From: a virus
Taxonomy: Duplodnaviria; Caudoviricetes
Length of the DNA stretch: 64,000 bases
Virus record (IMG/VR): IMGVR_UViG_3300014205_005221
Span: 32,001-96,000 of that record
Strand: one strand, 5' to 3'
The number at the start of each line of letters is the position of its first letter. The stretch's first letter is position 1. The position numbers and the translations under genes were made by a program. Under the pieces are notes generated by a model. That model did no database searches. It had not been told where the DNA came from and saw only the letters and a program-made list of their open reading frames with translations. Below are positions 1 through 64,000 of the stretch, piece by piece.

Positions 1-930
1 ACGCGACGGGCTGAGGCGGAAAGTCGAACCGGCGAGGCACGACAGGAGCGGATGCAGAGCTGCGCAGTCGAAGGGGTCGCGGTGCGTAGCGGCGGGAGGA
101 TCGAGGGTTGTCGAACTGAACTGGGATGCAAGGAACCCGAGCGGAGTGGGGCTGTCGAGTGGGGGCGACCAGAGATGGGCAGGTGCCGGGAAGTCGGATG
201 GATAAGGGCAGGCAAGGGATGTGTTGTCGGACTGACTCAGGGGCGCGTTGCGAAAGCGCGGGGAAGACTCGGGACGTCGACGGGCCAGCGGTGTCGAGAC
301 GGGGGATGTCATGAGATAAGGGGTGGGCGGGGACAAAGATGGCATGGGCAGTCGAGAAGACGTGGGACGGCAGTGAAAAGTCGACGGGTGCTGAAGTGAA
401 TTGTTCTGGCAAGGGTAGTCGTAACACTGGGTAGTCGAATGGAGGCGAAGCGGCCAGAAGCGCGGCGGCTTGGAGTTGTCAGAAGGATCGGGCTGCGGCG
501 GCTTGGAGTTGTCAGAAGGATCGGGCTGCATGCGCAAGGGGCGGTGGGGGGTTGTCGTGTGAATTGACAGGAGAAGGGGCGGAGCTGGGTTGTCGGCACG
601 GGACGCGGCTTGAGATGACCCGGATAGTCGCAGCGGGTGGGCGAGATCAAATGTGGGGAGACATGTCGATGCGCGGCGCGGTGGGCGCGAGCAGGCGTGA
701 CGATGGATTGTCGAAACGGCTGGTCAGGGCGGGAAGACGACTTGACGATGTCGAGCGGAAGGAAGGGGCAGGGCATGCCAGGGAGTGGTACGGGATGTCG
801 AAGCGAGCCGGACAGGCGCGAGATGACCAGAAACGACTTGTCGAAACGGCGGGGCAGGGCGCGCGGTGGCGAGCGTGGTCGAAACGGAGGGATCGCGGAC
901 CGTGCTGACGAGACCAGACATGTCGAGGGC
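1..930 (+). repeat. Degenerate non-coding array: units of GTCG(A) head + ~4 nt + n G-initiated pentamers; candidate guide-RNA array, truncated by window edge
   Basis: GTC(G/A) at 23,67,110,154,193,226,276,308,351,380,418,434,478,511,554,592,627,665,710,750,797,840,878,922. Spacings are mostly 33, 38-39 and 43-44. G recurs every 5 nt within units. Strand is inferred from the G-rich skew. Confidence 0.75.
462..527. repeat. Exact 33-bp tandem duplication (one array unit)
   Basis: gcggcggcttggagttgtcagaaggatcgggct at 462-494 and 495-527. Confidence 0.95.
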
Positions 931-1001
931 TTACCCTGCCGCGATGCGGACTTAGTGGGCCGGGCGCCTAACTCCCGGAGACACAACAATTCTACCCAGA
1001 G

Positions 1002-1031
1002 AAAAGGCCCCGGATCCGAAGACCCGGGGCC
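1002..1031 (-). terminator. Intrinsic terminator after helicase (possibly bidirectional)
   Basis: GGCCCCGG (1006-1013)/CCGGGGCC (1024-1031) stem; T-run on minus strand. Confidence 0.75.
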
Positions 1032-1039
1032 GATTTCCG

Positions 1040-2809
1040 TCAGGAACGCTGTTCGATCCGCTCCTTGGCGTCCGGAGAAACCGTGAGACCGAACCGCTCA
1101 GCCACGTCCAACACAGCCGCACGCGCGAGCACAATCCGCACCTTCTCGAAACCCGCGTAGTCCGCGCGGTAGCGCATCTTCGGGTCACCGAACGGCAGCT
1201 CCTGCTGCGCCTTGACCAACTCCGGGTTGTACTTGGTCCCCGTCATGATCACGCGGTCCTCGTCTTCCGGGTCGCACATGACGTTGCAGATCTGCGACTC
1301 GGACACGTCCGCCAGCACCGTCACGACGTCGGTCAGGAACACCCGCTCGCCCTCAGCAGGCTTCGTGAGCGGCTCGATCCACGGCGTCAGCGCCGACGAG
1401 TCGACATACTGCTTGCCGCGCGTCACAGCCACGTAGGCCAGCCGCAGCTCCGGAGCCGAGAGACCCTCCTCCGACATCGGCATCGGAAAGTCAGACGCCA
1501 ACTTGACCGAATTCCACTCGCGACCCTTGCTCTTGTGAGCAGTGCTGATCAGCAGCTGCGCGGCACGCTCGGGAACCGCACGCTCGACAGCGGCGAGAAT
1601 GACCTGCGGAGTGTGGTCGTCAACGAGGTTGACCAGCGTCTGCAGGTCACGCGCCTCCTTGTCCTCAGTGACGTACTCACGAACCTGATTCCACGACTCG
1701 AACGCCCGAAGCTCCGGGTGATCTGTCGGACGGCCCTCCGTGAGGTCCAAAGCAGCCTGTGCCAGCCACTGCACCGCCTGGGTACCGCCGACCAGACCCG
1801 CCCGGATGCCCGACATCTGCGCCGTGAGCAGCCGCGAGACCGCCTCGGCGTTGGTGCGGCACAGGACGGTGTCCGGGTTGTCCAGGAACGCCAGCGCAGA
1901 GGACTCCGGTCCGAGACCCTGCAACTGATACGGCGTCTCCAGCAGCGACAGGATGCGATTGGCCTCATCAGCAATGGACTGGCCGAACCGGAACGACGCG
2001 GTCAGCGGAAGCCGGTACTCGGCATCGAACTGGTCGAGCGCGTCGATCGCACCACGCCACGCGTAGATCTGCTGGTTGCTGTCACCGTTCGGGATCAGCT
2101 GAACGCCGTGATCGGTCTGCATGCGCTGCACGATGCTCATGACCACCGGGTCCGCATCCTGCGCCTCATCAAAGAGAACGACCTCGCCCGGAAGTCGGAA
2201 ATTCTTGTCCATGCTGGCGAGCTTCAGGTAGTGGTCGTGCATGAAACGGAGCTGACCCCTGCCCGAGGTGATGTCAGCCCAAGCACGCTGCACGTACGGG
2301 AACACGAACTCCTGCAGCGCCTTGCGCGGCTCGGGAAGATCCATACCCGGAACGCGGGGGATGTGGTGCATGCCGGGCTCAGGAGCGTCGGAAGCGCAGA
2401 ACCGAGCCACCGACTCCATGACCAGACCAGCCAGCTGACGGTCGCGAAGCTTGAAGTCGCCGAACACGAAGTCCTCGCGGATGCGCAGGATCTGCGCCTG
2501 CTTCCAACGCGGGACACGCTCCTGGCTCTGCAGCCGGTCCAGCAGCTCCGGACGGCTCGCCTTGATGTGGTGGTAGGCGAAGCTATGCGCGGTCGCCGCC
2601 GTGACGTTGCGCGGGAACCTGCGCTTGGCCTCATCGGCAATCGACTTGTTGAACGCGATGTAGCAGAAGCTCTTCTCAGCGTTCTCCCGAGAGATCAGCT
2701 CCAGGGTCGACGTCTTGCCGGTACCGGCAAGCGCCTCTACCACCACGTCCTTGCCGGTCGCAGCCGCGTCCATGATGTCGCACTGCTCACTTGTAGGCTT
2801 GAAAGCCAT
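1040..2809 (-). CDS. UvrD/Rep-like SF1 helicase
   Basis: ALAGTGKTS Walker A, DEAQD, GDSNQQIY, SFRF, STAHKSKGREW, YVAVTR; SD AGGAG before ATG 2809. Confidence 0.9.
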   Translation of the reverse strand: MAFKPTSEQCDIMDAAATGKDVVVEALAGTGKTSTLELISRENAEKSFCYIAFNKSIADEAKRRFPRNVTAATAHSFAYHHIKASRPELLDRLQSQERVPRWKQAQILRIREDFVFGDFKLRDRQLAGLVMESVARFCASDAPEPGMHHIPRVPGMDLPEPRKALQEFVFPYVQRAWADITSGRGQLRFMHDHYLKLASMDKNFRLPGEVVLFDEAQDADPVVMSIVQRMQTDHGVQLIPNGDSNQQIYAWRGAIDALDQFDAEYRLPLTASFRFGQSIADEANRILSLLETPYQLQGLGPESSALAFLDNPDTVLCRTNAEAVSRLLTAQMSGIRAGLVGGTQAVQWLAQAALDLTEGRPTDHPELRAFESWNQVREYVTEDKEARDLQTLVNLVDDHTPQVILAAVERAVPERAAQLLISTAHKSKGREWNSVKLASDFPMPMSEEGLSAPELRLAYVAVTRGKQYVDSSALTPWIEPLTKPAEGERVFLTDVVTVLADVSESQICNVMCDPEDEDRVIMTGTKYNPELVKAQQELPFGDPKMRYRADYAGFEKVRIVLARAAVLDVAERFGLTVSPDAKERIEQRS

Positions 2810-2856
2810 GCTAGCTCCTGAAGCTGGGGCGGATTTTTCTCCGCCGCGATGAAAAG

Positions 2857-2884
2857 AGCTTAGCATGCTCGCAGAGACATGCAA
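2857..2884 (-). promoter_or_regulatory. sigma70-type promoter for helicase
   Basis: TTGCAT-N16-TAAGCT with extended TG. Confidence 0.5.
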
Positions 2885-2899
2885 GCTTGACTTGCTGAC

Positions 2900-3115
2900 C
2901 TAATCCTGGCCGAGCGCAGCTTCGACGGTCCGGAACCCGGACGCCCGCAGCAGGTCGACCAGCTCCTCGGCAGCGTTGACCACACGCCACCCGTCCTGGG
3001 CACAACTCACCAGGGTGTCCACATCGAACTCGGCGCCGTGATCTTTGATCTGACGCAGCATTTCCAGCGCGTTCTGCAACGAACGAAACTTAGCGCGCAT
3101 CTCGTCAGCGCTCAT
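2900..3115 (-). CDS. Hypothetical protein
   Basis: ORF MSADEMRAK..., ATGA-coupled to upstream gene. Confidence 0.65.
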   Translation of the reverse strand: MSADEMRAKFRSLQNALEMLRQIKDHGAEFDVDTLVSCAQDGWRVVNAAEELVDLLRASGFRTVEAALGQD

Positions 3116-3309
3116 CGCAGACCCTTGGGCCGGTAGCCGCCGTGGGCATACCACTCAGACAGACTCCGAGCATGCTCAGCGATCTGGTCAGCCAACTCAG
3201 CAACAGCGTCTAAATCCCGACGCGACAGGTCGATCACGTGGCTGGCTTGAATTTCTTGAATGTAGCTGATGTCCCGAGACAACAGCCGTACAACCTCTTC
3301 CGGGTCCAC
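3112..3309 (-). CDS. Hypothetical protein
   Basis: 65 aa ORF; GGGTAG motif 9 nt upstream of GTG. Confidence 0.7.
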   Translation of the reverse strand: MDPEEVVRLLSRDISYIQEIQASHVIDLSRRDLDAVAELADQIAEHARSLSEWYAHGGYRPKGLR

Positions 3310-3318
3310 ACAGATGTT

Positions 3319-3483
3319 CTACCCGGAGATCGGAAAGCCTCGCGGATCGGTGGGATCATCGCGCAACGCATGACGGCCCGAGGAATCCACCGGAGTGTCA
3401 TCCTCGGACCAGTCACGTTCAAACACGGTAAACGGATCTCCGAGCCGATCCACCAGGTCCAGGTAGAAACGCAGCTCCTCCAT
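3319..3483 (-). CDS. Small hypothetical protein (54 aa, not in ORF track)
   Basis: MEELRFYLDLVDRLGDPF...FPISG*; fills the gap and ends on the GGG TAG motif. Confidence 0.55.
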   Translation of the reverse strand: MEELRFYLDLVDRLGDPFTVFERDWSEDDTPVDSSGRHALRDDPTDPRGFPISG

Positions 3484-3689
3484 ACCCCGGCCTTCGTCCC
3501 AGCTAGACGAGCGTGACCACCAGAAACCACGTCAGCAAAGACATGACAATGCCGGTGACACAACACGCGATCAACAAATCCGTGGTGGTCCACAAATCTT
3601 CATGTCGAACATTACGGGTGCGTCTCACTCGCATGGACGAATACGCACGATGGGACGGAGAACTCACTTGCACACAGCTCCTGCGGGGT

Positions 3690-5051
3690 TCAGGAAATCC
3701 AGTCACTGCGGACTTGGAGCAACACAGCCCGGACGGAACCCGCCGCCTCTTCGCCTTCGGGGAGGCTGTCCTGCACCACAACAAACGCGGGGCGAGACCG
3801 TGAGCGGTCGGTTCCGAGCAGCAAGCGGACGTTGACCCCTTCATCGGAACCGTTCGACGCAGAACGTGCAAGAGCAGACGCTCGAACAGCCTCAGTTAAA
3901 CGCTTTTGGTTGAGCAGAACCGTCCTCGGTGACGGAGCGCTATCGCTGCCAAGCCGACGGAATGTCACCGTCAACTGCTCCGATGACAGATCCCCGTAGC
4001 GGTTACGCGTCGCCACCGTCAGCTCATCCGGCTCCGGATACCCCACCTTGAGCGCTACCGCCAGCGTCTCCTCATCCGAGGTCGGCTGCGCGCGATCGAG
4101 CGCCTCGACCAGAGTGTCCGCATTGACGATGACCTCATCACGGTTCTCCGCGATGGGAGTCTCAATGATGGTCCGAGCCTCCGCCGGAAAAGACTCGGTG
4201 TTATGCGCGACGATCATGCGATCCGCCGCATCCACCGGACCGATCTCCGCGACCAGATGGAAACGCGTGTCGGCGAGCCGAAACTCCTGCGCGTCGTTGC
4301 GGTCCAGCATCTTGACCAGGAGATCCACCGCCGACGTCGACAGCTCACACGTCAGATTCGCAGGAAGCATGCCTCGGACCTGCGCAAACGACGTCTTGTC
4401 TGTGGTCGTAGCGATACCATTATGAATGTCGAGCTGCATGCGGCCTGGATCATTCTCATCCGATCCTGCGGCGTAGCGGACGGCTGAGACCGCACGCGTG
4501 AAATCCGCACGCGACAGCGAGTGCCAGGTCAATTCGTCAAGCGCGGCAAGCCGAACGTATTCCTGCACGCCCGCAATACGCAGCGACCAGGAGCTACTGC
4601 CCGAGTCGATGTGCAGCAGCTGGTCCTCGGTACGAAGCTTCACCGTCGGACCCGATGCTCGCTTGATGACGTTGGCAAACTTGGCCGCTCCGATCAGCAG
4701 CCGACCCGGGTTTAAGGTTCGCACCGCCAGCGACGTCGAGACGACCGTCGACCCCGAATTCGAGCCGGTGATCACCAGACGGCCATCGGAGGCGTCCAGC
4801 ACCAGGTTCTTCAGCTCCGGAACGAAATCCCCGGACGGCACCACGAGCATGGCCTGATCGACCATACGACGCAGCACCGTCCGAGGAACCTCGAAGTGCG
4901 GTGGCGACGCGAGCACCACCGACGGCAGCTTGACCTGAGGAAGAATCTCGTCCTCTTCGTCCTCCACCGCTTCCGGTGCGGACAGATCGATTCCAAGAGA
5001 CTTCAGAATGTCTTCACCGGCGTCGGTGGTCTCTTCCGAGACGTCAGCCAT
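3690..5051 (-). CDS. dnaN: DNA polymerase III beta sliding clamp-like protein
   Basis: FEVPRTVLRRMVDQAMLVVPSGDFVPELKNLVLDASDGRLVITGSN, GRLLIGAAKFANVIK and three-domain spacing match beta clamp; acidic N-terminal extension. Confidence 0.8.
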   Translation of the reverse strand: MADVSEETTDAGEDILKSLGIDLSAPEAVEDEEDEILPQVKLPSVVLASPPHFEVPRTVLRRMVDQAMLVVPSGDFVPELKNLVLDASDGRLVITGSNSGSTVVSTSLAVRTLNPGRLLIGAAKFANVIKRASGPTVKLRTEDQLLHIDSGSSSWSLRIAGVQEYVRLAALDELTWHSLSRADFTRAVSAVRYAAGSDENDPGRMQLDIHNGIATTTDKTSFAQVRGMLPANLTCELSTSAVDLLVKMLDRNDAQEFRLADTRFHLVAEIGPVDAADRMIVAHNTESFPAEARTIIETPIAENRDEVIVNADTLVEALDRAQPTSDEETLAVALKVGYPEPDELTVATRNRYGDLSSEQLTVTFRRLGSDSAPSPRTVLLNQKRLTEAVRASALARSASNGSDEGVNVRLLLGTDRSRSRPAFVVVQDSLPEGEEAAGSVRAVLLQVRSDWIS

Positions 5052-5065
5052 TGCTCTCCTTCAAC

Positions 5066-5589
5066 TCAGTCATCAGAACGGATACTCCGCAACCAACGCC
5101 CAGCCTGATCAAGATCCAAGGAAGTCAATCCGATACGAGGACTCACATAGTGCAGCCGGTAAGGCGGCTGACCCTTGCGCTGCTCGGCAAACCAATCACG
5201 CTCAGTCGGAAACCTGTCAAAGTCGTCATCCAGCCAAACGAACGGGCGATCCTTGGCGTACTCCAGAACCCCGTCAAACTTCCAGTGGAACGCCTTGAAG
5301 CCCCACTCGATGACAGGAAGTACCGGAAGACCGATTGCCGGACCAATGTAGTCGTTGGCTTCATGCTCCCACGTGGTCGCCCACGCCAGCTCCGCGTCGT
5401 GCTCAGCGGCGAACGCGAGCAGCGCGGGACCGTGCTCGGGAGCCAGCCACACTCGGAGCGGGTGCTTCTGATACTCCCAGCCCGACGGACGAAGCCGATG
5501 AGTCCCATAGCCCTCAGGACGTCTTGTCGGCTTTGCCATGTACGGATTCAAGGGCCGTCCACATCCAGCAGAACTAACGGACGATTCAC
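5066..5589 (-). pseudogene. HAD phosphatase (Swiss-Army-knife RNA-repair type) with -1 frameshift after the catalytic motif
   Basis: GTG 5589 gives MNRPLVLLDVDGP then TGA (5550-5548). The remainder (LNPY...WATTW...WLDDD) is in the -1 frame, 5066-5551. Confidence 0.75.
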
Positions 5590-5963
5590 GACACCACCCC
5601 CTTAGGTCGGGTCGACGGAGTCACCGAAATGACCTCGCCAGGGACTACACGCGGAGCTTCGACGGCACGCGGTGGAACGCTCAACGCCTGGCGTTGGACC
5701 ACTTCAACACGAGCCGAGACGACAAAGCGGTGCACATAATGATGCACATAATGATGAACATGATGGACCACGACTCGTTCCTCGGGACACGGCGTACACC
5801 GTGCAGGATCCGGAAACTTCGTGCGCGGACGATGTCGATAGCGTCCCCGAACAAACAAGCCTCCCACAGCTAGAGCCAGCAATCCGTGCACCAACAGAGC
5901 CAGCGCAACGCTCACCGACCAGAGGCTCAACAGCCAGTCGAAAACGCTACCGATCAGACTCAC
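5586..5963 (-). CDS. Hypothetical membrane protein with His-rich tract
   Basis: N-terminal TM; HHVHHYVHHYVH; GGGTAG 9 nt upstream. Confidence 0.7.
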   Translation of the reverse strand: MSLIGSVFDWLLSLWSVSVALALLVHGLLALAVGGLFVRGRYRHRPRTKFPDPARCTPCPEERVVVHHVHHYVHHYVHRFVVSARVEVVQRQALSVPPRAVEAPRVVPGEVISVTPSTRPKGVVS

Positions 5964-6270
5964 GACGTGCTTCTACCCTCAGACGGTATGCCTGAAGACG
6001 GTATGCCTGAAGATCCGCCAGCACGTCATGCGCGGGATCCGACCACGGCAGGTTATGAGAGACCCGGCTCAGCGACGACAACGGCTGCGTGGCCTCCACC
6101 AGACGCACGCCCTCGACAGGCTCAAACCGCCATGCCGGGCCGGACGCCTCCACCGGAGCAGCGCACGGCCAGCCCGCAGCTCGCCCGTGACGGCCGCAGT
6201 ACACCACCCCAGGCTCAGAGCATTCGTGACGCCAGCAACGCGACCGAGAACGCCTACGGCGATGTTTCAC
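5947..6270 (-). CDS. Hypothetical protein
   Basis: ORF fills the gap; in-frame 15-bp duplication (LQAYR x2, 5981-6010). Confidence 0.5.
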   Translation of the reverse strand: MKHRRRRSRSRCWRHECSEPGVVYCGRHGRAAGWPCAAPVEASGPAWRFEPVEGVRLVEATQPLSSLSRVSHNLPWSDPAHDVLADLQAYRLQAYRLRVEARRESDR

Positions 6271-6280
6271 GGACAACCCC

Positions 6281-6448
6281 TCACAACGTGGACGGCGCTA
6301 CCAGCACCACCAGAACAAACGCCCCGACGTAGCCGATAACGAGCAGCGCCTTCATCCAGAAACGGTCCACCGAGCCAACCGCGTATCCCGCAGCGAACAC
6401 GTAAATGACCGCGATGATCGCAAGCGCGACAACACTCTGCCACTGCAC
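6281..6448 (-). CDS. Small two-TM membrane protein (55 aa, not in ORF track)
   Basis: MQWQSVVALAIIAVIYVFAAGY...; SD GGAGGAG. Confidence 0.65.
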   Translation of the reverse strand: MQWQSVVALAIIAVIYVFAAGYAVGSVDRFWMKALLVIGYVGAFVLVVLVAPSTL

Positions 6449-6450
6449 GA

Positions 6451-6705
6451 CTACTCCTCCGGACGTTCCGTCCGATCCAGAGCAGAGCGGACTTTCTCCA
6501 CCTCAGCGTCCAGCTCCGCGTCAATACGATCGAGCAAAGCCCGCGCTTCCTCTTCAGAATCCACGTTGAAGTCCGACTTCAGCTTCTCCAGCTGCCGGTC
6601 GTACTCACCCTTCGCGGCCTCAGCCTGAGCTTCGATCCGCTGCTGCTGACCGCGAAGGGTTTCCGCGCGCTGACGAAGGTCAGCTACCTCTTCATCTTTC
6701 GCCAC
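6451..6705 (-). CDS. Coiled-coil hypothetical protein
   Basis: Heptad, charge-rich; GGGTAG 9 nt upstream. Confidence 0.8.
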   Translation of the reverse strand: MAKDEEVADLRQRAETLRGQQQRIEAQAEAAKGEYDRQLEKLKSDFNVDSEEEARALLDRIDAELDAEVEKVRSALDRTERPEE

Positions 6706-6724
6706 AAAGCTGTCCTACCCCAGG

Positions 6725-6985
6725 TCAATCGAGACTCCTCAGATCTTCCAGCATCTGACGACGCTCAACCTCAACCTTATTCAGATCGATGTCAAAGTAA
6801 TCCGCGAACAACTGCTCAAAACTGCGGGCGTCCAGGACCATGATCTCCTGAGAGTATCCCTTGGGCTTCACGTAATGGCCGATGAAACGCCCGTTCTGAC
6901 CCAGCCAGTCCACAAAATCCGAAAGCACATCCGACTCGTTGCGGACAGCACGCATCTTCTCACACTCAGGATAGCGATCAGGCAT
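6725..6985 (-). CDS. Hypothetical protein
   Basis: 86 aa ORF; GGGTAG 9 nt upstream. Confidence 0.8.
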   Translation of the reverse strand: MPDRYPECEKMRAVRNESDVLSDFVDWLGQNGRFIGHYVKPKGYSQEIMVLDARSFEQLFADYFDIDLNKVEVERRQMLEDLRSLD

Positions 6986-6986
6986 G

Positions 6987-7409
6987 TCAGTCTCCTACCC
7001 TCTCAGGTGCACGATAGATTCCGCCGATGCCCTCGAACGCGTGGTAGCGATCCGCCAGGTGCATGATCGCCGACTCCACGCCGAGCACAAAACCCTGATC
7101 CCGGAGACGCTCCTCCACCGGATCGCGGTACTCCGAGGGAGCGAGCGTGTCGTTGGCGAACCGGTGTGCGCGAGCACGAGCGCGATTTATCCACTCAGAA
7201 TTATCGAAGCACAGCGCGGTGGCGTCGAGGTATTCCACGTACTCCCGTCGTCTCCGAAGCAGACTGCGCAGGATGTGCAGCTCGCGGTCCTCACCAGAAG
7301 CGTCCAGGTCGGACCTAAACACGACCTCGATGAGCCAATCGCAGAGGTCGGACACCCTCTTAGGACGGAACGTTCCATCCGAGAGATGCCCGTACTGAAT
7401 GTCAGCCAC
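6987..7409 (-). CDS. Hypothetical protein (leaderless, sigma70-type promoter)
   Basis: 140 aa ORF; -10 element 6 nt upstream of GTG. Confidence 0.75.
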   Translation of the reverse strand: MADIQYGHLSDGTFRPKRVSDLCDWLIEVVFRSDLDASGEDRELHILRSLLRRRREYVEYLDATALCFDNSEWINRARARAHRFANDTLAPSEYRDPVEERLRDQGFVLGVESAIMHLADRYHAFEGIGGIYRAPERVGD

Positions 7410-7415
7410 GACTAC

Positions 7416-7444
7416 AAGCTAGCACAGGTCAGCAAAGTAAGCAA
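7416..7444 (-). promoter_or_regulatory. sigma70-type leaderless promoter
   Basis: TTGCTT-N17-TAGCTT with TG extension. Confidence 0.75.
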
Positions 7445-7447
7445 GTT

Positions 7448-8305
7448 CTACTTTGCAACCTTCTGCTTGGGTCGGAAGACGCCGGTGCTCGTCGGCCTGT
7501 ATTTGGCGCAAGCGTGACGCACTGGACACCAAGAGCACGCCTTGTCGTCCTTGTTCGGTTCCGTGTCGCCACGCCAGATGTCATGAGCCATCGCCACGAT
7601 GCGAGCCATCATCGAAGACAGATCCGCGTCGGTGATGTCGACGTAGGCGATGGGATTGGTCTCCACCATGGGCTGCACGAACGCGAACGTCCGCAGCGGC
7701 ACGCCCTCACGAGCGTAATGCGCCAGCGAATAGAACACGCCCTGCCCCAACGTCTTGCGCAGGTAATCCGGGTTCGCCGTGGCCTTGAGGTCATAGGCAG
7801 CCCAGACCGGCGGCAACTTCGACTCTCGCACCAGGATGTCCATGCCGCCGACCAGCATGATCTGCGCCGTCTCCCCGTTGAGATCCGGGATGCGCAACGG
7901 CACCCGGAATCGGGCCTCGGGCTCGTACTCGTAGGGAATGACTTCCTTGAGCAGGAACGGCTCCAACCGCGTCACCAGCTGACGCACCCACTCCGCCATC
8001 TCCGCGCGGTCGGTGTCACTCTTCCAATTCACGACACCGTCGCTGGTGCGCTTCGCTTCCTCGATCTCGTGATCAATCATGAAGTCGACCCAGGTCGCCA
8101 TCTCGCCCGGGACCTGCTGGTCGGCTTCGAGCCAGCGGCGCATCACACGGTCGGCCACCGTGCCGTGAAAGAACGGACGGATGTTCGTGACTGGGTTCTT
8201 TTTCTTCTCCCGAAACAGAAACGCCCGCTGCTTACATGCAGTATGCGCTTGAAGTGCTGACCAACTAATCTTAATTGGCTTTGGGCCGTCGCATTTTGTA
8301 GTCAT
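7448..8305 (-). CDS. PD-(D/E)XK exonuclease, Cas4/RecB-like
   Basis: ISWSAL..C, HGTVAD, GGMDIL, YDLK, C-terminal CSWCPVRHAC. Confidence 0.85.
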   Translation of the reverse strand: MTTKCDGPKPIKISWSALQAHTACKQRAFLFREKKKNPVTNIRPFFHGTVADRVMRRWLEADQQVPGEMATWVDFMIDHEIEEAKRTSDGVVNWKSDTDRAEMAEWVRQLVTRLEPFLLKEVIPYEYEPEARFRVPLRIPDLNGETAQIMLVGGMDILVRESKLPPVWAAYDLKATANPDYLRKTLGQGVFYSLAHYAREGVPLRTFAFVQPMVETNPIAYVDITDADLSSMMARIVAMAHDIWRGDTEPNKDDKACSWCPVRHACAKYRPTSTGVFRPKQKVAK

Positions 8306-8338
8306 ACCAACTCATTCGTCTGGGGATACGAATGAGTT

Positions 8339-9448
8339 CTACCCTTCAGCAGTAAAACAGCCCTGCCTGCGAAGCCTTACACGACACAACTCCACCGACT
8401 TCAAATCCCGCTCGACGCCCACCACTTCGCGGCCCTCCATCACGGCCGCCTCGATCGTCGACCCCGACCCGGCAAACGGCTCGATGATGCGATCTCCAGG
8501 CATGGTCAGCAGCCGCACGAGAAAACGCATCAGGCCAAGAGGCTTGACCGTGTTGTGCTTAATGCTGGTCGACCAGTTGTCCATTTTCGGCTCGTACGAA
8601 TCATGGCCGCACACGTCGTGAGGACGGTTGGCGTACTTCGATCCCGAGCCCATATACGAGCGCGTCACCACGCCGCACACCGTGCACTCCCACGCCCTGA
8701 CCTTGCCCAGCGTCGACAGATCCTTCACACCCTCACCCGCCTCCACCTTGATGACGGGGCGCTCAGCGTTGTTGGGCTTGGACTGAAAGCGGAACGTCGG
8801 GAAATACGAGATCGCATCTCCGAACGCCGGAACCGGGCAGCCCGGAACGCACGCACCGGGAGGCTCCTCGCACAGCGACGAATGCTGCACCAGCACGTTG
8901 GGCGGAGCCGAGCCGTTGGGCAGCGCGCAGCCATCCAGATCAAGCGTGGCGGTCTTATGCTCGGCAATGGTGGGTGTGAGCCCGCCAGGCAGCATCGGCG
9001 CGCGAGCGAGCACAGCAGGCTCATGACGAGAATGAAGGGCCGACCCCCGGCCCTTCATCTCGACCGCGAGATCCTCATGCCCAGCCTTGCGCAGGCGCTC
9101 GGGCACGTTGGTGCTACGCATGAAGCCCGACGGGTAGTGCCAGATGATCGAGTCCATGACATCCCAGCCAGCCCGGTCGATGCCGGTAGCCAGATCATGC
9201 CAAGTCTTCCCCGCGCCAAACGCGACCAGCCAGCCGCCGGGCTTCGTGATTCGCAACAGCTCGCGCGACCACGTCTCGCACCACGCCGCAAAGTTCGGGA
9301 TCGCGTCCCACTCGTCGGTGCCTCCGCCCATAGCGAGGTTGTACGGAGGATCGGTAATGACTGCAGAACACGAGTTGTCCGGGATCAGCGCGAGCGCATC
9401 CTCAACGGCACCGTGCAGCAGCGTGACCGGATGCTTCAGCTCGATCAA
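8339..9448 (-). CDS. N6A/N4C DNA methyltransferase (beta class)
   Basis: ITDPPY near N-terminus, HNTVKP, EPFAGSGS near C-terminus. Confidence 0.9.
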   Translation of the reverse strand: MIELKHPVTLLHGAVEDALALIPDNSCSAVITDPPYNLAMGGGTDEWDAIPNFAAWCETWSRELLRITKPGGWLVAFGAGKTWHDLATGIDRAGWDVMDSIIWHYPSGFMRSTNVPERLRKAGHEDLAVEMKGRGSALHSRHEPAVLARAPMLPGGLTPTIAEHKTATLDLDGCALPNGSAPPNVLVQHSSLCEEPPGACVPGCPVPAFGDAISYFPTFRFQSKPNNAERPVIKVEAGEGVKDLSTLGKVRAWECTVCGVVTRSYMGSGSKYANRPHDVCGHDSYEPKMDNWSTSIKHNTVKPLGLMRFLVRLLTMPGDRIIEPFAGSGSTIEAAVMEGREVVGVERDLKSVELCRVRLRRQGCFTAEG

Positions 9449-10428
9449 GACAATTCCCCATTCGCTGCAGACACCAGCAGCTCCGTCGCCAAATCCTGCT
9501 CAGCCTTCGGGAGACCCATCTCGCGCACAGCCTCGACCACCGACTCGATCGACGACGCCATCACCGTAGACGCGCCCACCGCCGCCAGGAACTGGTCCAT
9601 ACGCTGCTGGTAATCCACTATCGCAGCATGCTGTTCTACCCGGAACACCTCGGAACCCGGCTTGGCTGTCTGCAGCTCGACACGCTCGAACGCAGCAGCG
9701 CCCTCGACACCGGAATGCCAGATGGTGATCGCAGGCTTACGCGTCAGATCCGACTCATGCAGCGATCCCCGCGACAGCGCACCTTGGTTGCAGAACGTGA
9801 CTCCGTCAACCTCAAACACCCCGTGATAGTCGTGGACATGGCCGTAATACAGATGGCCTTTGTGACCTGCCCACTCAGCCACAGTACCTGCCGGAATGTT
9901 CTCATATGGAAGCTCTCGACCCACCGGATACAGCGGCGCGTGCGTCACGATCAACCCGCCTGACTCCGACCAGGGAGTCCTCGACGCGCGCCAGTCCTGG
10001 AACGCCGCAGAAGCATCCTGCCAGTCCTGCTGCCACGGGACACCGTAGAGCGGCAGATCCTCAGCCCAGCCATCGAGCAAGCGCATTCCCGCCTGCAGCA
10101 GCACACCGAAAGGCTGAGTCTCGAACACAGAGTCAATGCGGTCATGCTGAATGTCGTGATTGCCAATCACACCGTAGACCGGGCACGGGGATGCGTGAAT
10201 CACATCAATCATGCGCTGCACCGTCTTATGCGAGGTGCGGTCCGGGCGCTTAATATGAAAGATGTCACCAGACAGAACTAAAGCCTTCAGATTACGTTCT
10301 GTGGCGATCTTAATGATCTCATCCAGAAGACCGAACAGATCATCGTTATAGGTGTCATAACACTGACTTGGAGCTTTGTCAGAGAGATGCACATCGCCGA
10401 CAGTGCCAATCTCAACTTCTGAATCCAC
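9445..10428 (-). CDS. sbcD: Mre11/SbcD-like metallophosphoesterase nuclease
   Basis: GDVH, GDIF, GNHD, THAP, GHVH motifs. Confidence 0.88.
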   Translation of the reverse strand: MDSEVEIGTVGDVHLSDKAPSQCYDTYNDDLFGLLDEIIKIATERNLKALVLSGDIFHIKRPDRTSHKTVQRMIDVIHASPCPVYGVIGNHDIQHDRIDSVFETQPFGVLLQAGMRLLDGWAEDLPLYGVPWQQDWQDASAAFQDWRASRTPWSESGGLIVTHAPLYPVGRELPYENIPAGTVAEWAGHKGHLYYGHVHDYHGVFEVDGVTFCNQGALSRGSLHESDLTRKPAITIWHSGVEGAAAFERVELQTAKPGSEVFRVEQHAAIVDYQQRMDQFLAAVGASTVMASSIESVVEAVREMGLPKAEQDLATELLVSAANGELS

Positions 10429-10478
10429 AGCCCTCTCCTACCCTGAGACAGGGAGAGCTTCGAGCTTTAAGCGCTATG

Positions 10479-10961
10479 TCATGCAGACAACGCTACAGGT
10501 TTAGCAAGCATTGTATGCCGTCGCTGCTCGGGTAACGCTCTACCCGGAGGCGGTGTAAACACCATGGTGGGAGACGTTTGCTGCGGCATCCTCAACATCC
10601 AGCGAGACACGTTCGACGCCCACAACGCCGACGAATCCGACAATCGAGTCAACGCAGCAAGCTCGTCCGAACGTGCATGCATGATCGCCGCCTTATACAA
10701 CGATCGGCGAGGCACCTCACCCGAGAACAGCGGCCACTTCTCCGAGCCCGGGTGCAAGGAAAGCACCTCGTGGAACACCCGGGCAGCCACCTTGGAATCC
10801 GCATCGGACTCCGGTGCTTCTGGATTGTCGGGAGCTGCATGAATCTCCCGAAGGATACGCAGCAGCTCCCGACAGCAGTCCTCAGTCCAGGCAGAGCTGA
10901 GAACCACCCCATCCGTTGTACGGAGAACCTCTGACGCTTGAGACACAGATGATGTCGTCAT
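10479..10961 (-). CDS. Hypothetical protein
   Basis: 160 aa ORF between sbcC-like and sbcD-like genes. Confidence 0.65.
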   Translation of the reverse strand: MTTSSVSQASEVLRTTDGVVLSSAWTEDCCRELLRILREIHAAPDNPEAPESDADSKVAARVFHEVLSLHPGSEKWPLFSGEVPRRSLYKAAIMHARSDELAALTRLSDSSALWASNVSRWMLRMPQQTSPTMVFTPPPGRALPEQRRHTMLAKPVALSA

Positions 10962-10975
10962 TGGAATCCTGTTCT

Positions 10976-12073
10976 CTAGACGACGTTATCGACCTGAGCG
11001 TGAGCTGCCGAGGCCCCGCACAACGGACAACTACCAGCCAGGCTCAGAGCCTGACTAAACCGATGACGTGCCTCGTCGGCAGCAGCACGGGCATCGGAAA
11101 TCAAATGAGACAAACGGACAACACTGCCGTCGGTCTCGGACAACTTCTCCAGAGCTTGACGCAAATTCGCGCGCTGTGCCAGCAATCGGCTCAAATTCTC
11201 CGTCTCAGGTACTAGACGTAACCCCACGGTCGCTGTAGAGCAACGTTCTCGGGCTGATTCCACGTCATCGAGCCGATCTGACACGCGAGCGCGCACCTCG
11301 GCCAGCTTTTCCAAACGATCCGTACTCGGGATTTCACGACGCTGAGCCAAAGATGTACGCAATCGAGCGGCGGACGACTTCAACGTCTCCAGACCGGCGT
11401 TCAACGAGAACGCTATGTCTTCAAGCTCCTCAGCGTATCCCATCGCCGTCTGCGCTTCATCCGCAGCAGCCAACCGACCCGGGAGTCTGGCAAACTTCCG
11501 GCCCGACTCGGTCACCGAATCCAGCTCAGACGCCTTCGAAGAATAAGCACGTCGCGCCTCGGAAGCCCGGCGGTTGGACTCGCGCACAGCGGCGTAAATC
11601 ATGTTGACGTTGGTGAGCTTGCCCAGCACACGAGCAACCTCAGCGCCGGTCTCATCGAGCAGATACGGGCGATCGAACTGGCCCGCGACCCACAGCTTCG
11701 TCTCGCCCAGCTGCAGGCCCTGAGAGACACCGTCCGGCACTCCAGACGCACACTTGGTGTACACCACCGGCTCGGCGTGCATACCCGGGAGCAGCAGCGT
11801 GTAGGACGAGACGCCCTTACCCCGCTCCACGGTCACGACCGTCGATGCGTCGAGCACCGGCTCCGAACCCGCAAGCTCCAAAGCAACCCGACACGACTTC
11901 GCGCCCTGACGGACATAGCTCGTGCCACGAGCGTTCTCCGCTACCAGCTTGAGCGCTCGCACTACGGCAGACTTGCCCGAGCTTGATGAGCCAACAATTA
12001 CTGTGAATGGGCCCAACGGTAAATGCGTACTCTGATGCGACTGAAAATCAGTCAGAGTCACAGAGCGAAACAT
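10976..12073 (-). CDS. sbcC: Rad50/SbcC-like ATPase, N-terminal half ending in a zinc hook
   Basis: LTDFQSH, GSSSSGKSAV Walker A, Q-loop GQFD, coiled coil, CPLC; no ABC signature or Walker B. Confidence 0.8.
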   Translation of the reverse strand: MFRSVTLTDFQSHQSTHLPLGPFTVIVGSSSSGKSAVVRALKLVAENARGTSYVRQGAKSCRVALELAGSEPVLDASTVVTVERGKGVSSYTLLLPGMHAEPVVYTKCASGVPDGVSQGLQLGETKLWVAGQFDRPYLLDETGAEVARVLGKLTNVNMIYAAVRESNRRASEARRAYSSKASELDSVTESGRKFARLPGRLAAADEAQTAMGYAEELEDIAFSLNAGLETLKSSAARLRTSLAQRREIPSTDRLEKLAEVRARVSDRLDDVESARERCSTATVGLRLVPETENLSRLLAQRANLRQALEKLSETDGSVVRLSHLISDARAAADEARHRFSQALSLAGSCPLCGASAAHAQVDNVV

Positions 12074-12221
12074 GCAGAGTTCCCTTTCACGTCACCGAGA
12101 CACAGTCCTACTGCTGTGCACATCGGTGGGATGCGCCGGTAACCCGGAGCACCTCCACGATGCGCTCAGCACGCGATCATGAGCAGGGCCGAACGGGGGA
12201 ACTATCGAAACGTTCCGAACC

Positions 12222-12662
12222 TCAGGAGCGATTACTTGCGGAGAGCAGCACTTTACTCAGCGCCAAAGCGCCGGTGTCAACATTACGCTCCACAGCCAAT
12301 CGCAGCACGAGATCATCTGCAACCGACAAGCGAACCAAGTCGGCCTCTGCTTCCAGGTCTTCTACCCAGTTGCTGGCCTTAACCTTGTCCTTGGCGCCGC
12401 GAGCCTTGTTCTTGGCCTTTAAGGCTTCCCACTCAGCGAGCGCCTTCGCGGCCTTCGCCTGAGTCTTCTTGGAAACCTTGTCTCCGCCAGCCGCCCAAAC
12501 TTTAATGCGTGAAATAGCGATAGCAATAGCCTGAGAAAGAGACTTGCCAGTCTTCTCTACAGAACGCGCAATCTCACGTACATAAGCTGGCAAGTCGCCA
12601 GAATTCTCTACCCAATTCTTTTTGGGTGACCTATCTAAACTAGCTGAGGACCCCACTGACAA
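12222..12662 (-). CDS. Hypothetical basic protein
   Basis: NWVENSGDLPAYVREIARS...; lower-GC ORF. Confidence 0.7.
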   Translation of the reverse strand: MSVGSSASLDRSPKKNWVENSGDLPAYVREIARSVEKTGKSLSQAIAIAISRIKVWAAGGDKVSKKTQAKAAKALAEWEALKAKNKARGAKDKVKASNWVEDLEAEADLVRLSVADDLVLRLAVERNVDTGALALSKVLLSASNRS

Positions 12663-12852
12663 CTCCCGACGTGGCCTCTTCCGTTACCTCAGAATTCGAC
12701 CCGAGCGCGACAGATTCCGCGTACTCATAGTTAAAACCTTCACCAGAAACCGCTATCGAAAACCGATCCCACAACTGAGAAACCGTCCAGCCATCAGCAA
12801 TACGGTTCTTCATGTCCTCAGTTGCAACAGCACCACGCGGATCGAAAGCCAT
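12640..12852 (-). CDS. Hypothetical protein
   Basis: 70 aa; GGGTAG 9 nt upstream. Confidence 0.7.
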   Translation of the reverse strand: MAFDPRGAVATEDMKNRIADGWTVSQLWDRFSIAVSGEGFNYEYAESVALGSNSEVTEEATSGVVSGVLS

Positions 12853-12877
12853 ACGTGTCTCCTACCCCAGACAGCAG

Positions 12878-12904
12878 AAAAGCCCCCACCCGGAGGCAGG
12901 GGCT
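12878..12904 (-). terminator. Intrinsic terminator
   Basis: AGCCCC/GGGGCT stem, then TTTT on minus. Confidence 0.6.
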
Positions 12905-12917
12905 GATCTGGGATTCG

Positions 12918-14126
12918 TCAGTGCGCGTGACCGTCCACGCCCTCCGGGAGGACACGGTGACAACCGCCGCAGCGCTCGGCGTGACGAATGACATCTCCGC
13001 CACTGCGCATGAGACGCTGCTGCTCCGCCGTGCTAGCCGCGTTGTTCGCAGCCTGGGTGACAGCGTTGGTGAGCGCGTACATGGTCAGCTGGTCATTCTC
13101 GACCAGGTTGTTCATGATGCGCGTCCGAGCCGCCGTCGGAATGCGGTACTGCTCGAACAGATCCGTAGCCGTCGCGCCGACGTTGTTCGGGTCGATGCGA
13201 AGATGCACCAGCTGCTGCACACGCTCGAAAATGCCATCAAAATGACCGAGCGCGTCCTCGACAGCCTGACCAGCCCACGCGAGCAGCGGCTCCAGCTCCT
13301 GGCCGCTGGTGCGACGATTCCACACGCCGCCGTCCGGAAGGACGTCGATGTAGCCGTTGGTGCACCGCTGCCTAAACATAAACGCCGCGATCTCGGTCTG
13401 CTTCGACGCGGTGAGACTGTTGGTCAGCTGCAGACCTCCCCACCAGCGGTCATCGACCTCGTTGGTGCCCTCGATCAGGCGCGCGACGTCGGGGAGCACC
13501 AGCTGCAGATGCGTGAGCAGCAGGCTGTGGCTGATCTTGTTGCGGTCCACATACACCGAGACACCCGGGTGGACGCGCTCGATGACCTCCAGCGCACGGT
13601 CGAGCAGCGCCAGGTTGGAGAACGGCTGCACCGAGTCGCTGGTGAACGCCGAGCCGAGCTGATCCTCACCGATGACCATGAGCTGAAGGCTCTTGTCCAT
13701 GCCGGTCCGGAAGTGATAGTTCAGCATGTCCTCGGTGAGGTGACCCGGGACGCGCTCGACCAGACCCTTACCCATGCTGAACTGCTTGGCAGCACCATGC
13801 AGACCGTCGAGAGACAGCTGATACTCGGTGCCGTCGTTCATTCCGTCCATGAACGTGACAAACGCGTTCACCGGCTCGGTGCCGTGAATAGCACCAAGAT
13901 CCTGATTCCAGTCGTCCTCAACCCGGAACCTGACGTGAGGACCGGTGTCGAAATTGACATACGCCAGAGGCTCAGTCTTGCCGAGAATCTCACGGCCCTG
14001 CTCCAGAGTCACGAGCTTCTCGCGCTCGATCATCTGCTCGATGGTGATGGGCGGGTCGTTCGGACCCCAGCTCATCACATCGGTCGGTGCATGGCCGAGA
14101 TCGCCACCCACAGTGGGAGCGGTCAT
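12918..14126 (-). CDS. DUF932-like phage protein
   Basis: GGLQLTNS...AFMFRQRCTNG and TMYALTNAVT motifs. Confidence 0.7.
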   Translation of the reverse strand: MTAPTVGGDLGHAPTDVMSWGPNDPPITIEQMIEREKLVTLEQGREILGKTEPLAYVNFDTGPHVRFRVEDDWNQDLGAIHGTEPVNAFVTFMDGMNDGTEYQLSLDGLHGAAKQFSMGKGLVERVPGHLTEDMLNYHFRTGMDKSLQLMVIGEDQLGSAFTSDSVQPFSNLALLDRALEVIERVHPGVSVYVDRNKISHSLLLTHLQLVLPDVARLIEGTNEVDDRWWGGLQLTNSLTASKQTEIAAFMFRQRCTNGYIDVLPDGGVWNRRTSGQELEPLLAWAGQAVEDALGHFDGIFERVQQLVHLRIDPNNVGATATDLFEQYRIPTAARTRIMNNLVENDQLTMYALTNAVTQAANNAASTAEQQRLMRSGGDVIRHAERCGGCHRVLPEGVDGHAH

Positions 14127-14225
14127 GTCTTTGCCTCCTCAGGCTTTTCGATTTCCGCTTTCACGACTGTTCTACCCACGGAAATGGGAAACGAGATTCG
14201 GTGAACGCGCTATCTGACAGATTCG

Positions 14226-16697
14226 TCAGACGAGCCGCCTGGCGCCGGACAAATCCGGGCCGCCCTGTCGCTGCTTGACCGCCGACGTAGGAACCGTCGG
14301 CATAGCGACCGGCTGCGGTGCATCAGGAGGTGTCGACACCGTGGGCATCGGAACCGGAGGCGGCCCACTCAACTCGACCTGCGGCATGGGGGCAGGCTTG
14401 GGCAACGGAGCTGTCACCGGTACGTCCTCGGGATCCACAGGCTCCTCGGCAACTTCAGGAGCGTGACCGTCCCCCTCCGGATCATCAACCAACTTCGGCT
14501 GCAGGTCCGCGATGTCCATGCTCAACTCAGCACGAGCACGGGCCGAAAGCTTGGCGCCCCACTCCGGATCGAAATCCGCCAAATCCAACACGTTTCCGAG
14601 CCCCTGCAGCTGCGGCCCCTTCTCGCTCGACTTCATCTGCGGGTGATACAGATCATCGGGGAAATACCAAAACGCGCCCGACTTCCGTACGATCTTGGAC
14701 GCCTCCAGCACCCGCATTGCAGCGTGCGCATCGGAGAACCCTTGGCCCAACACAAGATACAACTGGGCCGCCTGCATCGGCTTGCCGACTTTGTTCTTGG
14801 TCACCAGCGCCTGGCTCATCACCGAGTGCGTCTCGTTGATCTTCTCGCCCGACAGCGGGTCGACGCGCTCGCCCTTGAACTGCTTCACGATCTTGAACTG
14901 CACACGCTGCGAGCTGTAGAACTTCAGACCCGAGCCTCCCGGCGTAGTCGTCCGCTTGGGCATGCCCGGACGGGTGGGGCCGGTCTCGATGACGTCGCGC
15001 TCGTGATTGATGAAAATAGCAGCGGTGCCGGTCTTCGCCAGGAACGAAATCATCTTGGACAATTCGTTCTGCAGCAACCGAGCACGCTCCATAGCGGTGG
15101 TACGGGACTCGCCGTCCTCCTCCACCAGCTTGCGCGGAGCCATCGCCGCCACCGAATCGAAGATGGCCAGGCCCAGCTGTCCGGTGCGGATCGCCTGCGA
15201 CGCCACGGACATGCCCTGCTCCAGCGATGCGGCTGGGTACGGCTTGAACAGGTCGCGGTTGTCGACGTCCACACCCAGAGCCCGGAGATAGGGCTTGTCG
15301 AGAGCCTGCTCGAAGTCGACGTAAAGAACCGGCAGACCCATCTTCATGCACTCAGCGGCGCACTGAGCGGCCGTCGTGGTGTTGTGCGTCGGAATAAAGT
15401 CATCGGTCACAAACAACTTGCTCAAAGCGGACACCGAGATGCACTGCGCTTCAGCTCGACGAGAGAACTCCACCGACACCAGCACACGCGGGCGCATACC
15501 ATCGACCCAACCTGGACGCTCTCCGGTCTGCGAGCGTCGCGCCCAACACTCGGCCTTGCGCGCAAGCCGGAACAACGGCGAGGTCCGCGACGTGATCCGC
15601 GCGGTGTAGCACGGGAAATACTCGCCTCCACTCACGCGCACGCCCTTAGGCTGGCGCTGCCCCAAAGTCACCCGGCAGCCGAGCGAACGAGCCAGCCACA
15701 CCACGTCATCGCGAAGCTGTCGTGACGCAGATCCGAAGATCGCTGCACCACCGCCAGCACATGCCTCTGCATCAGTGTCGAGCAACCCCTGCAACACAGC
15801 AAGTCTCGTCTTTGCGGAAGCAATCTTGTAAGACTCAGGAACAAACTTAGTATCCGCCTTGTGTCCCATGACGCCCAACTCGCGCAACGACGCCGTAAGG
15901 GGATTCACCGAGCCGCCACGAGAACCGCACGAGAGACGGTACGACACACCGCGACCTGCGCGGCTTGCCTCGTACAGCTCCACCCCTGCAGGAAGCGTCT
16001 GAGAAACCGCATCAATCAACTCAGAATCAGCTGAAGTGAACAACGCGACGCCGCCCATACCGCCATCGCCGAGCAACAAGCCGAGCAGGTAGGGATCCAG
16101 CGGCAACGGACCCTCAGCGAAGTCCAGGTCCGGGCGCAGCTCCGCATCCAACACGGGACGACACGTCGAGCTGTTGAGCCGTGATGGCACCATCATTTCC
16201 GAGAGCGGCACCACCTTGTGCTCGACAAAAATCTGACGCTCACGACGCACACCACGCCGCTTGGACGACCGTCCTCCCTCCTGCACCCGACGGGACACGC
16301 GATATCGAAACGGCCACAAGTGATCGGCAGTGGACTCACACGTCGAACCGTCCGAAAACGTCAGACGGTAGATATCCATCTCGCCCTGCGGGAAAACGCC
16401 AGTGACCTCTGAAGGCTGTCCCTCAGGATCGATGACAGCATCTCCGACCTGCAGATCACCCATGCGAACATAGCCGGTAGGTGTCAACACCAAGCCGTCC
16501 AACGCAAGCGCCTTGCCTGATTGGCTGAGTCCGTACAGCTCTGCGATGCGCCCGCGCGCGATGCCGCCGCCCAACACAAAATCGAGAGCCAAATTACCGG
16601 TGGGAATGAATCCCTTATCACCGATGACAGACTCGTAGTCCAACTCTTCTTCGGCGTACGCCGCCTGAAGAATGTCATCAAGAGTTTTTACAGCCAC
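14226..16697 (-). CDS. recA: RecA recombinase containing an intein; Pro-rich C-terminal tail
   Basis: IPTGNLALDFVLGGG, GRIAELYG.SQSGK|TTTA, DFEQALD, DSVAAM, IFINH, PGGSGLKFYSS, KNKVG; start GTG 16697 after GAGGAG. Confidence 0.93.
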   Translation of the reverse strand: MAVKTLDDILQAAYAEEELDYESVIGDKGFIPTGNLALDFVLGGGIARGRIAELYGLSQSGKALALDGLVLTPTGYVRMGDLQVGDAVIDPEGQPSEVTGVFPQGEMDIYRLTFSDGSTCESTADHLWPFRYRVSRRVQEGGRSSKRRGVRRERQIFVEHKVVPLSEMMVPSRLNSSTCRPVLDAELRPDLDFAEGPLPLDPYLLGLLLGDGGMGGVALFTSADSELIDAVSQTLPAGVELYEASRAGRGVSYRLSCGSRGGSVNPLTASLRELGVMGHKADTKFVPESYKIASAKTRLAVLQGLLDTDAEACAGGGAAIFGSASRQLRDDVVWLARSLGCRVTLGQRQPKGVRVSGGEYFPCYTARITSRTSPLFRLARKAECWARRSQTGERPGWVDGMRPRVLVSVEFSRRAEAQCISVSALSKLFVTDDFIPTHNTTTAAQCAAECMKMGLPVLYVDFEQALDKPYLRALGVDVDNRDLFKPYPAASLEQGMSVASQAIRTGQLGLAIFDSVAAMAPRKLVEEDGESRTTAMERARLLQNELSKMISFLAKTGTAAIFINHERDVIETGPTRPGMPKRTTTPGGSGLKFYSSQRVQFKIVKQFKGERVDPLSGEKINETHSVMSQALVTKNKVGKPMQAAQLYLVLGQGFSDAHAAMRVLEASKIVRKSGAFWYFPDDLYHPQMKSSEKGPQLQGLGNVLDLADFDPEWGAKLSARARAELSMDIADLQPKLVDDPEGDGHAPEVAEEPVDPEDVPVTAPLPKPAPMPQVELSGPPPVPMPTVSTPPDAPQPVAMPTVPTSAVKQRQGGPDLSGARRLV
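15381..16511 (-). mobile_element. Class 3 (Ala1) intein with LAGLIDADG homing endonuclease in the RecA P-loop (377 aa)
   Basis: Starts ALALDG, ends FIPTHN/T; block B DHLW, block F AQCISV, block G VT; LLGLLLGDG and LQGLLDTD. Confidence 0.9.
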
Positions 16698-16820
16698 AGA
16701 AAGCTCCTCAGAAAACAAACACGGCCCGGGAGTCGAAGCCATTCCGCCGGGATCTAGCGAGGCGACTCAACCGGGCCGTGCGATAGCGATTATACCCGGC
16801 CGAAAACAAAACAAACAACG

Positions 16821-17366
16821 TCACGCTGCGAGACGCGCCAGCAGGCGGCGAGCAGGAGGATCTTCGAGATACTCCGCACCCCTCCGGAACGCCGCAGGAT
16901 CATCTCGAAGATGTCCGACAATCTTGCGGTTGCACATCGTGCACAGAAGTCCTCGAACGCACAACGTGCACGCATTTTCTGCCGGATGGTCTGCAGTGCA
17001 CGAATGATTGTGATCCACCGCAAGGCGCTTAGACTTTCCGTAAGCACGCTCGCAGATGTAGCACATTCCCTTTTGAAACTCGTACAGCTGCCAGTAGAAC
17101 TCAGAAGAAATGCCGTACGTCTTCACCACACGACGTGCATGCGACGCGGCGCTGTCCACAGCTCTCTTAGCACGAGTATGCGTAGTGCAACGCGGACCAG
17201 GAACTAGCTTGCCGCTTTTGTCTTTCGCCAAGGGACGACGCACACGAGGGCGATACTGCTTGTCCGGAACAGGCTCCGTGCCCGGCTCCAGATACGGCAG
17301 CGCCCGGCATTCCTTGCACTCCGGGGGAGGCTTCACTGGCGCTGGTTTACGAACCCGAGGTGGCAT
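16821..17366 (-). CDS. Recombination endonuclease VII
   Basis: YGIS...QKGMCYIC, LAVDHNH, VRGLLCTMCN. Confidence 0.9.
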   Translation of the reverse strand: MPPRVRKPAPVKPPPECKECRALPYLEPGTEPVPDKQYRPRVRRPLAKDKSGKLVPGPRCTTHTRAKRAVDSAASHARRVVKTYGISSEFYWQLYEFQKGMCYICERAYGKSKRLAVDHNHSCTADHPAENACTLCVRGLLCTMCNRKIVGHLRDDPAAFRRGAEYLEDPPARRLLARLAA

Positions 17367-17390
17367 AGCTCAACCTTCGTCTAAAGACAC

Positions 17391-17424
17391 CACCGGCCGG
17401 GCACCCGTAGATGCCCGGCCGGTG
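17391..17424 (-). terminator. Terminator hairpin
   Basis: 13-bp perfect stem CACCGGCCGGGCA/TGCCCGGCCGGTG just after the SSB-like gene. Confidence 0.7.
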
Positions 17425-17430
17425 ACAGCG

Positions 17431-18441
17431 TCACTTCATGTCGAGATTGAGACCAGCCATGATGTCAGAGAACGAGTTGCTCTCCTTGGCCTTGGACTGC
17501 GGAATCGCCGACGTAGTAGCGGTCTCCGGCTCCTCGGCAGCCGCAGGAGAGCCCACCGTGTCATCCAGATCCGCAAGGGAAGCGGCGGGAGCCTCTTCCT
17601 TCTTGGAGCCGGACTGCTGGTCGATCAGCGATCCCGAGAGCGTGGACGAGAAGTCCGGCTCCGGGATCTTGTTGCCGCCCTGCGACACCGACTGCCACTT
17701 CGCGATGATTGAGTCAACGTCGGACTTGGTGTAGCGCGGGTCCGACTTGCGACCGCAGTACGCGGAGAGATCGCCAGCGTTGTTGCCCTGGAAGATCTCC
17801 TCGGCCTCCGCCAGCTTCTTGGGGTTAGCCGCGAGTACGCAGCGGGGAGCACCCTGGATCTCGTAGTTCTGGAACTTGGGGCTGTTGCACGGGCCGAGCG
17901 TCAGGTCGACGTCCAGCACGTTGCCGTTCTCAGCGAACTCCTCCAGCACCGCAACCACACGGGCGTACCGGCGCTCGGTCATTTTGAAGACCTTGACCTG
18001 AATGCTGATCGGCTCAGCAGCCTTGGAGGTGTTGCCCTGGCACGCGTACTCGAACACGTGCACCGCCCACTTGCGCTCCGGCTTCTCGAACCACTCCGAG
18101 TGGTCGAGCGCAGCCTTGCACATCACACAGTTGTCAGGGTCGATGCCGCGATCGGACAGCGCGTCATCCGCGCCGTGGCAGATCGGAGAACCGACGTACT
18201 CCAGGTCGGGGACCTCACGGGTCTCCTTGTCGTCGCCCTTACCGACCTCGATGGTCTTCATGACCAGCTGACCGGTGACATTGGACAGGCGCGGAGCCCG
18301 AAGCTGGTGAACCCACTCAAAGGTGGGCTCCGCCTCGGCCAACTTGATACGGGTGTTGTCCCCGATCTTGTCCAGCTTCAGGACGGGAAAAGACGTCCCT
18401 GACGCCCGGACGTTCGTCGACGCAAAACTCGACTTTGGCAC
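17431..18441 (-). CDS. Single-stranded DNA-binding protein, gp32-like
   Basis: H..C..CxxC Zn ligands, flexible acidic C-terminus, replication-module context. Confidence 0.6.
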   Translation of the reverse strand: MPKSSFASTNVRASGTSFPVLKLDKIGDNTRIKLAEAEPTFEWVHQLRAPRLSNVTGQLVMKTIEVGKGDDKETREVPDLEYVGSPICHGADDALSDRGIDPDNCVMCKAALDHSEWFEKPERKWAVHVFEYACQGNTSKAAEPISIQVKVFKMTERRYARVVAVLEEFAENGNVLDVDLTLGPCNSPKFQNYEIQGAPRCVLAANPKKLAEAEEIFQGNNAGDLSAYCGRKSDPRYTKSDVDSIIAKWQSVSQGGNKIPEPDFSSTLSGSLIDQQSGSKKEEAPAASLADLDDTVGSPAAAEEPETATTSAIPQSKAKESNSFSDIMAGLNLDMK

Positions 18442-18524
18442 GGCACTCTCGCTCTCTCTGATTCACAAGTGCGGCTCCGTGAGCCACGAACTACTTATAC
18501 CCGGAAGGCCCGACAGTTTCGGGA

Positions 18525-19058
18525 TCAGCAGTGATTCCACAAACCGCGATGCGCATTCCTGGCTTCTGTTTCGGCTGCTTCGATGTCAGACTGCAAAGAA
18601 ACAGGCCGCTTGTCATAAACGTAATTGCGTGACATTCCTGCACGTGCAGACTCAACACTGAAATCCAATGTCTGATTGTCTTTGACGTACTTCACGTACG
18701 CCAATCGACGACCATACCGATCCGTGTCTTCCCTACCGGCTTCCGTCTGCAAAGCCACCTGCGAACCGATCGGCAGCTGCAGCTTCGCCCACGCCGTGGA
18801 CTCCGGACCACCGCACTGCACCGGAGTGTTGGGCTTGCGCGTCTCCGGGGAATCGATCCCCAAGATGCGCACGGTCAACGTGCCTTCGCGCACCACAATG
18901 GTATCCCCGTCCACCACACGCGTGACGGTCTCCTGCTGCACGTTCGTGCCCGGAACAGGGTCCACGGCAGGCATGTAGCTCGACAGCGATCCGCACCCCG
19001 CGAGCAGACCGGCACACACCAGCAACGCAGTCAGCCCACGACTACCTCTCTTGCACAT
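18525..19058 (-). CDS. Thermonuclease (SNase) lipoprotein
   Basis: Lipobox LAGC; VVDGDT, VRILGIDSPE, DRYGRRLAYV, AHRGLW. Confidence 0.92.
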   Translation of the reverse strand: MCKRGSRGLTALLVCAGLLAGCGSLSSYMPAVDPVPGTNVQQETVTRVVDGDTIVVREGTLTVRILGIDSPETRKPNTPVQCGGPESTAWAKLQLPIGSQVALQTEAGREDTDRYGRRLAYVKYVKDNQTLDFSVESARAGMSRNYVYDKRPVSLQSDIEAAETEARNAHRGLWNHC

Positions 19059-19266
19059 TCTCCCACGCCCTGATCACGGCCTCGCCCACCACAGCCAACT
19101 TGTACAGGTCACGGAGATCCCCCAACGAAATCCCCGTGACCTCTCCCTGCTCGGTGAGCGTCGCAGCGAGAACCAACGTGTCATCAGGAGCGCCAGCGTT
19201 AGCAGCCAGCGTATGTCGAAGGTCGCCCACCGGGGTGCCGTCCGGGTACGGCAACGCGTCACCCAT
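19042..19266 (-). CDS. Hypothetical protein
   Basis: MGDALPYPDG... overlapping neighbours. Confidence 0.6.
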   Translation of the reverse strand: MGDALPYPDGTPVGDLRHTLAANAGAPDDTLVLAATLTEQGEVTGISLGDLRDLYKLAVVGEAVIRAWENVQER

Positions 19267-19831
19267 CGGTGCGCTCCAAACGATGCTCCACAGAGAACAG
19301 CCGCAGCATCGCGTGCAGATCGAAGCGCACCGATTCCAGGCCCTTATAGACCCGCTCCAGCCCGCGCACAGCATCGTCAGCAGCGTCGAGCACCCGCTCA
19401 CGCTGGCGCATCACGATCCGATCGCCCATGACCGCCACATCGGCTCGGGCGTACCGCTCGCGCGGTCCCTCCACCTCACCAGAGCCGGTGAACGTCCCCT
19501 TTCGGCGACTGGTTGCGCCGCCTCCCGCCACACGCTCCGCCCACTTGTCATCCACACGAGCAGTCGATCGCTTGAAGACAACCCGAGCGCCGGTACGGAA
19601 GCGCGAGACCTCCGAGAGCAGCACCTCAACGGCGTCCAAACGCAGCCGGACATCGGCCAGACATTCGAGCAGCGCACCCGATCCCATGGAAAGACTAGGG
19701 AGACCGTTGCGATAACGATGCTCCTCAGCCTCGTTCAGCTTCACCTCCAGCATGGCCTCCGCGTCAGAGATCCACTCGTCAACCTGCTCAGAGGTCATCT
19801 CTGTTACCGGAGTACCCGCTGGAGCTGTCAC
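19259..19831 (-). CDS. Helical hypothetical protein
   Basis: 190 aa, GTGA coupling. Confidence 0.75.
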   Translation of the reverse strand: MTAPAGTPVTEMTSEQVDEWISDAEAMLEVKLNEAEEHRYRNGLPSLSMGSGALLECLADVRLRLDAVEVLLSEVSRFRTGARVVFKRSTARVDDKWAERVAGGGATSRRKGTFTGSGEVEGPRERYARADVAVMGDRIVMRQRERVLDAADDAVRGLERVYKGLESVRFDLHAMLRLFSVEHRLERTDG

Positions 19832-20151
19832 GAAATCGCTGCCTTCACCTTCTGAGAAACCTCGCCGTACTCATCGGCCGCTGCCTTAAGCATCGGCATG
19901 CCGACCGTCTCCAGCCAGCCCTTCTGATTCACATCGTTACGCGCAGCCGATGTCAGTCGCTTCCAGATCAAAACCCGGGCAAGCGCCGACAGCACCTCGT
20001 AACGAAGGATGAGCGGAATGGAGTCGAACAAAGACTCCGACACACCCCACTCCGCCATCAGCTTCTCGAAGTCGGACGAATCCAACTCCACTTCTGGCTT
20101 GACCCACGAACCGTCTCCCAGCTCCAGGCTGGATCCCTCAACAACGCGCAT
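19828..20151 (-). CDS. Hypothetical protein
   Basis: 107 aa; GGGTAG 9 nt upstream. Confidence 0.8.
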   Translation of the reverse strand: MRVVEGSSLELGDGSWVKPEVELDSSDFEKLMAEWGVSESLFDSIPLILRYEVLSALARVLIWKRLTSAARNDVNQKGWLETVGMPMLKAAADEYGEVSQKVKAAIS

Positions 20152-20168
20152 AAGAACGTCCTACCCGA

Positions 20169-22151
20169 TCAGGAAGCCGCTGCAGTTGGAATAATAATCT
20201 GGAACTGCTCATCCAACTTCAACGCGTGCATGTCGCCCCACTTGACTCCGACTTCCCAATCCGCGCGGAGATTCGGCCACCCCTCAATGGGAAACACGAC
20301 CTCGGGCTGCACCAGATCGATGACCGCCTGCGGAGGAACCGTATGGTGAGTCTCGAACACCAGCGCGTCGTGGATGTTCATAATCATATGAATGCGATCC
20401 GCATACTCCGACTGCTCGATCGCCCGGTCGCAGCGCACCATCGCGATGCGCATGACGTCCGCCGCGCCGCCCTGCACAGGAGCGTTGACGCACAGACGCT
20501 CGCCGTTGGCCCGGATTGCAGGCTTGTCAGACTCCAACGCCCAGATCGGATGTACACGGCCGAACTTGCTCAGCGTGCGACCGTTGGCGACACCAGAGCG
20601 CGTCTGCTTGTCCACCCAGCTCTTCACCGACGAGTAGATCGCAAAGTACTTCTGCAGGAACGCCTTGGCCTCATCAATCGAGATGCCCATGCGCTCGGCC
20701 ATTCCCTTAGGACCCTGGCCATACAGCAAAGAGAAGTTAATGGTCTTCCCGATCGAACGCTGCTCGTCGGTGACTTCATCCACCGGGATACCGAACATCA
20801 GCGCCGACGTCATCCGGTGCACGTCGATCTCTTCGTTGAACGCCTTCACCAGCGCGGGCTCACCGGAAAGCCCAGCCAGCACGCGCAGCTCCACCTGCGA
20901 ATAGTCGAACCCGATCAGATAGTGATGCGGTGCGGCCACCACGATGTTGCGGAACTTGATCGCAAACTCTTCGCCGCTCTTGAGCTTGTAAAAGTACTTC
21001 TTGGGCAGCTGCTGATAGGCAGGGTCCGACACCGCGAAACGGCCCGAGACCACCGCGCAGGACTGATGCGAAGGATGTCCTCGACCGTCCTCAGCGTAAT
21101 TGAAGTCGCGAGGATACTTGGTCAAATACGAGCCGGACAGCTTGCGCAACTCTCGCCACTCCAAGATGCGCTGCACCGCTGGATTCTTCTTCGCAAGCCC
21201 GGCAAGCGCCTTCGCGTCGGTGCTCATGCCACCAGAATCAGTGAGCTTGGTGGTACGAAGGCCCATCTTCCCGTAGAGAACCGACGACACCTGCGGCGAT
21301 GAACTCAGATTAATGTCAATCGCTTCGCCGGTGATCTCCGAAAGATCCTGCATGATCTCCGCGCGCATCGCATCCGCGAAAGCCTGAGCCCGGACATCCC
21401 ACTTGCTCATCGTCGCCCAGTCCAGCTGGATGCCCCGGTCCTCCATCTTCGCGAGGATAGGAATGATCTGCATGTCAACACGAAACATCAGCCGGTCCTT
21501 GACCAGCGGAAAGTGCTTCCGGTGCAGCCCGAGCGTCCACGCCGAGTCCTCGCACGCATACGACACCGTGCGGGAGTCCAACGGAAGCGTGTTGAACCGC
21601 TGAGCCTTGTTCTGCTTGGCTGTAGCGTCCGGGAACAGATCGGAGAACTCGGTCATCTTGTGGCCGAACACCTCCAGCACGGCCGCCTTCAGACCCACCA
21701 TGCGGAAACGGCCCAGCGCCCACAGCTCGACCATCGAGTCCGAGCGGATCGGGTAGTACCCGTTCGACTTGAGACCAAATGAGAGCAGGTCTTTCTCCGT
21801 CAAATTCTCTCGGAGAAACTTGGCAATGTGTCGAAGCTCGAACAAACCGTTGTGCGGAACACCGAACCCTGAACCGAGCAGCTTCGCAAGCAGATACGCG
21901 AAGTCCTTAACGTTCTCAGCGTTGCCGCCATCGTCGTGGCGAAGTGGGGTGTAGCGCGCCCAAGATGGGTGACCCGAGTAAGAGATCCCGGTGATGAACG
22001 CCGTCTCAGGGTGCAGCGAAAACTTCTCGCGGGGCGGGCCTGAATAGCCCGTCTCGATGTCGAACCCGAACCCATCCTCGATACCAGCCAGCTTGTCAAA
22101 AAGCTTTTCGATCTGGTCGAGATCAGTGAGCACATCAAAATCAACGGCCAC
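20169..22151 (-). CDS. polA: Family A DNA polymerase with 3'-5' exonuclease
   Basis: FDIET, HNGLFE, YACED, DYSQVELRVLA, R...KTINFSLLYG, IHDALVFE. Confidence 0.95.
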   Translation of the reverse strand: MAVDFDVLTDLDQIEKLFDKLAGIEDGFGFDIETGYSGPPREKFSLHPETAFITGISYSGHPSWARYTPLRHDDGGNAENVKDFAYLLAKLLGSGFGVPHNGLFELRHIAKFLRENLTEKDLLSFGLKSNGYYPIRSDSMVELWALGRFRMVGLKAAVLEVFGHKMTEFSDLFPDATAKQNKAQRFNTLPLDSRTVSYACEDSAWTLGLHRKHFPLVKDRLMFRVDMQIIPILAKMEDRGIQLDWATMSKWDVRAQAFADAMRAEIMQDLSEITGEAIDINLSSSPQVSSVLYGKMGLRTTKLTDSGGMSTDAKALAGLAKKNPAVQRILEWRELRKLSGSYLTKYPRDFNYAEDGRGHPSHQSCAVVSGRFAVSDPAYQQLPKKYFYKLKSGEEFAIKFRNIVVAAPHHYLIGFDYSQVELRVLAGLSGEPALVKAFNEEIDVHRMTSALMFGIPVDEVTDEQRSIGKTINFSLLYGQGPKGMAERMGISIDEAKAFLQKYFAIYSSVKSWVDKQTRSGVANGRTLSKFGRVHPIWALESDKPAIRANGERLCVNAPVQGGAADVMRIAMVRCDRAIEQSEYADRIHMIMNIHDALVFETHHTVPPQAVIDLVQPEVVFPIEGWPNLRADWEVGVKWGDMHALKLDEQFQIIIPTAAAS

Positions 22152-22271
22152 GAGGTGCCTTACTACTAAGGGAGCCGCACTGAAAACTGCTAAGTCTGAA
22201 AAAACGACTTACCTGCAGAGCCGGTCTCCACGCCGCGTGTTCACACTCGCATTCGAGCGTGGGCCATTCTT

Positions 22272-23381
22272 CTACCCAGTGGGTGACCACGACGCGATCA
22301 GCGATTCCCCAAAACCCAACGGCACTACCTGCGATGATCCCAGTCTGGAATCAAAATCAGCGATCAGATTCCGACAGCGCCTGACCCGAGTGAGGTCAAA
22401 CTTCCGTGCGATGTTGAATCGCTGATCTCCACGATGCGCATAGTGAAGAATCATGTGTCGGGGGATCTGCAGCCGCCTCATAACCTGATCCAGATGCTCA
22501 CCTGTAGCCAGCGCGCCGTGCAACGCTGAAAGCCAGTCCACCCGCTGCGCAAGCAACCCGAGAATCTTCCGCCAATCCGAATGCTCGAAAGTCTGATCTG
22601 AGATCGACGCGAAAGCCTCCAGCTTCCTGTCGAACAACAAATGCTCCACAAAATCCTCGGCACCGTACATTCCCGCAATCAGCTGCACGCGCTCCTGAAA
22701 CTCCGACGTCGCCAGCGCGGTGAGATCGGTATAGCCGAGCAGCACGAACGTGCGCACCACGTCGCGAGCGAGCAGCGTAGAACCACCCACGCGACGCCAC
22801 AGAAACTCCGCCTGACGCTGCGAGATAGGAACCTGCAACGAAAGCCAACGCTGCGCTGATGACGGCTTGGTCGGATCCTGCTGATCAGCTGAAAGCGAAG
22901 CACACGAAATGACGCCAGCGCCCGTGTAATCACGAAGCGACGACTCCCACTCCTCGTAACTGTCCTCCCACACCGGAGCACCCGGAAGGCTCTTCTCGCG
23001 GTTGCGCACGCGCTTGCCCAGCCGGTTGCGGTCGAGCACCAACACCAGCGACGTCTCGGGAAACGCCTTCGCTCCCTCGATGAACGTCTTCAGATTCGTC
23101 CACGACCGATCGCGCATCTTGTCAGCGTGATGAATGACGACCAATCGACGCGAGATCCCCGGCATAGGCTGGGTGAACACTGCGTCCCAGATCTGCGCCG
23201 CCGTAGCCGCCTCAGAATCGCCCGAGCGGCCCGCGTGCAGATACGTAGCCTCCTGCGCGCCCGCGAGCCGCACAGCGGTATCCAGAGCCTCCGCGCGCAG
23301 CACCGCGTCCTCACCGTGAATGACGGTAATCCGGTAACGCTTGGGCTTTCCCGAAGAAACCCACTGCAGAAAAGATGGCAC
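22272..23381 (-). CDS. Clamp-loader delta (HolA)-like subunit
   Basis: VIHGED..L, DAVFTQPM...RRLVVIHHAD match delta N-terminus; GTG 23381 lies 8 nt after GGGTAG. Confidence 0.65.
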   Translation of the reverse strand: MPSFLQWVSSGKPKRYRITVIHGEDAVLRAEALDTAVRLAGAQEATYLHAGRSGDSEAATAAQIWDAVFTQPMPGISRRLVVIHHADKMRDRSWTNLKTFIEGAKAFPETSLVLVLDRNRLGKRVRNREKSLPGAPVWEDSYEEWESSLRDYTGAGVISCASLSADQQDPTKPSSAQRWLSLQVPISQRQAEFLWRRVGGSTLLARDVVRTFVLLGYTDLTALATSEFQERVQLIAGMYGAEDFVEHLLFDRKLEAFASISDQTFEHSDWRKILGLLAQRVDWLSALHGALATGEHLDQVMRRLQIPRHMILHYAHRGDQRFNIARKFDLTRVRRCRNLIADFDSRLGSSQVVPLGFGESLIASWSPTG

Positions 23382-23405
23382 GCTTTCTCCTACCCCACAC
23401 AGCAA

Positions 23406-23435
23406 GAGGCCCCTTGGCGGTCACCAAGGGGCCTC
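23406..23435 (-). terminator. Intrinsic terminator
   Basis: 12-bp stem GAGGCCCCTTGG/CCAAGGGGCCTC. Confidence 0.75.
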
Positions 23436-23462
23436 AGATTCCCGGTCGGAGGAACCGGGAAG

Positions 23463-23750
23463 TCACCGAGAATGATCGTTCGCCCAGAACATGTCAAGCA
23501 AGACCTGCTCGACAATCCAGCGAAGATCGTTCTTACGTTCGATCTGACGGTTGATCCAAAGGAACCGCTTGTGCCAGTCCGCGAAATCCGGACGCGCCAA
23601 CTTCGGACCCTCCACCCGGATCCGCTCCAACAGGTGCAGCCACTCACCGGTCGAGAGCTTGCCGTCGGAGATTTCGCTGACCAGCGCGGTCAACCACTCC
23701 GCTCGCAGCAGCTTGGAACTCTTGATCTGAAGTGTGTCGGTGTTCGTCAT
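23463..23750 (-). CDS. Hypothetical early protein (MTNT start)
   Basis: Own promoter and terminator. Confidence 0.8.
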   Translation of the reverse strand: MTNTDTLQIKSSKLLRAEWLTALVSEISDGKLSTGEWLHLLERIRVEGPKLARPDFADWHKRFLWINRQIERKNDLRWIVEQVLLDMFWANDHSR

Positions 23751-23757
23751 GACAGCA

Positions 23758-23786
23758 ACTGTAGCAGAGTCCAGCTAGGTCAGCAA
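23758..23786 (-). promoter_or_regulatory. sigma70-type leaderless promoter
   Basis: TTGCTG-N17-TACAGT, TG extension, 7 nt to ATG. Confidence 0.7.
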
Positions 23787-24139
23787 GTCAATCGCATCTT
23801 CGTGATATAGCCCCGCCAGAACTCTGCTGGGTCGACGTTGGCGACCTCGGAGGCAACCACCACCCAGCGCGCCGTCTCCACGCCACCGGTGAGCAAAGCG
23901 ATGTCACGATCCGAATCCGCACGTAGACCCAGCCGAGCAAAAAGATCGGCATAGCGCGCCCGGAACATCGCCGCGCTCATATCGGCATCCTCAGCAGCCA
24001 CGATCGGAAGCACCGCTGTGACGACCTCCCACAGAGGCTCTCGCTCCGACAGGGCGCGGGTCGCGGTCATCATCTCGTCAACCTCTTCCTTAAAATCATC
24101 GTCGGCTGGCATGTGACCGCCTTGGTACTGAAGATCCAC
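23780..24139 (-). CDS. Hypothetical protein
   Basis: 119 aa ORF. Confidence 0.7.
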   Translation of the reverse strand: MDLQYQGGHMPADDDFKEEVDEMMTATRALSEREPLWEVVTAVLPIVAAEDADMSAAMFRARYADLFARLGLRADSDRDIALLTGGVETARWVVVASEVANVDPAEFWRGYITKMRLTC

Positions 24140-24142
24140 CTC

Positions 24143-25054
24143 TCACCCACCTGCCAGAGCTGCAACAGCTCCCAGCAGGATCCGAGGGCGGGCGCCGCGA
24201 TGCCTTGCAACAGTACGAAGAACCCGCTCTGCAGCCGATACTGACACTTCCGGAGCGCCGCTGCCAGCGAAGATCACGTAATTATTCGTGATCCGTTCAT
24301 GCGCCCAGCGAATCAGCATCTCCGTATCCGCGTCACTCCAGATCCGTGACTTCTCCGTCAGAGCCACCTGATCATGCGAACGCAGCGACGTAAGAACATC
24401 CACCACAGCTTGTACCGAACCCTCAAAGCCACGCGCATCGATCGACGGCTGCACCCGGCCACCACCCAAACGACCCGCCATCCGCGACTCCACTTCAGAC
24501 AGATCCGAGACCGCAAACACGATCTCCTCGACCTGCTCCGGAGACAGCAACCCGCCCGTCAACTCGACCGCGCGCGAGCGGATCATCGGCATCGTCGGCT
24601 GCGTAGCCAGCAACACAAACCGGGTCGTAGCTGGGGGTTCTTCCAACAGCTTGAGCATCGACGCCAGCGTGCGCGCAGACGCCCGCCACTCCGAACCATC
24701 CGGTCGAACGTTGTCGAGACGCACGATCGCCACCTTGAACGGCGATGCCATCGGCGCCTTACGCGACCACGCGATCAGATCCCGGACATGGGTGATCGTC
24801 AGCTCCAGCTCGAACGTCGACGCCACCTCCGCGCGCTCGTTCGACGGATCGATGGGACGCCCATACTCGTCGCGCTGCTCCAGAGGCGGATACAGCTTCA
24901 TATCCGTCACCTCCACGCCCGCACGACGTGCCGCAGCTAACGCCACCGTGCGCTTGCCCGTCGACGACGGAGCGCGAATCAGCGTAACGGGAGAGGGCGA
25001 GACCAGCAGCTGCTCCAGCCACCGATCTCGCCCTACGATCTTTCCGACCTTCAT
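24143..25054 (-). CDS. holB: Clamp-loader delta-prime (HolB)-like AAA+ subunit
   Basis: KIVG, APSSTGKR, FKVAIV, MLKLLEEPP, IRSR. Confidence 0.8.
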   Translation of the reverse strand: MKVGKIVGRDRWLEQLLVSPSPVTLIRAPSSTGKRTVALAAARRAGVEVTDMKLYPPLEQRDEYGRPIDPSNERAEVASTFELELTITHVRDLIAWSRKAPMASPFKVAIVRLDNVRPDGSEWRASARTLASMLKLLEEPPATTRFVLLATQPTMPMIRSRAVELTGGLLSPEQVEEIVFAVSDLSEVESRMAGRLGGGRVQPSIDARGFEGSVQAVVDVLTSLRSHDQVALTEKSRIWSDADTEMLIRWAHERITNNYVIFAGSGAPEVSVSAAERVLRTVARHRGARPRILLGAVAALAGG

Positions 25055-25093
25055 GAATTCACTTCTACCCGGAGAAGCCCAGGCCAGAAGCAT

Positions 25094-25354
25094 TCAAGAG
25101 AGCGCCACATTCTGTGCATGCTCCGCCGCGAGCAGCGACGTGAACACCGACGGCATGATCTTGTTGATCTCCGTCTGCGGCAGCGACTCCAACTCGGGGT
25201 AGATGCGCTTCGCCGCCATCGCCGTAGCGATGCACGGAGGCTGCCCGGTGCCGAGCACCACACCCGCCACGTGGATCGACGCAGACGCCACCTCGGCGCT
25301 GATCGGCTCGCGGTCCCACATACGCAGGAACGCCGCCTCGGGAGACTCGCTCAC
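25094..25354 (-). CDS. Hypothetical protein
   Basis: GTGA-coupled, SD AAGGAG. Confidence 0.7.
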   Translation of the reverse strand: MSESPEAAFLRMWDREPISAEVASASIHVAGVVLGTGQPPCIATAMAAKRIYPELESLPQTEINKIMPSVFTSLLAAEHAQNVALS

Positions 25355-25620
25355 TTGGCTCGCTCCTTCCTGGTCTTGGGTGCGTCCGGCTGATCGGAGG
25401 TGAACCACGGGTTCCGGTCTTCGCTAGGGAACTCCTTGATGCAGAAACGCTCCCAGCTGCGTCCATCCAGGATCCATCGGTCGTGGGCCGCGTCCGCCAC
25501 CTTCTCGAACGGAATGGAGACAGCGGAGGCAGCAGACGCCACTCCGCCCCACGCGCGGTAGCGCCAGTACAAAACGGCAGCCTTCGCGCAGTTGATTCGA
25601 AACTTAATGGTGTTCGTCAT
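25351..25620 (-). CDS. Hypothetical early protein (MTNT start)
   Basis: Leaderless start 7 nt after -10. Confidence 0.75.
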   Translation of the reverse strand: MTNTIKFRINCAKAAVLYWRYRAWGGVASAASAVSIPFEKVADAAHDRWILDGRSWERFCIKEFPSEDRNPWFTSDQPDAPKTRKERAK

Positions 25621-25627
25621 GGCTCCT

Positions 25628-25656
25628 AAAATAGCAGCAAGGCCAGACCGTGTCAA
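25628..25656 (-). promoter_or_regulatory. sigma70-type leaderless promoter overlapping the rtcB terminator
   Basis: TTGACA-N17-TATTTT, TG extension. Confidence 0.75.
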
Positions 25657-25670
25657 CAGTCTGGCCTTGC
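25637..25670 (-). terminator. Terminator hairpin after rtcB
   Basis: 12-bp stem GCAAGGCCAGAC/GTCTGGCCTTGC. Confidence 0.7.
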
Positions 25671-25680
25671 TTGAATGACT

Positions 25681-27819
25681 TCAACCCTTGACGCACAACA
25701 GGGTGTCGAGCTTCGCGATCGGGCGGACCAAGTCGGTCTGATTCGCCATCACAGCAGCAAGATCCTTGTATGCCGCAGGAATCTCGTCCACGATCCCGGC
25801 GTCCTTACGGCACTCCACGCCCGCCGTCTGCTCGACCAGATCCGCCTCGGTGAACGTCCGACGCGCCTCGCCACGGCTCATCCTGCGACCAGCGCCGTGC
25901 GATGCCGAACAATAGCTGTCCTCGTTCGCCAAGCCCTGCACGATGAACGACCCCGTGCCCATCGAACCCGGGATCACGCCGAGACGGCCGTCGCGCGTCG
26001 AGATCGCACCCTTACGGGTCACGATCATGTCCTTACCGTCGTACGTCTCCTCGGAAACGTAGTTGTGGTGACAGTTGATCTCGGAACCGAACTTCGAGAT
26101 TCCGGTGATCTCGGTGAACGCCTTCTTCACCAGACCCATCATCACCGCGCGGTTGCGGAACGCGTAGTCCTGCGCCCACATCAGGTCATTACGGTACGCG
26201 TCCATCTCCGGAGTGCCGAGGAAAAACGCCGCGAGGTGCCGATCCGGGACGTCCTGGTTCTGCGGAAGTGCAGCCGCCACCTCGATGTGGCGCTCCGCCA
26301 ACTCCTTGCCCACGTTGCGCGACCCGGAGTGCAGCATCAACCAGATCTGGTCAGACTCGTCCTTGCAGACCTCGACAAAGTGATTGCCCCCTCCGAGCGT
26401 TCCGATCTGGTTCATGACGCGATCGGTGTAATCGCTCGCCGACAGACGCCGAGTCGTCATCTTGCCGACACTCAGGTTGTCGTAGCTCGCGAAGAATCCC
26501 GACCAGCCGCCAATGCGCGACGCCTGCATGCGGCCGTCGGTACCGAGGTAGGTCGTGTGCGAAGACTGACCCACCGGCACCGCAGCCTCGATCGCCGCGC
26601 GCAGCGGACCCAGGTCATCAGGAAGCTGATCGATTTCCATGGTGACCGGAACTGCGTTCATGCCACAGTTTCCAGTCATAACAATGTTGCCTCCACGCCG
26701 CATCACCCAGAACCCGGACGGAACCGTGAAACAGTAAGCGCGACCATCCGCAGACGGAACGCGAACGATCTCGCTCTTGGGCGTCCCCATCATGGTCACC
26801 CGGCGATTGGGCTGAGCGAACACCCGGAAGTCCAGCGTGTCGTCCTCGCTCTTGTCCTCGCGAAGGACAGCCCGGAACCCGACGGCCGTGAACACGTAGT
26901 GCATGAAGTCCGCCGACGCACGATCACGCGTGTAGAAACAGCGATCCTCCGCGTTACCGTCCCACAACAAACACTCTTCGGCAATCACAGCGAGCTGCTC
27001 CCAGGACGCCTCCCACCAGTCGCCCGAGAACGACTTCGTGAGGCGCGGAGGAGCAAACCGGAACGTGGTGACGCCGCCGGACTCCGAACGCGAGGCATCG
27101 ACGCCCGATGCCGCGAAAAGCTGCTCAGCCCGATCGATCTTGCGCTGCTTCTTGAGCCGCAGAACAGCCCTCCGGCCATCCAGATGCGCGTCCGCGTGCA
27201 CCATGACCTGCACACGAATCTGCTCGTCGGAAAGAGGAAGCTCCGTCTCGATCTCCGGCTCAAAACTGGTCTCGAACTCCGCCTTGATGCCGACCTTCAG
27301 CCGGGTGTGCTCAGCCTCGAACTGCTCAGCGAGTAGTACCTCCTGCACACGACGCCGGTCACGACCAACCATCCGCCACACCAGCATCCGGTGATCCGGC
27401 GACAGCATCTGGTCAATGCCGTACTTCGTGCGCAGCCACAGGAACTCCGGACAGTCCCTCACGACAAACCGGCTGGGCTCCACGAACTGCCCGCGCGAGG
27501 TCTCCGGGTCGTACTGCATGACCGGACCGCCCGTGTAGTCGGCAATACGCCGCCACCCCTGCGGAGACAAATATTCCGAATCTGCATCGACACAGCCGAT
27601 GTCAACTCCCACCGCAGCAGGACAGACAGCGTTGCGCGACGCGATGACCGTGCCGATCGTCGCACCCTTGCCTGCGTGAACGTCCGGCATCACCGCCAGG
27701 CCCTCGACCCACGGCATGTCCGCCACCGTGCGGATCTGGTTCAGCGCGGTCCACTCGACGTCGGTCGGGTCGATCCACATCCGGACCGGCGACTTGGTAC
27801 CCGCCATCTCGTGATACAT
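25681..27819 (-). CDS. rtcB: RtcB RNA ligase containing an intein
   Basis: MPDVHAGKGATIG, VGVDIG|CGM, GTLGGGNHF, LHSGSR, HHNY, PGSMG, SHGAGR, DEIPAAYK. Confidence 0.95.
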   Translation of the reverse strand: MYHEMAGTKSPVRMWIDPTDVEWTALNQIRTVADMPWVEGLAVMPDVHAGKGATIGTVIASRNAVCPAAVGVDIGCVDADSEYLSPQGWRRIADYTGGPVMQYDPETSRGQFVEPSRFVVRDCPEFLWLRTKYGIDQMLSPDHRMLVWRMVGRDRRRVQEVLLAEQFEAEHTRLKVGIKAEFETSFEPEIETELPLSDEQIRVQVMVHADAHLDGRRAVLRLKKQRKIDRAEQLFAASGVDASRSESGGVTTFRFAPPRLTKSFSGDWWEASWEQLAVIAEECLLWDGNAEDRCFYTRDRASADFMHYVFTAVGFRAVLREDKSEDDTLDFRVFAQPNRRVTMMGTPKSEIVRVPSADGRAYCFTVPSGFWVMRRGGNIVMTGNCGMNAVPVTMEIDQLPDDLGPLRAAIEAAVPVGQSSHTTYLGTDGRMQASRIGGWSGFFASYDNLSVGKMTTRRLSASDYTDRVMNQIGTLGGGNHFVEVCKDESDQIWLMLHSGSRNVGKELAERHIEVAAALPQNQDVPDRHLAAFFLGTPEMDAYRNDLMWAQDYAFRNRAVMMGLVKKAFTEITGISKFGSEINCHHNYVSEETYDGKDMIVTRKGAISTRDGRLGVIPGSMGTGSFIVQGLANEDSYCSASHGAGRRMSRGEARRTFTEADLVEQTAGVECRKDAGIVDEIPAAYKDLAAVMANQTDLVRPIAKLDTLLCVKG
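26668..27594 (-). mobile_element. Class 1 intein (309 aa) at the RtcB active-site Cys, with degenerate LAGLIDADG domain
   Basis: Starts CVDADSEYL, block B SPDHR, block F AYCFTV, ends VMTGN/C. Confidence 0.9.
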
Positions 27820-28268
27820 CAGCTCTTCTCCCTCTTCACCCTCACGCGCAGAATGCCCCGAGTACGCGGCCTCGTGTCCAGAATGGCCCGAGCGTTCGCC
27901 ACCGCAACACTCCACGAAGTGCCCTCATCCTGCTCGTCCTGGACATTGATAACCGCGTCGAGCAAATCCCAATCAACATCGAAACGGCCCAGCTCGGCGA
28001 CATCAGAGACCACAGACAAAGCCGTCCTGCCCTCGCGCCGCTCCAGCTCAACGAGGGGAACCTGCTTCTTCTCGTGCAGCCACACACCAACGATGCACGA
28101 AGGGGCGGAGCCATCCTCGGAGACATACCAGCAGCTCAGATCAGAACCCTCACGGTCGGTCTTCCGGTACACGAAGTCGTGACCCAGCTCAGCCTTGCGC
28201 GCTTCCGCGATCTCGGCCAGCTCATCGAGCGCCTGGTAAGCCAACGCGTAGATCTCTGTGTTCGTCAT
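27819..28268 (-). CDS. Hypothetical early protein (MTNT start), TGATG-coupled to rtcB
   Basis: CWYV...PSCIVG; leaderless. Confidence 0.8.
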   Translation of the reverse strand: MTNTEIYALAYQALDELAEIAEARKAELGHDFVYRKTDREGSDLSCWYVSEDGSAPSCIVGVWLHEKKQVPLVELERREGRTALSVVSDVAELGRFDVDWDLLDAVINVQDEQDEGTSWSVAVANARAILDTRPRTRGILRVRVKREKS

Positions 28269-28274
28269 GTCAGC

Positions 28275-28303
28275 AACCTAACATAGTCTGACAAAACAAG
28301 CAA
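28275..28303 (-). promoter_or_regulatory. sigma70-type leaderless promoter of the rtcB operon
   Basis: TTGCTT-N17-TAGGTT, TG extension, 6 nt to ATG. Confidence 0.75.
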
Positions 28304-28314
28304 GTAGTCTAAGC

Positions 28315-28356
28315 AAACAAAAAGCCCCGGCTCCGCCGTGAGGGAGAGCCGGGGCT
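28315..28356 (-). terminator. Intrinsic terminator closing the ncRNA pair
   Basis: AGCCCCGGCTC/GAGCCGGGGCT stem followed by TTTTGTTT on minus. Confidence 0.85.
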
Positions 28357-28365
28357 AAGAACAAC

Positions 28366-37761: not shown

Positions 37762-38483
37762 GCCGACACCTCCGACTTACGTGCCGCGCGCCAACGTCCC
37801 TTTGTCGTCCGACCGTAATCATCGCCTACTCCGTGTCCCGCCTTGCGTACCGCCGCGACCAGCTCCGGGCCCGACGGAAGCTCGCGTCCCTCGCGCGCCG
37901 CTTGATCCAGGATCGCGAACGCAACCTCCTGCGGAGAACCGACGGGGCTCTTCGCCAGCGACAGCACCACAGGCGCAGGCTCTGTCACGATTTCCTGTGC
38001 AGGCTCCGATACCACGAGAGCCTTCTCCACCTCGTCCTGCACACGCTCCTGCACATGTTGATGGCGCTCATGAACATGTGCAGGAGCGGGCTTCATCGCG
38101 CGCAGCACGACGCCGACCAGGTGGATCAGCGCGCCCGCGATCAACGGGGGAAACACACCCGGCCATCCGGTCTCGGCGTAGTTCACCGCCATCGATCCCG
38201 CCAACGCCGCAAGACAAATGATCGCAGCGTAGTGACGAACCTGAGATGGCAGCACCGCAGACAGCCACACCGGTGTCGTCACCACGACCGTGCCGTCCAG
38301 AGCCACGATCAACATGATCGCAATGTAGCCAGGAACAATCGGGCTCTCGACATAGTGGTACGTCGAAAACGCCGACCAGCACAACGCAGACCCAATGACG
38401 AGACAAAGCGGAATGATCAGGCTGGCAATGCGAAACCGCCGTCGCGTCTGCTCAGACAAAGTCAATCGCACCTCCCTCGTCAA
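37758..38483 (-). CDS. SpdA/DUF2637-like membrane protein (start may be TTG 38465)
   Basis: Four TMs with ALDG and ..N motifs; C-terminal PSGPELV...YGR helix-turn-helix-like segment. Confidence 0.65.
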   Translation of the reverse strand: MTREVRLTLSEQTRRRFRIASLIIPLCLVIGSALCWSAFSTYHYVESPIVPGYIAIMLIVALDGTVVVTTPVWLSAVLPSQVRHYAAIICLAALAGSMAVNYAETGWPGVFPPLIAGALIHLVGVVLRAMKPAPAHVHERHQHVQERVQDEVEKALVVSEPAQEIVTEPAPVVLSLAKSPVGSPQEVAFAILDQAAREGRELPSGPELVAAVRKAGHGVGDDYGRTTKGRWRAARKSEVSA

Positions 38484-38498
38484 CTCGAAAGGACTTTG

Positions 38499-38527
38499 AG
38501 AGTAAAGGGGGTCTTGCCAAAAAGCAA
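38499..38527 (-). promoter_or_regulatory. sigma70-type promoter of transfer operon
   Basis: TTGCTT-N17-TACTCT. Confidence 0.7.
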
Positions 38528-38603
38528 GTTGCCTTCGGCAGATCGATGCGGCGCAATACTGAATTGGGCAAGGGGCACTAGACAGACAAGCTACTATCAG
38601 AAC

Positions 38604-38906
38604 GTGACGGCCCCCGCTCCCGATGACACACCCTTCTCTTCACGACTGAGGGCGTTCATTGTTACGTATCACGAGGTCGTAGAGGCGATCAACGAAGATC
38701 CGGATCGCCAGCAGGCATGCCTGGACGCCACAAAACTGACCACCGCATTGCGGGGTCAGTACGAAGACGCCTCACACCAGCGTGCGATCATCGCCACAGA
38801 GGTTGTGGACTCCAGCAACATGAAGCTGAGTGGGCTTGCACGTCTTCTCGGAATCTCGAAACAGCGCGCCAATCAAATCGTCAAAATTGGACGCAGCTTA
38901 ATCTGA
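38604..38906 (+). CDS. HTH repressor (Kor-like); only convincing plus-strand gene
   Basis: C-terminal KLSGLARLLGISKQRANQIV; TACTAT 6 nt before GTG; divergent from transfer operon. Confidence 0.8.
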   Translation: MTAPAPDDTPFSSRLRAFIVTYHEVVEAINEDPDRQQACLDATKLTTALRGQYEDASHQRAIIATEVVDSSNMKLSGLARLLGISKQRANQIVKIGRSLI

Positions 38907-38907
38907 C

Positions 38908-39393
38908 TCAGAAAGTCGGGTCCTCAAGCTCCTCACCACGAGCGAGCACAGCTCTAGCTCCGTGGGGCTTGTCCAACGCTTCTCGACGTCCGGTCATGCA
39001 CAGCATGCCGGGGGCAGAACCGCACGGACGGACCGGGCACGGCGTCGCCAGAATCTCCGCTGTATAAAAACCAATCCTGTCGATGCGAGACAGCAACTCC
39101 GCAACAATCTCTGGCGGACACACATGCTTACGATGCAGCTGCGGAGTAATCGCCGAATACTCGTGCGTAGACGAGCGCTGCACCCACACATAATCCTGCA
39201 GGTGACCCGGGTCCACCACCGTCGGATCCAGCGGGTAGTGCCACACCGAACCGTCCGAGTCCTCGGTCCGGTCGAAAGCCCACAGCACCCGTGACTCGCA
39301 GATAGGACACTGCCCGTTGACGAGGGTGCGGTCGGTCGCGAACGGAACCGGGACAGCACCCGGGATGGGGCGCGGGCGGTGCAGGTCGGTCAC
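38908..39393 (-). CDS. Zinc-finger hypothetical protein
   Basis: CPIC...HVC and CP...C...PG..C...H motifs. Confidence 0.75.
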   Translation of the reverse strand: MTDLHRPRPIPGAVPVPFATDRTLVNGQCPICESRVLWAFDRTEDSDGSVWHYPLDPTVVDPGHLQDYVWVQRSSTHEYSAITPQLHRKHVCPPEIVAELLSRIDRIGFYTAEILATPCPVRPCGSAPGMLCMTGRREALDKPHGARAVLARGEELEDPTF

Positions 39394-39845
39394 TTCACAG
39401 CATTCGCCGACAGCCGCTGGCGATCCAGCAGCAGCTCAGCGGTCTCGCAGATTTCCGACCAGTAGCGATCGACCAGAATCTCCGCGCGCGACGCCACGTA
39501 GCCGTAAGTGAAATCCGAGCCAGCCCGCAGGCTCTCGAACTCAGCATCATCTTCCGAGCACGACCTGTCGTGGCTCCACCAACTCATGTCGCCAAGATCG
39601 CGCTGACGAAGAAACTTCATCTCCGCCGGACGAGACACCGCCAGAATGGTCAGATGCGCGAGCAGCGTGTCCTCAGAACCATCCCAGGCCCGGACCAGCC
39701 ACGCATTGCCGCGAGTCACCCGACCCGACCAGAAACCGGTAATCAGCTCCACGCGCTCCAGGTCGATGCCGAGCCGCTTCGTCGCGACCGCATGCGCAGC
39801 TTCATGTACCGCGAGAACCCGCGCGGTGCGGTCATCTTCGTGCAT
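39390..39845 (-). CDS. Zinc metallopeptidase (M41/M50-like)
   Basis: AVHEAAHAV, SEDD, AELLL; GGGTAG 9 nt upstream. Confidence 0.75.
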   Translation of the reverse strand: MHEDDRTARVLAVHEAAHAVATKRLGIDLERVELITGFWSGRVTRGNAWLVRAWDGSEDTLLAHLTILAVSRPAEMKFLRQRDLGDMSWWSHDRSCSEDDAEFESLRAGSDFTYGYVASRAEILVDRYWSEICETAELLLDRQRLSANAVK

Positions 39846-39871
39846 GTTTCGCTTCTACCCTTCAGAGACGC

Positions 39872-39910
39872 CAGCGGGGGCAGAGCCCGTACGGAACCCT
39901 GCCCCCGCTG
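39872..39910 (-). terminator. Terminator hairpin
   Basis: 12-bp stem CAGCGGGGGCAG/CTGCCCCCGCTG. Confidence 0.7.
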
Positions 39911-39927
39911 AGGGGTTGATCAAGATG

Positions 39928-40302
39928 TCAGCTGTTGTCCTCAGCGGCAGCGACACCCTCGCCATCACCGGAGTACACCGCGTAGACCCGGATGACACGC
40001 TGGTCGCCCACGTCCTCGGAACGCGAGACAGCGTTGAACGAACCCTGCGGCTTGTAGGCCGCGACTCGACCCTGCTTGATGAGCGACGCGCGAGAGCTAG
40101 CCTTCGCGCGCACCTTCTTGGACTCGGCGCGAACCTCGTCCTTCTGCTCTTCGGTGGGATTCGCTGGGTACACCGGAACGGGGTACTCCTCGATGATGGC
40201 CCACTCGCCTGGGTTGGCTCGAAGCTGATCGGCAAGCTTCGCAGCAACCCCAGCCTGCTGACGGCCAGCAGGCTCCTTCCACTGCAGCTGAGCATCGGTC
40301 AT
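39928..40302 (-). CDS. Hypothetical phage protein
   Basis: LRANPGEWA...; SD AAGGAG. Confidence 0.8.
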   Translation of the reverse strand: MTDAQLQWKEPAGRQQAGVAAKLADQLRANPGEWAIIEEYPVPVYPANPTEEQKDEVRAESKKVRAKASSRASLIKQGRVAAYKPQGSFNAVSRSEDVGDQRVIRVYAVYSGDGEGVAAAEDNS

Positions 40303-40449
40303 GTCTGTCTGAACTCCTTGGTTTCAGTGTGGCAATTTGCCACTCTTCTAGACTTGTACCCGACCGCCCACTAAATGATTTGTTAACGGCGGAACGAATC
40401 TGATCTTAGCTCAGAATAACCGACAGCGCCTAATCAATCAGAAGGTTCT

Positions 40450-40758
40450 TTAGGAAACCACGCAATCCCCGCATGTGTAACTACCAGATGGGATCTCCGT
40501 CGCAATCATTAATGTCAGCTCTTCAGGTGTCAACCAACTTTTACAACGCACGCAACGTGTCGTTCCCACCGCACGACTGCCGCGACGAGCTTTCATGTGC
40601 TTGCAATCTTCACCAGCAGGGCCCGCACGATGCTCAAAATTGGGGCAGGTGCACGCGCGAGGAAACTCCCCCAGGAGAAACACCTCGTACACCGCACCCT
40701 TGGATCCGGCTACGCGGATCGCGTGATTTCTGACGTTGGAAAACGAACCTTTAGGCAT
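40450..40758 (-). CDS. SWIM zinc-finger protein
   Basis: GSKG..YEV...CTCP.F...CKH plus second CxxC..CxxC. Confidence 0.75.
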   Translation of the reverse strand: MPKGSFSNVRNHAIRVAGSKGAVYEVFLLGEFPRACTCPNFEHRAGPAGEDCKHMKARRGSRAVGTTRCVRCKSWLTPEELTLMIATEIPSGSYTCGDCVVS

Positions 40759-41287
40759 CTGCCTTCTCCAAAAACTCTTTTGCTGCCGCCAACCACTTGA
40801 GTACGTGATCCGGTGTTGCAATCTGATCTGCCGCGTCCAGACAACGAGCGTAGGACTCGGAGAACCGATCCACGCCACGACGATCTGCCCACACCCCCAG
40901 CGCCGCCACCGCGCCTGTACGCAGCTGTGCAGGCGTGACAGGGACTACCAAAGACGAGTCATCCTCGCCCACATCCAAGCCCTGCATGGCCATCAGACGC
41001 CGCGCAGCCAGCGGGCGGGTCACGTCCCACACCCGGGCAGCCAGGCCCACAGAGTCCCAACCCTCGGCGCACATATGACAGAAAGCGCGGCCGTCGCTGT
41101 AAATACGCATGTCCTTCTCACCCGATCGGTCGGGTGGGTGCGTCTCCTGGAACGGGCACATTACCTTGATGGACACACCGTCTCCCGGAGTGCCCGGGTT
41201 GGCGATACGGAGATGGTCGAGCACCACCACGATAGGAATCAACCGCGCAGCTCGATCCACAAAGCTGCCGCGACGCAATCGACGCAC
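40751..41287 (-). CDS. Primase CHC2 zinc-binding domain protein (stand-alone)
   Basis: CPF..H...RIY....FCHMC..G.D. Confidence 0.7.
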   Translation of the reverse strand: MRRLRRGSFVDRAARLIPIVVVLDHLRIANPGTPGDGVSIKVMCPFQETHPPDRSGEKDMRIYSDGRAFCHMCAEGWDSVGLAARVWDVTRPLAARRLMAMQGLDVGEDDSSLVVPVTPAQLRTGAVAALGVWADRRGVDRFSESYARCLDAADQIATPDHVLKWLAAAKEFLEKADA

Positions 41288-41357
41288 GACGCTCTCCTAC
41301 CGCAGATAGCAGGAAGCCCCGGCAGCGAATGCATACCGGGGCTACTCCTGTTGTTAC

Positions 41358-41798
41358 TCAGTTCTCGGACGTCAGGCCCACCGACGCGAGTGCCTTCTCG
41401 CCGACATCGGAATCGACATCGAGACGATCCAGCTGCGACTGCTGAGACTGGACCAGATCCGACAGCTCCTCGACCTTGGCCGTCAGAGCCCGCACCTGCT
41501 CCGCCAGCTCGCCGAGAGACATGCCTTCCGCGAGGCGCACCCTCTTCTTGCCGTCGACCCAGGCGTACTTGCCGAACCGAGCACGGCCGTCCAGACCCTG
41601 ACGAGCGACATTGCGCTGGCCAATCTTGATCCGGCGCTCCTCGTCCATCGTCGCGGACTTCGTGCCCATCTCCTTGAGAGCGCGCTCAGCGGGAACTTCA
41701 GCTGCGCCGACCGCGAGCACCTCCTCGACGTCACGCACCTGTCCATCAGACAGGTAACTGTCCATCGCCACGGTCCATGCACTGCTGTTCTGAGGCAC
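41358..41798 (-). CDS. Hypothetical protein with coiled-coil C-terminus
   Basis: 146 aa; SD and downstream hairpin 41315-41343. Confidence 0.75.
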   Translation of the reverse strand: MPQNSSAWTVAMDSYLSDGQVRDVEEVLAVGAAEVPAERALKEMGTKSATMDEERRIKIGQRNVARQGLDGRARFGKYAWVDGKKRVRLAEGMSLGELAEQVRALTAKVEELSDLVQSQQSQLDRLDVDSDVGEKALASVGLTSEN

Positions 41799-41869
41799 TT
41801 AACTCCCCTCTCACTCTCGCAACCGGTTCATCCGGAACACCACTGTTCTACCCGGCAGAAAGGGAACTG

Positions 41870-43396
41870 TCAGAATTGCGCGCCCGCACCCAGCAGGTAT
41901 GCCTGGTCAGCCCCGAAATTGCCGCCTTCAGCAGCGAAAGGATCCGCACCGGTCACACCAGGCGCGCCCACCGCTTCGGTAAAATAGCTCGTCGAGTAGT
42001 CCACCAACACAGGAATGGCTCGATCCCCCATGACCACCTCGCCACCACGGTGCTTGAGAATGTTCATTTTGATTCGAGCTGTCTGCGATTCACGCTCCCC
42101 GTCAGGAGACATCGCAATGACGATGTACGCAGAGTTGACCGCCTCCGACGTGTCCGCCAGACCGTTGGGGTCCAGATCGCCGGTGCGCGTCCACTCCTTC
42201 TGCGACTCGCGGTTGAGCTGCCACGGCGACACCGTCGCCACACCTCGGCCCTTGCGGAAGTCGACCGAGAAATGCGCCGCCTCCTTGACCAGGGTCGCCA
42301 GCTCCTCGCGCGAGGACAGCGTGTGGCGCCCGGACGACATCAGCGCGAGATAATCGATGACCACCAGGTCCGGCACCCGGATCCGGGAGTACGCCTCGAT
42401 CTGGGCCTTGAGGCTCAGCATCGTCATGCCGTACGGCATCTGCGACACGTAGCACGCGCCGTCCGAATTGATGGAGCCGTCCGCGCCCCAGTCCTTCGCC
42501 ACGGCCACCAGATACGGCATCACGGTCTCGGGAAGCTTGCCGCGATCGATGAGCGCGGAGTCCAGCCCCTTGGGAAGATTGAACTCGTCGCGGAAGTCTG
42601 CAAACTTCTCGTGCAGCGAATGCCGGGCCACCAGACGCGACCGGACCATCGAGCGCACAGTCTCCGATGTCGCAAAGAAAACGCTGCGACCCTGCAGCTG
42701 GGATGCGTGATAGCTCAGGCCCACGCAGAGCTGGCTCTTACCGAACCCGGACGGGGCGGCGATCATCGCCAAGCCCTTGCCCAAGCCGCCGATCTTCTCG
42801 TCGAGGGTGGGAAGACCGAACAGCGGGCGTCCGGACGTGTCCTCATCGCGAGCCCTGACGTAGTCCGTGAGAACGTCTCGACCCTCTTGCATGACGTCGG
42901 CCGCTGGAGCTTCTTCGAGCTGCGACTCCGTGTTGATTTCCTGGATGCGCGCAGCCGCCCACTCCCGCGCATCCGCAGGACCCGACCACGTCCGACCCGG
43001 GCGCCCGTTCGGGCCTTCCTCGGTGATCGAGCCGACCAGAATGTCCGAGGACTCGCGAAGGGCAATCTGCGTGAGCCGCTTCTCGTGCTCGCGACGCAGC
43101 GTGTGCGCCGCAAACCGAGCGATGTCAGAAGTGACCCCAGCATCTCGGAGAGACTCATACGTCTCCCGGAACAGAGCCGCCGTTCCGGCATCGAGATCGC
43201 CGGTCAGCGCGTCAATCGCCGCAGACGGCAGCACGCCATCGGCCTGACGCCGGTAGTAAATGGCCGAGCGGAACAGGGAGCGAAGCGTGGGATCTACAAA
43301 ATGCTCTTCTTTAACCGACCTGTCGATCTCATCGATCAAAACAACGTCGTTGCTGAGCATCCCCGCAACTACTTGAGACGCCGAATCCAAAGACAC
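41870..43396 (-). CDS. dnaB: Replicative DnaB-like helicase
   Basis: GLPTLD..IGGL, IAAPSGFGKS, VIDYLALM, QLNRE, KHRGG. Confidence 0.92.
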   Translation of the reverse strand: MSLDSASQVVAGMLSNDVVLIDEIDRSVKEEHFVDPTLRSLFRSAIYYRRQADGVLPSAAIDALTGDLDAGTAALFRETYESLRDAGVTSDIARFAAHTLRREHEKRLTQIALRESSDILVGSITEEGPNGRPGRTWSGPADAREWAAARIQEINTESQLEEAPAADVMQEGRDVLTDYVRARDEDTSGRPLFGLPTLDEKIGGLGKGLAMIAAPSGFGKSQLCVGLSYHASQLQGRSVFFATSETVRSMVRSRLVARHSLHEKFADFRDEFNLPKGLDSALIDRGKLPETVMPYLVAVAKDWGADGSINSDGACYVSQMPYGMTMLSLKAQIEAYSRIRVPDLVVIDYLALMSSGRHTLSSREELATLVKEAAHFSVDFRKGRGVATVSPWQLNRESQKEWTRTGDLDPNGLADTSEAVNSAYIVIAMSPDGERESQTARIKMNILKHRGGEVVMGDRAIPVLVDYSTSYFTEAVGAPGVTGADPFAAEGGNFGADQAYLLGAGAQF

Positions 43397-43427
43397 AGTA
43401 CTCCATTCGAGAGGATCCCAGCGGCTT

Positions 43428-43787
43428 CTACCCGCGCAGCTCGATACGGGTGTCCACTCCGTAATCGAATGTAGGAATGCCTGCCTTACGGGCGTGGCGG
43501 GCACAATGTCCCGTCCCGGAACGCCACTTCAGGGCGAACGCCAGACACGCATCCGCGCCCAGCGAAATCATGTGCAGGTTGCGCAGCAGCGGAGTCTCAA
43601 AATCGGCGGCGGGGTAACTTTCCACCGGACCGAACGGCTCCCACATCTGGGCAGCTGTCTTGTCCAAACCTTCCGCGTTACCATGCACAAGGATGTCACC
43701 GCGCTGCATGTGTGCGAGAATGGCCTGAACAATCAGCGCAGGATCAGCCCAACTCTGAGAACCGGTGAACAGAAAGCGCCTCGTCAT
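43428..43787 (-). CDS. SLOG-family protein (DUF2493/YspA-like)
   Basis: FTGSQSW, VHGNAEGLD, RN..M, SGT.HC...A. Confidence 0.8.
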   Translation of the reverse strand: MTRRFLFTGSQSWADPALIVQAILAHMQRGDILVHGNAEGLDKTAAQMWEPFGPVESYPAADFETPLLRNLHMISLGADACLAFALKWRSGTGHCARHARKAGIPTFDYGVDTRIELRG

Positions 43788-43802
43788 ACGACGCTTCTAC
43801 CC

Positions 43803-44051
43803 TCAGCCAAACTTGAGAGTAACCGACTTACCATTGACGGAAGCCTTGGCATCCTCAATGTCCTTCAACGCAGCAACAATGTGCTTTGTCTGGTTAGGAG
43901 TAGTCCAGCCGCTGATCTGCACGTCAGAAATAACGTGATCATCTTCTTTGTGGCTGCGGACCTCGTAATCCGAGTCGCCTACCTCTGCGGCCTTCAAAGC
44001 CTTGTGAACAGCTGCGGTGCATCCGGCAGCGGTGAACTCGCTATCGCCCAT
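43803..44051 (-). CDS. Hypothetical protein
   Basis: 82 aa ORF. Confidence 0.65.
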   Translation of the reverse strand: MGDSEFTAAGCTAAVHKALKAAEVGDSDYEVRSHKEDDHVISDVQISGWTTPNQTKHIVAALKDIEDAKASVNGKSVTLKFG

Positions 44052-44054
44052 GCT

Positions 44055-44384
44055 CTAGAACTCGGCTGCATAGGGCGGAACATCCAGGTTGATGAAGGCT
44101 GCAGAGCTGAACGGAGCCAATCCCAGCGTCGCTCGAACCACCTCAGAAGTAGGCGGATGCGACGGGTCTCCATGCTCAAAACGCGAGCACTCCACGCCCA
44201 CCGGGTTGGCCGCAGACACCTCTACCGAGAACAAAATCTCCGGCCACTCGTCGAACCACGCAGGCATGAAATCCTCGCAGGGACCATCGTCATCGAGAAA
44301 ACGATGCCTACACTTCTCGCAACGATTGCCCACAAATATATCGCCGTCGTCACCGTTGCTAAAAGGCCCGCTAGCCAAGGTCAA
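44055..44384 (-). CDS. Cys-containing hypothetical protein
   Basis: FSNG..G..F....C..C. Confidence 0.7.
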   Translation of the reverse strand: MTLASGPFSNGDDGDIFVGNRCEKCRHRFLDDDGPCEDFMPAWFDEWPEILFSVEVSAANPVGVECSRFEHGDPSHPPTSEVVRATLGLAPFSSAAFINLDVPPYAAEF

Positions 44385-44598
44385 CCTCCCGCAAAATCTT
44401 GTCGATAGCCTCGTGCAAGTTGCGACTTACCTTGCTCTGCACCCGGGCGCGGGCCATCACAGCCTCGACATCCGTCACCACCGGTTCGACCGTCGCCACG
44501 CCGCTGATCATGCGCAACGCGTTGATGATGAGACCCGCCTCGTCCTCACGAACATCCGACGCCAGCGTGACGATGTACCCGACGTGACGCTCAGTCAC
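44371..44598 (-). CDS. Hypothetical protein
   Basis: MTERHVGYIVTL..DVRED; SD AAGGAG. Confidence 0.7.
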   Translation of the reverse strand: MTERHVGYIVTLASDVREDEAGLIINALRMISGVATVEPVVTDVEAVMARARVQSKVSRNLHEAIDKILREVDLG

Positions 44599-44809
44599 TG
44601 AAGTACTCCTTTGCGAAACTCGCCACGACAGTCGAGGTGAAGTAGGCGTAGCCCACGAAAACACAGATCGGCCACAGCGTCGCCCAACCGATCGGGTTCA
44701 ACGCAGGAAGCGCGTTCAGATGCACGAACCCCAACACGACGGTCCAGAACCACGCCGACGGAAATGCCAGAAGCGGCGGAAGAAACACCCACATGAGAAA
44801 TAGCTTCAT
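44591..44809 (-). CDS. Small membrane protein
   Basis: Two TMs; GGGTAC 9 nt upstream. Confidence 0.7.
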   Translation of the reverse strand: MKLFLMWVFLPPLLAFPSAWFWTVVLGFVHLNALPALNPIGWATLWPICVFVGYAYFTSTVVASFAKEYFSD

Positions 44810-44946
44810 GTCTGTGTTGTACCCAGCAGTGGCGGAACCGGGGTGAAGGCGGGGGATCCGACACCCCGGTTCCGAGGGTCGAGCGAGAGGTGGCTGGGGA
44901 CACCGTCTCGCCCGGGGCTGCAGTTGGGTCAGCCTTCGGATGAGAC

Positions 44947-44987
44947 AAAGAGCCCCCGAACCGGAAATCCCAGCTCGGGGGCTCTTT
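44947..44987. terminator. Bidirectional-looking terminator
   Basis: AAAGAGCCCCCGA/TCGGGGGCTCTTT. Confidence 0.75.
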
Positions 44988-45066
44988 CGCAAGGGATGAC
45001 CAATCCCTCACTCCACCATCAAAACGACAAGAGAATCGGGGGGCTTCCTCTCTCATCCCGCAAGTC

Positions 45067-45459
45067 CTACCCAACCGGTGCAGAAACGGGCACCAGCAAC
45101 GGAAGAATCAACGTCTGGGCTGCACCAAACTTATCACCCTGCCCGACGAACCACGCCTGGGCTCGCTCCCGGGAAAGGAAGGGACCGAACCCCATCGACA
45201 TGGTCTCAGAAAAGACAGCCACCACAACGAACTTGTCGGCGCGATCATCTGATTCCTGATCTGCATGGTAGAACACCGACTTCCCCCCGGCCTGCGGCGG
45301 AGACGAATCCGGATGTGCAAGCAGGAAATCTCGCACCTCATGCTTGCTCGGGTCAATGAAAGCTACACGGGGGTTAAACCACTCCAACAACCGCTCACGA
45401 TCCTCAAACGGACCGTACGCGTGCAAAATAGACTGATGTCTCCACACCAACACGCGCAT
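45067..45459 (-). CDS. Hypothetical protein
   Basis: TGATG-coupled; internal repeat YGPF/FGPF. Confidence 0.7.
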   Translation of the reverse strand: MRVLVWRHQSILHAYGPFEDRERLLEWFNPRVAFIDPSKHEVRDFLLAHPDSSPPQAGGKSVFYHADQESDDRADKFVVVAVFSETMSMGFGPFLSRERAQAWFVGQGDKFGAAQTLILPLLVPVSAPVG

Positions 45460-45764
45460 CAGATCGGCCTCCACTTCTGCACCGAACGCCACGCCACACG
45501 AGACGGTGCAGCACCCGGCTGGTCGTGGAACAGGAAAAGATCCACAGCCTGAGCCACGCTGCCGTACACCGCCTCGCCAGAGAGCCAGCGGCCATCGGGA
45601 GTCTGAATCTGCAGCACGAACTGCAGATCGCCCTCTTCATCGTCGCAGAACTGACAGTTGCCGGACTGCACACGCTGCAAATTCTCCACCGGGCAGCCAG
45701 TCTTACCGTATTTGCATCCGTGCAGCGCACAACAGTGCGTGATGTGAATTCCAGTGTTCGCCAT
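45459..45764 (-). CDS. Cys/His-rich hypothetical protein
   Basis: H..HCC..HGCKYG...CPV; GGGTAG 9 nt upstream. Confidence 0.75.
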   Translation of the reverse strand: MANTGIHITHCCALHGCKYGKTGCPVENLQRVQSGNCQFCDDEEGDLQFVLQIQTPDGRWLSGEAVYGSVAQAVDLFLFHDQPGAAPSRVAWRSVQKWRPI

Positions 45765-45766
45765 GT

Positions 45767-46051
45767 CTACCTTCTACCCTGAAACGGGCTGTAGTGATAG
45801 ATCATGCCTAAAAGCCAACTACGTCCCACCGGATTGGCTGAATGAACACGAACCACACGCGGCCAGCGATCCTCATGCTCACAGAGCCAGAGAACCACCG
45901 GCCGCGTCGTGTCCTCGCCGCCCAGGTCGTGATCAAGCGACATCTCCGAGACCGCACAGATACTCAGAGTTTCGATTGCCGCACTCGAACTCAGCGCCCA
46001 CGCCCACTCGGAGCCCGGAGGCTTGCGAATGTCATCGACCCAGAGCTTCAT
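45767..46051 (-). CDS. Cyclic-phosphate-processing receiver domain protein
   Basis: KLWVDDIR.PP, SLDHDLG, VHSANPVG. Confidence 0.8.
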   Translation of the reverse strand: MKLWVDDIRKPPGSEWAWALSSSAAIETLSICAVSEMSLDHDLGGEDTTRPVVLWLCEHEDRWPRVVRVHSANPVGRSWLLGMIYHYSPFQGRR

Positions 46052-46596
46052 GCCACATGTTCTACCCTGTCCGGGAACAGGCACCTGACGTTGTACGGAA
46101 TCCACTCCTCCTTGGAGTAGCGCGACCGGATCAGACCGACCACCCACTCCGGGACCAGCTCCTCAGACTCCAGGTACGACGCACGCGCCCACTCCGGAAG
46201 CTGACGCGTGATAGCCCGGCGCTTACCCTTGAGCGAGCGCGGAGGCATACAGGAGCCCGGATCATCCCAAGGACCGGCAGGAACCTCCGGAACCGAGAAC
46301 TGGCTCCACCGCTCACGGCGCGGAGCGTTCCTTTCCTCGTGCCACAGCGAGATGGTGCAGTGCGCACGGTTGGAACCCTTACGGTTATTGCAGTCGGCGC
46401 ACAGGATCGTCGCGTTCTCCATCAGCGACGCACCACCCAACGAGCGCGGGTGGATGTGATCCAAGGTCAACTGCGAGCCGGTGCCCCAGACATTCGGACA
46501 CCGGCACTGCCTACATCGTTCGTGGCCCAACCGGATGCGTGCTCGATACACTCGCACCCAGTGGGCATGCTTATCCCAGCTGGGGTACGTAGCCAT
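46048..46596 (-). CDS. HNH endonuclease
   Basis: CRQC, LTLDHIHPRSLGG, N...LC..CN..KG. Confidence 0.9.
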   Translation of the reverse strand: MATYPSWDKHAHWVRVYRARIRLGHERCRQCRCPNVWGTGSQLTLDHIHPRSLGGASLMENATILCADCNNRKGSNRAHCTISLWHEERNAPRRERWSQFSVPEVPAGPWDDPGSCMPPRSLKGKRRAITRQLPEWARASYLESEELVPEWVVGLIRSRYSKEEWIPYNVRCLFPDRVEHVA

Positions 46597-46663
46597 AATG
46601 ATGTTATACCCGACTACAGAGACCGTGTCATCTGATATTCGAGCAACGACACCGGATCAGACG

Positions 46664-46924
46664 CTAACGGGAGAACTCATCCTTGGTCTCCTCGGTCAGC
46701 TCTTCGAGCTTCTCCAGGAACTCCTCGAAGCACTCCCGAAGCTCATCACCTTTACCCGCGTCCGACTGCACCGTCGCCATGACACCGCACAGCTTGCGCA
46801 CGCGATCAACGTCCTTGGTGTCGCGCGACAGAGTGTCAGCTTCGATCAGATCCCAGTTCCCCAGGAAATCAATGATCTTGCGCAAACGCCGAAGCTCGAC
46901 AAGAGCCAACTCATAGCTACTCAT
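46664..46924 (-). CDS. Hypothetical protein
   Basis: MSSYELALV... Confidence 0.65.
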   Translation of the reverse strand: MSSYELALVELRRLRKIIDFLGNWDLIEADTLSRDTKDVDRVRKLCGVMATVQSDAGKGDELRECFEEFLEKLEELTEETKDEFSR

Positions 46925-47375
46925 CAGCAGGCTCCACATCCAGCCACTCACCAGCAGGCTCCACATCCAGCCGCTCCGGAAGCTTGTTGTGCCTCAGACC
47001 GGTCGCCAGCACCACCGCCCCCGCAAACGGAACATGGACTACCAGCGTGCGATTGCCGTACTCATCGCCGCCACGCCAAATCCACTTGTCTCGATTAACG
47101 TGATCACGAAGGTAATACCACACCCGGCGGGCAGACGGATACGTCATGCGCGCCATCAGATCGGGGCGCTTCACCGTCAGCTGGAAAACGATCTCTTCCG
47201 CAGCAGCCGCAGACCGCCGCGTCTCATCGGAGCCGTCCAAGTCGAGAATATCCTCGATCAGGCCCTGCGCCTCCAGCTGCGCAAGAGCGTAATCGTCCGA
47301 CTCAGCGTCTACACGCTTCTCGTGACGATCATAAATCCAACGGGTAATACGCAGCATTACTGCCCTCTCATACAA
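46917..47375 (-). CDS. Hypothetical protein
   Basis: GGDEYGNRT; C-terminal 27-bp duplication (46925-46972). Confidence 0.7.
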   Translation of the reverse strand: MYERAVMLRITRWIYDRHEKRVDAESDDYALAQLEAQGLIEDILDLDGSDETRRSAAAAEEIVFQLTVKRPDLMARMTYPSARRVWYYLRDHVNRDKWIWRGGDEYGNRTLVVHVPFAGAVVLATGLRHNKLPERLDVEPAGEWLDVEPADE

Positions 47376-47391
47376 ATTGCTTACCGCTGTT

Positions 47392-47775
47392 CTACCCCGA
47401 CATGCGTGAAAGCAATTCCGCTGCTACCGCAGCCGTGCGCTTAGCCGGTGTCGACGGCTTTAATCCGAGCGCGATGTTGATGGTCACCAGCGCCTCACCA
47501 AGACCCTCATTCGCCTCGATAAGCTGGCAAATGACGTCATTCTCGTTCGGAGACTGGCCCATCGAGGCAAACAGATTCGGAGCGCCAGTAGCCAGGATCG
47601 TGCACTCCCGGCACCAATGAGACTGGTCTTCCGGAGTGCCGACAAACGCCTCTGACCAGCCGCCGTACTCCACCGCCTGCCGCCACGTCTCCGCAGACGT
47701 AGCACCGGTGCCGCCCGCCCACACATCACGGCAGTGGTCACACACGAACTCGTAGAGATGCCTGCGCACCAACAT
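47392..47775 (-). CDS. Zinc-ribbon hypothetical protein
   Basis: CDHC...GW...HWCREC; TGATG-coupled. Confidence 0.7.
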   Translation of the reverse strand: MLVRRHLYEFVCDHCRDVWAGGTGATSAETWRQAVEYGGWSEAFVGTPEDQSHWCRECTILATGAPNLFASMGQSPNENDVICQLIEANEGLGEALVTINIALGLKPSTPAKRTAAVAAELLSRMSG

Positions 47776-48050
47776 CAGCGCCTCCGCTTCACACGCGCCC
47801 GAGAGCGGCGATGGTATGCCCGGCCATCGATGACCAGCGGGTTGGGTCCGCCCAGCTCGCAACAGCACCCCGCCGGGCCGTAGCCGCCCTCTTTCTCCCC
47901 GCACAGACACGTCCACTCGACGCAGCACAGGTTGATGCACAGCCCCGAAGTGTAAGACGGAGTGTCATCGTCGGGCTCCACACGACGTCCACAACACCAC
48001 TTGTTGTAACCTTCAGGCTCACCGAGACCCAGGTCATCAAGCCAAGACAT
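47775..48050 (-). CDS. Cys-rich hypothetical protein
   Basis: 91 aa; SD GGGGAG. Confidence 0.65.
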   Translation of the reverse strand: MSWLDDLGLGEPEGYNKWCCGRRVEPDDDTPSYTSGLCINLCCVEWTCLCGEKEGGYGPAGCCCELGGPNPLVIDGRAYHRRSRARVKRRR

Positions 48051-48059
48051 CAGACTCCC

Positions 48060-48326
48060 CTACAGACCCGGAACATCATCGGTACCGCCGCCGGAACGGA
48101 AGCGCGACAGCACCTCGGTCACCACTTCATCTCCGCTGTCTGTCAACTGCTGATCATGATAGAAACCCGAGGTGGTCTCCACCATGGGGCGATTCGAAGG
48201 CTCGGAATCGGCAATCACCGACGACACCGAATTGGACGGGACCGACAACGCGGAGAGCACAGCCTCTCGAACGTCATCAAAAGAATGCTGCTCGTCGAGA
48301 GCGATTTCGGTCAGATGGCGACCCAC
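48060..48326 (-). CDS. Hypothetical protein
   Basis: TAGTG-coupled start. Confidence 0.55.
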   Translation of the reverse strand: MGRHLTEIALDEQHSFDDVREAVLSALSVPSNSVSSVIADSEPSNRPMVETTSGFYHDQQLTDSGDEVVTEVLSRFRSGGGTDDVPGL

Positions 48327-48544
48327 TAGAGTCCACCGATCTTGCCACGCTTGGCTCGAGCCAGCTTGCGCATCGCATACACCATGCGCTCCGCTTCCTC
48401 GCGCAGCATGTAGCGATACAAGATCTCCAGACTGAGAACGCCACCGTTCGCCGCAGCGATCTCGCCCATGCGGTAACGGCCAATCGCCCACTCGGTGACC
48501 TCGTCCATCTCTTCTTCCGTGAGGTCCAGCGCGAAATCTTCCAT
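48326..48544 (-). CDS. Hypothetical protein
   Basis: MEDFALDL... Confidence 0.65.
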   Translation of the reverse strand: MEDFALDLTEEEMDEVTEWAIGRYRMGEIAAANGGVLSLEILYRYMLREEAERMVYAMRKLARAKRGKIGGL

Positions 48545-48546
48545 GC

Positions 48547-49107
48547 TCAAATCTCGCCACCGATCAGCAAATGCGCCATCGTGGCGAGCGCCCATCGACC
48601 GTGATCCGGATCGTCACGCAGCGGGGTCAGATGATCGCGCAACATCTTCAACGCCTCAATCGCAGACGTCTCACCTGTATCCTGCAGATACCGCAATGCG
48701 CCATCAACGCGATCAATAAGAACTTCCGCCTGCTGCTCAGCAGGAAGCGAACGCTGCGCAACCTCATGACCGCGCGACCCGGGGCTGTAAGACCGCGTCA
48801 CACCCTCGGGAAGATTGCCGGGAATCTTTCCGTGAGTTCGATACGGGTCCGTAGACGGAATAACCATAAACGAGTCGCTCGATCCGCGCGCCAGGTCGCG
48901 CACGTCCGCGACATCAATCGGCACGTCGAACACCGCATCCGTACGCTCGGCACGAAACGCCAGGCTGGGAGAGATCGCAGAACGGACGGCACGCTCCGCC
49001 AGATGCGCTGCGTCGCCGTAGTCCACCGCTGGGACGTTGGAAAACACCACCGTAGCGATGCGCCACACCGGCTCGTCAGCGTTGTCGTAAACAGGCTTCT
49101 CGGTCAT
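48547..49107 (-). CDS. Hypothetical protein
   Basis: 186 aa ORF. Confidence 0.7.
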   Translation of the reverse strand: MTEKPVYDNADEPVWRIATVVFSNVPAVDYGDAAHLAERAVRSAISPSLAFRAERTDAVFDVPIDVADVRDLARGSSDSFMVIPSTDPYRTHGKIPGNLPEGVTRSYSPGSRGHEVAQRSLPAEQQAEVLIDRVDGALRYLQDTGETSAIEALKMLRDHLTPLRDDPDHGRWALATMAHLLIGGEI

Positions 49108-49114
49108 AAGCTAG

Positions 49115-49411
49115 TCATACCGACTCAGCGAGATCATCCAGCTCGCCCGCAAGCGCGGCTCCGCTATAGCCCTGCGCCTCCACCAGCTCACGCAGCGCCG
49201 CTCGCTTCTCCGGGATGGGCCCATCACCATCGACCCAAAGGCGCACCACCGCCCGGCATCGCATGAGCAACCACGAGCGCGCGTGCGCCTCGTCGTAGAG
49301 CGCCTGCTCCAGCGCCACGATTTCACGCTTGAGACGAAGCACCTCGGCCTGCAGGTTCTCCGCCGTGCCTCGCCAGTCCACCAGAGCCAGGTCTACGCCT
49401 TCGGAATCCAC
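49115..49411 (-). CDS. Hypothetical protein
   Basis: GTG after GGAGG; coiled coil. Confidence 0.65.
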   Translation of the reverse strand: MDSEGVDLALVDWRGTAENLQAEVLRLKREIVALEQALYDEAHARSWLLMRCRAVVRLWVDGDGPIPEKRAALRELVEAQGYSGAALAGELDDLAESV

Positions 49412-49631
49412 GCTTCCTCCACGCACCGCAGGTCAGCGCCGTAGCGCTCATACCAGATGTCATACCCGGTCGGGTCATCATCTTCAGCCCGGGGCAACTT
49501 CTTCGGTGCGCAGACCGGCGGGAAACACGTTCAGCTTGCGCACGTAGACGTCCATGGTCTCGTGCACAGCGATCAGCGGAGACTCCTCTTCGGACATGAA
49601 GCAGTCTCTACGAAACCGCGATCAAACAAAC

Positions 49632-50066
49632 TCACCGCTCCCACCACCCCACCGGTTCCGCTCCGACCAATACTTCAGAATCGCGAGGACTCCACTTTTC
49701 GTAAAACCTGTACCACTCGATCTGCGGCTGAGTATTTCCAATGTGCGTACGCTTTCCATCTGTATAATCAGTGTGTACACCGACATACTTTTGAAAATCC
49801 GCGTGACGCTCCGCCTCTACAGCAGTCTGTTCCGGAGACAGTCGATACAGCTGATACCGGCGATAAAAACCGCACTGATCTGCTTCATCAGTCTTTTCAT
49901 CGTAGCAATCGCACTGCTCGATCATTTGCGCCCAAAGAACTGTCCCGTCTTCAAGGCGCACCATGCCCGAAATGGGACCGTCGTAATACGACGAGTGATA
50001 AACCCACTGGATGTTATCCAGCTGCGGACCCAACGCAGGGTTATCCGGAATGTGCTCGGACTTCAC
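49632..50066 (-). CDS. Hypothetical phage protein
   Basis: YYDGPISG motif; GTGA-coupled. Confidence 0.75.
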   Translation of the reverse strand: MKSEHIPDNPALGPQLDNIQWVYHSSYYDGPISGMVRLEDGTVLWAQMIEQCDCYDEKTDEADQCGFYRRYQLYRLSPEQTAVEAERHADFQKYVGVHTDYTDGKRTHIGNTQPQIEWYRFYEKWSPRDSEVLVGAEPVGWWER

Positions 50067-50770
50067 TTCTCCGACTCCTTGCGGGCCAGATCCCGGGCGC
50101 AGTCCTTGCAGATCGACGGACCTCCACAGCGAGCCCGCGCCCCATCCGGACGGGGATACACGTGGCCGTGACCGGTGTTGGACCCCTCAGAACCCGGCAG
50201 ATCGATGGGCTTCACCGCAGGCTCCTTGTCCTCAGGCGTAGGCATCACCACGGTCGCGCCCACCGGCACCATGAAAATGCGATACGACGGCTCGGGCACG
50301 ACATTTCGATGCCCGCGACACAGGTACAGCTCCGCCGTCACGTTGGGGTCGTCCTCGGCGCGAGCAGACATCAGAGCCCGGACAGGCAGCCCGACCGACC
50401 ACGGCTCCTTGCAGTTGTGGATCATGCACATCCGCGCGCCTCGATGAAGGGCGTACAGGTCCAGGACCGTGACCTTCTTCCAGTTCCGGGCGTAATCCAT
50501 GTCCAGGACAGGCTCGGATTCCCGGATGAACATCACGCCCTGACCGGTCGCACGGTTGAGCTGCCACACCCGCTGCAGTACATCATCGGCGGTGATGCGC
50601 GGAATGTCCTCATCTTCGTCGAGGCAGAACTGCACCACCTCCTCAATGAACTTTCGCGTGTCATCGTGCCACCCGTAGGACCAGAACACCGGCATCGGAG
50701 AGCCCAGCTCCCCGTCAAAATCCATCTCGTAGTCCTGAGTGATTTCCAGAACAGGCTCAGACTCGGTCAC
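50063..50770 (-). CDS. Hypothetical protein with C-terminal GHGHV.PRPDG..ARCGGP..C..C motif
   Basis: GTGA-coupled start 50770. Confidence 0.7.
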   Translation of the reverse strand: MTESEPVLEITQDYEMDFDGELGSPMPVFWSYGWHDDTRKFIEEVVQFCLDEDEDIPRITADDVLQRVWQLNRATGQGVMFIRESEPVLDMDYARNWKKVTVLDLYALHRGARMCMIHNCKEPWSVGLPVRALMSARAEDDPNVTAELYLCRGHRNVVPEPSYRIFMVPVGATVVMPTPEDKEPAVKPIDLPGSEGSNTGHGHVYPRPDGARARCGGPSICKDCARDLARKESEK

Positions 50771-51015
50771 GACACACCCGGAATCACGCGCAGCAGCCGC
50801 ACCGACGTGCACGGCCAGCGAGAACCGCATTCACGACACTGACGATCGCGGTGGATGCACTCCTCCTGCTTCTCCACCTCGGTGCCGGGACAGGTGGGAC
50901 ACACCGCTCCCTTCACCACGTGCAGACGGCGCATCTCCTCGACCACCCGATACATCAGCGCGGACAGATCGTTGGTCACCCGCACCGGCTCAGGCACAGC
51001 AATCACACGTTCCAT
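50767..51015 (-). CDS. Zinc-binding hypothetical protein
   Basis: CPTC...CRECGSRWPC. Confidence 0.7.
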   Translation of the reverse strand: MERVIAVPEPVRVTNDLSALMYRVVEEMRRLHVVKGAVCPTCPGTEVEKQEECIHRDRQCRECGSRWPCTSVRLLRVIPGVS

Positions 51016-51050
51016 CAGGATGTCCTCTCGATGTTCGCCATGCAGCTGTC

Positions 51051-51515
51051 CTACCCTGACTTCTCGACTGTCTTGGCCTCCGCGCGCATACGCTTCGCGT
51101 GAAACATGGTGTCATCCGCAAGATCTTCAGGCATGTTCCTGGCCGCCGCCTCCAGCGCATCCGCAGACTCGCGCAGAGCCCTAGCCCGGCCAGCCGGAGA
51201 CGCCGCGAACGCTTTGCGCGCCGACCGACGCGAGAACCACATCAGCGACGAGTACGCCCCGCACAACAGCCCGATAGCGGCAAGCAGCGGCCAGAACGGA
51301 GCCCCCACAATCGCCGCCACCCACGTGATAGTTACGTCATCCTTGTAATCGCCGAACTCGTCGCGTTTGCGGCCAATCAGCTCATGCCTAGCCTGATTGC
51401 GCGCCGCCAGCACCACGCCGACAACCCACCACAACGCCCACACGTAAATCCAGACAGACAGCACGATGTCCCCGGCCAGCTTGCCGGAACCGTCAATCAG
51501 GAACCACGGAGTCAC
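51051..51515 (-). CDS. Membrane hypothetical protein
   Basis: Two TMs, FWP motif. Confidence 0.75.
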   Translation of the reverse strand: MTPWFLIDGSGKLAGDIVLSVWIYVWALWWVVGVVLAARNQARHELIGRKRDEFGDYKDDVTITWVAAIVGAPFWPLLAAIGLLCGAYSSLMWFSRRSARKAFAASPAGRARALRESADALEAAARNMPEDLADDTMFHAKRMRAEAKTVEKSG

Positions 51516-51799
51516 GGTGACACACCGGTATTGGACAAATCAGCTTCCAACGCCTGGCGCAACAACCTCACCGCCGACCGGTACGCCTCCGACTTGAACG
51601 CAGACTCCAGCGACGGAATACAGCTCAGCTGAGCCGCCAGATCCTCGATGTCAGAGACGATCTCCTCGATCAGCGACAGCCGCACTCGCATCCGCACGTT
51701 GTCGGCCGTAAGTTTCAGCGGATCCGTGCGCTCCCCGATATCCGCTGCGCGGGCGAACACCCGGGCAATGCGCTCCTCGACGTCGTCCACGTCAATCAC
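51512..51799 (-). CDS. Hypothetical protein
   Basis: GTGA-coupled. Confidence 0.7.
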   Translation of the reverse strand: MIDVDDVEERIARVFARAADIGERTDPLKLTADNVRMRVRLSLIEEIVSDIEDLAAQLSCIPSLESAFKSEAYRSAVRLLRQALEADLSNTGVSP

Positions 51800-51933
51800 T
51801 CCCAGAAGTCAAAAAGATCCAGCATGCGCCGACGACGCTTGCGCCCGTACCGAGTCCGCACCCACAGCGTGGCAAACCACAGCGCCGTGCCCACCACGAA
51901 AAACCCGGCCAACCACCACAGCGACTCTGTCAT
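51796..51933 (-). CDS. Small membrane protein
   Basis: MTESLWWLAGFFVVG...; ATGA-coupled. Confidence 0.65.
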   Translation of the reverse strand: MTESLWWLAGFFVVGTALWFATLWVRTRYGRKRRRRMLDLFDFWE

Positions 51934-52367
51934 CCGAACGCCGCCGCCATATGCCATCCCGGGGCCTCGGCGAGCAGCGGAAGCTCCAGACGCTCCATGA
52001 ACGCGTGCAACCGATGCCACCACTCATGCTCGGTGCCCACCGGGAAGAAATCCCGAGGGCTCAGCGGCTCAGGAGAGTACTCACCGGTGGTCAGAGACTC
52101 CGCGATGTACACAAAATGCTTGGTCTCACCGTTGAGATTTCCGTACCAGTCGATACCGCAACCGGCGCCCCGCACCAGATCGCGCAGCTGCTCGTAGGAA
52201 GGATTCTCGATCCCGGCAACCTGCGCCAACCGCTCGTCGTACTCCAGCAGATTGGTGTCACCAGAGAGCAACCACTCCGGGGAACGATCCTCCCAGTCCG
52301 GAGCCATCCCGTCGATGCCGCCGAGATCGGATCCCCAGAAGATGTGTGTCGATACAGAGCTACCCAT
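51930..52367 (-). CDS. Hypothetical protein
   Basis: 145 aa; GGGTAG 9 nt upstream. Confidence 0.8.
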   Translation of the reverse strand: MGSSVSTHIFWGSDLGGIDGMAPDWEDRSPEWLLSGDTNLLEYDERLAQVAGIENPSYEQLRDLVRGAGCGIDWYGNLNGETKHFVYIAESLTTGEYSPEPLSPRDFFPVGTEHEWWHRLHAFMERLELPLLAEAPGWHMAAAFG

Positions 52368-52376
52368 GTCGGTGTT

Positions 52377-52643
52377 CTACCCCTGACCGTTGCGACCCGG
52401 GATGGTTTCGCAGCCCCAACAACACCAGAACCGCAGCGTGCCATCCGCATCCGTAGTGAAATTGCCGTCCTCGATGTCTTCCCAGTCAAAACACCAGGGG
52501 CATAGGATCGCCTCACCGAGCCCGACCGCCTCCAGATACTTGATGTAGTCCGGAACGGACAACGGGGTGTCCGCCGCCTTACACGGCCAGGACACCCCGC
52601 ACACACAGAAATCCAAACGGCTATCCGTCGGAATATGAAGCAC
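52377..52643 (-). CDS. Cys-rich hypothetical protein
   Basis: CVCGVSWPC, CPWC, CCWGC. Confidence 0.65.
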   Translation of the reverse strand: MLHIPTDSRLDFCVCGVSWPCKAADTPLSVPDYIKYLEAVGLGEAILCPWCFDWEDIEDGNFTTDADGTLRFWCCWGCETIPGRNGQG

Positions 52644-52939
52644 TATTCATCCGTCCCCAGCAGATTAGTCACCCGGTTCTGCCGAGCCAACTCCAGCGCC
52701 AGCTTCTCAAACCGGTCATACTCGCGCTCCAAATCTTTGAGCAGCGTGTTATCTCCGTGCGCCATGATCTGCTCCCAGAGCTGCGCCCACCGCAGCGACC
52801 GCATCCAGCCCAACCCGGACGCCGCGAAATGCCGGTGGCGCATACACACCGCCACGCCCTCCACCACGGTAAGCGCCAACGCCTCCTCGCCCTGAGAACG
52901 GCCGGGAAGGTACAGGCAATACGCGCACATCAGATTCAT
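52643..52939 (-). CDS. Zinc-binding hypothetical protein
   Basis: CAYC...G.AVC..H; GGGTAG 9 nt upstream. Confidence 0.75.
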   Translation of the reverse strand: MNLMCAYCLYLPGRSQGEEALALTVVEGVAVCMRHRHFAASGLGWMRSLRWAQLWEQIMAHGDNTLLKDLEREYDRFEKLALELARQNRVTNLLGTDE

Positions 52940-52948
52940 GTCAGCCTT

Positions 52949-53044
52949 CTACCCTGACAATCCGGATCGGAGCTGCCGCACTCGCGCGATCAGCAAATGC
53001 CACTCCAGACCCGGAGGCAGATACCGAGGCGAACCGTCCGCCAT
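52949..53044 (-). CDS. 31-aa hypothetical peptide
   Basis: TGATG-coupled MADGSPRY...GLSG*. Confidence 0.45.
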   Translation of the reverse strand: MADGSPRYLPPGLEWHLLIARVRQLRSGLSG

Positions 53045-53304
53045 CAGGACACACCCGGCCACAGACGCGCCGCCTCCGCGAGCACCGGATTCATCGCAGA
53101 CACCCCGATCGGGGAAGACGCCGCCACCGCCTCCCGAATCTCGTCATCGGTGCAACCCAGGTGATAGAGAGCGATGACGGCCGACACCATTGTGTCTTTC
53201 ACAGACGTGTTCACCCGCTCCGGAGCGCACGCCGCAAACGCCGTGATCACCAACTCGATTGCCTGCACCCGATCAGCAGGCAGCCCAATCTGCATTCCGT
53301 ACAT
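53044..53304 (-). CDS. Hypothetical protein
   Basis: TGATG-coupled MYGMQIG... Confidence 0.65.
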   Translation of the reverse strand: MYGMQIGLPADRVQAIELVITAFAACAPERVNTSVKDTMVSAVIALYHLGCTDDEIREAVAASSPIGVSAMNPVLAEAARLWPGVS

Positions 53305-54170
53305 CACTTCCCCAACCCGGCATGACGGCGCCACGCGTGATAGGCCACCGCACCCGACTGACTCTGCCAACGACCCACCGAGCCGCAACCACACACCCAC
53401 CGCCAGACGTCAGAACCCTCTTCCCCCGGCAGCTCGAAGCGATGCACACCGAACGCGCTCGACAACCGCACCGACTCCACACACCGCGAACAGTCGCACG
53501 GCCGCGCACCCTCACCGAAAAACTCCGGGGCCAACCCCGACACCTCACCCGGAACACCCTCGACGATCACCATCCCGGCCAACGGATCGACCTTGCGGCC
53601 CTCCCGAGCACGACGAGTCCGCGCATACTCCGAATCCGGCCACAGCAGCATGTCGATGACATCAGCCTCCTCCAGCAACTCCGCCCGGATCAACTCCAAC
53701 ACATCACGATCGAAGTCCACCGCCGACCGATCCAGATCCGGATCCAGCAGTTCCGCCCAGCCCCGACAGCGTGCCGCCAGCGCATCGACGCTCGACCGCA
53801 ACTCGCGCCCCAGCTTCATCAGCGCAGCAGGGTCAGAGCTATTCGAGCCCATCGACGTCGCCACCGCAGCCATGTCGTCAGCGGCTCGCAGAACATCCGC
53901 TTCCAGCCGCTCCCGGCGCTTGCCGTGCTTGCGCTCCAGCGGCTGCCACACCCGGCGCAGCTCATTGTCCGCCTCCACCGAGAGCTTGTCATCGGACGCG
54001 CAGCCGATCAGTACATCGGCAAGATGGCCCAGCGGAGTCCGCCACCCCAGCAGCCGCTCGGCGGTCTCGAACGCCCGGATCAGATCCTTGTTCATACTGC
54101 TGTCATACCGAGCGAGCACAGCATCCACGAACTCACGATGCTTGATTCTCAACCGATCGATCTCACGCAC
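53304..54170 (-). CDS. Hypothetical protein with C-terminal zinc finger
   Basis: Helical N-terminus; WVCGCG...W..H. Confidence 0.7.
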   Translation of the reverse strand: MREIDRLRIKHREFVDAVLARYDSSMNKDLIRAFETAERLLGWRTPLGHLADVLIGCASDDKLSVEADNELRRVWQPLERKHGKRRERLEADVLRAADDMAAVATSMGSNSSDPAALMKLGRELRSSVDALAARCRGWAELLDPDLDRSAVDFDRDVLELIRAELLEEADVIDMLLWPDSEYARTRRAREGRKVDPLAGMVIVEGVPGEVSGLAPEFFGEGARPCDCSRCVESVRLSSAFGVHRFELPGEEGSDVWRWVCGCGSVGRWQSQSGAVAYHAWRRHAGLGK

Positions 54171-54774
54171 GCGGCCACGAATCCACAAGACGACCATCGA
54201 CCCGGGCCTCATGCGCCGAAGCATGATCGAGCACCAGCGAACAGCGATACCCCTCTGCACCCAAAAACGGGATGGGGCTCAGCTCGCCGCACACCCGCGA
54301 AACCTCAGCCTCGAAAGCGCGCAGCGCACACAGATACCCGTCGCGGAAATTGTCGTGCGACTCAGGAGCACGCGGACTCCTACGCAACGCCGCCATCACC
54401 GCACTCAACGAAGACTTCAACCGATCGATCTCGGCGAGCAGCGTCTCCACGTCCACCCGGGAATGGGCGATGAACCGGCCCGTCTCCGCCGGTAACTCCC
54501 CGAACTCCGAAGCCTGCCGGTGATAGTCGCGCGCCTCACAACCCGGACCGGGCTCGGTCAGCACCACCGGAGTCCGCATCGCGTGCATCCACGGAGCGTG
54601 CGCGCAGCCATACCCGTCCCCGCAGTCGCAAAAGTCGTAGTCAGGAATCCACGGACCCGGGATCGCCGCAGCCACCCGCTCCCGGATCGCCACCAGCGAA
54701 TCCCCATGGTCGGGACAATCCACCGACTCCACGAGCTGACCATCCATACGGTGATCGCACACGCAACCAAACAT
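54163..54774 (-). CDS. Hypothetical phage protein (AAxPGPW...FIAHSR family)
   Basis: AAAIPGPW, RFIAHSRVDVETLLAEIDRL. Confidence 0.7.
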   Translation of the reverse strand: MFGCVCDHRMDGQLVESVDCPDHGDSLVAIRERVAAAIPGPWIPDYDFCDCGDGYGCAHAPWMHAMRTPVVLTEPGPGCEARDYHRQASEFGELPAETGRFIAHSRVDVETLLAEIDRLKSSLSAVMAALRRSPRAPESHDNFRDGYLCALRAFEAEVSRVCGELSPIPFLGAEGYRCSLVLDHASAHEARVDGRLVDSWPRA

Positions 54775-54776
54775 GT

Positions 54777-54890
54777 CTAATTATCCTCGCTGTCCGGAGC
54801 ACACTCACACGGCCACGTATCACAGTTATCGCACCACCAGCCGGAAAAACTTTCATAACACCCGGAGCAGCGAAAACTCGCATCACTCAC
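54777..54890 (-). CDS. 37-aa Cys-rich peptide
   Basis: SD AAGGAG; CSGC...CDNC..WPCEC. Confidence 0.5.
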   Translation of the reverse strand: MSDASFRCSGCYESFSGWWCDNCDTWPCECAPDSEDN

Positions 54891-55017
54891 TTGAAATGCT
54901 CCTTGGAGAACAGACCCTCCGCAGGCTCGACCATCACGTCCCGCCCTCCAAGCACACCGCATCCGGGCCCGGCCAACAGATTCGCCACTTGCGCAACGCC
55001 GCCATGACAAACCCGGA

Positions 55018-55413
55018 TCACAGCGGCCGATAGCGGCGAACCACCGCAGCCAACCACCGAGGAAACCGCTCATCGAGAATGTCTTCCTCCGTGACCACGA
55101 ACTCCGCATCACCGTCCCAGGACACCAACCTTTCCGGAGCAGGATCCGACACCAACCCGGACAGGCACACCCGTTCCACCACAGCCGGATCACCCGGCGC
55201 AGCACGGCCGTAGAGCACCGAAACCGACCGAGCCAGGATCGCACGACCCTCACCAGCCTGAGCCACCCACGCAGCCCCAGACACGGTTACAGACACCTCC
55301 GTGCGCTCACCGAGGAAACCGTGCGAGAACGGAGCAGACGGATTTGAAAGGCGATCATCGATCCGGATGACAAGACCATCGTATGACAGGTCTGCAGCAG
55401 ACTCTTCGCTCAC
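55018..55413 (-). CDS. Hypothetical protein
   Basis: GTG 9 nt after GGGTAT. Confidence 0.7.
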   Translation of the reverse strand: MSEESAADLSYDGLVIRIDDRLSNPSAPFSHGFLGERTEVSVTVSGAAWVAQAGEGRAILARSVSVLYGRAAPGDPAVVERVCLSGLVSDPAPERLVSWDGDAEFVVTEEDILDERFPRWLAAVVRRYRPL

Positions 55414-55439
55414 ACACCTGTCATACCCGGGGACGGCAA

Positions 55440-55472
55440 CAGGCCCGGCTCCCAAAGCGGAAACCGGGCCTG
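55440..55472 (-). terminator. Terminator hairpin
   Basis: CAGGCCCGG/CCGGGCCTG. Confidence 0.6.
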
Positions 55473-55521
55473 CAGGCCGCGAGCGGATCAGAGACACCCA
55501 GCGACAGGGGGTAGGACACGC

Positions 55522-55851
55522 CTAACCCGGAGGGGCGAACTCACCACCGATCCGAGAAGACACATCCCGCAACGCCGCCAGCAAATCCGGACGAGCAAGC
55601 AACACATTGACGAACCCGGCGGACTCGCGCAAATGCAGATTCAACGAACACTCCGGATCACAGCCATCCCGGGTAATCGATGCCAACTCCCGGAGCAGAT
55701 CCAGATACGACAAACGCCGATACGAGAAGTTGATGGGCTCCGACAACAACTTGTCCATGGTGATCTCGCCCTCCATCAACGCGTTCGCGCTGATCTCCGA
55801 ACGAACCACAGAATCAGCCCGGATCACACTATCCGGCTCAGGCGCTGTCAT
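55522..55851 (-). CDS. Hypothetical protein
   Basis: SD GGAGGGAG; MTAPEPDS... Confidence 0.7.
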   Translation of the reverse strand: MTAPEPDSVIRADSVVRSEISANALMEGEITMDKLLSEPINFSYRRLSYLDLLRELASITRDGCDPECSLNLHLRESAGFVNVLLARPDLLAALRDVSSRIGGEFAPPG

Positions 55852-56044
55852 CGGTGTCTCCCTCCACGTAGTAGGTGCCGTCCTCACAGCGTGTCACCCG
55901 GGAAGCCCGGCCCGCCAGGAACACCTCGCGCATCCGCTCCGGGGTCCAGATCTCCTCGCCCGGAGCCAGCGTCACCCACACCTCACCCGCCGGAGGAACC
56001 ACACCTCCAGGATGGAAAGACTGATCCGACCCACCATCACTCAC
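55838..56044 (-). CDS. Hypothetical protein
   Basis: FHPGGVVP...L.PGE.I. Confidence 0.6.
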   Translation of the reverse strand: MSDGGSDQSFHPGGVVPPAGEVWVTLAPGEEIWTPERMREVFLAGRASRVTRCEDGTYYVEGDTDDSA

Positions 56045-56153
56045 AGCAACCCCCTCACGCCAACCTTTTCACCGATCACCGGGCAAGTACAGATCTACTA
56101 ACTACTGTGTAGCAGACTTATGTTGGATCCCGGAGCTAGATGGCGGAGCCGTT

Positions 56154-64000: not shown

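What the first reader, a model, noticed from the sequence alone, without database searches (positions are those of the whole stretch)
1..930. Cryptic unit array with 8+5n architecture: candidate non-contiguous guide-RNA array
Seen: about 22 units, each headed by (T/A)GTCG(A), with spacings 44,43,44,39,33,...,43,...,38,...,44,33,43,38,35,38,45,40,47,43,38,44. These cluster at 33/38/43 = 8 + 5n. Inside units G recurs every 5 nt, usually followed by a purine, while the other positions vary: 757-796 ggaag gaagg ggcag ggcat gccag ggagt ggtac gggat; 805-839 gagcc ggaca ggcgc gagat gacca gaaac gactt; 848-877 ggcgg ggcag ggcgc gcggt ggcga gcgtg. A 5-nt period fits poorly with codon structure, and no ORF here looks like a protein. 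The plus strand is G-rich only here, matching the G-rich sense strand elsewhere, which suggests rightward transcription. Inference: a precursor cut at GTCG into 33-45 nt RNAs, where a protein filament binds one pentamer per subunit and the variable positions carry target information, like a CRISPR array with repeat and spacer interleaved. From memory, unverified here, this resembles phage GGY-NN pentamer guide arrays (VIPR-type) linked to Cas7/RAMP-like proteins, with a more relaxed GR-NNN consensus and a GTCG delimiter. The partner gene is not in the window and would lie left of position 1.
Basis: partly seen in the sequence, partly recalled or inferred. Interest (0 to 1): 0.93.

Follow-up and report, generated by a model that had tools for sequence, protein, structure and literature searches.

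The report
Divergent phage VIPR guide-RNA array
The first 930 bases are one of three arrays of short units with a five-base rhythm that, with a lone Cas7-like gene lying just left of the window, form a divergent member of the phage VIPR RNA-guided systems described in 2026; the kind is known, but the array layout is unusual and it is probably read from the opposite strand to the one proposed.

Summary
Window 1-930 carries 23 GTCG heads (24.7/kb against 6.4/kb in the whole window). G autocorrelation peaks at lag 5 (z 5.3) and lag 10 (z 3.4), with no lag-3 signal, and the phase is locked to the heads.

The predicted partner exists. A 252-aa protein 658-1416 nt left of the window folds as a Cas7/Csm3-type RAMP (Z 11.2). 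Its family aligns to the family of the Escherichia phage SUSP1 Vipr (hhalign 94%, E 1.2e-7). A conserved 182-aa partner gene sits beside it.

The same module, with strongly skewed pentamer arrays, recurs in at least 26 of 34 related viral contigs. Their arrays reach about 79 units and do not align between relatives.

So this is a VIPR-type system of a divergent clade. The scan has noted VIPR-like arrays on other DNA before (180 notes, at least 139 genomes).

- The RNA is most likely the C-rich minus strand. A phage promoter motif and a structured leader head each array, and in relatives the array sits inside the partner-RAMP operon.
- Read that way, the unit is (NN-c-Y-C)n with GAC punctuation.
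- The 8+5n rule fits 10 of 27 units here, although it is the commonest class family-wide.

No targets were found. Expression is untested.

The parts
1..926 (-). Array C: about 23 units, running on to about 25 nt left of the window. On the + strand each unit reads GTCG(A)NNN(GNNNN)n; on the minus strand, the likely RNA sense, (NN-c-Y-C)n followed by GAC. Parts of the same system lie LEFT of the window and cannot be entered in window coordinates. (1) The 182-aa partner (vap-like) gene, contig C1:31390-31938, minus strand, 62-610 nt left of position 1. (2) The 252-aa Vipr-like RAMP gene, C1:30584-31342, minus strand, 658-1416 nt left. (3) Array B with its leader and GGGTAGGA motif, C1:30290-30579. 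(4) Solo array A with its leader and motif, C1:4093-4423.
462..529 (.). Exact 33-bp tandem duplication (2.1 copies) of one unit with a degenerate GTCA head.
916..989 (-). Structured leader of array C: two covarying hairpins, a GAGUUAGG-type loop, a CUAAGUCC linker and a third small GGG/CCC hairpin, running into the first TCGAC.
   Evidence: covariance model R1, 64 bits, E 2.8e-18
990..997 (-). GGGTAGAA promoter/start-site motif facing the array, directly after the helicase terminator.
1003..1031 (-). Boundary of the locus: G+C-rich hairpin with a T-run on the minus strand, the terminator of the UvrD-like helicase gene (window 1040-2884, minus). The helicase is not a conserved partner.

Best explanation
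Window 1-930 is the largest of three guide-RNA arrays of a VIPR-type system carried by a large phage (contig at least 186 kb). The effector is a stand-alone Cas7-like RAMP of 252 aa, a distant homologue of the Vipr protein of phage SUSP1. It is encoded with a conserved 182-aa partner just left of the window.

Each array is most likely transcribed leftward, giving a C-rich RNA, from a phage promoter motif and through a hairpin leader. Inferred by analogy with the SUSP1 cryo-EM structures: RAMP protomers polymerise along the RNA, one per pentamer. They hold the constant part (c-Y-C in RNA sense) and expose the two freely variable bases. A run of 5-9 pentamers would then spell a gapped recognition sequence in the DNA of a competing mobile element, which is silenced.

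The (C)CGAC punctuation adds 3 nt to the pentamer train and resets its phase. It would mark where one guide, or one filament, ends and the next begins.

Shown here: the periodic anatomy, the RAMP fold and its homology to Vipr, the conserved gene-array module, the hypervariability of the arrays, and the promoter and leader placement. Inferred: transcription, processing, filament loading, the pairing rule and the targets.
For: Anatomy. RAMP fold: AlphaFold2 mean pLDDT 78.7. Foldseek's best PDB matches are all Cas7-type subunits (type VII Cas7, Csm3, Cmr4), E from 3e-6. The wide PDB search gives Z 11.2 to Csm3 6ae2_B (155 residues aligned, rmsd 3.4), and about the 44 best rows are RAMPs.

Homology to Vipr: I located the SUSP1 VIPR locus in KT454805 from its YNNGG tracts. 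hhalign of our family (A3, 53 sequences) against the SUSP1 Vipr family (A2, 35 sequences) gives probability 94.1%, E 1.2e-7, over 135 columns including the C-terminal G-loop.

Co-occurrence: 34 IMG/VR contigs encode the RAMP. At least 26 have lag-5-periodic tracts with GC skew beyond 0.3 next to it. These are 38 arrays totalling 30 kb, and 36 of the 38 are C-rich on the gene strand. The 182-aa partner is present in 28 of 37 loci, always on the same strand.

Two variable and three constant positions: over 1208 pentamers, positions 0 and 1 are near-uniform, then C stands at 50%, C/T at 72/16%, and C at 96%.

Hypervariability: the genes of relatives align at 70-84% identity, while the arrays between them do not align.

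Strand. Four G-U cells in the leader stems pair only in minus-strand sense.

Self-association of the RAMP: three copies score ipSAE 0.57 against a best control of 0.00, with a head-to-tail interface, at least 81% contact agreement between runs and partner pLDDT at least 72. In the tool's calibration this mark was reached by 20 of 30 solved homomers and 1 of 23 single chains. Cas7 filaments are solved structures, so the pass may come from likeness.
Against: The published constant motif GGY is not met. The SUSP1 residues that hold the two guanines (H17, D177, W178; 10.64898/2026.04.26.720927, section 5) are not conserved: the G-loop reads G-I-G-A-S-R in place of G-V-G-D-W-R.

Units lack the invariant 3' tail that each SUSP1 vrRNA carries.

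Read on the G-rich strand, the pentamer is G-R-g-N-N, the same order as published GGY-NN. This keeps the opposite strand in play.

Units hold only 5-9 pentamers, so a two-base-per-pentamer code gives 10-18 specified bases, marginal for specificity.
Confidence: 0.72

Rival explanations
1. Same VIPR-type system, but the guides are the G-rich + strand. The RNA would be G-R-g-N-N pentamers with a 5' GTCGANNN handle, made by antisense transcription, and the hairpin element at window 916-989 would act as a 3' tail.
For: The order G-R-(g)-N-N mirrors published GGY-NN (10.64898/2026.04.26.720920). That paper lists NNNGG, YNNNG and NNNNG variants. Published vrRNAs end in a structured 3' tail, and the hairpin element would sit 3' in this sense. 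Two of the 38 arrays of relatives are inverted relative to the genes.
Against: There is no promoter motif on the + strand at the array's left end. GGGTAG(G/A)A is on the minus strand in 67 of 69 copies, and all three array copies face into the arrays. In 18 relatives the last unit is followed within 17-60 nt by the ribosome-binding site and start of the RAMP gene. That leaves no room for an outward promoter and places the C strand inside the operon transcript. In the inverted array of L027 the roughly 120-nt non-repeat spacer again lies at the C-strand 5' end. No T-run follows the hairpins in + sense. SUSP1 vrRNAs are co-oriented with vipr. The SUSP1 guanine-binding residues are absent.
Confidence: 0.2
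2. The arrays are not guides. They would be a long structured or protein-coated untranslated region, a decoy RNA, or double-stranded-DNA binding sites (iteron-like) that regulate the partner-RAMP operon or titrate the RAMP, and the variable positions would carry no target information.
For: No target was found under 15 to 23 gapped rules in the assembly or in relatives' loci. Units are short. The arrays are embedded in the operon.
Against: Arrays turn over completely while keeping the pentamer skeleton, which fits information-bearing variable positions better than a fixed binding site. A solo array with its own promoter and leader lies 26 kb from the genes. The protein is homologous to a RAMP shown to use such RNAs as guides.
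Confidence: 0.07
3. The region is protein-coding or a compositional artefact.
For: Long open frames exist on the C-rich strand, for example 226 aa at window 309-989. Gene callers did call one such array as a 176-aa gene in a relative.
Against: There is no lag-3 signal (lag-3 is negative in relatives). No Pfam family matches. The arrays do not align between relatives whose flanking genes are 70-84% identical. C-rich DNA is open by composition alone.
Confidence: 0.01

Closest known systems
Type II VIPR of Escherichia phage SUSP1 (Vipr + vap1 + vrRNAs; bioRxiv 10.64898/2026.04.26.720920 and .720927)
   Same: A stand-alone RAMP homologous by profile comparison. A two-gene module. Phage-borne. RNA genes with a 5-nt period, three constant and two variable positions, on both sides of the genes. 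Arrays co-oriented with the genes, if the minus strand is the RNA.
   Different: The RAMP is 225-250 aa with a low-confidence helical insert (residues 33-78), against 195 aa. The guanine-contacting residues are replaced. The constant motif is c-Y-C (or G-R-g), not GGY. Units have 5-9 pentamers instead of 9-16. There is no per-guide structured tail. Arrays hold up to about 23 units here and about 79 in relatives, against four vrRNAs. The partner protein is unrelated to vap1 in the one profile comparison run.
VIPR 'staggered' arrays and NNNGG/YNNNG/NNNNG variants (same preprint, fig. S17-S18, methods)
   Same: Abutting guides with no spacer between them and a relaxed pentamer consensus.
   Different: I could not read the figures or tables, so I cannot tell whether this actinobacterial-phage clade, its CGAC punctuation, its leader or its strand are already described there. 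The main text mentions neither a leader nor a pyrimidine constant motif.
Non-canonical VIPR arrays found by a genomic language model (bioRxiv 10.64898/2026.10.21.760802: GAC/NN, CAC/NN, WGT/NN, TGH/NN)
   Same: They show that the constant trinucleotide of VIPR repeats changes between clades and can contain C.
   Different: Those clusters are described as 10 repeats per RNA. Here there are long multi-unit arrays with 3-nt punctuation.
CRISPR arrays with Cas7 backbone filaments (types I, III, IV, VII)
   Same: The RAMP fold, and the best structural matches are Csm3, Cmr4 and type VII Cas7. One promoter and leader followed by many short, fast-evolving units separated by a short constant element.
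   Different: There is no 23-nt or longer repeat and no cas1/cas2 or other cas genes. The period is 5 nt, not 6. The guide is interleaved with the constant bases instead of being contiguous.

Membership tests
VIPR | Effector is a minimal RAMP (RRM core, glycine-rich loop, thumb) | tested here: met
   Cas7/Csm3 matches with Z up to 11.2. A long beta-hairpin at residues 155-186. A G-loop at 202-218 with invariant G206, G208 and R211.
VIPR | Effector is homologous to a characterised Vipr protein | tested here: met
   hhalign of A3 against the SUSP1 Vipr family A2 gives probability 94.1%, E 1.2e-7, over 135 columns. With the shallower alignment A1 it was only 41%.
VIPR | Non-CRISPR context: no CRISPR repeats, no other cas genes, a minimal two-gene locus | tested here: met
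   the neighbours are a helicase, a sliding clamp and a vWA protein; no CRISPR-like repeat; the conserved module is the RAMP plus the 182-aa partner.
VIPR | Adjacent non-coding tracts of tandem pentamers with constant and hypervariable positions | tested here: met
VIPR | Constant motif GGY, bound through H17, D177, R138 and W178 (SUSP1 numbering) | tested here: not met
   the motif is c-Y-C in minus-strand sense, or G-R-g on the other strand. D177 and W178 align to A and S. H17 has no conserved counterpart by my reading of the N-terminal motif; this last point is inference.
VIPR | Each vrRNA has 9-16 repeats followed by an invariant structured 3' tail | tested here: not met
   units have 5-9 pentamers separated only by (C)CGAC. 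There is one structured leader per array. The preprint reports other architectures (staggered, ribozyme-interspersed), so this is a type II feature and not a family-wide one.
VIPR | Mainly carried by viruses and proviruses | tested here: met
   (phage replication genes on the contig); not found in 300 sampled genomes of the same phylum.
VIPR | vrRNAs are expressed and co-purify with Vipr | not testable with these tools
VIPR | Variable dinucleotides match natural targets under the 1-nt skip rule | tested here: inconclusive
   no excess over shuffled controls in 2.9 Mb of the assembly or in 0.45 Mb of related loci. The units are too short for database-wide scans.
CRISPR-Cas | Direct repeats of about 23-50 nt alternating with contiguous spacers, with adaptation genes | tested here: not met
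   no cas1/cas2 among the neighbours scanned.

The most novel reading that the evidence does not exclude
In this large clade of phages from high-G+C metagenomes, the VIPR guides are the C-rich strand. The Vipr would have swapped its guanine pockets for a pyrimidine constant motif (c-Y-C). It would be fed from CRISPR-like arrays: one promoter and one structured leader, then tens of short guides (up to about 79) separated by a 3-nt GAC punctuation, embedded in the partner-vipr operon. This organisation is not described in the main text of the 2026 preprints. It would be an intermediate between single vrRNA genes and leader-driven CRISPR arrays.
Probability: 0.4. Interest if true: 0.7.

Novelty: new variant of a known kind. 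Interest (0 to 1): 0.5.

Why it matters
VIPR systems were proposed in 2026 as the viral ancestors of CRISPR backbone proteins. They read DNA through a gapped code. This clade is large: 775 clusters at 50% identity, and more than 1100 proteins.

- It would show how far the code can drift: a different constant motif, possibly pyrimidine, with different contact residues.
- It would show that VIPR guides can be organised as long multi-guide arrays inside an operon, in this subclade headed by one promoter and leader. That is the layout expected of a step towards CRISPR arrays.
- It offers a compact candidate tool, a 225-250-aa protein with 30-45-nt guides, from high-G+C hosts.
- A practical point: gene callers annotate these C-rich arrays as proteins.

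Tried and rejected
- Rfam scan of window 1-3000 on both strands at E up to 1: nothing in the array or leader.
- blastn of window 1-3000 against 50,697 phage records: no match.
- Sequence profile of the RAMP family against PDB chains: nothing significant.
- Pfam and PHROGs on the RAMP and its partner: no family, apart from a weak phrog_4604 match of unknown function for the partner.
- Fold search for the 182-aa partner: best Z 4.7, only generic helical matches, so no fold assignment.
- Target search in the assembly: 29 own units under 15 gapped rules (2, 3 or 4 bases per pentamer, skip 0-2) against the whole 2.9-Mb assembly with arrays masked. No excess over shuffled pentamer order.
- Target search in relatives: 193 phase-coherent units of the whole family under 8 rules against all fetched loci plus the contig. 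No excess.
- Codon test: the three variable or semi-variable bases were tested for stop-codon depletion in either sense. None was seen (18 observed against 22 expected; 24 against 23), so the data give no support for a contiguous-codon reading.
- Two contiguous-triplet 21-mers from the best own units, scanned in IMG/VR: 0 hits.
- Covariance model of the leader: it finds only the six training copies (three own, two in L039, one in L042), so the leader is specific to this subclade.
- Folding energies of the leader on either strand: z-scores uninformative for strand choice.
- UvrD-like helicase next to the array, considered as an accessory gene: it recurs in only 3 other loci, so rejected.

Full report

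Yes. In window 1-930, GTCG occurs 23 times (24.7/kb against 6.4/kb for the whole window). GTCGA occurs 16 times (17.2/kb against 2.2/kb).

Against 300 dinucleotide-preserving shuffles, the G autocorrelation has z 5.3 at lag 5 and 3.4 at lag 10, with no signal at lag 3. The tract is strongly G-rich on the + strand (skew +0.37 to +0.50), where the rest of the window is slightly C-rich.

I split the array at its heads and pooled 27 units from this array and its two sisters. G stands at unit position 9 in all units, 14 in 90%, 19 in 80% and 24/29 in 70%. Counted from the 3' end, G stands at -5 in 90% and at -10 in 80%. So the phase is anchored to both ends of a unit.

Unit lengths are 5n+3 in 10 units, 5n+4 in 10 and 5n in 6, so 8+5n is only one of three classes here. 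In 452 units of related phages, 5n+3 is the commonest class, with peaks at 28, 33, 38, 43 and 48.

The head is itself in phase. The array is a continuous pentamer train into which a 3-nt punctuation is inserted.

An exact 33-bp tandem duplication of one unit lies at 462-529.

**2. Where it sits**

The window is positions 32001-96000 of a 186-kb contig. The contig carries phage replication genes: DNA polymerase, ribonucleotide reductase, helicases, a sliding clamp and RtcB.

The array starts about 25 nt left of the window. Scanning the contig found two more arrays of the same kind, at C1:4093-4345 and C1:30290-30505.

Nearly all genes here are on the minus strand. Read on that strand, the order is:

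- UvrD-like helicase, its terminator, then a GGGTAGAA motif
- hairpin leader, then array C
- a 182-aa gene (C1:31390-31938) and a 252-aa gene (C1:30584-31342)
- GGGTAGGA motif, leader and array B
- a vWA-TerF-like gene

**3. The partner protein**

The 252-aa protein has no Pfam or PHROG family. It has more than 1100 homologues in metagenomes and in a few actinobacterial records. A library-wide profile search finds 775 clusters at 50% identity.

Its AlphaFold2 model has mean pLDDT 78.7. It matches Cas7-type backbone subunits and nothing else of note:

- Foldseek against the PDB gives E from 3e-6, to type VII Cas7, Csm3 and Cmr4.
- The Foldseek-independent search gives Z 11.2 to Csm3 (155 residues, rmsd 3.4), and about the first 44 rows are RAMPs.
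- Among viral models it matches other phage RAMP-like proteins.

To test membership directly, I located the published SUSP1 VIPR locus in KT454805 from its YNNGG tracts. I collected the family of its 195-aa Vipr and compared profiles. With a diverse alignment of our family, hhalign gives probability 94.1%, E 1.2e-7, over 135 columns, including the C-terminal glycine-rich loop. A shallow alignment had given 41%.

The SUSP1 residues that hold the two guanines, D177 and W178 (10.64898/2026.04.26.720927, section 5), align to alanine and serine. A different constant motif is therefore expected.

Three copies of the protein are predicted to associate head to tail. The ipSAE score is 0.57 against a best control of 0.00, with at least 81% contact agreement and partner pLDDT at least 72. 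In the tool's calibration the mark was reached by 20 of 30 solved homomers and 1 of 23 single chains. Cas7 filaments are solved structures, so this pass may only reflect that likeness.

**4. A conserved module**

Thirty-four IMG/VR contigs encode the RAMP. By a strict criterion, at least 26 have strongly skewed, lag-5-periodic tracts next to the gene. These are 38 arrays totalling 30 kb, with (C)CGAC every 25-45 nt and up to about 79 units in one array.

The 182-aa protein family is present in 28 of 37 loci. It is always on the same strand and almost always upstream of the RAMP gene. Six or seven of the nine loci without it are cut off by a contig end. Its model is helical with a small hairpin and has no recognisable fold.

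Between relatives whose two genes are 70-84% identical, the arrays do not align. L025 and L027 differ by an inversion of the gene cassette between oppositely oriented arrays.

Over 1208 phase-coherent pentamers, the first two positions are nearly uniform. The last three read c (50% C), Y (72% C, 16% T) and C (96%) in gene-strand sense. That is two variable plus three constant positions, as in VIPR.

**5. Which strand is the RNA?**

Four lines of evidence point the other way.

- **Promoter motif.** GGGTAG(G/A)A occurs 69 times on the contig, 67 of them on the coding (minus) strand. Thirty-eight of those stand exactly 7 nt before an NTG start, the pattern of a promoter for leaderless transcripts. 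The same motif, without a start codon, stands at the right end of all three arrays facing into them. For array C it follows directly after the helicase terminator.
- **Leader.** Each motif is followed by a conserved leader with covarying hairpins. The closest relatives, L039 (two copies) and L042, have it at the same place. Four G-U cells in its stems pair only in this sense.
- **Operon position.** In 18 relatives with the order partner-array-RAMP, the array begins 0-67 nt after the partner's stop, apart from two outliers near 180 nt. The last CGAC is followed within 17-60 nt (one outlier at 136 nt) by the ribosome-binding site and start codon of the RAMP gene. The C strand therefore lies inside the operon transcript, and there is no room for an outward promoter.
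- **Orientation.** 36 of 38 arrays are C-rich on the gene strand. In the inverted array of L027 the non-repeat spacer again lies at the C-strand 5' end. SUSP1 vrRNAs are also co-oriented with vipr.

Against this, G-R-g-N-N on the G strand has the same order as published GGY-NN. I put the minus strand at about 0.8.

**6. Mechanism**

By homology and anatomy, the best explanation is a VIPR-type RNA-guided DNA-binding system. One protomer would sit on each pentamer, the constant bases held by protein and the variable bases exposed. Units of 5-9 pentamers would be delimited by the GAC punctuation. The step from anatomy to function is inference from the SUSP1 work. Processing, loading, the pairing rule and the targets are not shown.

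I found no targets:

- no excess over shuffled controls under 15 rules in the 2.9-Mb assembly;
- none under 8 rules in 0.45 Mb of related loci;
- no stop-codon depletion in the variable triplets;
- no exact IMG/VR match for two contiguous-triplet 21-mers.

With 10-18 specified bases per unit under a two-base code, database-wide scans are uninformative.

**7. Novelty**

VIPR has been in print since April 2026. The preprints mention staggered arrays and relaxed consensuses, and a later preprint reports other constant trinucleotides. This scan has noted VIPR-like arrays on other DNA many times.

I could not read the preprint's figures or tables, so I cannot tell whether this clade is already typed. 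Its main text mentions neither actinobacterial hosts, nor a leader, nor a pyrimidine motif.

I therefore file it as a new variant of a known kind. It has a divergent effector with replaced base contacts, a new partner family, and very long punctuated multi-guide arrays. In this subclade each array has a promoter and leader, and the RNA strand is probably the C-rich one.

Noticed in passing
whole contig C1; in the window e.g. 3324, 5978, 6720, 7000, 10443 (minus strand): GGGTAG(G/A)A occurs 69 times, 67 on the coding strand. Thirty-eight copies stand exactly 7 nt before an ATG, GTG or TTG. This looks like a phage-specific promoter for leaderless mRNAs. Other copies precede non-coding stretches, at contig positions 26400 and 28203.
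   Followed up: partly
L003:3466-3477, L003:4047-4058, L002:17462-17471 (contig C1 left of the window): Several genes begin with nearly the same codons (ATGACGAAC(A/G)(C/T)C, Met-Thr-Asn...).
   Followed up: no
L025:3501-5610 compared with L027:1781-4480: Two related phages (RAMP 89% identical) differ by an inversion of the RAMP-partner cassette between two oppositely oriented arrays. The arrays may act as inverted repeats for recombination.
   Followed up: partly
L042:873-1403: A gene caller annotated a C-rich pentamer array as a 176-aa protein. Such arrays are likely to sit in protein databases as spurious proline- and serine-rich ORFs.
   Followed up: partly
window 25681-27915 (minus): A 744-aa protein combines a PhoH-like ATPase region (residues 98-429) with an RtcB RNA ligase (417-744). 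tRNA-like RNAs were noted nearby by earlier readers.
   Followed up: no
window 14226-16742 (minus): An 838-aa protein matches PHROG families for UvsX-like recombinase, DNA repair protein, primase/helicase loader and terminase large subunit, in adjoining and partly overlapping regions (about residues 70-460 and 455-617). It may be a fusion or an intein-bearing gene.
   Followed up: no
L002:17489-18241 (minus), directly downstream of array B; L003:5208-6317 (minus), upstream of array A: A vWA-TerF-like protein and an ADP-ribosylglycohydrolase flank the smaller arrays. There is no evidence that they belong to the system.
   Followed up: no
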